This document shows, piece by piece, positions 1-64,000 of a stretch of 64,000 nucleotides of DNA; position 1 is the stretch's first letter; the number at the start of each line of letters is the position of its first letter. Made by a program: the position numbers and the translations under genes. The stretch comes from Octopus vulgaris (lineage: Eukaryota). The stretch covers positions 49,104,001 through 49,168,000 of the forward strand of contig OX597830.1 in assembly GCA_951406725.2 (NCBI GenBank). Reading direction: 5' to 3'. The notes beneath the pieces are model-generated. The model had not been told where the DNA came from, did not search any database, and worked only from the letters and a program-made list of their open reading frames with translations.

Positions 1-117
1 TCTATCATACTCTCAATTTTGGTCAACTTGCGCCGCAGTGTCTCGGAGGAGGTAGTGTTAGTTGAAGGCTACCAAACCTACCCTACACAGACAACTTCAG
101 CTTTATATATAGAGAGA
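1..117 (-). mobile_element. 5' end of non-autonomous Helitron (same family as 26718-27065), cut by window edge
   Basis: Near-identical to 26967-27062 (tcaattttggtcaacttgcgc..gtctcggagga..cagctttatatat); minus strand starts A|TCTCTCTATATATAAAGCTG, a Helitron-type TC 5' end. Confidence 0.7.
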
Positions 118-2299
118 TTATCGAGTACTTCCTCACTAATAAAAAAAGACCCGTCAACTTTTATTACACAGTATCTCCTTCTTTGATCGTTTTAAATTAT
201 TATTTTTTGGTCGCTCTATACACCATGTCGTTTCTGGTTTTACAAGCCACCTTATATAAGTATATTTTAAGCTCATGTCAAGAAAGATTTTTTTTTTACA
301 ATCATTATTTCAATATCGTATTTTTTTTAAGGTCTTGCAAGTTCTATTCATTCTTCTCCATTTATATTCTTTTATTGTTTTTTGTTTGTGCTTCATACCA
401 CCCTTTGTTTTGTCTGCTATTAGTAGGACATAATTTGTTTTATAAAATTACATTTACCATAAAATTAGTATTTTAAACCTGTAGGGCTTTCAACAGCCAC
501 CAACCTCACAGAGACATTTCATCTATAATATGGATATTTTAATTATTTATAATTTTGAATTCATCCTAAATTACTTTCGTTTGTCTCTGTATACAGCTTG
601 CTCTCTCCTCTTTGTCATTTTATTGGTTGCATATGTTTAACATACTTGTCTATTTCTACAAGTACATACATATTTTGTATGGATGTGTATGTATACTTCA
701 TGTTGATATGAATATATTTAACAATATTTTTATGTTAATTTACATGTATTTATATATTAGGGCATGCGAGTGTGTATAAACATATATGTATATATCTTCA
801 TATACGCATGTGTATTTAAAGTGTACTAATACGTATGTACATACATGTATTTGTGCTCACGTTGAGAGGTAGACGTATTCTTATATATACATTTTTTTAC
901 TTACACTTTCTCCTGAGGTTAATCTGATCTTTTCTTTAATACAGTAGGGCATTATATATCTTTGTATACTCGGTTAATTTATCCTCTATAAATTTTATTT
1001 TAATCTTTTATTATAAGTTCAACTTTTAAATACATAATTTTGCAATCCTATTTTCCTTTCAATCTTTTTCAATTCTTATGTCTGGCTACATTCATTTTTG
1101 CTCGCTATTAAAGTAATTTTTCGATTTAATTGTTAATTATTGTTTATTCTAGCGTCAAGGTTAACCCATTCTGGCAGCAAAAACCATACTGCTATTTTTT
1201 GAAATAGTCACTCAATCAAATTCAATTGCTTATTCGTTGAACTGTAATGACTACGTTATATCATATTATATTTTTATATGTAGCCACATAATCTTTTTTC
1301 AATTGTCTGAAGAACGGCTGAGCGAAACTCTGAATAACAGTTTAAGATATTTTTCGCTTTTAGTAAATAAAATGTATGTATGTTTGTTGATGTGTTTGTC
1401 GGTTTCGAAGATGAGTAATAAGTTGTTCGATCAACTAAATTATCCGCTTTTTGAATTAGAGTGTAAGTGGCGGAGTATTTCACAGAGATTTGCATCCTAA
1501 AATCAAGCCTCAGGCAGAATCACCATGACACAGATGATGAGGCTTTACCTTTTTGAATTACTGGTACAATCCAGTCAGCATGCTTCTATATACTTTCTGC
1601 CTCTTCAGTTTTTTATCGCAAGGCATAGATCGATCCTAGGTTATAGAAAATTACATTTTCCCATTTGGCTACACACTGGGATCGAACCCGGACCTCGTGT
1701 TTATGAAATGAACTTCTTATCTATTAGACCATATTACTCACACACATACATACCTCTATGTATTAATGAGGAGAAACGACTAAAGAGAAATACAATAAAG
1801 GCAAATATACAAAAGTATGCAAAAACCTATATAAAAAGAAATTAAGGGGGAATAAATACAATGGAAAGGTGAAATAATATTAAAAAAAATATTTTGTTAT
1901 TCACTGACATCATTATATCATTAAGATATTTTATCATTTTTGTTTTTCGTCGCTGTTCAGGTTGAAAAATAAACATTTTAGCATTGTTTTTTTCTTCTAT
2001 TATTAAAAGCTTAAAGGTTAGAAATAATTTGAATATCGTTGAGCGGATTAAATTGTTTAGAAATACTTTGTGAGAGAGCAATGGGGGCAGTTAACATCAC
2101 TTTCATCTCTCATTTTCACCCTTTTTCACATCTTCTCATACAATATTATTTTGATGTTTTGTGTCCCCAATGCGTTGTAGTGTCCCCTCTAAGTAAAACC
2201 GTATGGTTAATAAAAAAAATTATAGAACTTCTCTTTTACCAAGATATAATCCAGAAACCAATTTTTAATGTTTCCGAAAACAGACTCCCGGCTCAAACA

Positions 2300-2611
2300 G
2301 GCATTTCATCGATTACGACGAGAGTTCCAGTTGATCTGATCAACGGAACGGCTCGCTCGCGAAATTAACGTTCGAGTGACTGAGTATTCCGCAGACCCAT
2401 GCATCCTTTACGCAGTTCACAGAGAGATTCAGTATCACACAGAGTGTGACAAGGCAAGCACTTTGAATTATGGGTGAAACTCATTTTTGACAACCGAATG
2501 GACTGCAGCAACGTGAAATAAAATATCTTGTTCAACGCGCTGCCAGGATTCGAACTCATGACCTTACGATCGTGAACCGAATACCCTAACCACTAAGCCA
2601 CGCACCTTCAC
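2300..2611 (-). mobile_element. tRNA-derived SINE, family C
   Basis: Minus head GAAGGTGCGTGGCTTAGTGGTTAGGG..GAGTTCGAATCC (A/B boxes); 3' part homologous to 41646-42025. Confidence 0.8.
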
Positions 2612-5126
2612 AGACAGCTTGAGCTATGAAAACAAGATTGCTCCTTAAAAGAATTATGAAAAACCAGAATCTGAAAACCTCATTATTCAGTGATAATTGA
2701 TGATTTTCTTTGTTTTAAACTCGTGCCAACTACTTTAGTTACGGAGGGTAGACAGGGTGTTCTGTCTTGCAGGTCTTCAGTTACGCAGCTGAAAAAAATA
2801 TTAACTTCCTCCAATCGAAAACTGATCAAGAATCTAATGTTTTCTTTTTTTCTCTCAATGTACATAACTTCTATAAGTTTTATTAACTGGTGAGATAGAT
2901 GTGTTTGTATTTAGCACGAAAATTTGTAGGTCAGCATAGCTGGGGAGGGAAGTAGAGTACTCAGCTGAGTTTTTCGAAGAGACTAAATTCCGACTAAGTC
3001 TTCCTTGGTCATTTTGTGGTCTTAATTCGGATGCCGTTTTAGGCTTGCCACCCTTATAAACCCTACAAAATGGTTTATTAGTATATGTGGCTTTCATGGA
3101 AAATGACAACACTATTAAAGTTAAATAGCACGTAATCAGCCTTCTTCTACGGTTAAACATTAAAACAGAGGAATATGGTACCAACTTTATTGTTACTGAC
3201 CTTGGTGAGATGAAAAGTAAAGTTAGCCTCATTGGGGTTTGAACTTACGATGCCATAAAGAAATACTGAAATCCATTTAGTTTAGTGTGATGGTTTTATA
3301 AGTGAGTTCTCTTTGCTTGCTTATTGCAGTTTGATATATTTACCATCAATTTAGTTGACTAAAATCAATATTCGATTAAACAGTATTGATATGACACTGC
3401 TTGAGCATTCTACCTTCAAAGATGTCTGTTTTACGTCAGGTACTGAGATTAATTAAAAATAATTTGGAATTAATTATAGCTTAAAACTAAAATGTTATTT
3501 CAAAGCTAAAAATATCCTAATGATTAGAATGAATATTTTATTTATATATTTTACTTGTATCATAATTTCTCAACTCCATTTTTATTTACAAACGTCTGGC
3601 CTTTTCCACCTCAAGTTCAAGTCTCGTCGAGGTTATTTACGCTTTTCCTCCTTCCAATCAAGTCCGAATAGAGATTATTCTCTCTCTGTCCCTCCCTTCC
3701 TGTATTCCTCTGTGAGAAGGGCAGTGGCAGATCACTCTCATCATCTTCTCCAGACATGCACAAAATATGGGTGTTGCATTAGCAACCTTTTCCGAAACCT
3801 GATATAATACAAAAACCGTCCAAGGACGGCTTGATGCAGACGCTGTCGACTAGAAACAACATTCGTGAAAAGATAGACATCACGAGTAGAATACTTCTCT
3901 TGCCTCATCACGTGGGAAAGATTGTTCGTTTCATTCCAGAGTTCAGACTCATACTTTGTTAATTATAGAATAGATTTGGTGCCCTCCATCGATAATATGA
4001 TAAATCCGTGAACAAATATTTAACTTATATTTCTGTATTTAAGCTAAATGTACCACATGATTACTATTCCAAAGTTTACTGAAATTCCCCCCATTAAATA
4101 TAAGAGCAATGGCGTAAGTATCAGTCGTCTATTTTGACTAAAAGCTAAGTATGATGAGTATGGTGTGGGAATACTGCGTTGCGGGTCTCTTGGAATCAGA
4201 ACATTTTCTTAGCTAAGTTAAAATGAGATACTACATATAATCAACCAACAAAAACGACTTTGTCTTGCGTTCTCTCTCTTCTTCTCTTTCCTTCCTTCTT
4301 TGTCTTGTTGTTGCGATGGTCTTTTCGCACTCTCAGCTTTTCTTTCTTTCTCTCGACTTGCCCATTACTCTTCCTTTCTCCATTAAGCTACAGGACATCA
4401 CAAACCCTTCATTGTTTTTCATTCAGTTTTCAATCGACCGTTCAACATTTTGCCGAAGAATACTTTGTTTAACTGAAATTGTTTGTTTTGTATTTTACTT
4501 TTTTATCTTCAGATCATAAGTGACACTATCTTATCAGTCTATTTTTTTTTCATTATTTATCTACCTTTCTTTCTATTGTATTCTCTTTCCGACAAACTTC
4601 TATCGTTTTTCCTCGCTACCTATCTTACTATTGTTTTCTCATCCACTATCCTTCTGTCATTCTAACCATCTACCATCGTACCAGCTCTCTCACTCTCTAT
4701 TCATTTATCTCTCGCTCTCTTTTTGCAGCTCTTGATTTAATTTGTTTTTGTATACTTCCACGTAGAAAACACATGTTCTTTACTATTACTATAAGCTTTA
4801 GCTCGCATAACTTAATGTTATTACCAAGTCAGGATAGTCTGTTTTTCTAGATACATGGGTTTTCGTTTTGTATTTATTCCCATTTGGCCCCCAACTTGCT
4901 TTTATTCGTCATTCGATCCACAGAGCTTGCTACTTTGCCTGTCGCTGCTTTTGCTTCAACTTTTTGTTCTCTCCCTGTTCGTCAATGGTGGCCGCTGGCC
5001 TAGACCTTACGGTACTGACACAGACAATTTGAACAATATTGTCGCATCTTGTTGAACGACAACTGACATGGAAAACAATGTTGGGGCTCGTTTGAGCTCT
5101 TGTGAACATGCACCTGTGTTTATATA

Positions 5127-5499
5127 CAGGATACGGTGAATTAATTGTCTAAATTACGCAAAAATGAAAATAACAGTGCCATCTCATTTTAACAGATATA
5201 TTTACCAAAATTATATAAAAATATCTTGAAATACTAAAGAGTTAATTTATTCAATAAAATCGTCATTGGATTCAACCATGGCCTCCAGACGACCTTGGAA
5301 TCTCCTGCAAATCTTCTGGACGGTCTCCTTGTTTAAGTTGGTGAGTGCATAATCCTTGCCTTCAGTTCATCTTTTGTGTCGCAAGGCGTTTTTGCTGGTC
5401 TCTCGCTCAACATCGCCCCACACATAATAGTGAAGGGGGTTGCAGTCTGGGGAGTTAACCATCGCACCCTGTACACACACACACACACACATACACACA

Positions 5500-5570
<71 letters not shown>

Positions 5571-6337
5571 GTATAATGTGAATAATATATAAAAACTCTA
5601 AGAATATTCAAAGATTTTCAGTTGCATTTTCAGTACAACGCTCAATTTTCAGTGTAAAATCTGATTGACAATAGCCGCAGACTGGTTTTCAGAAGTAAAC
5701 TGCAAGGTTAATACCCAAATTGAATTAATAGCGCGGATCTCTCTCTCTCATGAACGAGGATGGAGTTTTTCGATCTCTTGAACTACCATTGCTGGTGAAT
5801 TAGCGTGTAAGTGGCTGAATATCTCACAGAGATGTAAGGGGTGGTGTGGTCGCAGAGATTGTCTGACAGCCATGACTGGGCTCGCCTACTTGTGTGGCAT
5901 GGTGCAGAGTCCTGTTACTAGATATACGGTCTTACAATAGCCATTCTATTGACTCAGAGGACAGCACTACCTCCTGCAGGTACTTGATGGAGTCCTCCGT
6001 TTGAGTCTGAGGCCGGTTTGAGACCGAGGAAGATGAATGAGGAAGATAACGTCGCCATCACTAGTGATCACACCAAAGACCATGATGTTGACTGAATGTT
6101 TGAATTTTATCACACTCGGTACGTGTTTTAGGAACTCAGACTGACACCCAACACTCTGAAATGTTCCTATTGGAGCATGTCGTTTCCAAATCTCTGACAG
6201 AGTGAATTGCGTCATGGTGCTGTTTTTTCTCACATACGGTCTCCAACCGACTCTTCCATACCGTGTAGTCGACAAAATCAAAATTAAACATGGCGCGAAA
6301 TAAAAAATACAAAATGGCAACAGTTTAACCATCGCAC

Positions 6338-6340
<3 letters not shown>
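5127..6340 (-). mobile_element. Internally deleted Tc1/mariner maT (DD37D) transposon, interrupted by a ~370-bp insertion
   Basis: Imperfect TIRs (5127 caggatacggtgaattaattgt; 6340 minus agggtgcgatggttaaactgt) in TA context; peptides IMVFGVITSDGDV, QDSAPCHTS, NSPDCNPL(H)YYVWG; rejoined halves give 37-residue catalytic spacing. Confidence 0.85.
5455..5832. repeat. Direct duplicate of 6325-6674 (maT TIR + microsatellite + ~260 bp flank)
   Basis: ttaaccatcgcaccct at 5455 and 6325; gtataatgtgaataatatataaaaactctaagaatattc...ggctgaatatctca at 5571-5826 and 6412-6670. Confidence 0.95.
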
Positions 6341-6415
<75 letters not shown>

Positions 6416-7146
6416 AATGTGAATAATATATAAAAACTCTAAGAATATTCACAGATTTTCAGTTGCATTTTCAGTACAACGCTCAATTTTCAGTGTAAAA
6501 TCTGATTGACAATAGCCGCAGACTGGTTTTCAGAAGTAAACTGCAAGGTTAATACCCAAATTGAATTGATATATTATAGCGGATCTCTATCTCTCATGAA
6601 CGAGGATGGAGTTTTTCGATCTCTTGAACTACCTGCTGGTGAATTAGCGTGTAAGTGGCTGAATATCTCAGAGACCGTAATATTTTACGTAATTGTAATT
6701 TCCTATTAGAATCAGGGCGATATAGTATGTGACAAGTTTGTATCTTATGAATTACAAGTACAAAACACCCAGCGGGCTTCTATGCATTTTCCGTCTATCC
6801 AGTTTATAGGGGTCAACTTGATGCTACAGAATCTCACATCTACAACAGATGTCACGAAGTTGAGTCGCATTGTGGATTTCGATATTGCGAAGCGAACTTC
6901 TTAAACATTCGGCTAAACAGTGCTTATAAATGCTTACATATTGTGTACATATCTTTGTGTGTGTGTGTGTGTGTGTACAAGTGCAAAACGTTAAAAACAG
7001 TCATCAATACAAAAAGGCAAAAGTTGTTTGCTGCTTTTGCAAATTGGTTCTTCCAATTCCATATTATTATCACTTCGTATTTCTAGGTTAATGATCGGGA
7101 ACTTGAAATTGGAATAACAAGATGTGAGGGGCCACCTGCAATAGCT

Positions 7147-7498
7147 CATACATACACACACACACATACATGCATTCATGCATACATACATACATGCATG
7201 CATGCATACATACATACATACATACATACATACGTACATACATAAATACTTACATACATAAATACTTACATACATAGATACATGCATGTATACATACATA
7301 CATATATACATTCCAACACACATACATACATACGTACACACGTACACACATACACACATACATGCATACACAGATACATACATGCATACATACATACATA
7401 CATGCATGCATGCATACATACATACATACATACATATATACATACACACAGACACATGCACACGCACACACACGCGAACGCACACACACACACACACG

Positions 7499-7547
<49 letters not shown>

Positions 7548-7552
7548 CTAGC

Positions 7553-7585
<33 letters not shown>
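7147..7585. repeat. Compound (CATA)n/(CA)n/(TA)n microsatellite
   Basis: Directly visible. Confidence 0.95.
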
Positions 7586-7588
<3 letters not shown>

Positions 7589-8354
7589 GCTAGAATTTGC
7601 ATTATATGCTGGCCTGCAGAAATTTAGTGAACGGGTTTATTGTTTAAACTACAGAATGTACAACATGATAACTTTACGTTGGAGGGAATTCTTCATAAAC
7701 TCTTCAGGAGAAGTGTGTGTATGTAACTGTATAGGAAATGTATGTGTAGGGTTACAGGGGGTGTAACTATGATCTTGATACAGAAATCCCAAAAAAGCCG
7801 ACTCATTTCAATGCAAACTATAGCAATAAAAACAATTTACTTTGACAAAAATTTGATTAAAATTCATTTAATTAGTAGAATTGACTGTTTGTAAGTAGGT
7901 TAATTAATTTTTAATTCTGTTTGAAATTCAACGTAGCTCAATTAAGCAATGTGCAAATTAAATGTTATTTTGAAAAAAAAAAAAAGCAAAAATCAAACAA
8001 ATAAAAATGATGCATTACTAAAGAGATATATCATCCATGAGTCATTTTCGGAAGAGAATTAACTTCAGAGATATTCCCGAGAAAAAAATAATTTTGCTTC
8101 CTCAGCTAAAATAAGATCACAGAATCTCTCTGCTAAGATGAAGTTTCAAAGGGTAATTACCTGGTTAAACTGTTCAGCAACTTTCACTGGTGACAAATAG
8201 TTGTATTTGTGAAATAAGTAGACAACCTTCTGGTTTTTGACAATGTTGATATTCCTGTGTTTGTACTGAGACTCGTCAAATCTGATCTGGAAGAAACAGG
8301 TTCAAGGAATTGTAGCCGTGTACAAGCAGCATTTGCTTTCAGTTATGAGGTATG

Positions 8355-8752
8355 CTCTTTTACTTGTTTCATTCATTTGACTGTGGCCATGCTGAAGCAC
8401 TGCCTTTCACTTGTGCAAATTGACCCCAGGACTTATTCTTTGTAAGACTAGTACTTATTCTATCGGTCTCTTTCGCCGAACCGCTAAGTTACAGGTACGT
8501 AAACACACCAGCATCGGTTGTCAAGCGATGGTCGGGGGACAAACACAGACACACAAAAACATATACACATACAAACATATACACACATGTACGACGGGCT
8601 TCTTTCAGTTTCCGTCTACCAAATCCACTCACAAGGCTTTGGTCGGCCCGAGGCTATAGTAGAAGACGCTTGCCCAAGGTGCCACGCAGTGGGACTGAAC
8701 CAGGAACCATGTGGTTGGTAAGCAAGCTACTTACCACACAGCCACTCCTATG
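8355..8752 (-). mobile_element. tRNA-derived SINE, family A, full length
   Basis: Reverse complement matches 17309-17722 and 50170-50608 from head (GGAGTGGCTGTGTGGTAAG..GGTTCAGTCCC) to tail (GACTGAAACAAGTAAAAGAG). Confidence 0.9.
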
Positions 8753-9737
8753 AGGAACTAAATTATCCGATATATATATCTGTTCCATTTTACAGGAAAG
8801 TTGTTGTTTCTAGCAAGTCGAGTGACCAGACAGAGTCAAATATTATCGTCAAATATGTATATGGACTCCTCTTTGATAATATAAAGTGGGGACAGTAACT
8901 GGACGATTGTGAGGTGTAGAATTCATAATCAGTTTGAGAATTATGTATATTTGCGCGCACCTATGTGCGTGTATTTGTGCGCGTATGTGTGTGCGTGTGT
9001 GAGTGTGTGTGTGTGTGTACGTTACACATACATCCACACACGTTCACACACAGACAAGTTAATATAGTTGTATGTCTATGTACAAGGATACGTTCTTATA
9101 TCACACTTTACCATATCAATATTGATTCGCAAAATTGGCTTAGTGTCGGACGAAATATATTCCGGTGTTAGGAACCTTTAGGCATGGAACTCAGATACTA
9201 AGTCTAACTTTGCAGTTTATTCTTCCAGAATCGGTAAAATCAGGAACCAGTCAAGTAATAAAGTGTTGCAAATGATGCAAATAAATATGACAAGCCGCCC
9301 CGCCCCCGGAATAGAACTGAACTGCACTTTCTGCATGAAATACCACGATTTATATTCACTAAGCTGTAAGAAATGACATCAATATAAAACATTCACTACA
9401 TCACCTTAAGTTCTATAACAATCTTAAACTCTATAACAAATATGAAACGAAAACCAAAAATCTGGTGCGATAGAAAATATTATTACAATTTCATTGTAAC
9501 AATTTCTTTCTACCCAGTGATACTAATCTTGATGAGAATCTTAGATTTCAGATTCCAAATGACCACGGAAAATGAACGAAAGAAAGTTTCTATTTCAGGG
9601 AAGTTTTTTTTTTACATACGTGACCAGGTCAATGATATCGCTGTTAAAACTGACCACGTCTCAACTATTCATAATCATGTTGATAATCAGGCCATGTTGA
9701 TAATCAGGAGGTCAGTGATATCTCAGTATAAAAAAAA

Positions 9738-10135
9738 GGCGTGGGCATGGCTGTGTGGTAAGAAGCTTGCTTCTCAACCACACGGTTCCGGATTCAGTCC
9801 CACCGCGCGATACCATGGGCAAGTGTCTTCTATTACAGCTTCTGGCAGACCAAAGCCTTGTTAGTAGATTTAGTAGACGGAAACTGAAAGAAGCTCGTTG
9901 TGTTTATTATGTGTCTGTGTGTGTCTGTTTGTCCCCCACCACCGCTTGATAACCGGTGTTGGAGTGTTTACGTCCTCGTAACATAGCGGTTCGGCAAAAG
10001 AATTCGACAGAATATGTACCAGTTTTTAAAAATAAAATGAATACTGGGGCTGGTTAACTCGACTAAAAGTTCTTGGAGGCGGTGCCCCAGCATGGCGACA
10101 GTCTAAAGACTGACACATGTTAAAGATAAAAGAGA
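9738..10135 (+). mobile_element. SINE family A, older subfamily
   Basis: ggcatggctgtgtggtaagaagcttgc...gacggaaactgaaagaagc...ggcggtgccccagcatgg...aaagataaaaga. Confidence 0.85.
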
Positions 10136-11461
10136 AAACTAAATATTGTTGATTAAAGGTGATCTAGCCGTGCCTATTCTGTTTATACATGAATCCTTGA
10201 AAGAGAATTCGAGGGCTGTTTGGTTACTATTTCCAGTAGGTCGAAACTGTCCCAAAGTACTCACGTTGTTATGTGAGAATGTTACTGCACTGATATTTCT
10301 ATTTATTGGTTCTGCTGGAAAAAAAGACCACAAACCTCTAGACGAATGTTATAATGCTCATTCCTTCACTGAAAATGTCGCGTGAAGTTGTACTAACAAG
10401 AAATCTATAACCTGGCAAGACGTTTGCAGTTGTCATGCAATCTCTGCTACCAATTATTTTCATCGTAAAACTGATTTATTTTCGATTCCATCATTAATAA
10501 ACACTGTTATTATAGCTTCCTGGATATCAGTTACTATAATATTTTATACAATTATTATTTCACTGCTGATAAATTTCCAACTTGATTTATTAGAATTCGA
10601 CATATTTAATAAAGTTAATTTACAGCGTGATTAAAAGCATTTCCTCATAAACTGAGGTTGTTTCAATAAAACAGTTTATGAGGGAATAAATATTTATACA
10701 CCCCTACATTTCAGAAATAATAGTCATTTCATAGCCGCTGCAACTTTCCAACAAACTGATGGGTCGATGTGGTTGTATGATCAGATCGAGCTAATCGACG
10801 TTTAGGTTGGGATGAGCGAATGCATTTGCTGAAAATTATAGAGGGACAAAATTATTGTTTTGAAAATGATAAATGTGGAAAAAATGTAAGAGTAATGAAT
10901 AAAGAGGAATCTGATGCATCAATTTGTTATTGGGGTGGTGGTGGGGTTGAGTCAGTGTAATTTTTCAAATTCAGAGAAATAGATTTTGTTGCAGTTACTT
11001 TTACTGTTATAATCAGGGAAAGAAGAGCATCCCGCATGACTATTTTCTGAAATTTTCTGTTTCTTCAGGATTTCCAAAGGACGGGGAGAGAGGGCCGAAG
11101 TTATCCTCAAACCGCAATCCTGGTCTGAATTCATGAAGGAGAATAGCCTCTGGTAAAGTTAACCACGAGCTAGGGGATGACAGTGTTAAAACCAGTGGCA
11201 ATTCCACCAAACCAGCACCAAGGACAGGTACTTCATTTTATCGATCCCCAAAATGGTGAAAAATCAAAAGTGATATTGTTAGAATTTGAACTCTGGTTAC
11301 AGTGTCGAAACATTATGCGCAAGGCAGTTTGTCCATCCCAAAACAGCAATTAATGTAAGTATGCCTTTTTAAAGACTGCAAGCGAATTTTCAACTTCACT
11401 TCGCTTCTCTGTATACTTCCACACGCGTGGAAAAAATGTTCCTGTATATATATTCTTTTAG

Positions 11462-11700
11462 TCTTTTATTCTTTTACTTCTTTCAGTCATTTGCCTGCGG
11501 CCATGCTGGGGCAGAACTTATTCTATCGGTCTCTATTGCCGAACCGCTAGATTATGGGGGCGTAAATACATCCACTGACAAGGCTTTGGTGGGACCGAGG
11601 CTATAGTAGAAGACACTTGCCCAAGGTGTCATGTAGTAGGATTGAACCTGGAACCAGGTTCATTGGGAAGCAAGCTTCTCACTACACAGTCACACCTGCA

Positions 11701-11703
<3 letters not shown>
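11462..11703 (-). mobile_element. SINE family A, internally deleted
   Basis: Head and tail match family A; central part missing. Confidence 0.8.
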
Positions 11704-11745
<42 letters not shown>

Positions 11746-12685
11746 ACACACTAACATAGGTATAAAAGTCCACATACATACGCTCACGCACAGATTTATG
11801 TATGTGTTTGTGCATCATAAATATATATATATATATATATATAAGTAGTCATCCGTTCATGCCTGCGCACCAAAACCGCGCTGACCGTATAGTTGATGTC
11901 TGGCTCACCAGACCAATACATCCCATTAAATAGGATTATTTTGTAATCCTGGCCATGATGCCAAACATTGTCCAACCGAGTAAGTTAGACCTCGATAGAA
12001 AAATAATTATCTTACCGTTCGCTGAAAGTTTAAGGAAAGAAATATAACCGACAAAACTACAAAAAAGACTCTAATCAACTACGTTCTCTGATATTTCAGA
12101 AACAAGTGTAACATAAGCTTATTTATATCAATACAGTTTCTAACATTTAGCCCGTAGATACACTTTCTTCAATTAGTTTTATCTCCATTGTTCTTTTTTT
12201 ACTTTGCGTCATTGAAGTTTTACGAGTGAATGTTTCGTTTCTTCTCAAGCGCTCTCCATCCATAGAAATATTTCATCAGTAGCTATTTCATTTCTCATTG
12301 ATTATCTGATTGGCTTCAGGTTGAAAATTCTCAATATTTTTTTTTCTTGCCAGTCCAACACTCGATCGTCATACCACTCACGATTATTCCAGAAACTATC
12401 ATCTTGTTCTAATACACAAACATTTCTTTCTTTCGCTAAACGATTTCGATCTCATTCTATATGAATTAGTGATTTTTTTTTGTTTTTGTTTACACCCTAT
12501 AATCTCGTGCAACAATCTCCGATTCCTGAATTTCAATCGCCGAGTTGTTGCTTGATTTATAATGTCTAATAATTGTTATTACCAGCTTATAATTGTATCT
12601 CAAACTCTTTCTCTCCTTCATATGCTAACGATAAATGCATTACGTGTGTTGTATCTTTACTTCTGAAAAGCAGTTTTCCAATCTT

Positions 12686-12726
<41 letters not shown>

Positions 12727-12829
12727 GTCTCGGAAGCACACGGAAATACTTTTTTGTGAAAAACATTATAACTCCAGAAAAATAAAAACGTGATAATGTA
12801 ATATTTTTGTTAAATTCACGGATTATCCC

Positions 12830-12921
12830 CCTCCTCCTCCTCCTCCTCCTCCACCCCATCCTCCTCCTCGTCGTCGTCGTCATCATCATCATCATCATCA
12901 TTCTTCTTCTTCTTTTCTTCT

Positions 12922-12967
<46 letters not shown>

Positions 12968-12980
12968 ATTATTATTATTA

Positions 12981-13048
<68 letters not shown>
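12830..13048. repeat. Compound trinucleotide array (CCT)(CGT)(CAT)(CTT)(ATT)
   Basis: Directly visible. Confidence 0.95.
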
Positions 13049-13050
<2 letters not shown>

Positions 13051-13350
13051 GGCAGTGAGCTGGCAGAATCATTGCGACACCGGACAACATAGTTAGCTAC
13101 ATTTTTTTTCTGACTTTACTTTCTTAGTTCAAATGTTATCGCGGTCGACTTTGACTTCAATCTTTTGGGTTCGATAAAAGTACCAGCTGACCTCTGGGGT
13201 TGGATATACCCACTAGTCTTCCACGCCAGAATTCTGGCCTTTTGCCTATTAATGAACGAGCTGACATAATCGTATGCACACAGGACAGAATACTTAACAT
13301 CATTTTCCCAGGTTTACATTCTGAGTTCAAATGTTACCGAGGTCGAGTTT
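13051..13350 (+). mobile_element. Two degenerate SINE family B copies
   Basis: ggcagtgagctggcagaatc..gttcaaat..gtcgactttg..gataaagtaccag; second head gagctgacataatcg at ~13257. Confidence 0.7.
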
Positions 13351-13519
13351 TGGGGTCTGGTTGAGCTCAGAAGTGGAAGAAGCAGACTTCACCTTCCTCT
13401 CAAAGGCTCATGTTTTGTTGTTGTTGTTGTTGTTGCAAAGGCACATGTTTAGTAATTAACATAAATTGTATACTGGTAACCTGTCACCTGCTTTGTCATT
13501 AGCACCTGGCCCTTGAGTC

Positions 13520-13760
13520 TTTTCACGAATCTCAATGTACTGGAAATTTGCTTTCGGTCTGAGAATAATTTCTTCTCATGAGTATTGAAGAAGCCGAAAA
13601 AAAGTCACGAATGCTGCCATTTCTTCCTTTGACGAAACCGTAAAAAGTAAGATTCAACAGCTTACTCAATATCTCTCATACGCTGTTGCAGTAATAGTCT
13701 CAGTGGAACAAATTTATCCTGCAATACTGAACAAATTGACTCGGTTTGATTGTGGAGAAG
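13520..13760 (-). mobile_element. Possible highly decayed RTE-type LINE RT fragment
   Basis: Minus strand reads FSIAG*IC..LLQQRMRDIE..GFRQGR across frameshifts, resembling RTE LSIAGKI..LLxRL..GFRxGR. Confidence 0.35.
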
Positions 13761-16579
13761 TTGGAAATCCTATTTTCAATGTAATTTAATTTTATTTTCT
13801 ATATTAACATTGAAAATAATAAATTTGTCTTCCTACATGTCATGTAGATCATGTGAGGAGACAAATATTCATCAAATTTGAACAAACACATTGTGCATAC
13901 ATCAAAATAAGGATTTGTCTTCAATTAGTTTGCCACAGCCTGAGTTTCGATATCAAATCAATTTATATGACAGACAGATAAATATCTTTTATAAACTGCT
14001 TGAAACTCCCACACTTCCAATTACACATTTGAATATTAATTCTAAAACCCAGATCAATGAAATCCAAGTTATATCAATTTCAAAGCAGAGAGCTTTGACA
14101 TATCAGAAAAATTGACTCTGTGTATATTGAACATAATATTTAAAAGAAATATACTATGTATCAGAAGTATGGTGCTCGTGCATTGATATCAACTGTTGTT
14201 GTGTAACATCAAGCGAACCCTGACAGTGTACTTCCATTGCACGTTTGTTAGTCATCTGAACGACGAAAGGAAACCCACGTATTTTCATCTTCCGTAATAC
14301 TACATCTCCGAGGCGGGCAAAGGAAACTTGACTAGAGTTCACCATTTATTGTTCCTCACCATTGGTGTGCATGTCAACGTAATGTTTAGGATTAATGGGG
14401 TCTATTGATAATGTAACTATTTCTTTATTGAACAACAATAGGAAGATTACCTATGAAACGGAAAAAAATGGGTTTCTTCATTTCCCAAAACGTAATTGAA
14501 GGTAGCATAATCATGGTTGATATATGAGGCGATATCTCCCCTATCGATTAAGCGAAATGTTACGGATACGTGTATCTAGTTTTTAAATTTGAGGAAAGAA
14601 TGAAGAGGTCAGTTGAGTTGGAGAATCAGGCAATTATCCTACATTAGTTCCGCAAAATATGGGTCGACATAATACGAGATTTCCTTATATTGCCAAAAAA
14701 GTTGCCAATAAAGTTGTCACCTTTGAGTCATAATGCGGACAAATGGCCAGTGGGTGTCATTACAGATCTTAATGGCTCCTGAGATACACAAAAATAAATA
14801 TGTAGAACGACGCTCTGTTGAGGGTGCAGAGAGGAAGGTCAGGTGACTGGGCAGAAGGCTTAGCTGTGTGAGTGGAAGTAAGGGATTTATTGGTTATGAG
14901 TCTAAAAGACCTCGAGAAGGAGATATGGTTACATAGACTGATAGATAAATATATAGATAGATAGATACATAGATAGAGGGAGGGAGAAAATGCCGTTAGT
15001 GGAAACAACAACAAATATCTGAACCTTCTGTTACAACAATGTCTCCTGCCTCATCAACAGTTGCAGCTCCAAGAATGGCCAGAAGACCGGACTCGTCCTC
15101 AGTCGTCGCCAAAATCAACAACGAAGAAGCCTAGAAGCATTCTCTGTGTTGCACCATTTCATTGCTTTGTGAAAAAGCAGTAAATACGAAATAGGAACGG
15201 GGTGGCAAATAGCCAGGAAAGGCGGAAGAGGGCGAGGAAAGAATGTAAGACTCTTAAAACATAAAATGAACTTGAATTCGACAAGAAAGGCATCCAAGAC
15301 GAAGTTCATCCCACTATCTATGATTTCACAGTTCTTCGTGTAGCCAACGAAGGGCCGATGGATCATTTAAGTGGAGGACATCAACAGATGAGGTTAGACC
15401 AAGTAGGGATTTCGAAAAGATGGACCTCTCTGATTATGTAGTACCAACAACAGAATATCATACTTTCTCTTACGCCCACCAGTTATAGAAATATCAGTAG
15501 ATGTGATAGCGCAGAAGACCCCCTCCTCATCAGGTTCAGCGATTGTAACCACAAATACCAAGTCAGCAACTACGTTACGGTAGTATGAATGTAGTTTTAC
15601 TGTATCCTTCCATCGAAATACTTTTCCACCGAAAAATCAGTAGAACTGATTCGTGAAAATGTATTGTTATTCCATGAAGTCAATGTTGTTGAGCTGGGCC
15701 TATACCTAACTCTTGTATGTAGTAAAAAGTACCCCTTTAGGCTCCCCACTAGGCTTTTACTTATATTGGCCAATAAATTATGGATAGAATACGGAACACT
15801 CAAAATTTGGACGCTGCAATCGTAATAAACATGAACCTGTTAGTAATCCGAAAAGACTTGGATGTGTCGGTAGCTGTCAAAGTGAACTTCGTAATGGCAG
15901 ATCCCATAAAAACGATGTCGGTGTCGGGATGCGAACTTAATGTACACGAGAATAATAATTTACATATACAGGAATCAGAGGGCTACTGATGTCTGCTGAA
16001 GTGGGTGTATATGTTGTTTTGTATTTTCATGTGTCCTGGCATATTAATGGTGCATTGCGTAAGTGTATGTGCGTAATGACTTTCCTCACCCCCACCTCTC
16101 TCTCTCTCTTTTTCTCTCTGTGTCCAAAGATATGCGTTTGTGTCTATGCATTTAACTTTGTGTTCGTTTATGCAAGTATGTGAGTAAAAGTTTATTTGTA
16201 GAGCGTAAGTATGAATCTGAATATCTGTGAGTTTTATGAGAGTTTATGTATGTGTATGTGTGTGTGTGTGCGTTCCTGTAACTCTGTGCGTATGTATGTG
16301 TCAATGATTCGTTGTGTCTGCATTAACCCCCCACCCACGTTCTTACATGTGCTTATATGTGCTTCATATATATCTGTGATTTTCTGTCTATGCTTCGGTG
16401 TGATTGCGTTGCACAGTCTATATCTGTATGTATTTATGTAAGACTGTATAGCTGTCTGTCTGTCTGTCACTAGATGTGTGCTTATGGGTGTAATGAGTGA
16501 ACAATTTTTGTGTACATGTACTCCTATATGTGATTCTCTGTTTGTAAACTGTTACGATGATGTATATGTCTGTAAGAAC

Positions 16580-16639
<60 letters not shown>

Positions 16640-17249
16640 GTATGTATATATGTGCTAGCGCTTACGAAACACAGATGATTGAGAGATTAAATGTCGCGAG
16701 AGAAGTTGTGCGGAATATAAATCTGTGTAATATAATTATGAGCGTTGATATTCCATGCAAGATGAGTTATCTGTGGGAAGGTGTCTCACCTATCAAAGAT
16801 AACCATTCCCTGCACAGGAACGACCAACATGTCCGAAACCAACTTTGAAGATAAATCGTCGAAGTAACAACAAACCACACTAAATTGCTTGATTTATAAT
16901 CTCAAACATTGATATCAGCGTGCAATAAACTGTGGTGTGATATTCATGTACCCGCCACACATAGATAATCATACACGCTATTGCATACACTCATTACTTA
17001 TACACGCATCCCTCTCTCTCTCCCTCTCTCTCTATATCTTTCTATCTATCTATCTGTCTATCTACCTGTCTGTCGGTCTGTATGACTGCACAGTTATATA
17101 AATTCGTTTACATACATACACACGCACACACACACACACACACGCACGCACGCACACACACACACACATATGGATCAAACTGTTTTGATCCATACATGTA
17201 ACTCTCGATGAAATTATTGAGTGCCCTTCTTTCGTTTGTCCACTCACTC

Positions 17250-17295
<46 letters not shown>

Positions 17296-17308
17296 GCCTA
17301 TATATATA

Positions 17309-17722
17309 GGCGCAGGAGTGGCTGTGTGGTAAGTAGCTTGTTTACCAACCACATGGTTCTGGGTTCAGTCCCACTGCGTGGCACCTTGGGCAAGTGTTTT
17401 CTACTATAGCCTCGGGCCGACCAAACCCTTGTGAGTGGATTTGGTAGACGGAAACTGAAAGAAGCCCGTCGTATATATGTATATATGTATATATGTATGC
17501 GTGTGTGTATTTGTGTGTCTGTGTTTGTCCTCCTAGCATTGCTTGACAACCGATGCTGGTGTGTTTATGTCCCCGTTACTTAGCAGTTCGGCAAAAGAGA
17601 TCGATAGAATAAGTACTGGGCTTACAAAAGAATAAGTCCCGGGGTCGAGTTGCTCGATTAAAGGCGGTGCTCCAGCATGGCCGTAGTCAAATGACTGAAA
17701 CAAATAAAAGAGTAAAAGAGTA
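17309..17722 (+). mobile_element. SINE family A, full length, young
   Basis: GGCGCAGGAGTGGCTGTGTGGTAAG A-box region, GGTTCAGTCCC B-box-like, internal TA/TG tract, tail (GTAAAAGA)2. Confidence 0.92.
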
Positions 17723-17900
17723 TACAGGAGCTGTAGAAAATAATGGAAACACCTAGCATCAGAGCATCATCATTTTGAAATATCTTTAAAACCGTCAAAT
17801 GCTTGTTTATTTATGTTTCTTGATTTATTATTGGCGTTGCTTAATATGCTTTGTTAAAATTGCTGTTTCTTTTCAGATATCATCAGAAAAAGGTGTAGTA
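17723..17900 (+). mobile_element. Possible Tc1-like terminal remnant
   Basis: TA|CAGGAGCTGTAGAAAATAATGGAAACACC resembles Tc1 TIRs; no partner TIR found. Confidence 0.35.
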
Positions 17901-18051
17901 CACACACGCACACTACTACACACGAGTGTCAGTGGTTTTTCTTTATTTCTATGCATTCAGAAAGTGCAAACGAATACCCCAAAATCCCATCTCTATAGCA
18001 ATGTAGGTTAGCGGATTTCCGTTGTTACATTTTACACCATATTTTTTAATA

Positions 18052-18240
18052 TTTATTTCAGTCATTAGACTGCGGCCATGCTGGGGTACTCCCATGAAGA
18101 CCTTTATTCGAACGCATCAACCCTTGTACATATATTTTTTAAAGCCTGGTACCTACTCTATCGGCCTTTTTTTGTCGAACTACTAAGTTAAGGGACATAA
18201 GCACACCGTTTGTTAAGCAGTGGTGGAAGGCAGACACGCA
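18052..18240 (-). mobile_element. SINE family A, 3' half
   Basis: ttcagtcattagactgcggccatgctggg...gaactactaagttaagggac. Confidence 0.75.
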
Positions 18241-18329
18241 CACATGCACACAAACATACACACACATGCACACACACATAAACACCTACACGCACGCACA
18301 CACACGCATGCACACACATGCACGTACAC

Positions 18330-18527
18330 ACGCACGTGAGCGACGGTTTTATTTGAGCTTCCTCTCGCAAAGTTTTGGTCGGCATTTAACCGTCTTTGTA
18401 TTAACCCCCTTCTGGAGCCACACAGTTTACCAAGAGTTGTTTCCATTCATGGAAGCATTTCTGGAACAACTTTTGTAGTGGATAGCGAGCTCCCAACTCG
18501 TCACATTCTCTCGGATTTCCTCAACAT
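18330..18527 (-). mobile_element. Decayed mariner transposase C-terminal remnant
   Basis: Minus strand reads VEEIRENVT..FQKCFHEWKQ..CVAPEGG across frameshifts, like mariner C-termini. Confidence 0.5.
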
Positions 18528-18867
18528 TCTGAGTTCAAATTCCACTGACGTCAACTCAGTCTTCCATCATTTTGGGGTCGATAAAATAAGTACTAGTAGG
18601 GCACTGAGGCTGATGTGATCGACCTTCCCCCTCCCCCACCGAGATTTGAACCAATATTAAAATATGATGTTTCCCTCACTTTGCATGATTTCGATTGGCA
18701 GCATGACTAGTGGAACCAACACACTGTGTACACCGAGGGACAACAAATGCTATTTACATACATACAAATATATGTGTGCGTGTGGCTGTGTGTATGTGGC
18801 TGTGTGTGTGTGTGTGTGTGGGTGCATACACGCATATATTTGTATGAATGAAGTTACATATATATTT

Positions 18868-19042
18868 CTTTACTACCCACAAGGGGCTAAAGACAGAGGG
18901 GACAAACAATGACAGACAAACGGATTAAGTCGATTACATCGACCCCAGTGCGTAACTGGTACTTAATTTATCGACCCCGAAAGGATGAAACGCAAAGTCG
19001 ACCTCGTCGGAATTTGAACTCAGAACGTAACGGCAGACGAAA
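18868..19042 (-). mobile_element. SINE family B (head-truncated, tail 1)
   Basis: Reverse complement matches 35893-36072; another decayed + copy at ~18527-18650. Confidence 0.85.
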
Positions 19043-19066
19043 TGTAAGCTACAACCAAAGGAACAT

Positions 19067-19161
<95 letters not shown>

Positions 19162-20429
19162 TATATAATTTATTGAGGCTGCACACCATCGCATTCCGCC
19201 AGTCAGAAGCTTGCTATGATCGAAAACATTGCAACCTATTTAGCAAAACTGCTATAAGGTCTATTTTAAATATTTTTGATATGACTTCCTCAGATTATTT
19301 ATCTAATCGTAATGATGATAATCATCGAAACCTTCAGAGTATTATAGTTTTCTTTTCTTCCTCCTCCTCTCTCTCCTACCACGGACGCCAACGCAGCTCT
19401 AAACTAACTTCATTATTTCACTAAATTTTCCCGAACAATACGAATGACTCATTCATCCTACCACATCCATCCAACATCTCCTTCATTCTCATTCTTCAAT
19501 AAAGAAATTCTGCATTTCAAAAAAATAAAGAAATTCTTCATTCTCATTCTTCTCCACCTCCTTCCAACCCACCTTCTTAAAAATTTATGAATGAGTAGTA
19601 ATCGTGACAAAAAAAAAAAAAAAAACCACCAAAAACAGAGAGAGAAAAGAAATAATCCTGTGTAAAAGACTGGTGTAAAAACGTCAACAACAATATCTAT
19701 GGAAACAACCGTTACAAACGAACAAGAAGCTGAACAACAACTACAACGAGACATACGTCAACAACAGCAGGGCAAACTTCAACGAGACAACAACTATAAT
19801 AATTAGCAATGAAAAATATGTTATACTTCAGATCCTTAGTAAACAAAAGAGAAATGATTTACTTTATTAATGGTGGCCAACTGAAATAAGAAAACTAACA
19901 ATAAAATAGGATGAAAACATCCAAAGGATAAGTAAATAGAATATATAAATGTCAAGAAATAACAAAAAGAAAAATCGTAAAGAAAATAAAGAAACAAATA
20001 ATATGACGAAGTATAATGACATTTGTTTTATGAAGTTTTAATGGCTGATACTTCAAAAGATAAAGTAGCAATTGATCGAGAAGGGTTTATTGTGCAGCAG
20101 ATCACGAAAATGGCGGTGTTCCGTCTTTATAAAGTAAATGTAAGACAGCTTACATTGTATAATGAAGTAATGATGCCGCGCGTGTTCCAGTCGTGCTTGG
20201 AGAGGCGTCGTAAGATTCAGTCTGTATATCACTTAATTGTTATCTAGATAGGCTATGTAGTTTCTTATTCTCTTTCTCCTTCTAGTCATATCAACTACAC
20301 TGCTTTATGGATACACAACTACGTACATAAAACACTCTTTCAGACGCACACATTTGATAAACTCCATGAAATCATACACTACACAAACATAGTGAGACAC
20401 AGACGAACAATTGTAGACGCATATAATTG

Positions 20430-20621
<192 letters not shown>

Positions 20622-22207
20622 GCTATGCATACATACACACATACATACTCACCAATACACACACCTGCACATCCACACGCTCATGCCAAATATATACTCG
20701 CATGTTAAACTAATATATGAGGAATAACCTATCACAATGCTTTCAATGGTTGATATTGAAATGACGTCATTTCCTGTTGACAAAAAATAATCACTGTTGA
20801 CGTAATTTTCCTTTATTCTCATATTGTTTATACTTTAGAAAGAATTCTTCGTTTACCAGAAATATCAGACGAAATATATAGAATTTGTCCAACTCTTTGT
20901 TCTTTGGTTGTCTTTATAAAGTGGAAGAGCGAAAAATCAGCCCCGAGGAAGGACATCATCGTAATTAACTTTTCTCGTGTTCAGAATAGAATCAAAGACA
21001 TCAAGCCGACAGAACTGCTATTAAATACAGTGATGCAGTGGTTTTATGGCTGCGTTCTTTTTGTGTCCTGAGTTCAAATCTAACCAGGTTAATTTCAATT
21101 TACAACGTTCCGAGACCGATAAAATACTAGTACTAGTCCCCTACTGGGCTCAATGTAATCAATGATACTAATTTCTCGTAGGTGAGGCTTTGTGTTTGTT
21201 CGAAATCAATAATTATAAAGTATTGCTCCAGCGTTAAATTGTTTTGTGGCATCTGCATAATGTTTGTTTGAAATTTGAATGTCTTGGTGACAGAAATAAG
21301 TCACGATGGGAACCTCTGATCACTGAGGAGTCTCGATATATCCCCGGTACAAGATATATTAAAATTACATAATACCTTGTTGAAGAAGTGGGAACATAAA
21401 GAATAGGGAAAGCCTAAATAGTCGCACGAACTGCTAGAAACAACTGCTAGATCTCGATTAAATCACGCCTTTCTATTTATAAAATGTTCAGGAGACAACT
21501 TGATCAGATAGGAACTAAACACTGTCAAGAAGATGTGCACAAACTAATTTTGCAAACTTGGATGGAACGCCAGTCTATTGTGTGTTATTTCTCGAGATTA
21601 CATGTCTTAATAAAATTGTTTAAGACAAAAAGACTGTGAATGAATGAGGAAGACCTCATGCAGAAATAGAGGACCTATTACCCACTAATCACCCTCTATC
21701 GCCTTTAAAACCTGAGGAGCACATTGGATTATCAATAATTGATAAAACAAAATAGATTCGTCATGACTATTTTTCTTGGAGCTAAACACCAATGCATAAG
21801 AAAGACGAAATATTTCGAGGAAGTCTGTACCTTGACCCACTGTAGATAGCAGCCAAATCTTTAGGTCTATATTCAGTATAGTTGGCAAAACGGACGGAAC
21901 GAATATGGCTGAAACTCCTTTGATCAGAGATCTGCTCCAAGGAAATCCAAATATAGAAAATATCTAGGTGGTCACACGATTTGCCAGACACAACAGTTAC
22001 AAAACTATTTGGATCCTAAAAAGGGTAGTCATAAGTAGCTATGAACAATACACATTTACAGCTTAATTACTAGCAGCAATGGAATGTACAAAGCAGTTGA
22101 TAGGGGTTTGATTGTGTATGTTCTAAATTGCAACCAACGTGCACAACGAAGTAATCATAGATCTCTCTCTTAGAATGACAAAATTCTACGCGAAGGATAC
22201 ACTTGTA

Positions 22208-22294
<87 letters not shown>

Positions 22295-22960
22295 TACATG
22301 TACAGATGATACAGACACACACACATATATACATACATATATATATCATATATGTATATATGATACAGGCACAAATACACACACACACATACCACCACCA
22401 CCACCACCACCACCTAGCAGTCTTCTCCTTTCATGTTTATACAGTTTGAAAAGCCTACTAGCGAAACTCGAGGTAACTGTTTTCATTTTCCAGCCAAAAT
22501 AATTTATTTTCTCTGCTTAGAGTTCTGAGTTGACGTTTCAAGATTTTTTTTTGGTAAATAACATAAAAAAAGTTTACTTGTTTACTGTGTAGTTTGTAGC
22601 TGAGTCTGTATATTTCATCGATTTTGTCTTCAATATATCCGTGTTTGGGTGTGTAGGTCTCTGTAAGCTGCTTATTTCAAGAATAAGTAATATATATACA
22701 AATAAATATTTGTTTCACTATAAAAATGTACATATGAATGATCAACCAGCGTAATTTCATGTGAATACAATTATCTGTTCCTATCCATCTCTATACCCGA
22801 ACATATGTATGCATAATGCATAATTACACATACACAGATGTGTCTATTTATATGTATGCATATATATATGTATGTCTATGTATGTATGTATGCATATATA
22901 AGTATACGTACGAATGAAAAAATATATATGTATGTATGCGAATATATGTATATATATATA

Positions 22961-23123
22961 GGCGTAGGAGTGGGTGTGTGTTAAGTAGCTTGCTTACCAA
23001 TCAAATGGTTCCGTTTTCAGTCCCACTGCGTGGCACCTTGGGTTAGTTTCTTCCACTATAGCCTCGGGCCGACCAAAGCCTTCTGAGTGGAATTGGTAGA
23101 GGGAAGCTGGAAGAAGCTCGTCG

Positions 23124-23125
<2 letters not shown>
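22961..23125 (+). mobile_element. SINE family A, 5' half ending in its internal (TA)n
   Basis: ggcgtaggagtgggtgtgtgttaagtagc...gaagctcgtcgtatata. Confidence 0.85.
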
Positions 23126-23155
<30 letters not shown>

Positions 23156-23259
23156 TATATAAATTAATAAATAAAATAAAACATATGCATATATACATAC
23201 ATATATGTACGTGCCTACCTCTACATGTATATATACATGCATATTTGGGTACAGGACCC

Positions 23260-23550
23260 CCCAAAAACCTCGAACACAATGAGAAACAAAAACATAAACA
23301 CAAAACCAAGGAAATTGATATTTTTCTTAAACAACGAAAAAATAGAGTACAGGACATACAATACAAGGAAAATTCCCCTTCTTCAGTCGCCTTTGTTTCA
23401 TCTACTCCGCGTTTCGAAGGTCAAGGCGAGACACGACTTTAATGAAACATTCCTTCCCGCGAAAAGCAAATTAAATAAAATTTGGGGCTACAAGCTACAG
23501 TAGCATCCACCCTTAGGGGTTAGCCACATTTAAGTGGCAAAAATATTTCA
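23260..23550 (-). mobile_element. Possible Penelope-like terminal repeat remnant
   Basis: Minus strand has TTCGAAACGCG and CTGAAGAAGGGG followed by a T-rich tail, similar in style to the PLE ends at 58.9-59.2 kb. Confidence 0.35.
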
Positions 23551-25371
23551 CTATATATATATATATATATATGCATGTCTATATGCGTGTATGTGTGTGT
23601 GTTTATAAAAATGATTATTCTTACAGTATTTCTACTCTTTCTGTTACTTTAGAATTTGTGTTGAGAGATTTAGATTAAGAAAATTTGGGGTACGTGTTGT
23701 TATAACATAATGATTTTGATAGAGAAGGTGTTTGTGACTAGCTATTGCGGCACTTTTTCTTAGATGCCTGGTCAGTAAAAATTTCATTAGTGGTGTAAAT
23801 AATTTTGGGATATTCCTGTTCCTGTGTTCTTCCTTATCATCCTGCTACATATACAAACTTTGGATTTCCTCATCAAAATCAAAAATGCTGATCGTACTTT
23901 AGTGACCATCATTAGGTTATTCTTTCTTTTACTTTTTGGTATTAAAATGACTAAAATTTAAATTTCGAATTTTGGCTGACAAATTGTTTCTCTGTTTAAC
24001 ACTGACTGATATACTTTTTAAAAAAGTCTAAAATATTGATATTCGAATACCAGTTATTTCACTCCACTTTGATGTAAATTCTGAATACTTACAATATTTT
24101 ATCTGTTTGATATTAATATCCAATAAAATAGCTTTAATTAAATTTCTATATTTTTATGTCACTTTTTTCTTAACGTAAATTTCATTCGTGTTCTTCTCAA
24201 TTTAATACACCATTAATCATGGTGTGTGGATTATGTTTGTTGTTAAGAATTTTTCCTTTTAAATAATATTGATTCATTAACCTACGTTTCTTTATATTTA
24301 ATTTCCACTCTTATAGCCGAAACTAATGATTCAATAAATTTTAATAGATGATGATTGTGAGGATAATAATGAGAAACGAAATTAAGCGCTAAATTTAGAA
24401 TTATTCAGTCACTTATCTATATACTTACCTTCACAAATTCTTTCATTTACTTTTGCCTAAATTAAGTATTTATTATTCACCGTTTGTTTAACAGCATAAC
24501 CCTTTAACTATCTTCATTAAACTTAAATCACGAAGCTACCCACAATATAATATTCCAGTATTTCTTACGGAAGGATGATGATGATGGTTCAAGTAAAATC
24601 TTTCACTAACCACTCATGCTTTTACATATGTGTTTCCATATTTTTATTAATTTATCGTATTTAACTTAGAGTTTGAAGGTTGAGTACATAAAACAGAATC
24701 TTTAAGAGCGTATATGTAATAAATGTAAATTCTTAAAGGTAATATATACTATACTGAATACCTGCTCATTTAGATATTAAACCTTCCTCAAACAACACAG
24801 TTCACCTTCAGAAGTTGGGATATTTAAAAACTATACATGCACGTTGCCATATTACACTGTGAAACAAAGTTTTAATTTTTTTTGTCTTTGGTCAGTAAGT
24901 GTTATTTTCTACTTGCTTCTATCTAGAAATCAAAGAAACTGGCTATTATTCCCTTAAAACTTTGCTTCTGTGACCTGGGCATCAATGTTTTGAAACCGAT
25001 TTTTGAAACCGATCTATTTTCCATTACATTTCAGATAGGTTCAGCAATGGGTTGCTGAAGCAGAAATATGCTTATAGTAAATATTCTGCTCAATGCCACA
25101 GATTTGTTTGTTAGTTGCTTGACCATAACCACTTGAACATATCCGTTAGTGGCTGACAATATGTGCATCTCTGATCATGAGCAAGAGTAGTAGTAGTATC
25201 ATAGGCATGTGTTGAGAGGGATTGTTTGGGGATTGAATAAATGTAAGAAAAGCAAAGCTTGAAGAAAATATTACCCTCTTTTCATACTTTCCATGTTACT
25301 AGCCAAGGACAATTCTCGTGTCACACGATGTTACAAAGGAAGAAACAATAAAATGAGATAAGTTCTTACCC

Positions 25372-25678
25372 TATATATATACATACATACATACATACAT
25401 TAACACGCACATACATATACACACATACATACATACATACATACACTCATACATACGTATACACACATACACACATACATACATGCACACATACATATAC
25501 ACATACATGCATACACACATACATACACATACATACACATATACATACGCACAAATACATACATGCATACACACATATACATACCTGCATTCACATGCAT
25601 ACATATATATATACATACACACATGCATACACACATTCACACACACATGCATACATACATACATACACACATACATAC

Positions 25679-25724
<46 letters not shown>

Positions 25725-26130
25725 TTATATATATATATATATACATATATATGTATACATACATATATATATGCATGCATACATATATATATATACATAC
25801 ATGCATATACATACATATATACACATACATATATATATATATACATCCATATATATATACATTCATACATATATATATATACATATACATACATACATAT
25901 ATATATATACATACATACATACACACACATATATATATACACACACATATATATACATACACATATATACATATATATATATATATACATACATTCATAC
26001 ATATAAATGCATACATACATATATATATGCATACATACATATATATATACATACATATAAATATATACATATATATAAATATATACATACATATACATAT
26101 ATATATACATATATATATGTATACATACTT

Positions 26131-26166
<36 letters not shown>
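25372..26166. repeat. ~800-bp degenerate (CATA)/(CA)/(TA) microsatellite
   Basis: Directly visible; source of the long His/Ile/Tyr/Thr ORFs. Confidence 0.95.
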
Positions 26167-26167
26167 C

Positions 26168-26241
26168 TGAGCGTCCAATAATACTATATTTGTTCCACGT
26201 CCTCGCGTTGTTGTGTTTTTTTTGTGCTTTCATGTTTGGAT

Positions 26242-26250
<9 letters not shown>
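26168..26250 (+). mobile_element. Penelope-like 3' terminal fragment between (TA)n runs
   Basis: ctgagcgtccaataatac...ttccacgtcc matches sequence downstream of the hammerhead motifs (59153 ctgagtgccatactaatac..ttccacctgcc; 58903 minus ctgagcgtcaaactaatacattccacg). Confidence 0.6.
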
Positions 26251-26292
<42 letters not shown>

Positions 26293-26717
26293 CATATGCA
26301 TACACATACACACACTCACACACACATATATATATATGTATATATATATATAAATCATCGCACGTTTAAATAAATGATTATTTAGTGTAAGCGTACAATG
26401 GATGAACAATAGATTTATTCTTGGAAGTTTCAAAATTATTAAAATCAACTTCCCTAATCAAGGTAATAATATTTCTGCAGAAGATTTGCCTATAAGCATT
26501 GCGTAAAGAGAGAAAAAAATCAAAACTTGACAAAGACATTATATAACATTATATCATTTATAAAACGTGTGATATGAACATAACCATAATTATCATTAGC
26601 GAAGCAGTTTTTGTTTTAGTAATTATATTTATGGTTATATTTATATCATAACTTTTATAAAATATGTAATGCTATATATACACGTTCATCTCTTGTCTGT
26701 TTTAACTTTTATATATA

Positions 26718-27054
26718 CTAGCAGTATCGCCCGGCGTTGCTCGGGTTTGTTTCGACCCTTTAGAATTGGAATTTTTGAAAAGTAAAATTTTGCATTATGT
26801 AACTTGTTATTCTCTTCAAGTGAACATTTTTCTGGTTGAAATACACCGAAAACTAGCGACACAGCAGTCAAAAATCGTAAAAAATAGGGATTTCCATAGA
26901 AAAAAAAGCACCTTTTTAATGTAAAATATTTTTGATGTTAACATGGTTCGATTTGAATTTTTTTCCTCAATTTTGGTCAACTTGCGCTGCAGGGTCTCGG
27001 AGGAGATAGTGTTAGCTGAAGGTTACCAAACCTGCCATACACAGTGAAATTCAG

Positions 27055-27065
<11 letters not shown>
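26718..27065 (-). mobile_element. Non-autonomous Helitron, family H1
   Basis: Minus 3' end: hairpin CCCGAGCAACGCCGGG, 8-nt spacer, CTAG|T; 5' end ...TATATAAAGCTG merges with (TA)n; homologous to 1-117. Confidence 0.8.
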
Positions 27066-27093
<28 letters not shown>

Positions 27094-27094
<1 letters not shown>

Positions 27095-27389
27095 TAGCAG
27101 TATCGTCCGGCGTTGCTCGGGTTTGTAAGGGAAATAACTATATAAGCATTTTTAGAGAGTTATAGCCAAAAAATAGCAAAAAAATGCATTAAAAATGGTA
27201 AAAAAATGATGGTAATTTTTTTTAAAATCGTAGACTCATCGTAGACGCGCGCTAATACCCAGAAGGGCTCGATATGAATCACGACTATAAGATACCCGGT
27301 TTTGGTTAAACTGCACCGCAAAACGTGGGAGTAGTTAGGAATCTAAATCGTAGGAGACAGACACATAACTTCTCTTTTATATATAAAGA
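27094..27389 (-). mobile_element. Non-autonomous Helitron, family H2
   Basis: Minus 5' A|TCTTTATATATAAAAG; 3' hairpin CCGAGCAACGCCGG + CTAG|T; inserted between A and T, no TSD. Confidence 0.82.
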
Positions 27390-28334
27390 TATATATATAT
27401 ATATATATATATATAAATGAGTTTCCTCCTCCAACGCCAGTAAAAGCATAAGTAGTAGTAAAACAAAAACAATTATGTAATGGAATATTATGTCCCCTTT
27501 ATTTGCAAACAATTGTATAGAAAAAAAAAAACTCGCTTTCAACCAGAAAAACGATTAGAAATACGAAAATCGCATTATTAACACTGGTTATTTCGGACAC
27601 AGAGTAATACAGTCTTTATTCACTATATTTTAATTTCATTTAATGAGGAAATAATAATGATAATTGTTTCAGAGTAAATAAACATGTCACATTTCATTAA
27701 CGTTGAAAAACAAACTTAAACATAAAAAATAATTTAAATTCAATTTACTTAATAAATACGAATCTAAATGACAATATAAAGTAACAAAACTACAGCAAAA
27801 TCTGGAGAGAGAAAGAAACATTCTGAACGGACAGATTAATAGCAATGATTTCCTTTCCAAATAATAATCTCGTACTTTACAACTTTTATAGCCATTGACG
27901 ATGCGTTAAATTCTCGCTTTTTTTTTATATTTCGTTTTTGTGGTGTGTAATTTTTGTTCTGCTGGTTTAATGTTCGGTAATAATTCAGATTCTTGATTAC
28001 CCCTTTTGCATAGATATTTAAAACCTTTATAGGATGGAACTGAACTTTGATTTTAATTTTCTGCGAATAAAAACGCTAACGAACGTTTATCGATATACTA
28101 GCTCTATGGGTATGAAGTACGACGACCATATTATCGGGGGTATATTTGGTAGGGCAAATCATTTTAGGCCGGGTGATGGGTTACTATGCAAAATTACTGA
28201 CGATGTATTTCCATGCAGCTAACGATATAATCAATTACGAGTATTATTATCATTACTGAATGAGGGATCAGTGCCTGCCGTCAATGTGACACTTGGGTAA
28301 AATATACGAAGCACAGTGTACTCATCATGATCTT

Positions 28335-28790
28335 TGAAGTCGTCGATCCTTCTATTGACTCTATCGTTTGATAGTGAAATCTGGGAAAGCTTGTATGTAC
28401 TATATTTCCCCAGAACGAGTTCTGCTGCACGGAGTAGGCTTGGTTTTATGAGAGACTCTCCGACGCTATGGTTCTTCATGGTCCTTGCAATCAACAATGA
28501 AATCTCATAGGCAGCCTCAACAACCATTGAAGTTTGTTGCCGAAAACCTCCACTACCGTCCAACTTAGCTTGCTTCAAGGAATGTCTTTTTGTTTCAAAG
28601 AACGCCTTGGGCTTGTCTGCAAGAGCAGGATGTGTTGTTCTCAGGTGGTGTTCCAGGCGTGAGAGTCGCATTCCACCATTGGTCAAAGTTTTGTAACATA
28701 TCACATACTAGGATACTCTTTTGAAAGGACACGAATCCAAGTCGAATATATTTGTCAAGCTACTTCCGTTTCTTTGCACTGATTGCGAAT
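28335..28790 (-). pseudogene. hAT Buster/Charlie transposase N-terminal fragment (ZBED8/SCAND3-like), disrupted
   Basis: KKRK*LDKYIRLGF, then CYKTLTNGGMRLSRLEHHLRTTHP..KPKAFF..EAAYEISLLIARTMKNHSVGESLIKP..ISLSNDRVNRRIDD. Confidence 0.88.
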
Positions 28791-29528
28791 CATTTGATGT
28801 GCAGTGGACAACACAAATATGTGAACAAAATGTAAGTCATGCGTAAGGTAATGTCAAGGCCAAATTGAGAACGCTAGACCAAGTTAGAACGCTTGGAATA
28901 AAAAGTTCTGAAAAAAATTAAAACAGAAAAATGGAATAAAAGTTAAATTAAAAGAAATGTTACACGAAAAATTTGTACAATAAAATATTGTATTTATTTA
29001 TATAAAATATAAAAAATATGAAAAAAGGTTTCTTTAAAAAAAAAAACAGATTTTGCATAGCTTTTAGTTTTACCTAATACTTTCTGTAATAAGTAAATTT
29101 GAATTTTAGTTTAACATTTGGCTTTATATTATAATTTCTTTTCTTACAAAGAATTTATTATATTTTTATCATAAGCATTTGATATCCAAATTTTTTTATT
29201 TTTTATTTTTACAATCTGTGTTTTAATATTTTTGAGATTTTATTAAATTGAGCAATAGTAGAAATAATCACATACTTTTTGCTTTATTTCCTATTCTTAA
29301 CTTTATCATACATTTCATCTTGCTAAAATTTAAAAATAGTTTTCAAATTTTTAAATTAATATTTCTTAGTATGTTACTATACTGATTTGATAATGTTTCA
29401 GAATATCTCTTGATTTTTAAGAATGACCTTATTTTATATATATAAAAGTAGTGGATCAAACTTGTTTATGATCTATTAACTGAAAAAGATGTTTGTTTAT
29501 ACACGATAATAATATCTAAGCTTTATAC

Positions 29529-29761
29529 CACTGGTTCTTAACCTGAGACTTCTACAAAAAAAATTATTACAAAATAAAAGCAAATGTTAACGCTACAATT
29601 CAGAATTAGTGAAGGTTTTGTGGGATATGAAGGGGGATTAATAAGTGTAGAAATTGGTAAGCGGTGCTTAGAGAAGTTACTGCTTTTTCTCAAGGGCTCG
29701 CGTCCCCCTTGGAAATTACTGATGCCCCCTAGGGGCCGCGCCCCCAGGTTAAGAACCACTG
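29529..29761. mobile_element. hAT (Buster-type) terminal region bounded by inverted TIRs
   Basis: CACTGGTTCTTAACCTG at 29529 (+) and CAGTGGTTCTTAACCTG ending 29761 (-); flanking 8-mers cttTAtac and ctcTAatg fit the Buster nnnTAnnn target. Confidence 0.75.
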
Positions 29762-29769
29762 CTCTAATG

Positions 29770-30415
29770 TAATCAGACGGAGGCCGAGACAAGGCATGAC
29801 GGTCAAGCAGTAGTAGATGACGGACGCGATTTACACGTTAGCCACCTCTGCCCGATCTTACAGGGATTAGTTCCTCTTGGCCCATTTCTGGATGACGGTA
29901 GTCACCTTACTCGTTACCTTGTCCCAGTTTTTGTCTATCTGGAGGTCTGGACTAAACCAGATTCCGAGTAATTTAACCAATCCATCCGTCCAGCGCCCAA
30001 CGACACAGTTGGACGGTATGGCCTTGCTTCTCCAGGTGCCGAGCCGCAAGCCAACAGACTTCGCTCCTGACACCGCCTCGTAGTCCCTAAGAGCGGTCCC
30101 GATCATTTCAATCTGTTTATTTTTCCAACGCCAATACGGTTATGTCGTCGGCATATGCCGAAACTGATCTTCCACAACCCTAGTCACGTAGGATGCCCCA
30201 CAACGTCTCCATCTTGTGTGGGTGTGGTAGTGATTCGAGAATCAATGCATACAGCAAGGACGAAAGAGGAAGCCTTGGCGGACCGAGCACATGATGTTGG
30301 ACGGTTCTGAGAGATGAGGGTTCACTTTGAACACTGAGCAGGTGTTGCTGTAGATTGCAGTGATCCAGTCATTGAATACAAGTCCGAAACGGGCTGCCCT
30401 GAGGACAACCGCTAA
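29770..30415 (-). mobile_element. L1/Tx1-clade LINE reverse transcriptase fragment, frameshifted
   Basis: Minus: RQG..LYALILE, SAYADDI (~30142-30162), YEAVSGAK, VKLLGIWFSPDLQIDKNW. Confidence 0.85.
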
Positions 30416-30611
30416 GTGCTCTCTAAAAGTTAATTTTAAATATATGCATTTACGCTATCGTCTGCATATAACAAGCAAGTTTTCTTTTACCTCACTATGA
30501 GCTCTATACTTGGTGCCCAGCCATTCATGACACCCTACTTCTTAATATGCCTAGATTCTAATGAATCATGTCACTAATCATACACACATACACACACGCA
30601 CACACATATAC

Positions 30612-30704
<93 letters not shown>

Positions 30705-31189
30705 TGTATATATGTATCTGTGTGGGCATGTGCATGCATGCCTATGATTAGTGTATGCAGGGTAAAATAGATGAGGCGGCATGATTGTTTGCCTAATTAC
30801 AAATATGCATCGTTGCAACCATAATCGTTATTAAACAATCTTTATCGATCGTTCCCAGTTGGTGCAATAAAGGGATCCGACTTTCGCGTTGCACAGCGTA
30901 GGTTTCTATGTTTATAAACAAATGCAAATACACATACTCACCATGCACACACGCATATATATATATATATACATATATGTATCAAGTATTGTATCGATAC
31001 ATATATATTTTAATGCATTTAGTGTGTGTTATATATGCATATATGTTCGTATGTATATATACTTTTATATATATATAGATATATATATATATATATATAT
31101 ACATATGTGTGTGTATACTTGCGTGTGAATATTATCCTCACTTCTCAGTGCAAACTCGCCCTCTCCCACTGCATATGTATGCATACATA

Positions 31190-31194
31190 CATAC

Positions 31195-31230
<36 letters not shown>

Positions 31231-31231
31231 G

Positions 31232-31285
<54 letters not shown>

Positions 31286-31389
31286 TATATGTATATACAT
31301 ATATATAAGTATAAATCTACATATAAACATATATACATATATATATATGTATAATTATATATATACATACATACATATATGTATATGTA

Positions 31390-31428
<39 letters not shown>
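31190..31428. repeat. (TA)n-rich degenerate microsatellite
   Basis: Directly visible. Confidence 0.9.
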
Positions 31429-31432
<4 letters not shown>

Positions 31433-33510
31433 CGGTTGTTATACATTCATACACTTATGTCACTTGAAAATTTCCAGTATGCTTGTTGGAATGTATACAC
31501 ATGTGTTTATGGTATACCTTTGTATGTGCGTTTGTGACAACGTTCGCGTGTCTATATATAGCGTTTTAGTAGTTATGTTCATTAAGAAATCGTTAGAAAA
31601 GTCGGTTTTGCAACTCATTAGAAAGGTTTCGTTTGTTAATCAGGTACCCGAGCTTCTAATTACACCAACCAGTATATTTGTTACGAATAATTAACAACCG
31701 CATTGTACAATAGCCTGGAGAATTTAATTAACAAAAGATCCATCTAGCATAATGGAAAAGAAATAATTGATGTTTGCAAAGAATTAAAGTTATTTTATAC
31801 CTTGAAATTAAGCAAAATCCTCACGTGTATTGGCGAAAGCAAATTCTTAAGAAGAGGAAGATTTGGAAGAAAATCTTGTTTTGTATTATAGAGAGATGAA
31901 GTGAGAGGGAAGGAGAGAAAGAGGGGGAGAGAGAGACTGAGAAATTATAGAACTCAACAAAATGGGTTCTTGTGAAAAGCTAAGATATTTTCGAGGCTTA
32001 AAGATGCCAGTTATTCGAGTTTATATCGAAACAGATACGTTGTCTCTCTTTCCTAATATAGAAGATTCCAACAGGTCCGTTTACAGGGGACTTTGTAGAA
32101 AGATCCGATGAATTATGTTGCAGAAAATAGTAAATAATTTAACGTTTTGTTCATAATAATTTAACATGACTGTTTTTAATAATAATATCCTACTGTACAC
32201 AGTTCAGAATTGATCTTTTGTTTAAAAATTTGATTCTTTGAGTTAGCTTCCACTGCAAGGTCGCGTAAAACGTATTTTTCAGCATATTCTCAAGTTGACC
32301 ATTACCTTGCGAGTGAGCTCTGGTAAACAGAAATCGTGTGGAATCCTTTCAGAAGAACCGCTGCTATTATTGGGAAGTGCACATAATCGGTTATCATATT
32401 TAACAGCTCGAGCTGGTCCTTATGAGTCTACGGCCCGAGGATAACAACTGCTCGTCTTCTTTACAATCCCCAAATCTGCGAAAGGAGTCGTGGGCATTGT
32501 CCTTCAGATTTTGACTAATTCATTAGAAAATAACACAAAACCATTTCTTATTACTGAACTACCAAGTGTATCAACTTGTTTTACGTCTTTTAGCTTTTGT
32601 CATTTTCTAAATCTGAGCTCCTTGTTACTGTTCCTAAGTCACGGCCTCCAGTCATTGACAGTCAGCCTCTTGCTCGAATTTTGTAAACTACTGCTGTTTT
32701 TTTTTTAATTTGTGTTTCGCGGTGGAGATAATGCTTTCAATGTACTCGATGCTACAATCTAATTAAGTTAAATAATAACTAGTATGTAATTTATCGACTC
32801 AGGAGAAATGAAGTCGATTTCGGTTAGTTTCGAACTGTACTTACAAAGACAAAATTAATCACATTTAGTCATGTGCCATGGGGTTACTACATCGTCTCGA
32901 AATGAAATATTTTCTTATTAATCCAAGGTTAATGTGTGTATAGGTGTGGGTGAGCCAGTAAACGTGGTTGTTGTGTTTCGCTATATGTGTGTGCAAAGCT
33001 CTATGTGGATGAAAGTATGTGTGAGTGTGGTGGCTGTCTGCTAGTAAGAGTGTGAGTATGTATGTGTTACTGTAAGTGTGCATGTTATGTGTTTCTGTGT
33101 AGGAGTGTGGTACAATTGTGGATGAACGTGTGTGTGTATGTATGTGTGTGTCTGTTTATAATGTCTATGTTAGGAGTGTGGATGGTGGTAGTTTATGAAT
33201 GCGTGCGTGAATATATGTAAATATATGGATGTAACTGTGTATGTACTTGTATAAGTATATGTATTGATGCATGTGTGTGTGTGTAGACGCTTGTGTACGT
33301 ATATAGCAATGTGCAACAAAACGTTTATTTAAGAGTAAATAGGTCTTTTTGTGTGGTGTATGTCTGCATATGTATATATGATAATGTTAATGTGTGTATA
33401 TATATGTGCGTGTTTGTGTGTGTATATATATGTATATATTTGTGCGTATGTATATATACATATCTGTGGATATGTCTGAGTATGAACATGTATGTTTATA
33501 CCTATCAGAA

Positions 33511-33563
<53 letters not shown>

Positions 33564-33764
33564 TGTGCATGATTATTCTCTTTCGTATCTGACAGCTGAT
33601 GGTGCCATAGTAACAGCTAAATGAACGGAAATGTTCTGTTGAAGCTGTTAGCGGTGTTGGTTGTGTGGGTGGTAGTGGAATAGATTGTCACAGTTGCTGT
33701 GGTAGTAGTTAACGGGACGGAGTAACAAGTACTGGGGGGAGGGTGTTTTCTTGGAATCATTTCA

Positions 33765-33854
33765 TATATATATATATACGCGTATGTATGCATGTATGTA
33801 TGTATGTATGTATGTATGTACGTATGTATGAATGTATGTATGTATGTATGTATG

Positions 33855-33886
<32 letters not shown>

Positions 33887-34000
33887 TGTATGTACGTATG
33901 TATGTATGTATGTATGTATGTATGTATGTATGTTTGTATGTATGTATGTGTGTGTGTATGTATGTTTGTATGTATGTGTGTGTGTGTGTGTGTGTGTTTG
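33765..34000. repeat. (TATG)n/(TG)n microsatellite
   Basis: Directly visible. Confidence 0.95.
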
Positions 34001-34271
34001 TATTTACTGTAAATAGCGACACAGACCAATGCCTGTCTATCCATCTGGTTGTCTTGTCTAGTTGTTCATGAATATTTTTCCATCTTGATATGCAGCCGTA
34101 TCTCAACAGAATTATGTAAACACAGTCAATCACATACAGACACAGACACAGACACACTTACACGCACACACTCACACACATGCAATCACACGCACACTCA
34201 GTTATACATAATGTAATGTGTATGCGTGTGTGCATGTACATTATATAAATATAATTATAAATATAAATATA

Positions 34272-34302
<31 letters not shown>

Positions 34303-34379
34303 GTATGTGTATATGTATACACATACATATAAATATATATATATATGTATATGTATATGTATATGTGTATGTGTATATG

Positions 34380-34446
<67 letters not shown>

Positions 34447-34612
34447 TTGTGTGTATGTGTGTGTGAATATATCTTCGGTGAATGTTCGTGAGACGGTGAT
34501 TCGTGTGTCGTGGGTGGGGTTACGACGTCATGAAATTTTCTTTTCAGCATTTCATACGCAATTTCTCCTACCGACTCTGTATCCCCCACCACCATCTCAC
34601 AACGACCGCAGA

Positions 34613-34613
<1 letters not shown>

Positions 34614-34670
<57 letters not shown>

Positions 34671-34789
34671 GCTGCTGCTGCTACTACCACCACTTCTATC
34701 ACTCAACCGTGACCACCACAAATTCCAACATTATCACCAGCTCCAGTACCAGCTAGTCCATACACTGCTTCATCTCTCAACCACCACCG

Positions 34790-34850
<61 letters not shown>
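34614..34850. repeat. Two (CTA)n arrays
   Basis: 34614-34670 and 34790-34850. Confidence 0.95.
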
Positions 34851-35842
34851 ATTCACAGACAGTTTTAATTAAGATATATATTTGTAATAGATTTACGGTT
34901 TCAAGGTGTGTCGTTCGTTCATTACGCATTTCCCCCACTTGATTTACATAATAACTGAACATAAAATCGTATGACGTCACCTCTTCTCTAGATTACACTA
35001 TAATTAATGAAGCTCATTTAAATTGAATTTAAGTTAATGAGAGAACCTGATCAGCCAAAAGACGCAACGTTTCTAGGTTTGTCTCATTGCCACGTGGTCA
35101 TGCTAGAACTTCAACAGTTCACGTGAGAAAGGCCTAAAGTTTTATCACAGGTATCACCATACAAGAGGGAGTGTAGTTTGTTGTATGTGTAACCATGCTT
35201 CCATTCGGTCTCCTCTCGGCTATTGTTTTATTGCTGTCAATACTATGATCCTCGCTATCCAAAGACACACTTAACAGACATAAGGTTGGTGATGTTTGCC
35301 TAAGATGCCGTGCAATTTAATCAAACCCAGGACTATGTGCTCACGAAGCAAATTTCTTTGGATCATTAAACCATGTTTCTATATTATACTCTCATTTAGC
35401 ATCCACCACTCCATGCTTGCATTGGTCAGACAGAATTCATGGAGGGAGATTTTCTATAGTCAGAAGCCCTCCCCACCATATCACCAACCCACAACTGCTT
35501 CCAACCTATGTAACACTTTTTGGTTGAGTGACTCGATTCCAGTAAACGGTAATAATTTTTCGTACAAGCCTGGAATATCGGAGGCGGGGGTTTGTCTATT
35601 ACATCGACCCCAGTGCTCAACTGGTACTAATTATAAAAGCCCCGAAAGGATGAATAACAATGTCGACCTCGGAGGCATTTGAAATCAGCACCCAAAGCTT
35701 CGGAAGATATTGCGCTAGGCAATTTTCCCACTAGTCCGCCGTCTAAATGGTAATAATAAAATCAATATTGAACCTTAAAACTGGCACAAGGGCACACATT
35801 CTGAATTGCTCCCTCTAAGTGGAATTACAGCAGACAATAAGG

Positions 35843-36072
35843 GGGCGAGCTGGCAGAAACGCTAGCACGCCGGGCGAAATGCGTAGCCGTATTTCGTCTG
35901 TCGTTACGTTCTGAGTTCAAATTCCACCGAGGTCGACTTGGCCTTTCATCCTTTCAGGGTCGATAAATTAAGTACCAGTTATGCACTGGGGTCTATGTAA
36001 TCGACGTAATCCGTTTGTCTGTCCTTGTTTGTCCCCTCTGTGTTTAGCCCCTTGTGGATAGTAAGAAATAGG
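35843..36072 (+). mobile_element. tRNA-derived SINE family B, full monomer (tail 1)
   Basis: GGCGAGCTGGCAGAAACG..GAGTTCAAATTCC (A/B boxes), central GCCTTTCATCCTTTCAGGGTCGATAAATTAAGTACCAG; ATTACAGCAGACA on both sides (35824 and 36074) looks like a TSD. Confidence 0.9.
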
Positions 36073-37539
36073 CATTACAGCAGACATTTTGGGGGTGATT
36101 TAGTCGTCGTACAAAACGTAGCTGTATTTTCTTTTTAACGAGTTTAAAATGCAGTGAATATGAAAGTTTGAACGTTGTACATGAAGGGATGTAACTAAAT
36201 GTTCCAAAGTATTACGAAAAAAATTGGTGAATACAAATCTGATGAATAAAAATTCAGCGAAGACAAGGATTATGTTTTTTTTTACGTTGGTGATTAAAAT
36301 TTGCTACGTAGTGTAACGGATTGAATAAAATCGTTAAATGATATTTTATCAAAATCGGGATGTTGCAGTGTAATGGATTGGAACTTGAATTGAAAAAGGA
36401 CTGCACCGAGGATTGTAGAGCATTTAGCAAATGCTCTACCGTTTCATCTGCTCCAGTAGATTTCTTAACCATTTACTATTATCACATTTCTGAAGGTTGG
36501 TAAAATTGGTAAATTTTAACTTTGTTTTCGCACCCAATACACGTCACCTAATTTCTCAAATTCTTTATATCTGCAATAAATTTTCGAATTATTTTTGTTC
36601 GTTCGGCTAGTAATGTTCTGCTGTCTCCTTACAAAATAGCATTCTATAAGACTTTACTTATCTATTCACAGAAATAAATAATTCAAAGGAATTTTCGCAG
36701 ATTTCCATTTAAGTGTTAATACCGAATTATCATGTGGAATATCATAGCAATATATTAGATGTTGGTTGGCTAAACACAAAGATTTTATTTCGGAAGACAG
36801 GGAGAAGTGATATTGTGATAGGGCCGCAAGTATAACTGTGTGGTTAAGAAGTATACATTGTAAGTCCGTAGTTCAAGTTTCGGTTCCACGCAGCGACACT
36901 TTGACACTATATTCTGGTTGGCCTCAAATACTGTTGGCAGACTTTGGTAAATGGAAACCAATTTTGACCGTCTGAGATTGTTGCAGGAACTTCAGCAACA
37001 AAATAAACAAGACTTGTTAAAACTAATAACATCTATCAGTATATATATATATATATATATATACATAAGCGGATACATGCACACACACGTACTCACACAC
37101 GTACACATGCACACACACACATATATGGAGAGAAGAAGTGTATTCCCACGCAGGAAAGAATATAGGAGAATCTATTTGGGATCCCAAAACGTGTAGTCGT
37201 TTTAAAATTTTGTTATAGAATCATTAAACTACCAAACCGGTTTCAACAATTGTTTGTATATCCTGATAAAAATGCAAAAAAAAAAAAAATTAATAATGGT
37301 TTAGGAAAATTTAAAGATATAAGGGAAAATTTACAAGTTTGTGTGTATCTGCATATCCCACCAAAACGAGAAGCGGTAAAAAACGAGAATGCTAAAAAAA
37401 AGCAGAGCTTTGCGAACGTAGTTGTTGATATCTTCTGCACACGTTACACCCAATTCATGCACTCACGTTGTTACTCTAAATAAAATGTTGTAAAGGACTT
37501 ATTGATTTTTTCATAATCTTCAGTCCGGACGCTTCTAGG

Positions 37540-37850
37540 CCCAAAGGATTGCTGTGTAGCTTCCCAACCAAATGGTTTCGGGTACAACCCCACTTTGGCC
37601 ATGTGAGTGGATTTGTCAGACGAAGACTTAGAGATGTACTCTACCTGTGTGTGTCTGTGTGTCTTTGTATTTGTCTTCCGCCATTACTTGACTATAGGTG
37701 TTGGTTTGTTTATATTACCGTAGCAGAAAAAAGAGACGCACATAATGGGTACCGGGACAATACAGATAAGCACTGTAGTTGATGTATTCGACTAAGTCCT
37801 TCAAAGCAGTGCTCCTGTATGGCCGCTACCCAGTAACTGAAACCAGTAAC
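37540..37850 (+). mobile_element. Decayed SINE family A
   Basis: gtgagtggatttgtcagacg...gcagtgctcctgtatggccgc...aactgaaaccagtaa. Confidence 0.65.
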
Positions 37851-37960
37851 AGTAATATTATAAATTATAATATTCACCAATTATGGTGGGAAATAAATAA
37901 AAACGACATAACCGAGGGTAATTGGTAAGAGAATGGCCTCGAGGATTTGAAAATTTTATG

Positions 37961-38570
37961 TATTCTTTTCTACTCTAGGCACAAGGCCCGAAATTTATGG
38001 GGAGGGGGGCAGTCGATTAGATCGACCCCAATACGCAACTGGCACTTAATTTATCGGCCCCGAAAGGATAAAAGGCAAAGTCGACCTCGGTGGAATTTTA
38101 AACTCAGAACGTAAAGACAGACGAAATAACGCTAAGAGTTTCGCCCGGCGTGCTAACGTTTTTATGTCTTTATTACCCTCATGGGGCTAAACATAGAGGG
38201 GACAAACAAGGACATGGAAAGGGCTTAAGTCGATTACATCGACAGCAGTGCGTAACTGGTACTTAATTAATCGATCCCGAAAGGATGAAAGGCAAAGTCG
38301 ACCTCGGCGGAATTTTGAACTCAGAACGTAGCGACAGACGAAATACCTCTTTCTTTACTACAATGTATACAGAGAGAACAAACAAGGACAGACAAACGGA
38401 TTAAGTCGATTATATCGACCCCAGTGCATAACTGGTACTTAATTTATCGACCCCGAAAGAATGAAAGGCAAAGTCGACCTCGACGGAATTTGAACTCAGA
38501 ACGTAACGGTAGACGAAATACGGCTACGCATTTCGCCCGGCGTGCTAACGTTTCTGCCAGCTCGCTGCCT
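37961..38570 (-). mobile_element. SINE family B trimer (full unit + two head-truncated units, last with tail 2)
   Basis: Three consecutive copies of the core; junctions at ~38346 and ~38160. Confidence 0.9.
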
Positions 38571-39109
38571 TTGTAGATTTATATATTGATTCTTCACATT
38601 GTCCTGTGTTAGACCTCTGTCGCTATTTGATCTAGTTAGCAAGATCGTACTCATTATATGACTGGTATTTATTGGGTTGAATTTATGATTCTCAAACTCA
38701 AATTAATGTGAAATGAAAATCGTCAGAATGAGAATACACGTTCCAGAGATATTGAATGATGTCGTTATTGCTTTTATATCGATATGTTGTTGTCGAATTA
38801 ATACGTTTGAATTCTTGACAAACATTGTACAAGAATTGCCGTTTGAGTCAATGCTTTTACATTATTGCTATTGACAGTATGGAATGGATGTGAGACGAAA
38901 GCAGACATTTTGATAACGTGCTGCTTCTCACTCACAATCACACGCATACACAAGTATACATAATACGAGTACATACACACACATACATACATACATACAT
39001 ACATACATACATACATACATACATACATACATACATACATACATACTTACATACATAAATACATACATACATGTGTGTATACATATGTATGTCCCCCCTC
39101 GCTCTCTCT

Positions 39110-39485
39110 AATTGTCATTGGGCTTTAGTCATACAAATCGACCCCCAGTACTTGTGTTTCATGCGGCACTCATTCTTTCGGTCTTTTAAGCCGAAATTCC
39201 AAGTTAAGGAAACGCAAACAAACCAGCATAATTTGTCAAGTGGTGTGTGAGTGAACAAAAACACACACAGACTCTCTCACACACACACATACACAGACAC
39301 ACAGACACACAGACAAAATATACGATGGGATTCTCTCAGTTTTCATCAACAAAATCCACTCATAAGAGTTTGGTCGACCCGAGGCTATAGCAGAAAACAC
39401 ATGCCAAATGTATCATGCAGTAGGTCTGAACTCGAAACCGTGTGGTCGGGAAGCAAGCTACTCAATCGGACAGCCACGTTTATGT
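39110..39485 (-). mobile_element. SINE family A, diverged
   Basis: aaatcgacccccagtactt...aatccactcataagagtttggtcgacccgagg...cagccacg. Confidence 0.75.
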
Positions 39486-39489
39486 CTAT

Positions 39490-39885
39490 ACTCTTTACTC
39501 TTTTACTCTTTTACTTGTTTCAGTCATTTGACTGCGGCCATGCTGGAGCACCACCTTTAGTCGAGCAAATCGACCCCTGCACTTATTCTTTGTAAGCCCA
39601 GTACTTATTCTATCGGTCTCTTTTGCCGAACCGCTAAGTAACGGGGACATAAACACACCAGCATCGGTTGTCAAGCAATGATAGGGGGACAAACACATAC
39701 ATATATATATATACATATATACGACAAGCTTCTTTCAGTTTCCGTCTACCAAATCCACTCACAAGGCATTGGTCGGCCCGGGGCTATAGCAGAAGACACT
39801 TGCCCAAGATGCCACGCAGTGGGACTGAACCCGGAACCATGTGGTTGGTTAGCAAGCTACTTACCACACAGCCACTCCTGCGCCT
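39490..39885 (-). mobile_element. SINE family A, full length, young
   Basis: Near-identical reverse complement of 17309-17722. Confidence 0.92.
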
Positions 39886-40095
39886 ATACATAGAATTTTA
39901 AAAAAATGTCTTTGGAAAATGTGACCCAGCAAAAATTATTTACTTTATTAAATGAGGTTGGTAAAATCCATAGAATTTAAGTGACAGAGTCTGTAGACCA
40001 TTCGGGAATTTAATTATTCATCGTGCCATTCACTACACAACATCAGTGTCTGTCTACATTCTCCATTAACTCAAATTCTATCAACATTACTGTTA

Positions 40096-40312
40096 TCTTT
40101 TATCTTTTACTTGATTCAGTTATTAGACTGCGGCCATGCTGGGATACAGCCTTGGGGAAACTTTTATTCGAATGAATCTCCTCCAGAGCTTATGTTTTTT
40201 TAAAGCATGGTACTTATTCCAACGGCCGTCTTTTTCTGAACCGTTAAGTTACGCCCGGAAAAGTTGTCAGGCAGTGGAACTGAACACGGTACCATATGGT
40301 TGGGAAGCCATC
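40096..40312 (-). mobile_element. SINE family A, internally deleted
   Basis: tcttttacttgattcagttattagactgcggccatgctggg...gcagtggaactgaacacgg. Confidence 0.7.
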
Positions 40313-40317
40313 TTCTT

Positions 40318-40704
40318 ATTTCTTTATTGCCCCCAAGGGGCTAAACACAGAGAGAACAAACAAGGACAGACAAAGGGATTAAGTCGATTAAGTGCGTAAC
40401 TGGTACTTAATTTATCGATCCTGAAAGGATGAAAGGCAAAGTCGACCTCGGAACGTAGCAGCAGACGAAATACCTCTTTCTTTACTAACTACAAGGGGCT
40501 AAACTCAGGGGGGGGGGCAAACAAGGACAGGCAAATGGATTAAGTCAATTATATCGACCCCAGTACACAACTGGTACTTAATTTATCGACCCTGAAAGGA
40601 TGAGAGGCAAAGTCGACCTCGGCGGAATTTGAACTCAGAACGTTGCGGCAGACGAAATACGGCTACGCATTTCGCCCGGCGTGCTAACGTTTCTGCCAGC
40701 TCGC
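40318..40704 (-). mobile_element. SINE family B dimer
   Basis: Two cores; junction gacgaaatacctctttctttacta identical to that at 38337-38360. Confidence 0.88.
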
Positions 40705-40771
40705 TATCTTCTTACCACACAACCACCCTTGTTCATCTGGTCCATTTCCTACATTAGTGTCTGTCTGTACT

Positions 40772-40831
<60 letters not shown>

Positions 40832-41255
40832 CTACACCACCGCCACCGCCCTACCACCGCTACTATTATTGTACTATAAGCCTATTCTATTCACTATAGT
40901 ACGTCGGTGTTCGCCTTATACCCATGCTGGTCTCTTTGTAGTTATAATAAATGCGAAACGGTGGCTGATCTGCAATTGCAATCTCCCTCATCTCTTGGAG
41001 AGTAGGGGAACCCTGTATGGTATCTAATCGCCCTCACACTGTATACTGTCACTGACTCTGAAAAACAGACTGGAATTGTTTCCGTTATTTGAGCGGTACT
41101 TTGTTAACTAGCAGTAGAACGATTAAAGGCAGTGTTTACCTTTGGGTTATTTGAACTCAGAACACAAAGAGCGGGAACAGTTACCAGAAGTTGATTCTGA
41201 CACGGCAACGATTCAGTTGATCCTCCGACAGAACGAAGAAATTAATTCTACTTTT

Positions 41256-41574
41256 GGCATTCTGTCGATTACAGCAAGGTCCCAGTCGATCCAATCAACG
41301 GAACAGCTTACTTGTGAAGTTAACGTGCAAGTGGTTGAGCAGCTCACAGAGAAACGCAATCTTTACGTAGTTCACGGCGAGATTCAGCGTGACAGAGTGT
41401 GAAGCAAATCTGGCCCTTTAAACTACAGTTACAACTCATTTTTTCCTGCTGAGTAGACTGGATCAACATGAAATATTGTGTCTTGTTCACAGACACACCA
41501 CGCCGCCGGGAATCGAACACAAGTTGTTACGATCGTAAGCCAAATTACCCGAACCACTAAGCTACGCGCCTTCA
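41256..41574 (-). mobile_element. SINE family C
   Basis: Head GAAGGCGCGTAGCTTAGTGGTTCGG..GTTCGATTCCCGG; homologous to 2300-2611. Confidence 0.8.
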
Positions 41575-41645
41575 TTAGCATTAAAATTATGATGAATTAA
41601 ATTATGTCTATCGCTATATTCACTCAGTCAGTCCCCCTTGTCGCT

Positions 41646-42029
41646 GTGAAGGCGCAATGGCCCAGTGGTTAGGGCAGCGGACTCGCGGTCATAGGATCGC
41701 GGTTTCGATTCCCAGACCGGGCGTTGTGAGTGTTTATTGAGCGAAAACACCTAAAGCTCCACGAGGCTCCAGCAGGGGATGGTGGTGATCTCTGCTGTAC
41801 TCTTTCACCACAACTTTCTCTCACTCTTACTTCCTGTTTCTGTTGTACCTGCATTTCAAAGGGCCGGCCTTGTCACTCTCTGTGTCACGTTGAATATCCC
41901 CGAGAACTACGTTAAGGGTACACGTGTCTGTGGAGTGCTCAGCCACTACACGTTAATTCCACGAGCAGGCTGTTCCGTTGATTCGGATAAACCGGAACCC
42001 TCGTCGTCGTAACCGACGGAGTGCCCCCC
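41646..42029 (+). mobile_element. SINE family C variant, full length, with 13-bp TSD
   Basis: A box TGGCCCAGTGG, B box GTTTCGATTCC; TSD CCCCCTTGTCGCT at 41633-41645 and 42030-42042. Confidence 0.9.
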
Positions 42030-42883
42030 CCCCCTTGTCGCTACTGGACGTAGTTGAATATAGCCGAAGACTGAAAGTGAATGTTTTACAACATTTCCAG
42101 AATTGCTTTGTCGTGTTTGACTGACTGAAATGTGATCCAACGGTTTAAAACGGAATTGCAAAGGGTAAACTGTTTTATTATCTTTCATAAATGTCATTCT
42201 ATAAATCTCGATAGAAACATTAAGAGAGGACATTAAATACTTCCCTTATATTACAAAAGATGCCTTTTAGCAGCTTTAATTCACTTATATTTCTTTCATA
42301 ATACTCTGTAAACATTCCACTACAGAAGACTTAGGTTCTAAGGGTCAGCTGTCTCCATTTGTGACGATGTCTTTAGATTGAGATTTAAAAAAAATAAAAC
42401 TAAACATAAAAACACAAAACAAAAAAATCACGGAATGTTTCAAATCCATGCTTCAGGTAAATTCTGTAATATTAGAAGAGAGCACAAAAGAAGAAAGACC
42501 CTTAACATTTAAAATTCACGGCCAAATGATCCACTGCCGCGTACGCGCTCGCTTTCGTTACCCCTGGCTCTTTATCTTTCAACAAATTAAAATCCATTGA
42601 TGATTCGATGTTCACTCATATTCAATATATTATCAATATTATCCGAATTTTTGACGTCAAAATTTCTCTCCAAATGTTGTTATAATCTATTTAGTTCGCC
42701 ATTAATGTAGCAGATTGCTTTAATGTTATTTGACCTCGAGAATGTTCTCTCCGTTTCAGGTCACTGCTGGATTGGAACTCTGGCTTCACACCTTCACTTA
42801 ACATTTATTCTTGTGAAACGGATTCAAACTAATCGATAAATTTTATTATCCGTACTTCCTCTTTCTACCTCTCTTCGTACGTT

Positions 42884-42953
<70 letters not shown>

Positions 42954-43185
42954 ACTTTTTCTTTTTAATCTCTCTCTCTATTTTCCTCATCGCACCTCCC
43001 CCCCTCTCTCTATCTCTCTCTCTCTCTCATATTAAAATATTCACATTAATCTCTTGTTACTTCATTTAGTTATTCTAATAAATACGTGTGTTGTTGTCAT
43101 GTTCTCACAAATCTGATTGCTGGTCTCTCACGATAGCCAACACCGTTGCAACAATGTGCCAACACAAATTTGGTTTTATTGTGAC

Positions 43186-43580
<395 letters not shown>

Positions 43581-43888
43581 TAGATGTTGTTGTCGTTGCT
43601 GGTTACTATGTTTGCTGGTGTTGCCGACGACGACGACGACGAAACTGCTGCTGGTGACGATAGCGATGTTGGCGGTGGCGATGGCGGTGTCGGTGCCGCT
43701 GACATTATCGTTGAAGTGGATGCAACTGTGTTTAGACCGGAGAATTGTTAATATAATTTGACACAGATCGGAACTAAGCGTGCTCGTCAATAAATACCAT
43801 AGGATCTCTTTATCGGAAATGTTTATCATACGTGTTTGGGTTTGTGTATGTTTGTGTGTGCGCGTGTATGTTTGTGCGTACGCGTGTA

Positions 43889-43948
<60 letters not shown>

Positions 43949-44506
43949 TGAATATGTCGAAGATGTGTAAGTAATGTTTCTCGTAATATTTTGTCTGCGA
44001 ATTCTGTGTGTTCTGAGACTGTAAGTGGCACCATAACAAAAATGGCAGCTATGCTCTTCCTATGCTCTTTCTGTTAATTCACACTTTCGTTGTGATTCTG
44101 TAGAAGACGAATACCATTATAGATAATACGCCAAAGACAAATCGAATTCCGACGTATAAAGACATCCATTTTCTTAGATTAGTTAACCGTGATTTAATAA
44201 TGATCAGCTTAACTTTAAATTTAGTATTTTCTCACCGAGTATATTGTCGTGTGCCGAGCTGTTCATAACGTATTTGATTTATACAAACATAATTATATGT
44301 AGTTAGGCGTAAATGATACACACATACATACTTACATACACGCACGCACACACACACATACACATACGCACATATGTATGTATAGGCAATCGTATAGAAT
44401 CTTATGTGCATGAATAAACTTATGAACATTTATGCATATAACATATGTCTATATATCTATACACGCATATATGCATTGATAGATTTACACGTCTCTCTCT
44501 GAGTCT

Positions 44507-44587
<81 letters not shown>

Positions 44588-44593
44588 CGTATG

Positions 44594-44630
<37 letters not shown>

Positions 44631-44704
44631 CAATCTTTTTCCAAAGAGTGAAACCGGTAAAGTAAATAAACATCTTTTAAAATTGCATTTTCAAACCTTC
44701 TTTC

Positions 44705-44770
<66 letters not shown>

Positions 44771-44771
44771 T

Positions 44772-44996
44772 CGGTTCACCGATAATCGGTGGGCCTGCGC
44801 AGTTGTCAAGTGGTACCTGTACGAGCGGAAACGACCACTCGGAAGGCCTCCACGACGGTGGTGTTACGATTTCAGGAGGACGATTGGGATCACGTGGATG
44901 AGAAAGGCGCGATCCAGAGAGGAATGGACAGCGTGGTGTGACAAGCGGTGTCAAATGGACGCCCGACGGACTGGTCGGTCCAGGTGATCAAGGTGA
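44772..44996 (+). mobile_element. 5'-truncated RTE-clade LINE 3' end inserted in (TA)n
   Basis: Frame from 44772: [52 protein letters not shown], matching the RTE C-terminal DxRW..KRxxGRPxxRW..W..A..R..W motif. Confidence 0.85.
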
Positions 44997-45652
44997 TATA
45001 TATATATATATACATATATAGGCATGAATAAAATATGAACATTTATATATCATATCTATATATACGTATATATATATGGATATAAAGATATATATACGCA
45101 TATATTTATCCATGGATATCTATGTCTCTGTATGTATATGAAAACACACACATGCAAACAAACATACATACACGCATGTTGTGAAGATGGCTGAAATAGA
45201 CACACGGTGTTTGGGCGGCACTTGTTTTGGCAAAGGAATCTGAGTATTTTTCAAATATCTTAAACTTTACCTCCTGTTGAGAGTTTTGATATTTGTTCAG
45301 ACCAACGATTCTAATGCATACATACATACATACATACATACATACATACATACATACAAACATACTTACATACACACGTACATACATACATACATACATA
45401 CATACTTACATACATACATACATACATACATACACACACACACAAACATACACACACATATATATATATATACATACATACATATACATAATGTGTTTTA
45501 TGGGAACATAAAAATTTTTAGTATACAGAAATATATAAAATATTTGCTCATTTTCAACCTCGTCTCATTATTTTCCAGCTCTCTCTCTCTTTGTCTCTCT
45601 CTCCACACACACACACATATATACATGGAGAGACAGATAGAGATAGATAGAT

Positions 45653-45688
<36 letters not shown>

Positions 45689-46755
45689 AGAATGAGAGAG
45701 GGAGGGAGAGATATGTAGACGTGTGTGTATGTATGTCAGAATTAGTAAGAGACTGAAAATGAGGTAAATATTTTTATATATTCGAATTTCAGTCAAAATA
45801 AAAAACGAAGCTTTATTCTTCACATAAAAAGATATAAATGTGTATGTGTGTGTGTGTGTGTGTATGTGTGTGTGCGTGTGTGCGTGTGTCCGTGTGTAAG
45901 AAAATTTAAGTACACAAGGGTTATGTCTTTGCATAAAAATTTTTTACTGAAGATGATAATACTTTTTACTTACAGTAAGATATTTTTCACAAAAAAGTTT
46001 TTCTAGAAAGAAAGTAAGAGAATCATACTTCTTTCCGTGAAGGGCAAGGGTTTCAGATTGCACAGAAGAGAAGTTTCTACAAAAAATATTTTATAAAACA
46101 GTGTAAAAAATTAAAACTCATTTTACTGACCAGTTTGTACTTTTCTAGTTTAACAAAGTGTAAAATTGAGTCTAAATGGATTTTTTTTACCCATGTCTAC
46201 ATACACACATGCACAAGCTTGCACATTTAAGTATATATATTTATGTATAAATTTACTGACGGATATATATCATTGTGATGATAATTCACAAGATTTTGTA
46301 ATTTTCCGAATCACAATTAGATTTTTTTAATTGATCCTTCTAGTAAAGGTACGATATGTATCAGTCTTATACTGTGGTTGATTTATTCCATTACACTTGT
46401 AAAGGCGATTCGAAACATATCTGCTCGATACATGGTTAGACACCACCAGTATACCACCATAGTTTCACGAGATCTGTCTACAAATCCACTAGTGAGCGTG
46501 AGACTGTGGCATATCAGGGTTTTCTCAAACGCTCTTGTTTCCAATAAAAAAATACCGCTTTTGGCGATTTTCTAAGGGCAGTGTTGAAGGCAGTCGAGCA
46601 ACACAAGCCTTCTCTCTCTCTCTGGGCAAACAGTTCAGAGTGAACCCGGAACCATGTGGTGGGTGTCATACAAAAATTATGGTAGGAAGCATGACCGTAG
46701 AAAAGATAAATCCACGTTTTGAATAAATATACATATATATTCTAAAATATACATA

Positions 46756-47143
46756 CTCTTTTACTTGTTTCAGTCATTTGACTGTGGCCATGGTGGAGCA
46801 CCACCTTTAGTCGAGCAAATCGACCCCAGGACTTATTCTTTGTAAGTCTATCACTTTTGCCGAACCGCTAAGTTACGGGGGCGTAAACTCACCAGCATCG
46901 GTTGTCAAGCGATGCTGGGGGGGGGGGGGGGGGGCAATTACAGACACACAAACGTATACACACATATATACACATAGATACGATGGGCGTTTTTCCGTTT
47001 CCGTCAACCAAATCCACTCATAAGGCTTTGGTCGGCCCGAGGCTACAGTAGAAAACACTTGCGCAAGGTGCCACGCAGTGGGACTGAACCCGGAACCATG
47101 TGGTTCGTAAGCAAACTACTTACCACACAGCCACTCCTACGCC
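46756..47143 (-). mobile_element. SINE family A, full length
   Basis: Head-to-tail match to the other family A copies. Confidence 0.92.
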
Positions 47144-47176
47144 TTCGGGGTTTCGGCTGTAAATTAATAAAAAGTA

Positions 47177-47222
47177 ATTTCTGAAGAACGACATCTTGTA
47201 TATGTGTCAAAACAGTTTAAAT
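47177..47222 (+). ncRNA. Degenerate minimal hammerhead-like motif (probably inactive)
   Basis: ATTT-CTGAAGA-ac-GACAT..ATGTGTC-AAAAC-AGTTT-AAAT; GAAA core reads AAAA. Confidence 0.35.
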
Positions 47223-47673
47223 AAAAGACGCTCTTGACATCCACAATAAATCCTTTCCGTGTATGAAAAGATAAACGTTTTACTATTATTGTTGTACGTG
47301 ACAGTATTATATTATATTACAGCTTAGAAGGCAGTTTATAAAAATCATCTCCCTATGACATCATCGTGAATCTATGACGTAACAGATTTGAATTATCATG
47401 GGAAGAACGCATTCAACATACAAAGATGCGAGTAACTTTAACGAAATACTGCAAGGTTCCTTATGAGGCTTCGTGGCTTTTGTCCCTGTGTTCTAGGTTT
47501 GTAAACGCTACCTGATGATGGTTGTATGAATGTCCACACGGTAAATGAGTAAATATGCATGCGCCCAAAACACGTACACGTATACAAAAATACGCTTGCA
47601 TCTGGATATACGTATGTATGTATATATGTGCCTATGTCCTTCGCATGACGCTTAGAGTATATCTGCGTACACA

Positions 47674-47707
<34 letters not shown>

Positions 47708-47731
47708 AAGATATACACACATATTTATAAA

Positions 47732-47764
<33 letters not shown>

Positions 47765-48513
47765 GCACATACATATAATATATATGTATATATATATATA
47801 TATACGTATATGTATGTGTGTTTATGTATATATATATATATATACTTATATATGTATGTATGTGTACATATAAAATCACAATATGATATTGACACACGCA
47901 ACACACTCAAACACACATACTCACCGGCTCTCATACATGCATTACCTATTTTCCGATGTGCAGGGAATAATATTGGTTTTAATTCTAGTATTAATATTTC
48001 CTAACAAATTGAAAGCAATACTTTCCAACATCCGTCTTGAATGATTTTGTTTTCGTTGAAGTGGATTTAACTCTGGCAGAAAATCAATTCTACATACGCG
48101 TTTACCAAAGTGAATATAGGTATGCATGTGAATCTGTATGTATAGATGTTCGTGTGTATGTGTGTGTGTGTGTGTGTATGTGTGTGTGTATGTGTGTGTA
48201 TGCGAGCATGCATATGTACGTTTATATGTATGAGTGGCCGGTATTTGCTTATGTGACTATATGTCTATGAATACATGTATATGTATAGTTGTGTACGTGA
48301 TCTGCTTGAATATATGCGTGTCTGTATGTATTTGTATACCGTGAGTTTCATGTTTTAGTTTTCAATTACAATTATTTTTTTAACGCAAACACAGACTCAC
48401 ATGCGCGCACACACACACTTATATATGCGTGTTTCTAGTTCACGGATTTTCACCTATCGCGGCAGTTTTGGGAACATAACACCCGCAGTAGTCAAGGTAT
48501 TACTGTATGATTT

Positions 48514-48741
48514 AGGTGGTGAGCTGGCAGAATCGTCAGCACGCCGGGTAGAATGCTTTACAGTATTTCGTCAGTGTTTACGTTTTTAGTTCAAATACCG
48601 CCAAGGTCGACTTTACCTTCTATCCTTTCGGGGTCGATAAAATAAATGCCAGTTGAGTATTGGGGTCAATATAATCGACTAGTTCCTCCCGAACTTTCTG
48701 GGCTTGTGCCAAAAATTGAAACTATTATTATTATTATTATT
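48514..48741 (+). mobile_element. SINE family B monomer, tail 2 with (ATT)n end
   Basis: ggtggtgagctggcagaatcg...ggggtcgataaaataa...gggcttgtgcc...attattatt. Confidence 0.85.
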
Positions 48742-49268
48742 AAAATGTATGTATACACACAAATATAGTGATAAAGAAATTGAGAGAGGGACCCATTTCT
48801 TTGCGGTTCATACTTAAGAAACAAAATTCACTCACACCTCTTAAACTTGCCTATAATAAGAAAGAAAAAAAACCCAACATAAAAGCAATGCTTTTCCTAA
48901 GGTTAATGTAAAATTTACTCCTTTTGTTTCAGTCGCGCGCTAAAAGCGTTTTTATTTACAAAATGTCATATAGAAAATTTGTGCACGCGCATGCGCTCTC
49001 AGATATGTTAGTGCGTATACATCTGTATGTTTCATATGTATAAATTGCCTATCTTTCGAGAACTTGTGTGAAGTTTATACGTAATGCGTGTGTTTTTATT
49101 TTTGTATGTATATATATATATATATATATTTTATATCTATCTATCTATCTATATATCTTTCTATCTATCTATCTATCTATCTATCTATATATCTTTCTCC
49201 TTCCTGCACACGACATTTTCTTTCATGCTACACACTCACGCACACTTCTTTCTCTTACCCTCTGTCTC

Positions 49269-49317
<49 letters not shown>

Positions 49318-50169
49318 ACTATACATATATACGTATATATGTAAAGACAAAGAGTGAGAGAGATAAATGCAAGCATTTCTTTACGACTCAATCTTATAAA
49401 AAATTTAAGAAGGAAACTTTCAAAATTACGCAACACATGCAAAAGAAATTTGTTCTCTGAGGAGTAGATTTACTTCTTTGAAATATTTATTATCTGTTTT
49501 TTTTTTTTAACCCTATAATGCTATACACTAAATTTTAACAGGAGCGTTCCCCATTAGATGTTTTGTGCATTTGTGTGTGTATGTGCTCTTGATACGTATG
49601 TGTCGCTTACGTCCATGTATGTCAGATTTCGTTGTATATTTGTGTGATTTTCTTGCGTGGGCTTTCTTTTCCTTATCTGTTTTCCACCTTTGGATAGAAA
49701 TTACTTTAATAATGAGAATGTTGTGCTTTCAGAGATTTGTTGATAGCTTCACCCAACTTTTCAGCGTATTTGCAATCGCCATTAACGTTTTCGTCATTTC
49801 CGCAGTTACCAGAAGTCTTTTGGTTGCTGTAGCTCCACTTGTTGTTGTTATAGGTTAATAGCATTTACGGGTTTTAACCTCGCTGAGATATTTTTTGTTT
49901 TCAGATCGACCAATCCCATGGAGGAGTATTCAATACTGCACTACTATCTGTTTATTTTGTAATGGCTTTTCGATCCTCGGGCAAATTAGGCAATATCTTA
50001 ACCAGGGCAGGGAATTACTCTTCCACACCCTTTACTCCTCCATGTCAAGAAGACGAACTTGTTAACATCTTGGGATTGCTACTATTTCGACGAAGATGCT
50101 TTCAAGGAATGGGACCGAACTCTAGGAAGTTGTGGGATTTTTAATAAGAAACTTAACTAAAGTTAACCA

Positions 50170-50334
50170 GGCGCAGGAGTGGCTGTGTGGTAAGTACCTT
50201 GCTTACCAACCACATGGTTCCGGGTTCAGTCCCACTGCGTGGCACCTTGGGCGAGTGTCGTCTACTATAGCCTCGGGCTGACCAAAGCCTTGTGAGTGGA
50301 TTTGGTAGACGGAAACTAAAAGAAGCCCGTCGTA

Positions 50335-50366
<32 letters not shown>

Positions 50367-50608
50367 AGTATGTGTGTGTATATGTTTGTGTGTCTGTGTT
50401 TATCCCCCCAACATCGCTTGACAACCGATGCTGGTGTGCTTATGTCCCCGTAACTTAGCGGTTCGGCAAAAGGGAGACCGATAGATTAAGTACTAGGCTT
50501 GCAAAGAATAAGTCCTGGGGTCGATGCGCTCGACTAAAGGCGGTGCTCCAGCATGGCTGCAGTGAAATGACTGAAACAAGTAAAAGAGTAAAAAAGAGTA
50601 AAGAGTAA
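50170..50608 (+). mobile_element. SINE family A, full length
   Basis: Head-to-tail match; tail of GTAAAAGA-type repeats. Confidence 0.92.
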
Positions 50609-51629
50609 AGTATTATTGAGCAGGTCGAATTCAAAATCACGTGGTTGCGAAGCGAACTTCTACGACCCATTTATTAGGTCGGTTTCCGCTTACTATTACT
50701 CAAATAAATCAATTATTTAATCTGTACAATATTCCAGTGCAATCTTCAAGCCAAAGACTCTGAATAAATAATCTAAAATATTAGAAAACACTGATCTATG
50801 TAAAGTGAAATCAGATCAATATTTTCCAAGGTAACTATTTATAGAATCTACAAAGATGATATCATCGACTCAAAAGTTCAAAGATTTTCGTCATGTATAT
50901 TCATTATTTTTCTCGAATTCTTCTGTTCCATGACAATCTAGATGATTTGTCATCTCTGATATTAAGCTCCTTTTGATATTCCTGTTTTGTTTCTTTTTAG
51001 AAAAGCTATCTACATATAATGAGCGCTAAACACGAGACTTGGAATAAACAAACAAAAACATAGGTTGCTCTCCATCCAGTCACTGATTTCCCGTTCGCAT
51101 AATTTTTTTACAAAACGTCTTTAGATATTAATTTTATGACTCATCAACACACAGAAGAACACACATATCTTATATAATAGCTTTTTTATCACTGGAAATA
51201 TTTCTCTGTGATAATATTTCAATATACTTCGTTCAAATATATTTGTCGCATATCACTGAAATGCAATTTTCTAAGTATTTATTTTCACAAAAAGCTTTTC
51301 TTGACGTTTCTGCATATATATACTTAGTTGTTAGTTACGTCATTCACTGAATAGAAGCTACATTGCTGCCGTCACAATTAAATCTCCATTAATGTATAGA
51401 TCTTGACCTCAGCTTATGGCTGTCATATTCTCTTGTCAACGTAATAAATAGTAAAAAATCTCCATGATTTCTTCTGATCATTTGGCATTTCAATGAAATA
51501 TAGTAAAGATCTAAAAATGACCTTCCATTGTGGATCTTTAAACTAAGATGAAAGTTTTCTTTTTATACAAATCCCCATTTAAAACACAGAAATAGAGTTT
51601 CACCACAGGCTGGGTTAAAGAAATGATAA

Positions 51630-51690
<61 letters not shown>

Positions 51691-51824
51691 ATTCGTGTGT
51701 GTATGTCTCTATTAGTAGCAATACAGTACAATATAATGTACTTGATATTCACAGCTAATACAATTTTTTCTGCGCTATAGTAACTAAATAATAACAACAA
51801 CAACAATAATAATAATGATGATGA

Positions 51825-51970
51825 ATTGAGACTCGCATTGTCGACCTCCAGAAAAGTACCATCCTATATTGTTCAAGAATTCTAAGACAGTTTCTTGAGG
51901 GCTGAGGTCACTTCTCACCAAACAAACAACATAGCATTCCTGCTAATTAAATTTAGCGTGTACTAGCTCG
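51825..51970 (+). mobile_element. Short R4/Dong-like LINE 3' end between AAT-type repeats
   Basis: IETRIVDLQKSTILYCSRILRQFLEG* (51825-51905) matches the LQK..L..ILR..L C-terminus seen at 56250 and 57446; AAT repeats on both sides. Confidence 0.65.
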
Positions 51971-52393
51971 ATAATAATAATGATAATAATAATTTCAGAT
52001 TTTGGTATCAAAAGGAGAAGGGTGAAATCGTTTTAAGTAAATCAATTTCATCGATCGCTGTACTTGATTTGTACTTTATCCACCCCAAAAGTATGAAATG
52101 CAAAGTTGACCACGGTGGAATTTGAACTCAGAATGTAAGAAGCAGCATGGTATTTTTCCCAATTCAGGCAGCTCACCGAGTTTAAAAGGAAATAGTTTCT
52201 GATACAGGCATAAGACAAAATACTTTTGTGGAAGGGGTTAACACCACCAAAATCTACAACTGATTGCCGCTTAATTTTATCAACACCAGAAAAATAAAAA
52301 GCAAAGACGACCTCAGTAGAATTCAAATTAAGAATGTAAGAAATGAAACAAATTTTGCTGCTCATTTTGTCGAAGTTTAAACGACTAATATAA

Positions 52394-52815
52394 AGGCGGC
52401 GAGCTGGCAAAAACGTTAGCACGCCGGACAAATTGTTTAGCAGCACCTCTTCTGGCTTTACGTGCTCAGTTCAAAATTCCGCCGAAGTCGACTTTGCCTT
52501 TCATCTTTTCGGGGTCGATAAATTAAGTACCAGTTATGCAATGGGGTCGATGTAATCGACTTAATCCCTTTATCTGTCCTTGTTTGTCCCCTCTATGTTT
52601 AGCCCCTTGAGTGCAGTAAAGAAATAAGAAACGTCAGCAAGCAGGGCAAAAAGCTTAGCAGTATTTCGTCTGTCTTTAAGATCTGAGTTCAAATTCCGCC
52701 GAAATTTGCCTTTCATCCTTTCGGGGCCGATAAATTAAGTACCAGTTGCGTACTGGGGTCGATCTAATCGACTGGCTCCCTCTCCCAAAATTTCGAGCCT
52801 TGTGCTTTAGTAGCA
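52394..52815 (+). mobile_element. SINE family B dimer (tail 1 then tail 2)
   Basis: Junction gtaaagaaataagaaacgtcagca (~52615-52640) equivalent to that at ~38160. Confidence 0.88.
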
Positions 52816-52916
52816 TAATAAACATTTTTATGAAGGGTGGGCAGTGAAGATGAAGAAAACAAAAATTACCGAAAGAAATATCGGTATCCTTGATCTACAT
52901 GAAATATAATAACAAT

Positions 52917-53127
52917 CCTTTCTACTTAAGGCACAAGGCCAGAAATTTGGTGGCTGGGGACAATAGCTTACATCGACCCCAGTGCGTAACTGGTACTTAT
53001 TTTATCGACCTCGAAAGGATAAAAGGCAAAGTCGACGCTGGTGGAATTTGAACTCAGAACGTAGCGGTAGAGGAACTACAGCAAGCATTCTGCCCGGCGT
53101 GCTAACGTTTCTGCCAGCTCACCGCCT
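52917..53127 (-). mobile_element. SINE family B monomer (tail 2)
   Basis: Reverse complement of family B core and head. Confidence 0.88.
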
Positions 53128-53468
53128 CAGATGCTGATATTAATAGTGATAATTACAAAAATGATAATAATGGTATATGTTGATGATAATATACGAACAA
53201 AATAATATAAAAGACGGGTATATGTAAAACACGAATTATGATTATATACAGTAAAACATGAATTATAATAATATACAGTAACATATGTTGATGAATATAC
53301 AATAGAGCCGCAGTCTCTCTTATTCCGTGAAAAGATGTGTCTGTCTATATATCTGATTTCCTGTCTAATCCAGAACTTATATACAGAATTGAGACTAAAT
53401 TAAACGAAAATTAAAATATCCTCTAGTTATGTGCTATTTATAATTGTATTTAATTACGTATGAACATA

Positions 53469-53528
<60 letters not shown>

Positions 53529-53587
53529 TCCAGTAGATATGTGCCTCTGTTTGTGTTTATGTATATATGTACATATGTGTATGTTTA

Positions 53588-53643
<56 letters not shown>

Positions 53644-53788
53644 TATATGTATATATGTGTATGTATGAACATATGTATATATATATATATATATATATAG
53701 CATTTAGATCAGTGTCTGTATGTGTGTATATAAAATATATACATGCCCCTGCCTGTGTGCATGCACGTATATATATATGATCTATCTG

Positions 53789-53833
<45 letters not shown>

Positions 53834-53864
53834 ATATCTATCTATCTATCTATCTATGTATATT

Positions 53865-54150
53865 TCGTCTGATCAATAAATATCCAGACTGTGGCCATAG
53901 TAACGAAGCTAAAACACGCAGAGTAAAACCGCTTGACGCAATTTGACCTTCAACCCAGCTAGATATGCGCACTAAGGTTTAACGCTGTAGCTCACTTCCA
54001 CTGTTTACAACAGTGCTTTGAAGGAAAGGGTGTAGCGTGTGATCGTCGCATTGACTATAGCAGAGAAAGTTAAGCAGAGAAACTGCATCAAATTTTCACA
54101 AAAGCATGGCAATAGTTGCTCAGAGGCCTATGCAAATTTTGAAAAACTTT
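53865..54150 (+). mobile_element. Mariner 5' end remnant
   Basis: TIR-like gtctgatcaataaatatccagact; EKVKQRNCIKFSQKHGNSCSEAYANF resembles mariner N-terminal EQRxxIKF..KLG HTH. Confidence 0.65.
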
Positions 54151-54168
54151 GCATAGTTCTCGACTTAA

Positions 54169-54470
54169 TCAAGGCGATCTTGTGCATCTGAAACCCGAGT
54201 GTCTTCTTAGTCTGATGTGGTTTTTTAAACCAGAAAATCTATGGAAAAGACACCCACATAGATTGCATATCTGATTTGGGTCACCAAAAGCTGCAGTTAA
54301 GTTCTGATCTTTGTGGATATTAAAATGTCTTTTGAGGCCTTTGTTAGATTTGCAAACCTTCTGGCATACATTGCATTGAAAGATGTACACGGCTATATAG
54401 GTAGAATAGTTCGTGGAGGTTCGTCTTTCATGGGTCTGAAAATGAGATTTGAGCCCAGCAAAAGAAAGGC
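54169..54470 (-). mobile_element. C2H2 zinc-finger fragment, probably the 3' end of an RTE/BovB-type LINE
   Basis: One partial finger (CLSFAGLKSHFQTH), one perfect C-x2-C-x12-H-x3-H finger (CNVC..HFNIH), one degenerate finger (CNLC..HIRLR); no TGEKP linkers. Confidence 0.55.
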
Positions 54471-54502
54471 ATACATATACGCACATACACATATACACAC
54501 AC

Positions 54503-54562
<60 letters not shown>

Positions 54563-54571
54563 ATGTATATA

Positions 54572-55516
54572 TTGGGTCATCTCATAATGCGGTTTTTTAT
54601 ACTGTCTGGTGGACTTGCAAGCTTCCACAGGGCTTCTTTGCTTCTTGAAAAGGCTTCTTGCAAGGCTCCTCTTTTGTCCGTGAAGAAAAATACTCCTCTA
54701 GTACTGTTCTGACTTCGTCAACAGAATTCATATGTTTTCCATCCAAATGATTTTGAAGGCTGCGGAATAAATGATAATCAGATGGCGCAATATCCAACAA
54801 ATATGGTGGGAGGGGCATTGTTTTCCATTCACACTGCTCCAGCTTTCGGAATATCATCCTCGCTGTATGTGGCCGAGCATTATCCTGATGAAAGAACACG
54901 TTTCGTCTTGAAACGAAAGATGGTCGTTTTACTTCTAGTGTTGACTAAAGCCGCTAAGCTGCTCGCATTAGATTTCCTTTGTTATCGTTTGGTTTGGGTT
55001 CAAAAGTTCAAAGTGGACTAAACTTTTTATATCCCACCAAAGAGATAACAACGTCTTACGTGGGTGAAGACCTTCTTTAGCCTGGGGTTCCCGTGTGTCT
55101 CCTTTCTCTACCCACTGTCTTCGGTGCTTGACATTTTTATGGAGAACCCATTTCTCGTCACCAGTTACTATTCGGTCCAAAAAGGTTCATTCGTGAAACG
55201 TAACAGCAAAGAAAAGCGCACATTCGATTCCCCATATACTGCATTAATATTAATTGCACTATCCGTAGTGTACTTGCATTTATTCAACTCATAAATCAAA
55301 ATATGCCGAATATGCTCCTTTGTCACTTCCTTTACAGCCTTGAAAAAATAACTGTTAAAATCACACTGCATTCTTCAGATATTGCACTAAGAATTAGTAG
55401 AAGGTAAAGTTACTACCTGCTTTTAATAGCAAGTTGATGCAGGTAGTTTATCCCGACCTTCTCCGATTTTTAGTTCATGCTATTGAAAAAGCAGCATTGT
55501 TTATGGAATGACTCAA
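54572..55516 (-). mobile_element. Mariner (DD34D) transposon, internally deleted and frameshifted
   Basis: TIRs TTGGGTCATCTCATAA / TTGAGTCATTCCATAA; motifs IVTGDEKWV, HQDNARPH, DIAPSDYHLF with 34 residues between the last two Asp. Confidence 0.93.
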
Positions 55517-55729
55517 TTTATAGACGTATACATATATAACTTTATGCATGAATTTACCCGATGTGACCCTTGACTGCGAAATGAATGCACACATACGGAA
55601 AATGGATGCAAACCATGATGCATAGAATCCCACCCATAAAGGACAGTAACAGGAATTGTCTAAATGATCGTCGCACAAAATAAAGACTATATCAATTCCA
55701 TCTTCTGTTTATTTAAATAATAACAATAG

Positions 55730-55796
<67 letters not shown>

Positions 55797-55802
55797 CATA
55801 AT

Positions 55803-55859
<57 letters not shown>

Positions 55860-55928
55860 TTATTATATAACTGTTCAATATTTGGTAGACGGAGGCAAAT
55901 TTCTGCAGCATCATCAGCTAGACGTCCG

Positions 55929-56004
<76 letters not shown>

Positions 56005-56023
56005 GTTATTGTTATTATTGTTA

Positions 56024-56055
<32 letters not shown>

Positions 56056-56070
56056 GTTGGCATATGCCAA

Positions 56071-56146
<76 letters not shown>

Positions 56147-56149
<3 letters not shown>

Positions 56150-56880
56150 TAGTTTTATTTTTATTTTTATAGCGTGCTTTCACTTCACTACCGAGCGCAG
56201 CTCTGTGTGCCTTGGGTATGTGCTGTGATTTGTTGTGATGCTCTGATGGTTATTGTATGGAAAGTGTTCTGCGTAGGATGTGTGCAGTGCCTAGTAGTGC
56301 AATTTTCTGTATGTTATATGTGTTTGTAAGTCCTGGTGTTTTTGTTATGTATTTGTCTGAATATTTTTTTATCATGCCTAATGCACCTACTATGATAGGA
56401 ATTGTTTCTGTTTTCAGATTCCACATTCTAGTTACCAATTGTTTCTGTTTTCAGATTCCACATTCTAGTTACCAATTGTTTCTGTTTTCAGATTCCACAT
56501 TCTAGTTACCAATTGTTTCTGTTTTCAGATTCCTCATTCTAGTTACCAATTGTTTCTGTTTTCAGATTCCACATTCTAGTTACCAATTGTTTCTGTTTTC
56601 AGATTCCACATTCTAGTTACCAATTGTTTCTGTTTTCAGATTCCACATTCTAGTTACCAATTGTTTCTGTTTTCAGATTCCTCATTCTAGTTACCAATTG
56701 TTTCTGTTTTCAGATTCCACATTCTAGTTACCAATTGTTTCTGTTTTCAGATTCCACATTCTAGTTACCAATTGTTTCTGTTTTCAGATTCCACATTCTA
56801 GTTACCAATTGTTTCTGTTTTCAGATTCCACATTCTAGTTACCAATTGTTTCTGTTTTCAGATTCCACATTCTAGTTACC
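56147..56880 (-). mobile_element. 5'-truncated R4/Dong-clade LINE (REL endonuclease C-terminus + 3' UTR) with amplified 5' end
   Basis: VTRMWNLKTETIPIIVGALGMIKK..IQKIALLGTAHILRRTLSIQ*; (TAA)n on both sides, the known Dong target. Confidence 0.88.
56400..56880. repeat. 13 x 37-bp tandem repeat AATTGTTTCTGTTTTCAGATTCCACATTCTAGTTACC
   Basis: 481 bp = 13 x 37; units 4 and 8 share an A>T variant (TTCCTCATT); no spacers. Confidence 0.97.
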
Positions 56881-56883
56881 ATA

Positions 56884-56937
<54 letters not shown>

Positions 56938-56960
56938 TATTATTATTATTATTATTATTA

Positions 56961-57162
56961 TTTTTTTTTTGTGGTATGATTTCTTGTTTGTATTTGTCAG
57001 CTTCCTTAAATACTGAGAAAAGTTTTTTGTTTTGCTCGTGTTTTGCCGCTATCTGGATCAGTTTTCCTTCCTTCTGAAGTAGATGTTTTTGCAGTCCTAT
57101 GGTGGTTATTTTATAGTAGTTTTCCAGTTGTATAAGGCCTCTACCACCTTCTATACGTTGTA

Positions 57163-57164
<2 letters not shown>
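56961..57164 (-). mobile_element. Internal R4/Dong LINE fragment (post-RT region)
   Basis: IQRIEGGRGLIQLENYYKITTIGLQKHL..; GGRGL motif; ends in A10 then (TAA)n. Confidence 0.8.
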
Positions 57165-57240
<76 letters not shown>

Positions 57241-57266
57241 CATTATTATTATTATTATTATTATTA

Positions 57267-57701
57267 CTTTTTTCTTCTTTCAAATTTTCTTCCATTTCTT
57301 GCCGAGTGTCTTCCCGACTCCTAGGGCAAAGAAACTCATAGTGTATATTGGTAGGCCATTAAACCAAACTCAGTAGTTCGTTCATATTTTTTACTTAAAA
57401 AAATTTTTTTAAAGTTAAATTAAAATACATGAGCAGCAACAGTTCTCACATCGACAATGCTCTTCTCAATATGTGTGATGTACCAGTTAAGACAATCTTT
57501 TGCACTTCTTGCAGGGATGGTAAGCCAGGGATCATTCTCATATAATTTTCGGTTCCCTTCTTGATCATTCCTAGTGCTCCTACGATCACTGGTATTGTAA
57601 CCGCCTTGAGATGCCACATTTTCTCAATTTCAATGAGTAGGTCTTTATATTTTCTGAGCTTGTCAAACTCTTTCGCTGAGATATTATGATCACAGGGGAT
57701 G

Positions 57702-57706
<5 letters not shown>
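57267..57706 (-). mobile_element. 5'-truncated R4/Dong LINE, second subfamily (REL C-terminus + 3' UTR)
   Basis: SIPCDHNISAKEFDKLRKYKDLLIEIEKMWHLKAVTIPVIVGALG..VQKIVLTGTSHILRRALSM*; KxxKY REL motif; (TAA)n flanks. Confidence 0.9.
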
Positions 57707-57761
<55 letters not shown>

Positions 57762-58273
57762 GATAAACTAAACAGAAGATGGATTTTGATATATCTTCCA
57801 ACGTTTTGAAGTACTTCAAATGAGAGGCTGTGATTTGAGGCATCAGGTGAGAAATATATGTTGTACACACACCATTTTAATTTGTTTGAGACATCCGTGC
57901 CTCACAGACGTTTGAGTGGGAAAGCAAGACAACTTTACCATGAGATCTTTCCTTCCTTCCTTTCAGTTCGAAATGCGACACAGTTCGCTATGTGTAATTC
58001 ACCGTTCTACTATGTCAGCCATCGGTTGCTCTTCCGCTAGATCTCATGCATATTGCTTGATTGCATGCAACTGAACCTCTCACGCATGTGGGATATTACA
58101 AGGAACCCAGCATTGTGGAATAGCGTTAGTGTGACATTTGTGGGGGGGGGGGCGGTTCAGGGATTGACCAATCTGGTTCTTGTGGTTTTGTGAGCTGGTA
58201 TGCGTTTCTTTAATTCAATATTTGTCATATATACATACACATACATACATACATACATATATACATACCTACC

Positions 58274-58305
<32 letters not shown>

Positions 58306-58311
58306 TATATG

Positions 58312-58351
<40 letters not shown>

Positions 58352-58354
<3 letters not shown>

Positions 58355-58564
58355 TTATTCTTTCATTTGTTTCGGTCATTTAACTGCGGCCATGCTGGAG
58401 TACCGCATTTAGTCGAGCAAATCGATTCCAGGACTTATTCTTTGTAATCCTAGTACTTATTCTATCGGTATTTTTGTCGAACCGCTAAGTTACGGAAATA
58501 TTTACACACCAGCATCGATTTTCAAACACAGATACACAAACATGCGCACACATACACATACATA

Positions 58565-58596
<32 letters not shown>

Positions 58597-58785
58597 CATA
58601 CATATATATACATATATATATGTACGACGGAATTCTTTCGGTTTCTGTCTACCAAATCCACTCACATGGCTTTCGTCGACCCGAGGCTACAGTAGAAGAC
58701 ACTTGCCCAAGGTGCCCCGCAGAGGCACTGAACACGGAACCACGTGGTTGGCAATCAGGCTACTTACTACCCAGCCACTCCTGCA
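58352..58785 (-). mobile_element. SINE family A
   Basis: Head-to-tail match with expanded internal (TATG)n. Confidence 0.85.
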
Positions 58786-58911
58786 CACACACATTCATAT
58801 ATACATATATATTTGTCTACATACTCAACTTTTACAAACGAACAATAAATCTAGCAATAACAGGCAATAGATAATACGTGGAATGTATTAGTTTGACGCT
58901 CAGTAAAAAGA

Positions 58912-58950
58912 GATTTTAACGTTTCGAGCATAGTTCTTCGTCAGAAAGCA
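58912..58950 (-). ncRNA. Minimal type I hammerhead ribozyme motif (Penelope-like LTR)
   Basis: TTT-CTGACGA-A-GAAC-TAT-GCTC-GAAA-CGTTA-AAA: intact core, stem II with one mismatch, palindromic AACGTT in place of stem III. Confidence 0.65.
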
Positions 58951-58987
58951 GAACGGGAAAAGTCCAAAGGAAGAAAAGAAATTGCCA

Positions 58988-59033
<46 letters not shown>

Positions 59034-59093
59034 TCGCCATGTTGATTCGCTAGCTTCTGCACACATTTTTGTCTCTCCTTGTTTCTTTTCTGT

Positions 59094-59135
59094 GTATCTT
59101 TCTGTTGAAGAGCGTAGGCTCGAAACGTAAAATAC
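59094..59135 (+). ncRNA. Minimal hammerhead-like motif (Penelope-like LTR), core variant CTGTTGA
   Basis: GTATCTTT-CTGTTGA-A-GAGC-GTAG-GCTC-GAAA-CGTA-AAATAC: perfect stem II, palindromic ACGT, stem I GTAT(C)TTT/AAATAC. Confidence 0.6.
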
Positions 59136-59231
59136 TTGTTTTATTTATATTCCTGAGTGCCATACTAATACAATTGTTTGTTTGTATTCCACCTGCCTTC
59201 GTCTTTTGTTTATTTTCATAAAGCTTCCCGT

Positions 59232-59322
<91 letters not shown>

Positions 59323-59359
59323 GTGTGTGTGCGTGTGTCTTTGTGCATGTGCTTACGTG

Positions 59360-59434
<75 letters not shown>

Positions 59435-59963
59435 TTACATATAAGTGTATATATGCATGTGTTTGTGTAGATATTCTGCTATATACTACAAAATGTGTGC
59501 TGTACAAAAGGTAGATCTTATTCTAGGTAAGATATAAAATTATAAACAATTTATTGGTCGTTACGCTTGCTGTTTTATAAATGCACAATCGATCCATTAC
59601 CGAGAAATATTTCAAGAATTCTAACAACGCTGTCATTTTTCTTTGATAGATTTTCTAGAGTGTTATTCTATTTTTTTTTTCGACAGTTATGAAAATTCCC
59701 ATAATTATCATTGCATGTTAGATGTTTGTCATCAAGCTTTTATATCTAAAGTATTCCTGTATTGAGCCGTCTTTGTATTATGTATCATCCTGCCACTTTT
59801 ATATCAAGAAAATTTAATCCCCGTATTTTTAGTTGATCACATTTTGTATGTATGAAATATACAAGTGTTCGATGCTTATTAAATATACATGAAAGCTTGA
59901 CGTCTAATAACTCGTTTATGTGCACACACATACACACACACACATACACACACACACAGACAT

Positions 59964-60009
<46 letters not shown>

Positions 60010-60133
60010 CCTGTATGTATATACACGCACCCAAAAGTCTACCTCTATTCATATGTTATATATCGAGCAACATACTTCCTACGACTAATACATACAGTCG
60101 TGTACAACCGAAGCATAGCATATGTGTGTGTGC

Positions 60134-60300
<167 letters not shown>

Positions 60301-60569
60301 GACAGACAGACAGGCAGATTAATAGATAAATGGTCAATAAAACTATGTAAATATATTGACTGAGGAGGGAAATCTCGTATGCCTTCTTCGAACAGTGGTC
60401 ATTAGGTCGTGAATCTTTCCCTCACATATCTCCTTATCTCTTTCCTTCGCTCATCAATAACAAAGAAAAAAAAACGAAATATGGTTATATTCTTGTTTAA
60501 TCTCCCAGTGTGATTTTATCTTATATGAAATTTTTTTCAGTTTTTCTCATATATATACTTTGATATGCA

Positions 60570-60662
<93 letters not shown>

Positions 60663-60751
60663 GTCTCATCTGCCTGCCTGTCTGTCTGTTTATCTATCTG
60701 TCTATCTGGCCGTCTGTCAGTCTGTCTTTTATCTATCTGTCTGTTTGTTAT

Positions 60752-60820
<69 letters not shown>

Positions 60821-60850
60821 GTCTATCTATCTGTCTGTCTGTCTGTCAGT
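60570..60850. repeat. (TCTA)n/(TCTG)n microsatellite
   Basis: Directly visible. Confidence 0.95.
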
Positions 60851-61589
60851 CGATCGATCTATTCTTCGTCCTTTCGTGAAAATTTACTGATGCTGTTACA
60901 CGATTTAAAATTAGCGAAATGTTAAAATAGAACGGTAAAGTTGCCGGATGTGAAGTAATTCCGTAATGTAATATCGCTATGATATACCATGTTAACAATA
61001 TTCATTCATCATTGCTGACAATTCTATCCTTTAATTGAGCAGAATACGCATCATGCAGTCTCTCCGTTAATAGCTTAGAATTATAGCTTCACTGAGATTT
61101 TCTACTATTTTTAGAGTTAACCTTAATGTACGTATGTGTTATCATACTGAAGATATTGAATAGTATGCTCCTAGAAAATTCCTATCCTTTTAGAAGTAGT
61201 ACAAAGTTCAGTTTTGGAATTTTTTAAGTGACGATGATGCATTAAGAGATTATTACATGATTCTTGTCTGTTCTAGATGTTGTGCGTGGGTTTCTTCAAT
61301 CTCACCAAACAATTACGGTATCCTACTGAAAGAACTGATATAATAAGATCTAGCCAAGGCCGGTAGTTAATATACCCGCTTCAAATGGCGTCTGAACATT
61401 CTAGTCTAATGTTAAGCAATCACCCACGTCAAATTTATACTTTAGTAAAGATAAAGTAGTTTTTTTTCATATCATAGAACAACTTCCATACAAGGTACGG
61501 ACGATTTAGTTGTTTAGTAATTCCTATCAGTTCTACTGGGACTTAATATATATAGCTATATTCTCTCAGCCATTTTGGAATGAATATAT

Positions 61590-61998
<409 letters not shown>

Positions 61999-62011
61999 TT
62001 ATATAATAATC

Positions 62012-62077
<66 letters not shown>

Positions 62078-64000
62078 TGTGTCTGTCCGCTCTTACAGAA
62101 TCTACCACAGCAATTAAGACCAAGAACTCCGAGGAGGAAGAGGAGGAGGAGGTGGAGGAGATGATGATGATGATGATGATTTCAACAGGAAACCTCACAT
62201 TGTAATTTACCTCAGTGGTCATAGTACCGATTCTGTAGTGGTGGTGGTGGCGGTCGTCGTCGTCGTCAGTTCCCCTAAGCTTTTCGCTACACATATTCTA
62301 CCACAGCTTCTAATTTACACAAATGTACAGAGCAACAAAACGATTGGATATTGTTTGATATTTTAAGCCTATTTGTAACATTACTGATTAGGGAGATTTC
62401 TTCCCATATGAAGGTAGCACTATGTAAACGGTTGGTTGCTATTCTTACTGTGTTGTGCAAGTGGTGCGAATGTAAGGTAGAGAATGCAAATGTTACTAAA
62501 CTAACTGCAGCGTATATAACTACATTACTCCGCCTCCACAATACTGAACCATATGTTATGTCATTTCATTTTGCAGTGATTGGGAAAGAATAAAAACCTT
62601 AAGAGGGCAAAACGAACGATTATAAGTCTCTCCGTTTGACAACTTTATCAATTCTAGATGCCGTTTTCTATTACATCCTACAAGAGGATCTCCGTGCAGC
62701 TTTAATACTCGGAATAAAAGCCTGTCTTGATCGCAAGTGTGCATAATATACATATGATTTAATAAAGTGACATTCATAGGAATGTTCCAATGTGCAGGGA
62801 CGTGACAGTGTTTGCTACTCCCACGTATGATAGCATTATATGATTATATTAATACTGACACACAAGACAATGTTCCTTCTGATATTTTGCGTTTTGTGTC
62901 TCAGATAATAAAGTCCTTAAGATACTATTGATCCTTTAAGGAACTGAATCTAGAGATCTATTGATTCTATACTTATATATTCGGCATTTTGAATATCAAG
63001 TCATTCGAAAATATATATGATGTGCATGAATAAATGCAATATTTGTAGATTATTGAATAAAGTAACGTAATTTCAGACAGAAATATATGAATGATTTCAA
63101 AGCTTAACATGAAAAATACATTGAAAACATTCAAACATTGACATAATAAGACGATAAATATAGATAACTACATAGATAGAGATGATAAACACGATAAAAC
63201 TAGACATAGCTGGAATGTACACAATGAGACAATTATGTGGTTAGGAGAAAATATGGATGTGCAGAGATAGCAACAAAATAAAGAAAATGGAAGAAAACAT
63301 TACTAATTTATGCCTATCACTTGAAGTGTAGATATTTTTCGCCACAAGTGGTTAAGTGCTATCATAATTTAAAGTAGTTAAGTATCACCTGTCCAAAGAT
63401 TATGAAGAGCTTGTTTGAACAAACATGTTGTTAACAATGTTCGCAGATGCATTAAGCATACGTATATTCTTATGGTTTTAAAGTCAAATGCATGACTTAA
63501 TGTCGGAAGAAATAGCGTTATACACGTGTCCTTATATTTTGGTTCCATTTGAGTGACACGTGTGGGAGGGTGAGAACGGATAATATGACCGTGAGAAAGA
63601 AAAGAAAATAACATATTTGGTTATCTGGCAGAAAATAGAAACAACGCAAAAACAAGACTTGTAATTTAAAACGATTGAAATGTGAGTTGACAAACGGGCG
63701 ATTCTGTTCTGTGATGCTACTCAATTATGTTGTTGAAAAGAGCGAGGCGAAGGTTTGATACCGTCCTACAAATGCGAGATAGAAAAAAAAAGTTTAGAAA
63801 TAGTGGGTTTTGAGTTTCACTTTATCTATTCATATGGCTAAAAGAATACTGCTCTGTGATTGCTAAATAAAACTGATGAAAAACGGTGAACGTCATCTAT
63901 TGCATGGAGGTCTCACGGATATCTATAAACCTTAGAATAAACCAAACGGTAGCAAAAACGGAATGAAGATATAACCATACGAAAAGAAACGTTATATATA

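What the first reader, a model, noticed from the sequence alone, without database searches (positions are those of the whole stretch)
55931..57762. (TAA)n array strung with non-collinear R4/Dong LINE pieces
Seen: three fragments on one strand, each bounded by (TAA)n: 3' end of subfamily 2, an internal GGRGL fragment with no 3' UTR ending in A10, then 3' end of subfamily 1. The order is not that of an intact ORF. Established: Dong elements target (TAA)n by target-primed reverse transcription, normally starting at the RNA 3' end. Inference: the UTR-less internal piece implies internal A-rich priming or template jumping between (UAA)n and the RNA body, so the RT may both target and lengthen TAA arrays in a telomerase-like feedback loop. 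Smaller examples: 51825-51970 and perhaps 62077-62128.
Basis: partly seen in the sequence, partly recalled or inferred. Interest (0 to 1): 0.7.

Follow-up and report, generated by a model that had tools for sequence, protein, structure and literature searches.

The report
LINE insertions stutter their 5' ends
Three pieces of young jumping genes sit in one TAA repeat; one begins with 13 head-to-tail copies of its first 37 bases, a stutter seen in half of the full-length copies sampled and likely made while the new copy is being joined to the chromosome.

Summary
The three TAA-bounded pieces are real R4/Dong-type LINE fragments, but they are not scrambled. B and C are collinear parts of one family (29 of 29 best-hit copies); A is a second family. 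This reiteration is family-wide: 25 of 50 full-length and 7 of 128 truncated 5' junctions, arrays up to about 20 units, against 3 duplications in 167 kb of element body. Internal TAA-ended pieces like B are rare (2 of 100). Filled sites carry more TAA than empty arrays (median 48 vs 16.5 units; length-biased null 21), but with no 3' excess, so telomerase-like extension at priming is unsupported, and later slippage is not excluded. Best reading: stacked independent insertions, with the 5' junction likely formed by repeated abortive second-strand priming on one cDNA end; B likely came from a rare aberrant priming at an internal A-rich site. The polymerase is unidentified and no reads or alleles were examined. 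New variant of a known kind; interest 0.6.

The parts
57705..57761 (-). (TAA)19 upstream of piece A
57267..57704 (-). Piece A: 5'-truncated 3' end of family A (C-terminal 85 aa of the restriction-like endonuclease region, stop, 3' UTR)
   Evidence: 58% identity to family C aa 1142-1224; its first 300 nt are 99.0-99.3% identical to five other copies
57163..57266 (-). (TAA)34: tail of A and 5' flank of B
56971..57162 (-). Piece B: internal fragment of family C (about 2803-2995 of L180), no 3' UTR, ending 1 nt before an internal TAATAA
56961..56970 (-). A10, absent from intact copies; junction unique in the genome
56881..56960 (-). (TAA)8 A (TAA)17 plus 4 junction bases
56437..56880 (-). 12 extra head-to-tail copies of the first 37 nt of piece C (5'-junction reiteration); units 6 and 10 share one substitution
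   Evidence: (12 of 12 genome-wide unit junctions are here)
56145..56436 (-). Piece C: 5'-truncated 3' end of family C (3687-3978) with canonical 3' UTR
   Evidence: (99.7% to L012)
56073..56144 (-). (TAA)24 tail of C
56055..56072 (.). 18-nt palindrome; one arm with adjoining repeat bases matches 14 nt of family C at position 3425, inside the interval missing between B and C; unique in the genome
55931..56054 (-). Degenerate (TAA/CAA) run of about 41 units closing the array
51822..51968 (+). Short canonical 3' end of a third R4/Dong-like family; not an internal fragment
   Evidence: 72% to one other locus; translation ends in the family's C-terminal motif and a stop

Best explanation
The array holds three stacked pieces of two young R4/Dong-type LINE families, likely from separate insertions, and piece C begins with 13 copies of its own first 37 bases, likely written during 5'-junction formation by repeated abortive second-strand priming on one cDNA end. 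Shown: two families; B and C collinear; reiteration confined to 5' junctions, at 50% of full-length and 5% of truncated copies; within an array the stop point and the 5' leader are constant to about one base, while between arrays both differ; some units include target TAA or upstream flank. Inferred: the target's top-strand 3' end is extended 12-41 nt on the cDNA, released, re-primed at the cDNA end, and repeats this until it reads through; excursions onto target DNA add TAA on the 5' side; the element's own RT is the likelier polymerase, and host polymerase theta is possible. B most likely (about 60%) came from a rare priming on an RNA ending or mispaired at the internal A-rich TAATAA site, with the A10 added at initiation; a later deletion (about 30%) or early polyadenylation (about 10%) remain. 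At least one DNA-level block duplication probably enlarged the 37-nt array afterwards.
For: Reiteration in 15 of 30 near-full-length copies on C1 (two are probably one duplicated locus), 10 of 20 full-length copies chosen in advance on C2-C4 (9 by script, 1 by eye), 7 of 128 truncated copies; full-length vs truncated P = 6e-11. 521 unit junctions of one type genome-wide against 302 matching 5' bodies. Only 3 real tandem duplications in 166,668 nt of element body. Aperiodic one-base alternation at unit junctions with a locus-specific leader in L184, L279, L304, L306, L256. Units with target TAA or flank: L124, L061, family A copy L182; flank duplications next to the junction in L066 and L232, the latter followed by 22 TAA units. 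Precedent for the enzyme activities: non-templated addition and microhomology priming in R2 (PMC2718515, passages); template jumping and concatemers by L1 ORF2p (PMC10830420, passages); 5' extra nucleotides that depend on host factors in ZfL2-2 (PMC4245944, passages).
Against: Sequence cannot separate second-strand re-priming from first-strand jumping: microhomologies and the outer-shorter order of units (L132, L310) fit both. Locus-specific leaders could be donor-specific RNA ends. The window's own 13 units have identical junctions and a shared variant four units apart, which points to DNA-level amplification here. Separate origin of B and C is weakly supported (3 of 192 vs 0 of 265 differences, P = 0.07), and L200 has a similar collinear gap bridged by TAA inside one full-length copy. 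No reads or second allele were examined, so assembly accuracy of the array is assumed. Samples come mostly from one contig, and positives were curated by eye.
Confidence: 0.55

Rival explanations
1. First-strand repeat addition: the RT runs off the RNA 5' end and jumps back onto a short, protected 5' RNA fragment (or realigns by 1-3 nt of microhomology), copying it repeatedly, much as telomerase does, before the cDNA joins the target.
For: Rate is ten times higher at the true 5' end than at truncations (25 of 50 vs 7 of 128); fixed stop point within an array; Bombyx Dong RNA is ribozyme-cut at the element's 5' end (PMC3774820, passages); end-to-end jumping is documented for these RTs.
Against: Leaders differ between loci but repeat faithfully within a locus, whereas fresh non-templated bases would be expected at each run-off; units containing genomic flank or TAA (L124, L182, L061) need a DNA template.
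Confidence: 0.22
2. Post-insertion DNA slippage or unequal exchange made the tandem units and the extra TAA; the 5' junction is an ordinary microhomology join.
For: The genome is very rich in expanding simple repeats; GAA and TAA runs expand inside the element; the window's array has a repeated variant; both halves of a split microsatellite could regrow to about 20 units.
Against: Duplications are about 70-fold (truncated) to 200-fold (all) denser in the first 45 nt than in the body (arithmetic); aperiodic junction alternation in long arrays. It remains a good explanation for the TAA excess and for part of the copy number.
Confidence: 0.13
3. One reading: the RT often primes internally or jumps between (UAA)n and the RNA body and lengthens TAA at the priming (3') end, as a telomerase-like loop that makes scrambled arrays.
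For: B's break at an internal TAATAA with A10; L195 and L200 break at TAA with short microhomology; filled sites carry about twice the length-biased TAA.
Against: Only 2 of 100 copies break at TAA; 79 run unbroken to the canonical end; no 3' excess, and the pure run next to the 5' junction is the longer one (17 vs 10 units, P = 0.012 in 96 copies; P = 0.12 in 55 solitary copies); 14 of 16 loci with TAA at B's break site are microsatellites born inside a continuing element; B and C are collinear.
Confidence: 0.1

Closest known systems
Dong (Bombyx mori; DongAg, DongBg), R4 clade non-LTR retrotransposons; 'Dong-R4' LINEs of Octopus
   Same: TAA microsatellite target (PMC3812793 passage); single ORF with RT, CCHC knuckle and restriction-like endonuclease; young and abundant, as reported for Octopus vulgaris Dong-R4 (5 families, 1129 recent insertions; PMC13282606 passages).
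   Different: No report of 5'-terminal reiteration was found in searches; the original Dong and R4 papers were not read. No direct comparison with a named Dong sequence was possible.
[quoted passage not shown]
   Same: Microhomology joins, extra bases, tandem duplications of 13-28 nt; one figure legend lists a three-fold repeat (PMC3774820; PMC2718515; PMC11331408; passages only).
   Different: R2 duplications are target sequence carried in the RNA, usually two copies, about 5% in one beetle lineage; here the element's own first bases are repeated up to about 20 times in half of full-length copies and also at internal truncation points.
5' extra nucleotides of ZfL2-2 and polymerase-theta templated insertions
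   Same: Junction filler copied from nearby sequence and dependent on host factors (PMC4245944; PMC3280974; passages).
   Different: Usually short and not reported there as long perfect tandem arrays; iterative templating by polymerase theta is recalled, not tested.
Telomerase and DRT2 repeat synthesis
   Same: A short template is copied many times head to tail (PMC12039810, search listing only).
   Different: Those use a dedicated structured RNA template with a fixed unit; here the unit varies by event (12-41 nt) and no function is shown.

Membership tests
R4/Dong clade non-LTR retrotransposon | Single long ORF with a non-LTR RT domain | tested here: met
   Natural copy L180: one frame of about 1,230 codons with one stop; Pfam RVT_1 1.8e-25; best solved relatives are R2 proteins, E 3e-28
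R4/Dong clade non-LTR retrotransposon | [quoted passage not shown] | tested here: met
   CCHC motif and RHD / PD-D / K motifs read directly (motif names recalled); Pfam zf-RVT 7e-6, just under its cut-off, and no APE family hit in the 586-aa part scanned; the N-terminal part was not scanned
R4/Dong clade non-LTR retrotransposon | Insertion into (TAA)n | tested here: met
   158 of 168 scored 5' junctions at a TAA run; 79 of 100 copies run unbroken to the 3' end followed by a TAA-type tail
R4/Dong clade non-LTR retrotransposon | RT phylogeny groups with named Dong/R4 rather than R2, NeSL or HERO | tested here: inconclusive
   1674 homologs at E <= 1e-20, best 120 listed at 38-59% identity, none named Dong or R4; no reference sequence available; no tree built
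R4/Dong clade non-LTR retrotransposon | HDV-like ribozyme at the 5' end | tested here: inconclusive
   No Rfam match near a gathering score in L180:930-1300; fold z = +1.0; a nested pseudoknot is not scored by that fold
Telomerase-like repeat addition at the priming (3') end | Extra repeats on the primer side of insertions | tested here: not met
   3' median 23 vs 5' median 27 units in 55 solitary copies; paralog comparison, not alleles
Telomerase-like repeat addition at the priming (3') end | Processive repeat synthesis by the RT on its own RNA | not testable with these tools
   needs purified protein

The most novel reading that the evidence does not exclude
The Dong RT is itself a repeat-adding polymerase at the 5' junction: it copies a 12-41-nt terminal template up to about 20 times and also re-copies target TAA, so each insertion founds a minisatellite and roughly doubles the TAA target, a feedback loop that helps build this genome's TAA arrays and stacked insertions.
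Probability: 0.25. Interest if true: 0.8.

Novelty: new variant of a known kind. Interest (0 to 1): 0.6.

Why it matters
How the second strand and 5' junction of a LINE insertion are made is still open. This family leaves many natural records of repeated priming attempts (521 unit junctions of a single type in the genome), with readable stop points and restart positions, so the question becomes testable by sequence and by assay. It also shows a direct route from a LINE insertion to a new minisatellite, and a roughly twofold TAA excess at filled sites that could let the element enlarge its own target. For R2-type gene insertion tools it flags a possible junction by-product. The particular A-B-C array is otherwise an ordinary pile-up of insertions.

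Tried and rejected
Composite non-autonomous element amplified as a unit: rejected; the 37-nt junction, the B-A5 junction and the palindrome occur only here. Recurrent early polyadenylation at B's end: not supported, one genome-wide hit, and a polyadenylation-like hexamer (list recalled) lies 10-40 nt upstream of 34% of all element positions. Nested insertion of C into B's element: no remainder of B's element after C. Long target-site duplication as the general source of extra TAA: 7 of 96 copies share non-repeat words across the insertion, and most of those are neighbouring repeats; not general, not excluded for pure arrays. My first 5'/3' pure-run comparison (17 vs 8.5) was biased by its definition and was redone. 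Dropped rows: 10 of 168 junctions far from TAA; 3 of 9 script-flagged truncated reiterations rejected by eye (L212, L251, L150) and L124 added; 18 of 21 flagged body repeats were chance 10-mers, not duplications; 2 of 26 'empty' arrays were in fact filled. Sequencing-run search: no RNA holder listed; no evidence either way on expression, and no reads were laid, so the array's read support and allelic state are open. No earlier findings of the scan matched. Supplements of the cited papers were not read and could list multi-copy 5' junctions.

Full report
Setting. The window lies at G000:C17:49104001-49168000 in a 2.8-Gb, 227-contig genome that is dense in simple repeats. An octopus is my inference from these features; a repeat annotation of Octopus vulgaris (2.8 Gb) lists 5 recently active Dong-R4 families with 1129 insertions (PMC13282606, passages). 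I did not test the species.

Anatomy. On the minus strand the region reads (TAA)19, piece A (57704-57267), (TAA)34, piece B (57162-56971), A10, (TAA)8 A (TAA)17, four junction bases, twelve extra 37-nt units (56880-56437), piece C (56436-56145), (TAA)24, an 18-nt palindrome (56055-56072) and a degenerate TAA run to 55931. The 37-nt unit is C's own first 37 bases, so the array has 13 copies; units 6 and 10 share one substitution.

Families. In 29 of 29 other best-hit copies of B, C follows about 680 nt downstream in the same element. A natural full-length copy, L180 (3,978 nt), has one reading frame with an RT domain, a CCHC knuckle and restriction-like endonuclease motifs, and one stop. B maps to about 2803-2995 and C to 3687-3978. 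Exact anchors occur 3751 times (B region) and 9188 times (3' UTR). A belongs to a second young family, 54% identical in protein over 714 aa, with copies 99% identical over A's first 300 nt. So the array is one family-A end followed by two collinear family-C pieces. The 37-nt junction (12 of 12 hits here), the B-A5 junction (1 hit) and the palindrome (1 hit) are private to this locus, so it is not an amplified composite.

Are internal pieces common? Of the first 100 B-anchor matches on C1, 79 run unbroken to the canonical 3' end with a TAA-type tail; 20 are broken and 1 fell under the identity cut-off. Among the 20, most are internal GAA expansions, internal deletions or duplications, or older copies cut by other sequence; 2 break at a TAA run (L195, and L200, where collinear parts are bridged by a short TAA run). 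A genome-wide pattern for TAA within 30 nt of B's end gave 27 matches at 16 loci; in 14 of 16 the element continues after a newly born TAA/GAA microsatellite, the exceptions being the window and one old fragment. B ends 1 nt before one of only three TAATAA sites in the element, and intact copies have no A10 there. R2 polymerase adds non-templated bases when it starts from an unannealed primer (PMC2718515, passages), so an aberrant priming event is my preferred origin for B; a deletion would need extra steps to create the A10. Whether B and C share a donor is unresolved: their joint haplotype was absent from 129 B-C pairs (some loci counted twice, 29 chosen as best hits), and B differs at 3 of 192 sites against 0 of 265 for C (P = 0.07).

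The family-wide signal. Head-to-tail repeats of the first 12-41 nt sit at 15 of 30 near-full-length 5' junctions on C1 (L138 and L235 are probably one duplicated locus) and at 10 of 20 further full-length copies picked in advance from C2-C4 (9 by script, L319 by eye). Among truncated copies the count is 7 of 128 after curation; the difference has P = 6e-11. Arrays reach 18-20 units (L132, L184). One unit-junction type alone occurs 521 times in the genome, against 302 matching 5' bodies. A full-length copy met in the random sample has ten units (L279) and a family-A copy has two (L182). In 166,668 nt of element body only 3 of 21 flagged repeats are true tandem duplications, so the process is tied to the 5' junction.

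What the units say. Within an array the stop point and the purine-rich leader are constant except for an aperiodic one-base shift; between arrays both differ. The outermost unit is often shortened and joined to TAA by microhomology. Some units contain target TAA or upstream flank (L124, L061, L182), and in L232 a 27-nt copy of downstream flank is followed by 22 TAA units before the element begins. I read this as repeated priming on one DNA end with switches onto target DNA, that is abortive second-strand synthesis. First-strand jumping on a short RNA fragment predicts the same microhomologies and is the main rival. The window's own array has identical junctions and a variant repeated four units apart, so some later DNA-level duplication is likely there.

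TAA length. In 55 solitary insertions the two flanks total a median of 48 TAA units (5' 27, 3' 23). Twenty-four empty arrays from 400 kb of evenly spaced regions have a median of 16.5; the length-biased null median is 21 (95% range 16-26), or 26 (19-36) under a cubic bias, and 71% of filled totals exceed the longest empty array. This is a paralog comparison with a small empty set, and regrowth of both halves by slippage is a sufficient alternative.

51822-51968 is a normal 3' end of a third family. 62076-62130 shows no match to families A or C.

Literature. Dong elements target TAA (PMC3812793, passage), and Bombyx Dong RNA self-cleaves at the element's 5' end (PMC3774820, passages). R2 junctions show tandem 13-28-nt duplications of target sequence, one listed three-fold; R2-based insertions in cells fall into anneal, join, snap-back and extra-template classes (PMC11331408, passages); cDNA base-pairing to the upstream target is described as the favoured priming route (PMC13580325, passages); L1 ORF2p jumps templates and makes concatemers (PMC10830420, passages); host factors shape 5' extras (PMC4245944; PMC3280974; passages). 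Passages of bioRxiv 10.1101/2024.12.14.628481 and PMC4640811 added context only. Nine searches found no report of high-copy reiteration of a LINE's own 5' end; the library lacks most subscription papers, the original Dong and R4 papers were not read, and no supplements were opened.

Verdict. The overlooked 13 x 37-nt array is an extreme case of a frequent 5'-junction reiteration in this family: a new variant of known LINE junction chemistry whose polymerase and strand remain to be shown. Interest 0.6.

Noticed in passing
family C position about 2997-3036 (L075-L100, L055, L140, L157, L181, L192): The element carries an internal GAA proto-repeat next to TAATAA that expands to tens of units and seeds new (TAA)n(GAA)m microsatellites (14 loci), so the element can grow its own target inside its ORF; several breaks (L145, L200, window) also fall near 2970-2995.
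   Followed up: partly
window 56055-56072: Palindrome inside the TAA run whose arm matches element position 3425, within the interval missing between B and C; looks like a snap-back micro-insertion; unique in the genome.
   Followed up: partly
L011 (G000:C7:15146250-15149449): About 250 nt of flank between TAA runs is duplicated on both sides of a truncated copy, like a very long target-site duplication.
   Followed up: no
window 55716-55930: A second TAA array in the opposite orientation lies 71 nt from the end of the studied array; the spacer resembles one other locus (81%).
   Followed up: no
L008, L009, L195: Very long TAA or degenerate TAA/TGA arrays (hundreds to over a thousand units) surround some young copies.
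   Followed up: no
window 54597-54944 (-): Reading frame resembling a mariner-type transposase fragment (family name recalled, not searched).
   Followed up: no
window 28231-28707 (-): Reading frame resembling a hAT/Buster-type transposase fragment (name recalled, not searched).
   Followed up: no
loci L128, L146, L228, L286 and others: One recurring repeat of about 600 nt, itself bounded by TAA runs, often lies next to the insertions; possibly a TAA-associated SINE or non-autonomous partner.
   Followed up: no
one search run list: DNA close to family C (share of words 0.63-0.91) is held in runs under eight organism labels, so the family is not confined to one label.
   Followed up: no

Follow-up and report, generated by a model that had tools for sequence, protein, structure and literature searches.

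The window, a 64,000-nucleotide stretch of Octopus vulgaris contig OX597830.1, contains at 56147..56436 on the minus strand a copy, truncated at its 5' end, of a young RLE-type LINE that targets (TAA)n. This copy retains the last 62 codons of the ORF and a 3' UTR of ~103 nt, with its stop codon at 56250-56252 in the translation, and is 98.6% identical to another copy of the family, L016. The (TAA)n tract at its 3' end (56073..56146, minus strand) is either target or tail, and other copies end alike. At its 5' end lies an array of thirteen 37-nt units (56400..56880, minus strand), in which unit 1 (56400-56436) is part of the element body and the recopies occupy 56437-56880. A 4-nt joint of ambiguous origin (56881..56884, minus strand) connects the last unit to the 5'-side (TAA)n target tract (56885..56960, minus strand; 56885-56962 in TRF). 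Immediately beyond, at 56961..57165 on the minus strand, is an internal fragment of the same LINE family with an A10 end, corresponding to ~1055-860 nt upstream of the ORF end and matching L016 at 96.6%; it probably inserted independently of the array copy into their common TAA tract.

TRF reports the array as 56400-56881, period 37, 13.0 copies, 99% matches, and a unit-by-unit listing resolves it into 13 exact 37-nt units arranged head to tail (56400-56880) apart from one variant, an A>T common to units 4 and 8 (positions 56534 and 56682), which gives a 148-bp period. The minus-strand unit, VTRMWNLKTETI, continues into the ORF end of the LINE and, when aligned to a longer copy, occupies the first 37 nt at the 5' end of the truncated copy, ~140-177 nt upstream of the ORF end. 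TRF, the unit listing and the alignment thus agree with a preliminary description of this DNA that had placed 13 x 37 nt at a 5' truncation point. Its wording that 37 nt were repeated 13 times is right about the number of units, but unit 1 belongs to the element body, which leaves 12 extra copies. The microhomology at the unit junction is 0. A 30-mer spanning this junction has 10 matches in the 2.8-Gb genome, every one within the array, indicating that the array was not copied from another locus. Beyond the last unit the listing gives ATAG and then (TTA)n. The identity of ATAG to positions 56395-56398, pointed out earlier, is real but carries little information, and the joint letters can be parsed just as well as one base together with 6 nt that copy the unit start and would have been primed by the TAA tract. 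All three minus-strand frames of the array contain stops, in line with the earlier statement that no repeat protein is encoded, and we infer that the product is a new noncoding minisatellite, a by-product without evident function.

An exact 28-mer of the family's 3' end has 8,717 matches in the genome, and most copies are 96 to 100% identical to the reference copy. The near-full-length copy L101 (~3.9 kb) encodes an ORF that matches RVT_1 of Pfam (E value 7.9e-33) and aligns to solved R2 proteins over residues 40-794 (E value 5e-37). In its translation, CRIC...H...C, which we take to be a CCHC knuckle, and RPD...LID...K, presumably the restriction-like nuclease motif, both follow the RT, and the alignment to R2 spans this region. 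The N-terminal 408 aa of L101, a copy split into two frames, gave zero matches to zinc-finger families. TAA tracts adjoin 66 of the 85 visible 5' ends of unselected copies, as scored by a script, and the 3' ends of the family continue into (AAT)n. Judged from these sequences, the LINE that carries the array appears to be a young, R2-like, RLE-type, (TAA)n-targeting element and, by its RT, nuclease region and TAA target, a candidate member of R4/Dong. The target of Dong is likewise TAA microsatellites (PMC3812793, cited, like the other papers below, from the part of its text available to us), and in Octopus vulgaris Dong-R4 is reported to be highly active, with five recently active families, 1129 insertions and 4.7 Mb (PMC13282606); the available parts of these two papers contain no mention of 5'-terminal reiteration. 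The Dong element of Bombyx has an HDV-like ribozyme at its 5' end (PMC3774820), and an Rfam scan of one full-length 5' end of the octopus family gave just two weak, unrelated matches.

Is the array peculiar to this insertion? A genome search for six 11-nt family motifs duplicated within 12-45 nt, and for one duplicated within 46-76 nt, returned 50 loci, of which 10 did not belong to the family and were dropped, leaving 40 family loci including the window array. The recopy sits at the 5' junction in 32 of these 40 and is internal in 8, compared with a background in which the 5' end lies <=45 nt from the motif in 29 of 462 copy-motif pairs (6.3%; Fisher P of about 3e-26). Collapsing four loci that have one truncation point (L078 and L080-L082) leaves 29 of 37 at the 5' junction (P of about 1e-23). 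The background comes from 100 unselected copies in the first 22 Mb of contig C1, each with the exact 28-mer, so that the sample is biased to young copies. Arrays are hence not randomly placed within copies, nor is the window locus the only one: dozens of other family loci carry recopies, with units that in truncated copies differ from locus to locus. Random placement and a single locus were conditions that the preliminary description had named as refuting its proposal, and neither holds. The internal events are duplications or one inverted complex, and no long direct array was found among them. The inverted complex, at L110, was considered as a top-strand fold-back at a 5' junction; it is really an inverted complex inside the element and was counted as internal. 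It is a fold-back inversion iterated twice, ~124 nt before the ORF end (G000:C11:52294200-52296300). Inverted segments joined in a twin-priming-like manner are also seen in the family copies L013 (~1533-1695) and L093 (~2977).

Among the 100 unselected copies, 81 have a visible truncated 5' end, and recopies are present at 3 to 4 of these (~4 to 5%). Clear recopies of at least 20 nt occur at three: a second copy at L101 (3 x 27 nt), L158 (2 x 34 nt) and L134, where 14 units of 21 nt are followed by 4 units of 41-43 nt. A further one of the 81, L032, has a 76-nt duplication that includes flank, and four show 8- to 10-nt echoes that may be due to chance. The same pattern is present at three loci of other TAA-flanked families (L015, L024 and L115). 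Some truncation points recur among unlinked copies (L078 and L080-L082, ~330 nt before the ORF end; L055 and L111-L113, ~202 nt before it), and they may be hot spots of RNA breakage or RT stops, or reflect shared short sources.

Recopies are far more common at full-length 5' ends than at truncation points (51 of 81 versus 3 to 4 of 81), a point missed by the preliminary description. A 20-mer from the element's 5' terminus has 948 genome matches, and we took all 81 loci behind the first 100 listed of these matches, on contig C1, counting units and judging their order by eye. Of the 81 ends, 51 (~63%) have the first 12-30 nt in one or more extra copies, and one unit is ~80 nt long. At least three extra units are found at 24 ends, and the maximum is 25 extra (26 units). 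The counts are roughly geometric with p 0.71 per round: for one or more, three or more and nine or more extra units, the fit expects 57, 29 and 3.6 loci, and 51, 24 and 5 are observed. With dozens of loci on many contigs, units that vary internally and always the same biological position, it is extremely improbable that the arrays are an assembly artifact. At 56400-56880, no listed contig of five public runs, which cover the family and may derive from other individuals, bridges the junction, a result that neither shows nor excludes the array; there, only the exact copy number, which is assembly based, could be off.

At 32 distinct junctions in truncated copies, the unit length ranges from 10 to 45 nt with a median of 29. 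All of these junctions come from the loci that were parsed first. Microhomology is absent at 17 of the 32 and averages 0.88, versus 0.94 in shuffles, so the earlier claim that the join lacks evident microhomology holds both at the window array and, at chance level, across the family. Chance-level microhomology fits end-directed jumping and not microhomology-driven repair. Five internal duplications have 1-6 nt of microhomology. The 5' boundary of an array is usually fixed at or inside the 5' end of the body, with a unit extending well 5' of that end in only two of the 32 junction loci (L068 and L077), and the 3' boundary can vary. At L055 and L091, several units begin well inside the body's 5' end without microhomology. 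Units of unequal length with a common 5' end occur within the arrays of L134, L075 and L089, and pieces of target TAA lie between units at L090, L119, L122 and L206. In five long full-length arrays, one-base variants at junctions lie dispersed and lack a higher-order period (P of 0.15 to 0.96), as expected if every unit is a fresh round of synthesis. An apparent period-4 pattern in L201 was not significant (P of 0.48).

Unequal unit lengths, junction slop and TAA pieces between units exclude both a fixed RNA circle and an origin by slippage only. Rolling-circle copying of a small circular RNA would account for the exact, spacer-free units of constant length at 56400-56880, and an RNA mini-circle had been proposed for them. 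We consider it highly improbable, since unit length varies over a fixed 5' end at L134, L075, L089, L195 and L202, constant length and identical junctions are not seen at L134, L075, L089, L185 and L209, and junction slop and target-derived bits separate units elsewhere. Ordinary minisatellite growth, in which slippage or unequal exchange enlarges a chance duplication long after insertion, has more in its favor: the units at 56400-56880 are identical apart from one variant at a 148-bp period, variants are alternating or shared by blocks at L229, L240 and L211, and eight internal duplications exist. It is nonetheless an unlikely origin, leaving unexplained why recopies cluster at 5' ends and are present at 63% of young full-length ends, why junction slop is nonperiodic and why unit lengths are mixed, and the internal events are duplications or an inverted complex instead of long direct arrays. 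Such growth contributes to the arrays but does not start them.

A separate question is whether arrays at full-length ends are inherited, that is, included in the transcripts of source copies and handed down in the manner of promoter monomers. Locus-specific 5' tags common to all units of an array track the relatedness of the bodies (47% versus 5% identical), and unit end points recur between loci, both as inheritance would have it. It is inapplicable to truncated copies, where units are locus specific, and unit ends and numbers differ among copies of one subgroup. As a general explanation we regard it as very unlikely, although full-length arrays may be partially inherited from their source copies.

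Very probably, then, the arrays originate at insertion; their concentration at 5' ends and the chance-level microhomology support the earlier proposal of reiterative copying during insertion. Which strand was growing is ambiguous from the sequence: it may have been the first, on an RNA template, or the second, on cDNA. We give an even chance to the reading that the RT runs off the RNA 5' end and reenters the same RNA 10-45 nt back, repeatedly. Target-primed reverse transcription would begin in the (TAA)n tract, and the RT would reach a hard RNA 5' end, either the true end or a break, as in the copy at 56400-56880. Instead of joining the upstream target strand, it would jump back onto the terminal piece of RNA, probably freed by host RNase H (a conjecture), displace the earlier cDNA and recopy the piece, with a probability of ~0.7 per round at full-length ends; the final unit would then be joined to the TAA tract. 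Full-length ends would stutter far more than truncated ones because the enzyme always meets a hard RNA end there, and the fixed array boundary fits a true template end, needing no homology. The 3' boundary changes in seven arrays of at least four units, and by eye the shortest units are on the flank side in all seven, as a shrinking RNA piece predicts; the shortening at L202 is not monotonic. The jumps of R2 proteins onto further RNA templates (PMC11371274), the R2-like ORF of this family and the rarity of units that extend well 5' of the body also favor this reading. Against first-strand growth, the distal unit is longer in four of six three-unit truncated arrays (L041, L044, L088 and L119). 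At L175, a fold-back lies beyond the last unit, and its simplest source would be the cDNA 3' end after the repeats, in favor of first-strand growth; cDNA fold-backs are also present at L030 and L141.

Alternatively, the second strand may have made false starts: either the element's RT or host polymerase theta would extend the upstream (TAA)n strand, with the 3' end of the cDNA as template, and the extension would break off after 10-45 nt, drop back to the cDNA end and begin anew, until a round goes all the way. We hold this to be possible, though not probable. It would account for the fixed 5' boundaries, set by the cDNA 3' end, for the variable 3' boundaries and for the TAA pieces in the four arrays named above, and the excess at full-length ends would follow from poor pairing of the purine-rich element start with TAA. 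The few untemplated bases between units look rich in A on the sense strand (~10 junctions, inspected by eye), as would befit growth of the top strand, and the iterated fold-back at an internal break in L110 shows that repair-type iteration occurs in this genome. On the other hand, the same internal stop would be needed up to 25 times without a template end (L209 and L185), and several units of L055 and L091 have their start, which lacks microhomology, well within the body. Polymerase theta makes short, locally templated and sometimes iterated insertions, normally guided by microhomology and limited to few rounds, whereas the arrays have microhomology not above chance and up to 25 rounds in register. 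The shared 5' tags were considered as evidence for a cDNA template and rejected as such, since they track body relatedness and could be inherited from RNA. For R2, second-strand DNA is made by the protein in vitro, inefficiently primed and with putative jumps, the primer being proposed to jump onto the cDNA (PMC13000458), and such a jump would be predicted to give fixed 5' boundaries likewise.

Later events on DNA are likely under the RNA-based reading as well. Aberrations present in several units but not in the body (L187, L211, L229 and L240) are hard to obtain from one RNA template and need DNA-templated copying, and those that alternate or are shared by blocks (L211, L229 and L240) bear out the caveat, raised for the window array, of later DNA-level expansion. 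Slippage on the new DNA array would duplicate blocks, and the variant shared by units 4 and 8 is best read as such later DNA-templated copying; repeated misreading of one damaged template base is less likely.

How do these arrays compare with known systems? Template jumping by R2 was reportedly described by Bibillo and Eickbush in 2004. Like R2, the array family would jump without homology at the template end, and snap-backs are common to both; R2 jumps lead onto a different RNA or link whole templates in tandem, whereas here the terminal 10-45 nt are recopied. R2 proteins jump onto further RNA templates, giving longer products, and the junction classes recorded for PRINT are anneal, join, snap-back and extra template; repeated recopying of a terminal 10-45 nt is not a class in the available text (PMC11371274). 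The 5' junctions of R2 show additional bases, duplicated target, snap-backs and jumps onto other RNAs (PMC2718515, PMC11371274). According to the legend of Fig. 5 in Eickbush, Burke and Eickbush (2013), a few R2 junctions have short reiterations, one being a triple 20-mer of 28S-derived sequence that forms the RNA 5' end; the reading given there is a single target duplication plus microhomology priming and added nucleotides, not cycles (PMC3774820). R2 thus resembles the array family in having extra sequence at full-length 5' junctions of an RLE-type LINE, but its reiterations are a minority of junctions (PMC3774820), in contrast to 51 of 81 full-length ends here, and the octopus units consist of element sequence, occur also at internal truncation points and reach 26 copies.

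Telomerase and DRT2 copy a stretch of linear RNA repeatedly between programmed boundaries (PMC12039810). The likeness is that of an RT recopying a short linear RNA into head-to-tail DNA, which in the octopus family is deduced from array anatomy. In telomerase and DRT2 the boundaries are programmed, an alignment motif is used and the product has a function, whereas in the array family boundaries differ with each insertion, truncated copies need no alignment motif and the arrays look like a by-product. The family may work like these systems but does not belong to them.

Apart from older subscription papers, in which an earlier mention is possible, the literature yielded no description of family-wide 5' reiteration, and the available parts of PMC11331408, bioRxiv 10.1101/2024.12.14.628481, PMC4370867, PMC13580325 and PMC7026601 contain nothing on it. 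Isolated R2 examples are already known, and the family-wide recopying appears to be new: cyclic recopying of the 5' terminus during insertion is apparently a frequent, undescribed habit of this LINE group. In its strongest form the proposal is that a LINE RT performs telomerase-like repeat addition in vivo, recycling the last 10-45 nt up to 25 times at ~70% per round, so that most full-length insertions would create a new minisatellite, several hundred of them in one genome; we advance it tentatively, with the chances slightly on the negative side.

How LINE 5' ends are joined and what makes the second strand are still open (PMC13000458), and the arrays record many successive attempts at 5' joining within single insertions, at a rate that can be assayed. 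Stuttering of the first strand would mean that an R2-like enzyme performs telomerase/DRT2-type repeat addition without programming; stuttering of the second would make the arrays a direct trace of aborted priming. With either strand, minisatellites are born complete at insertion (948 full-length 5' matches, with arrays at ~60% of sampled loci). Recopying of the 5' terminus is also an error class worth seeking in R2-based gene writing.

Short microsatellites adjoin some 5' junctions, namely, AAG runs at L097, L102, L151, L192, L197, L205 and L231 and a CATA run at L091. They repeat the element's own terminal 3-4 bases and may be the same stutter at its shortest scale.

Several minor features surround the array in the window. 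The fragment at 56961-57165 (minus strand) is without 3' UTR and may copy a prematurely polyadenylated transcript. In the same tract, 57266-57704 (minus strand) is the 3' end of a second TAA-targeting LINE family, for which one 5'-junction duplication is present elsewhere (L115). A perfect short palindrome lies between two TAA tracts at 56055-56075; one half corresponds to a stretch of the family ~430 nt upstream of the ORF end, and the whole resembles a 10-nt insertion with snap-back. At 55860-55930, ~70 nt between head-to-head (AAT)n and (TTA)n tracts have no second match within the window. Frames at 54169-54460 and 54597-54944, both on the minus strand, presumably encode a pair of C2H2-like finger motifs and a fragment of a mariner-like transposase.
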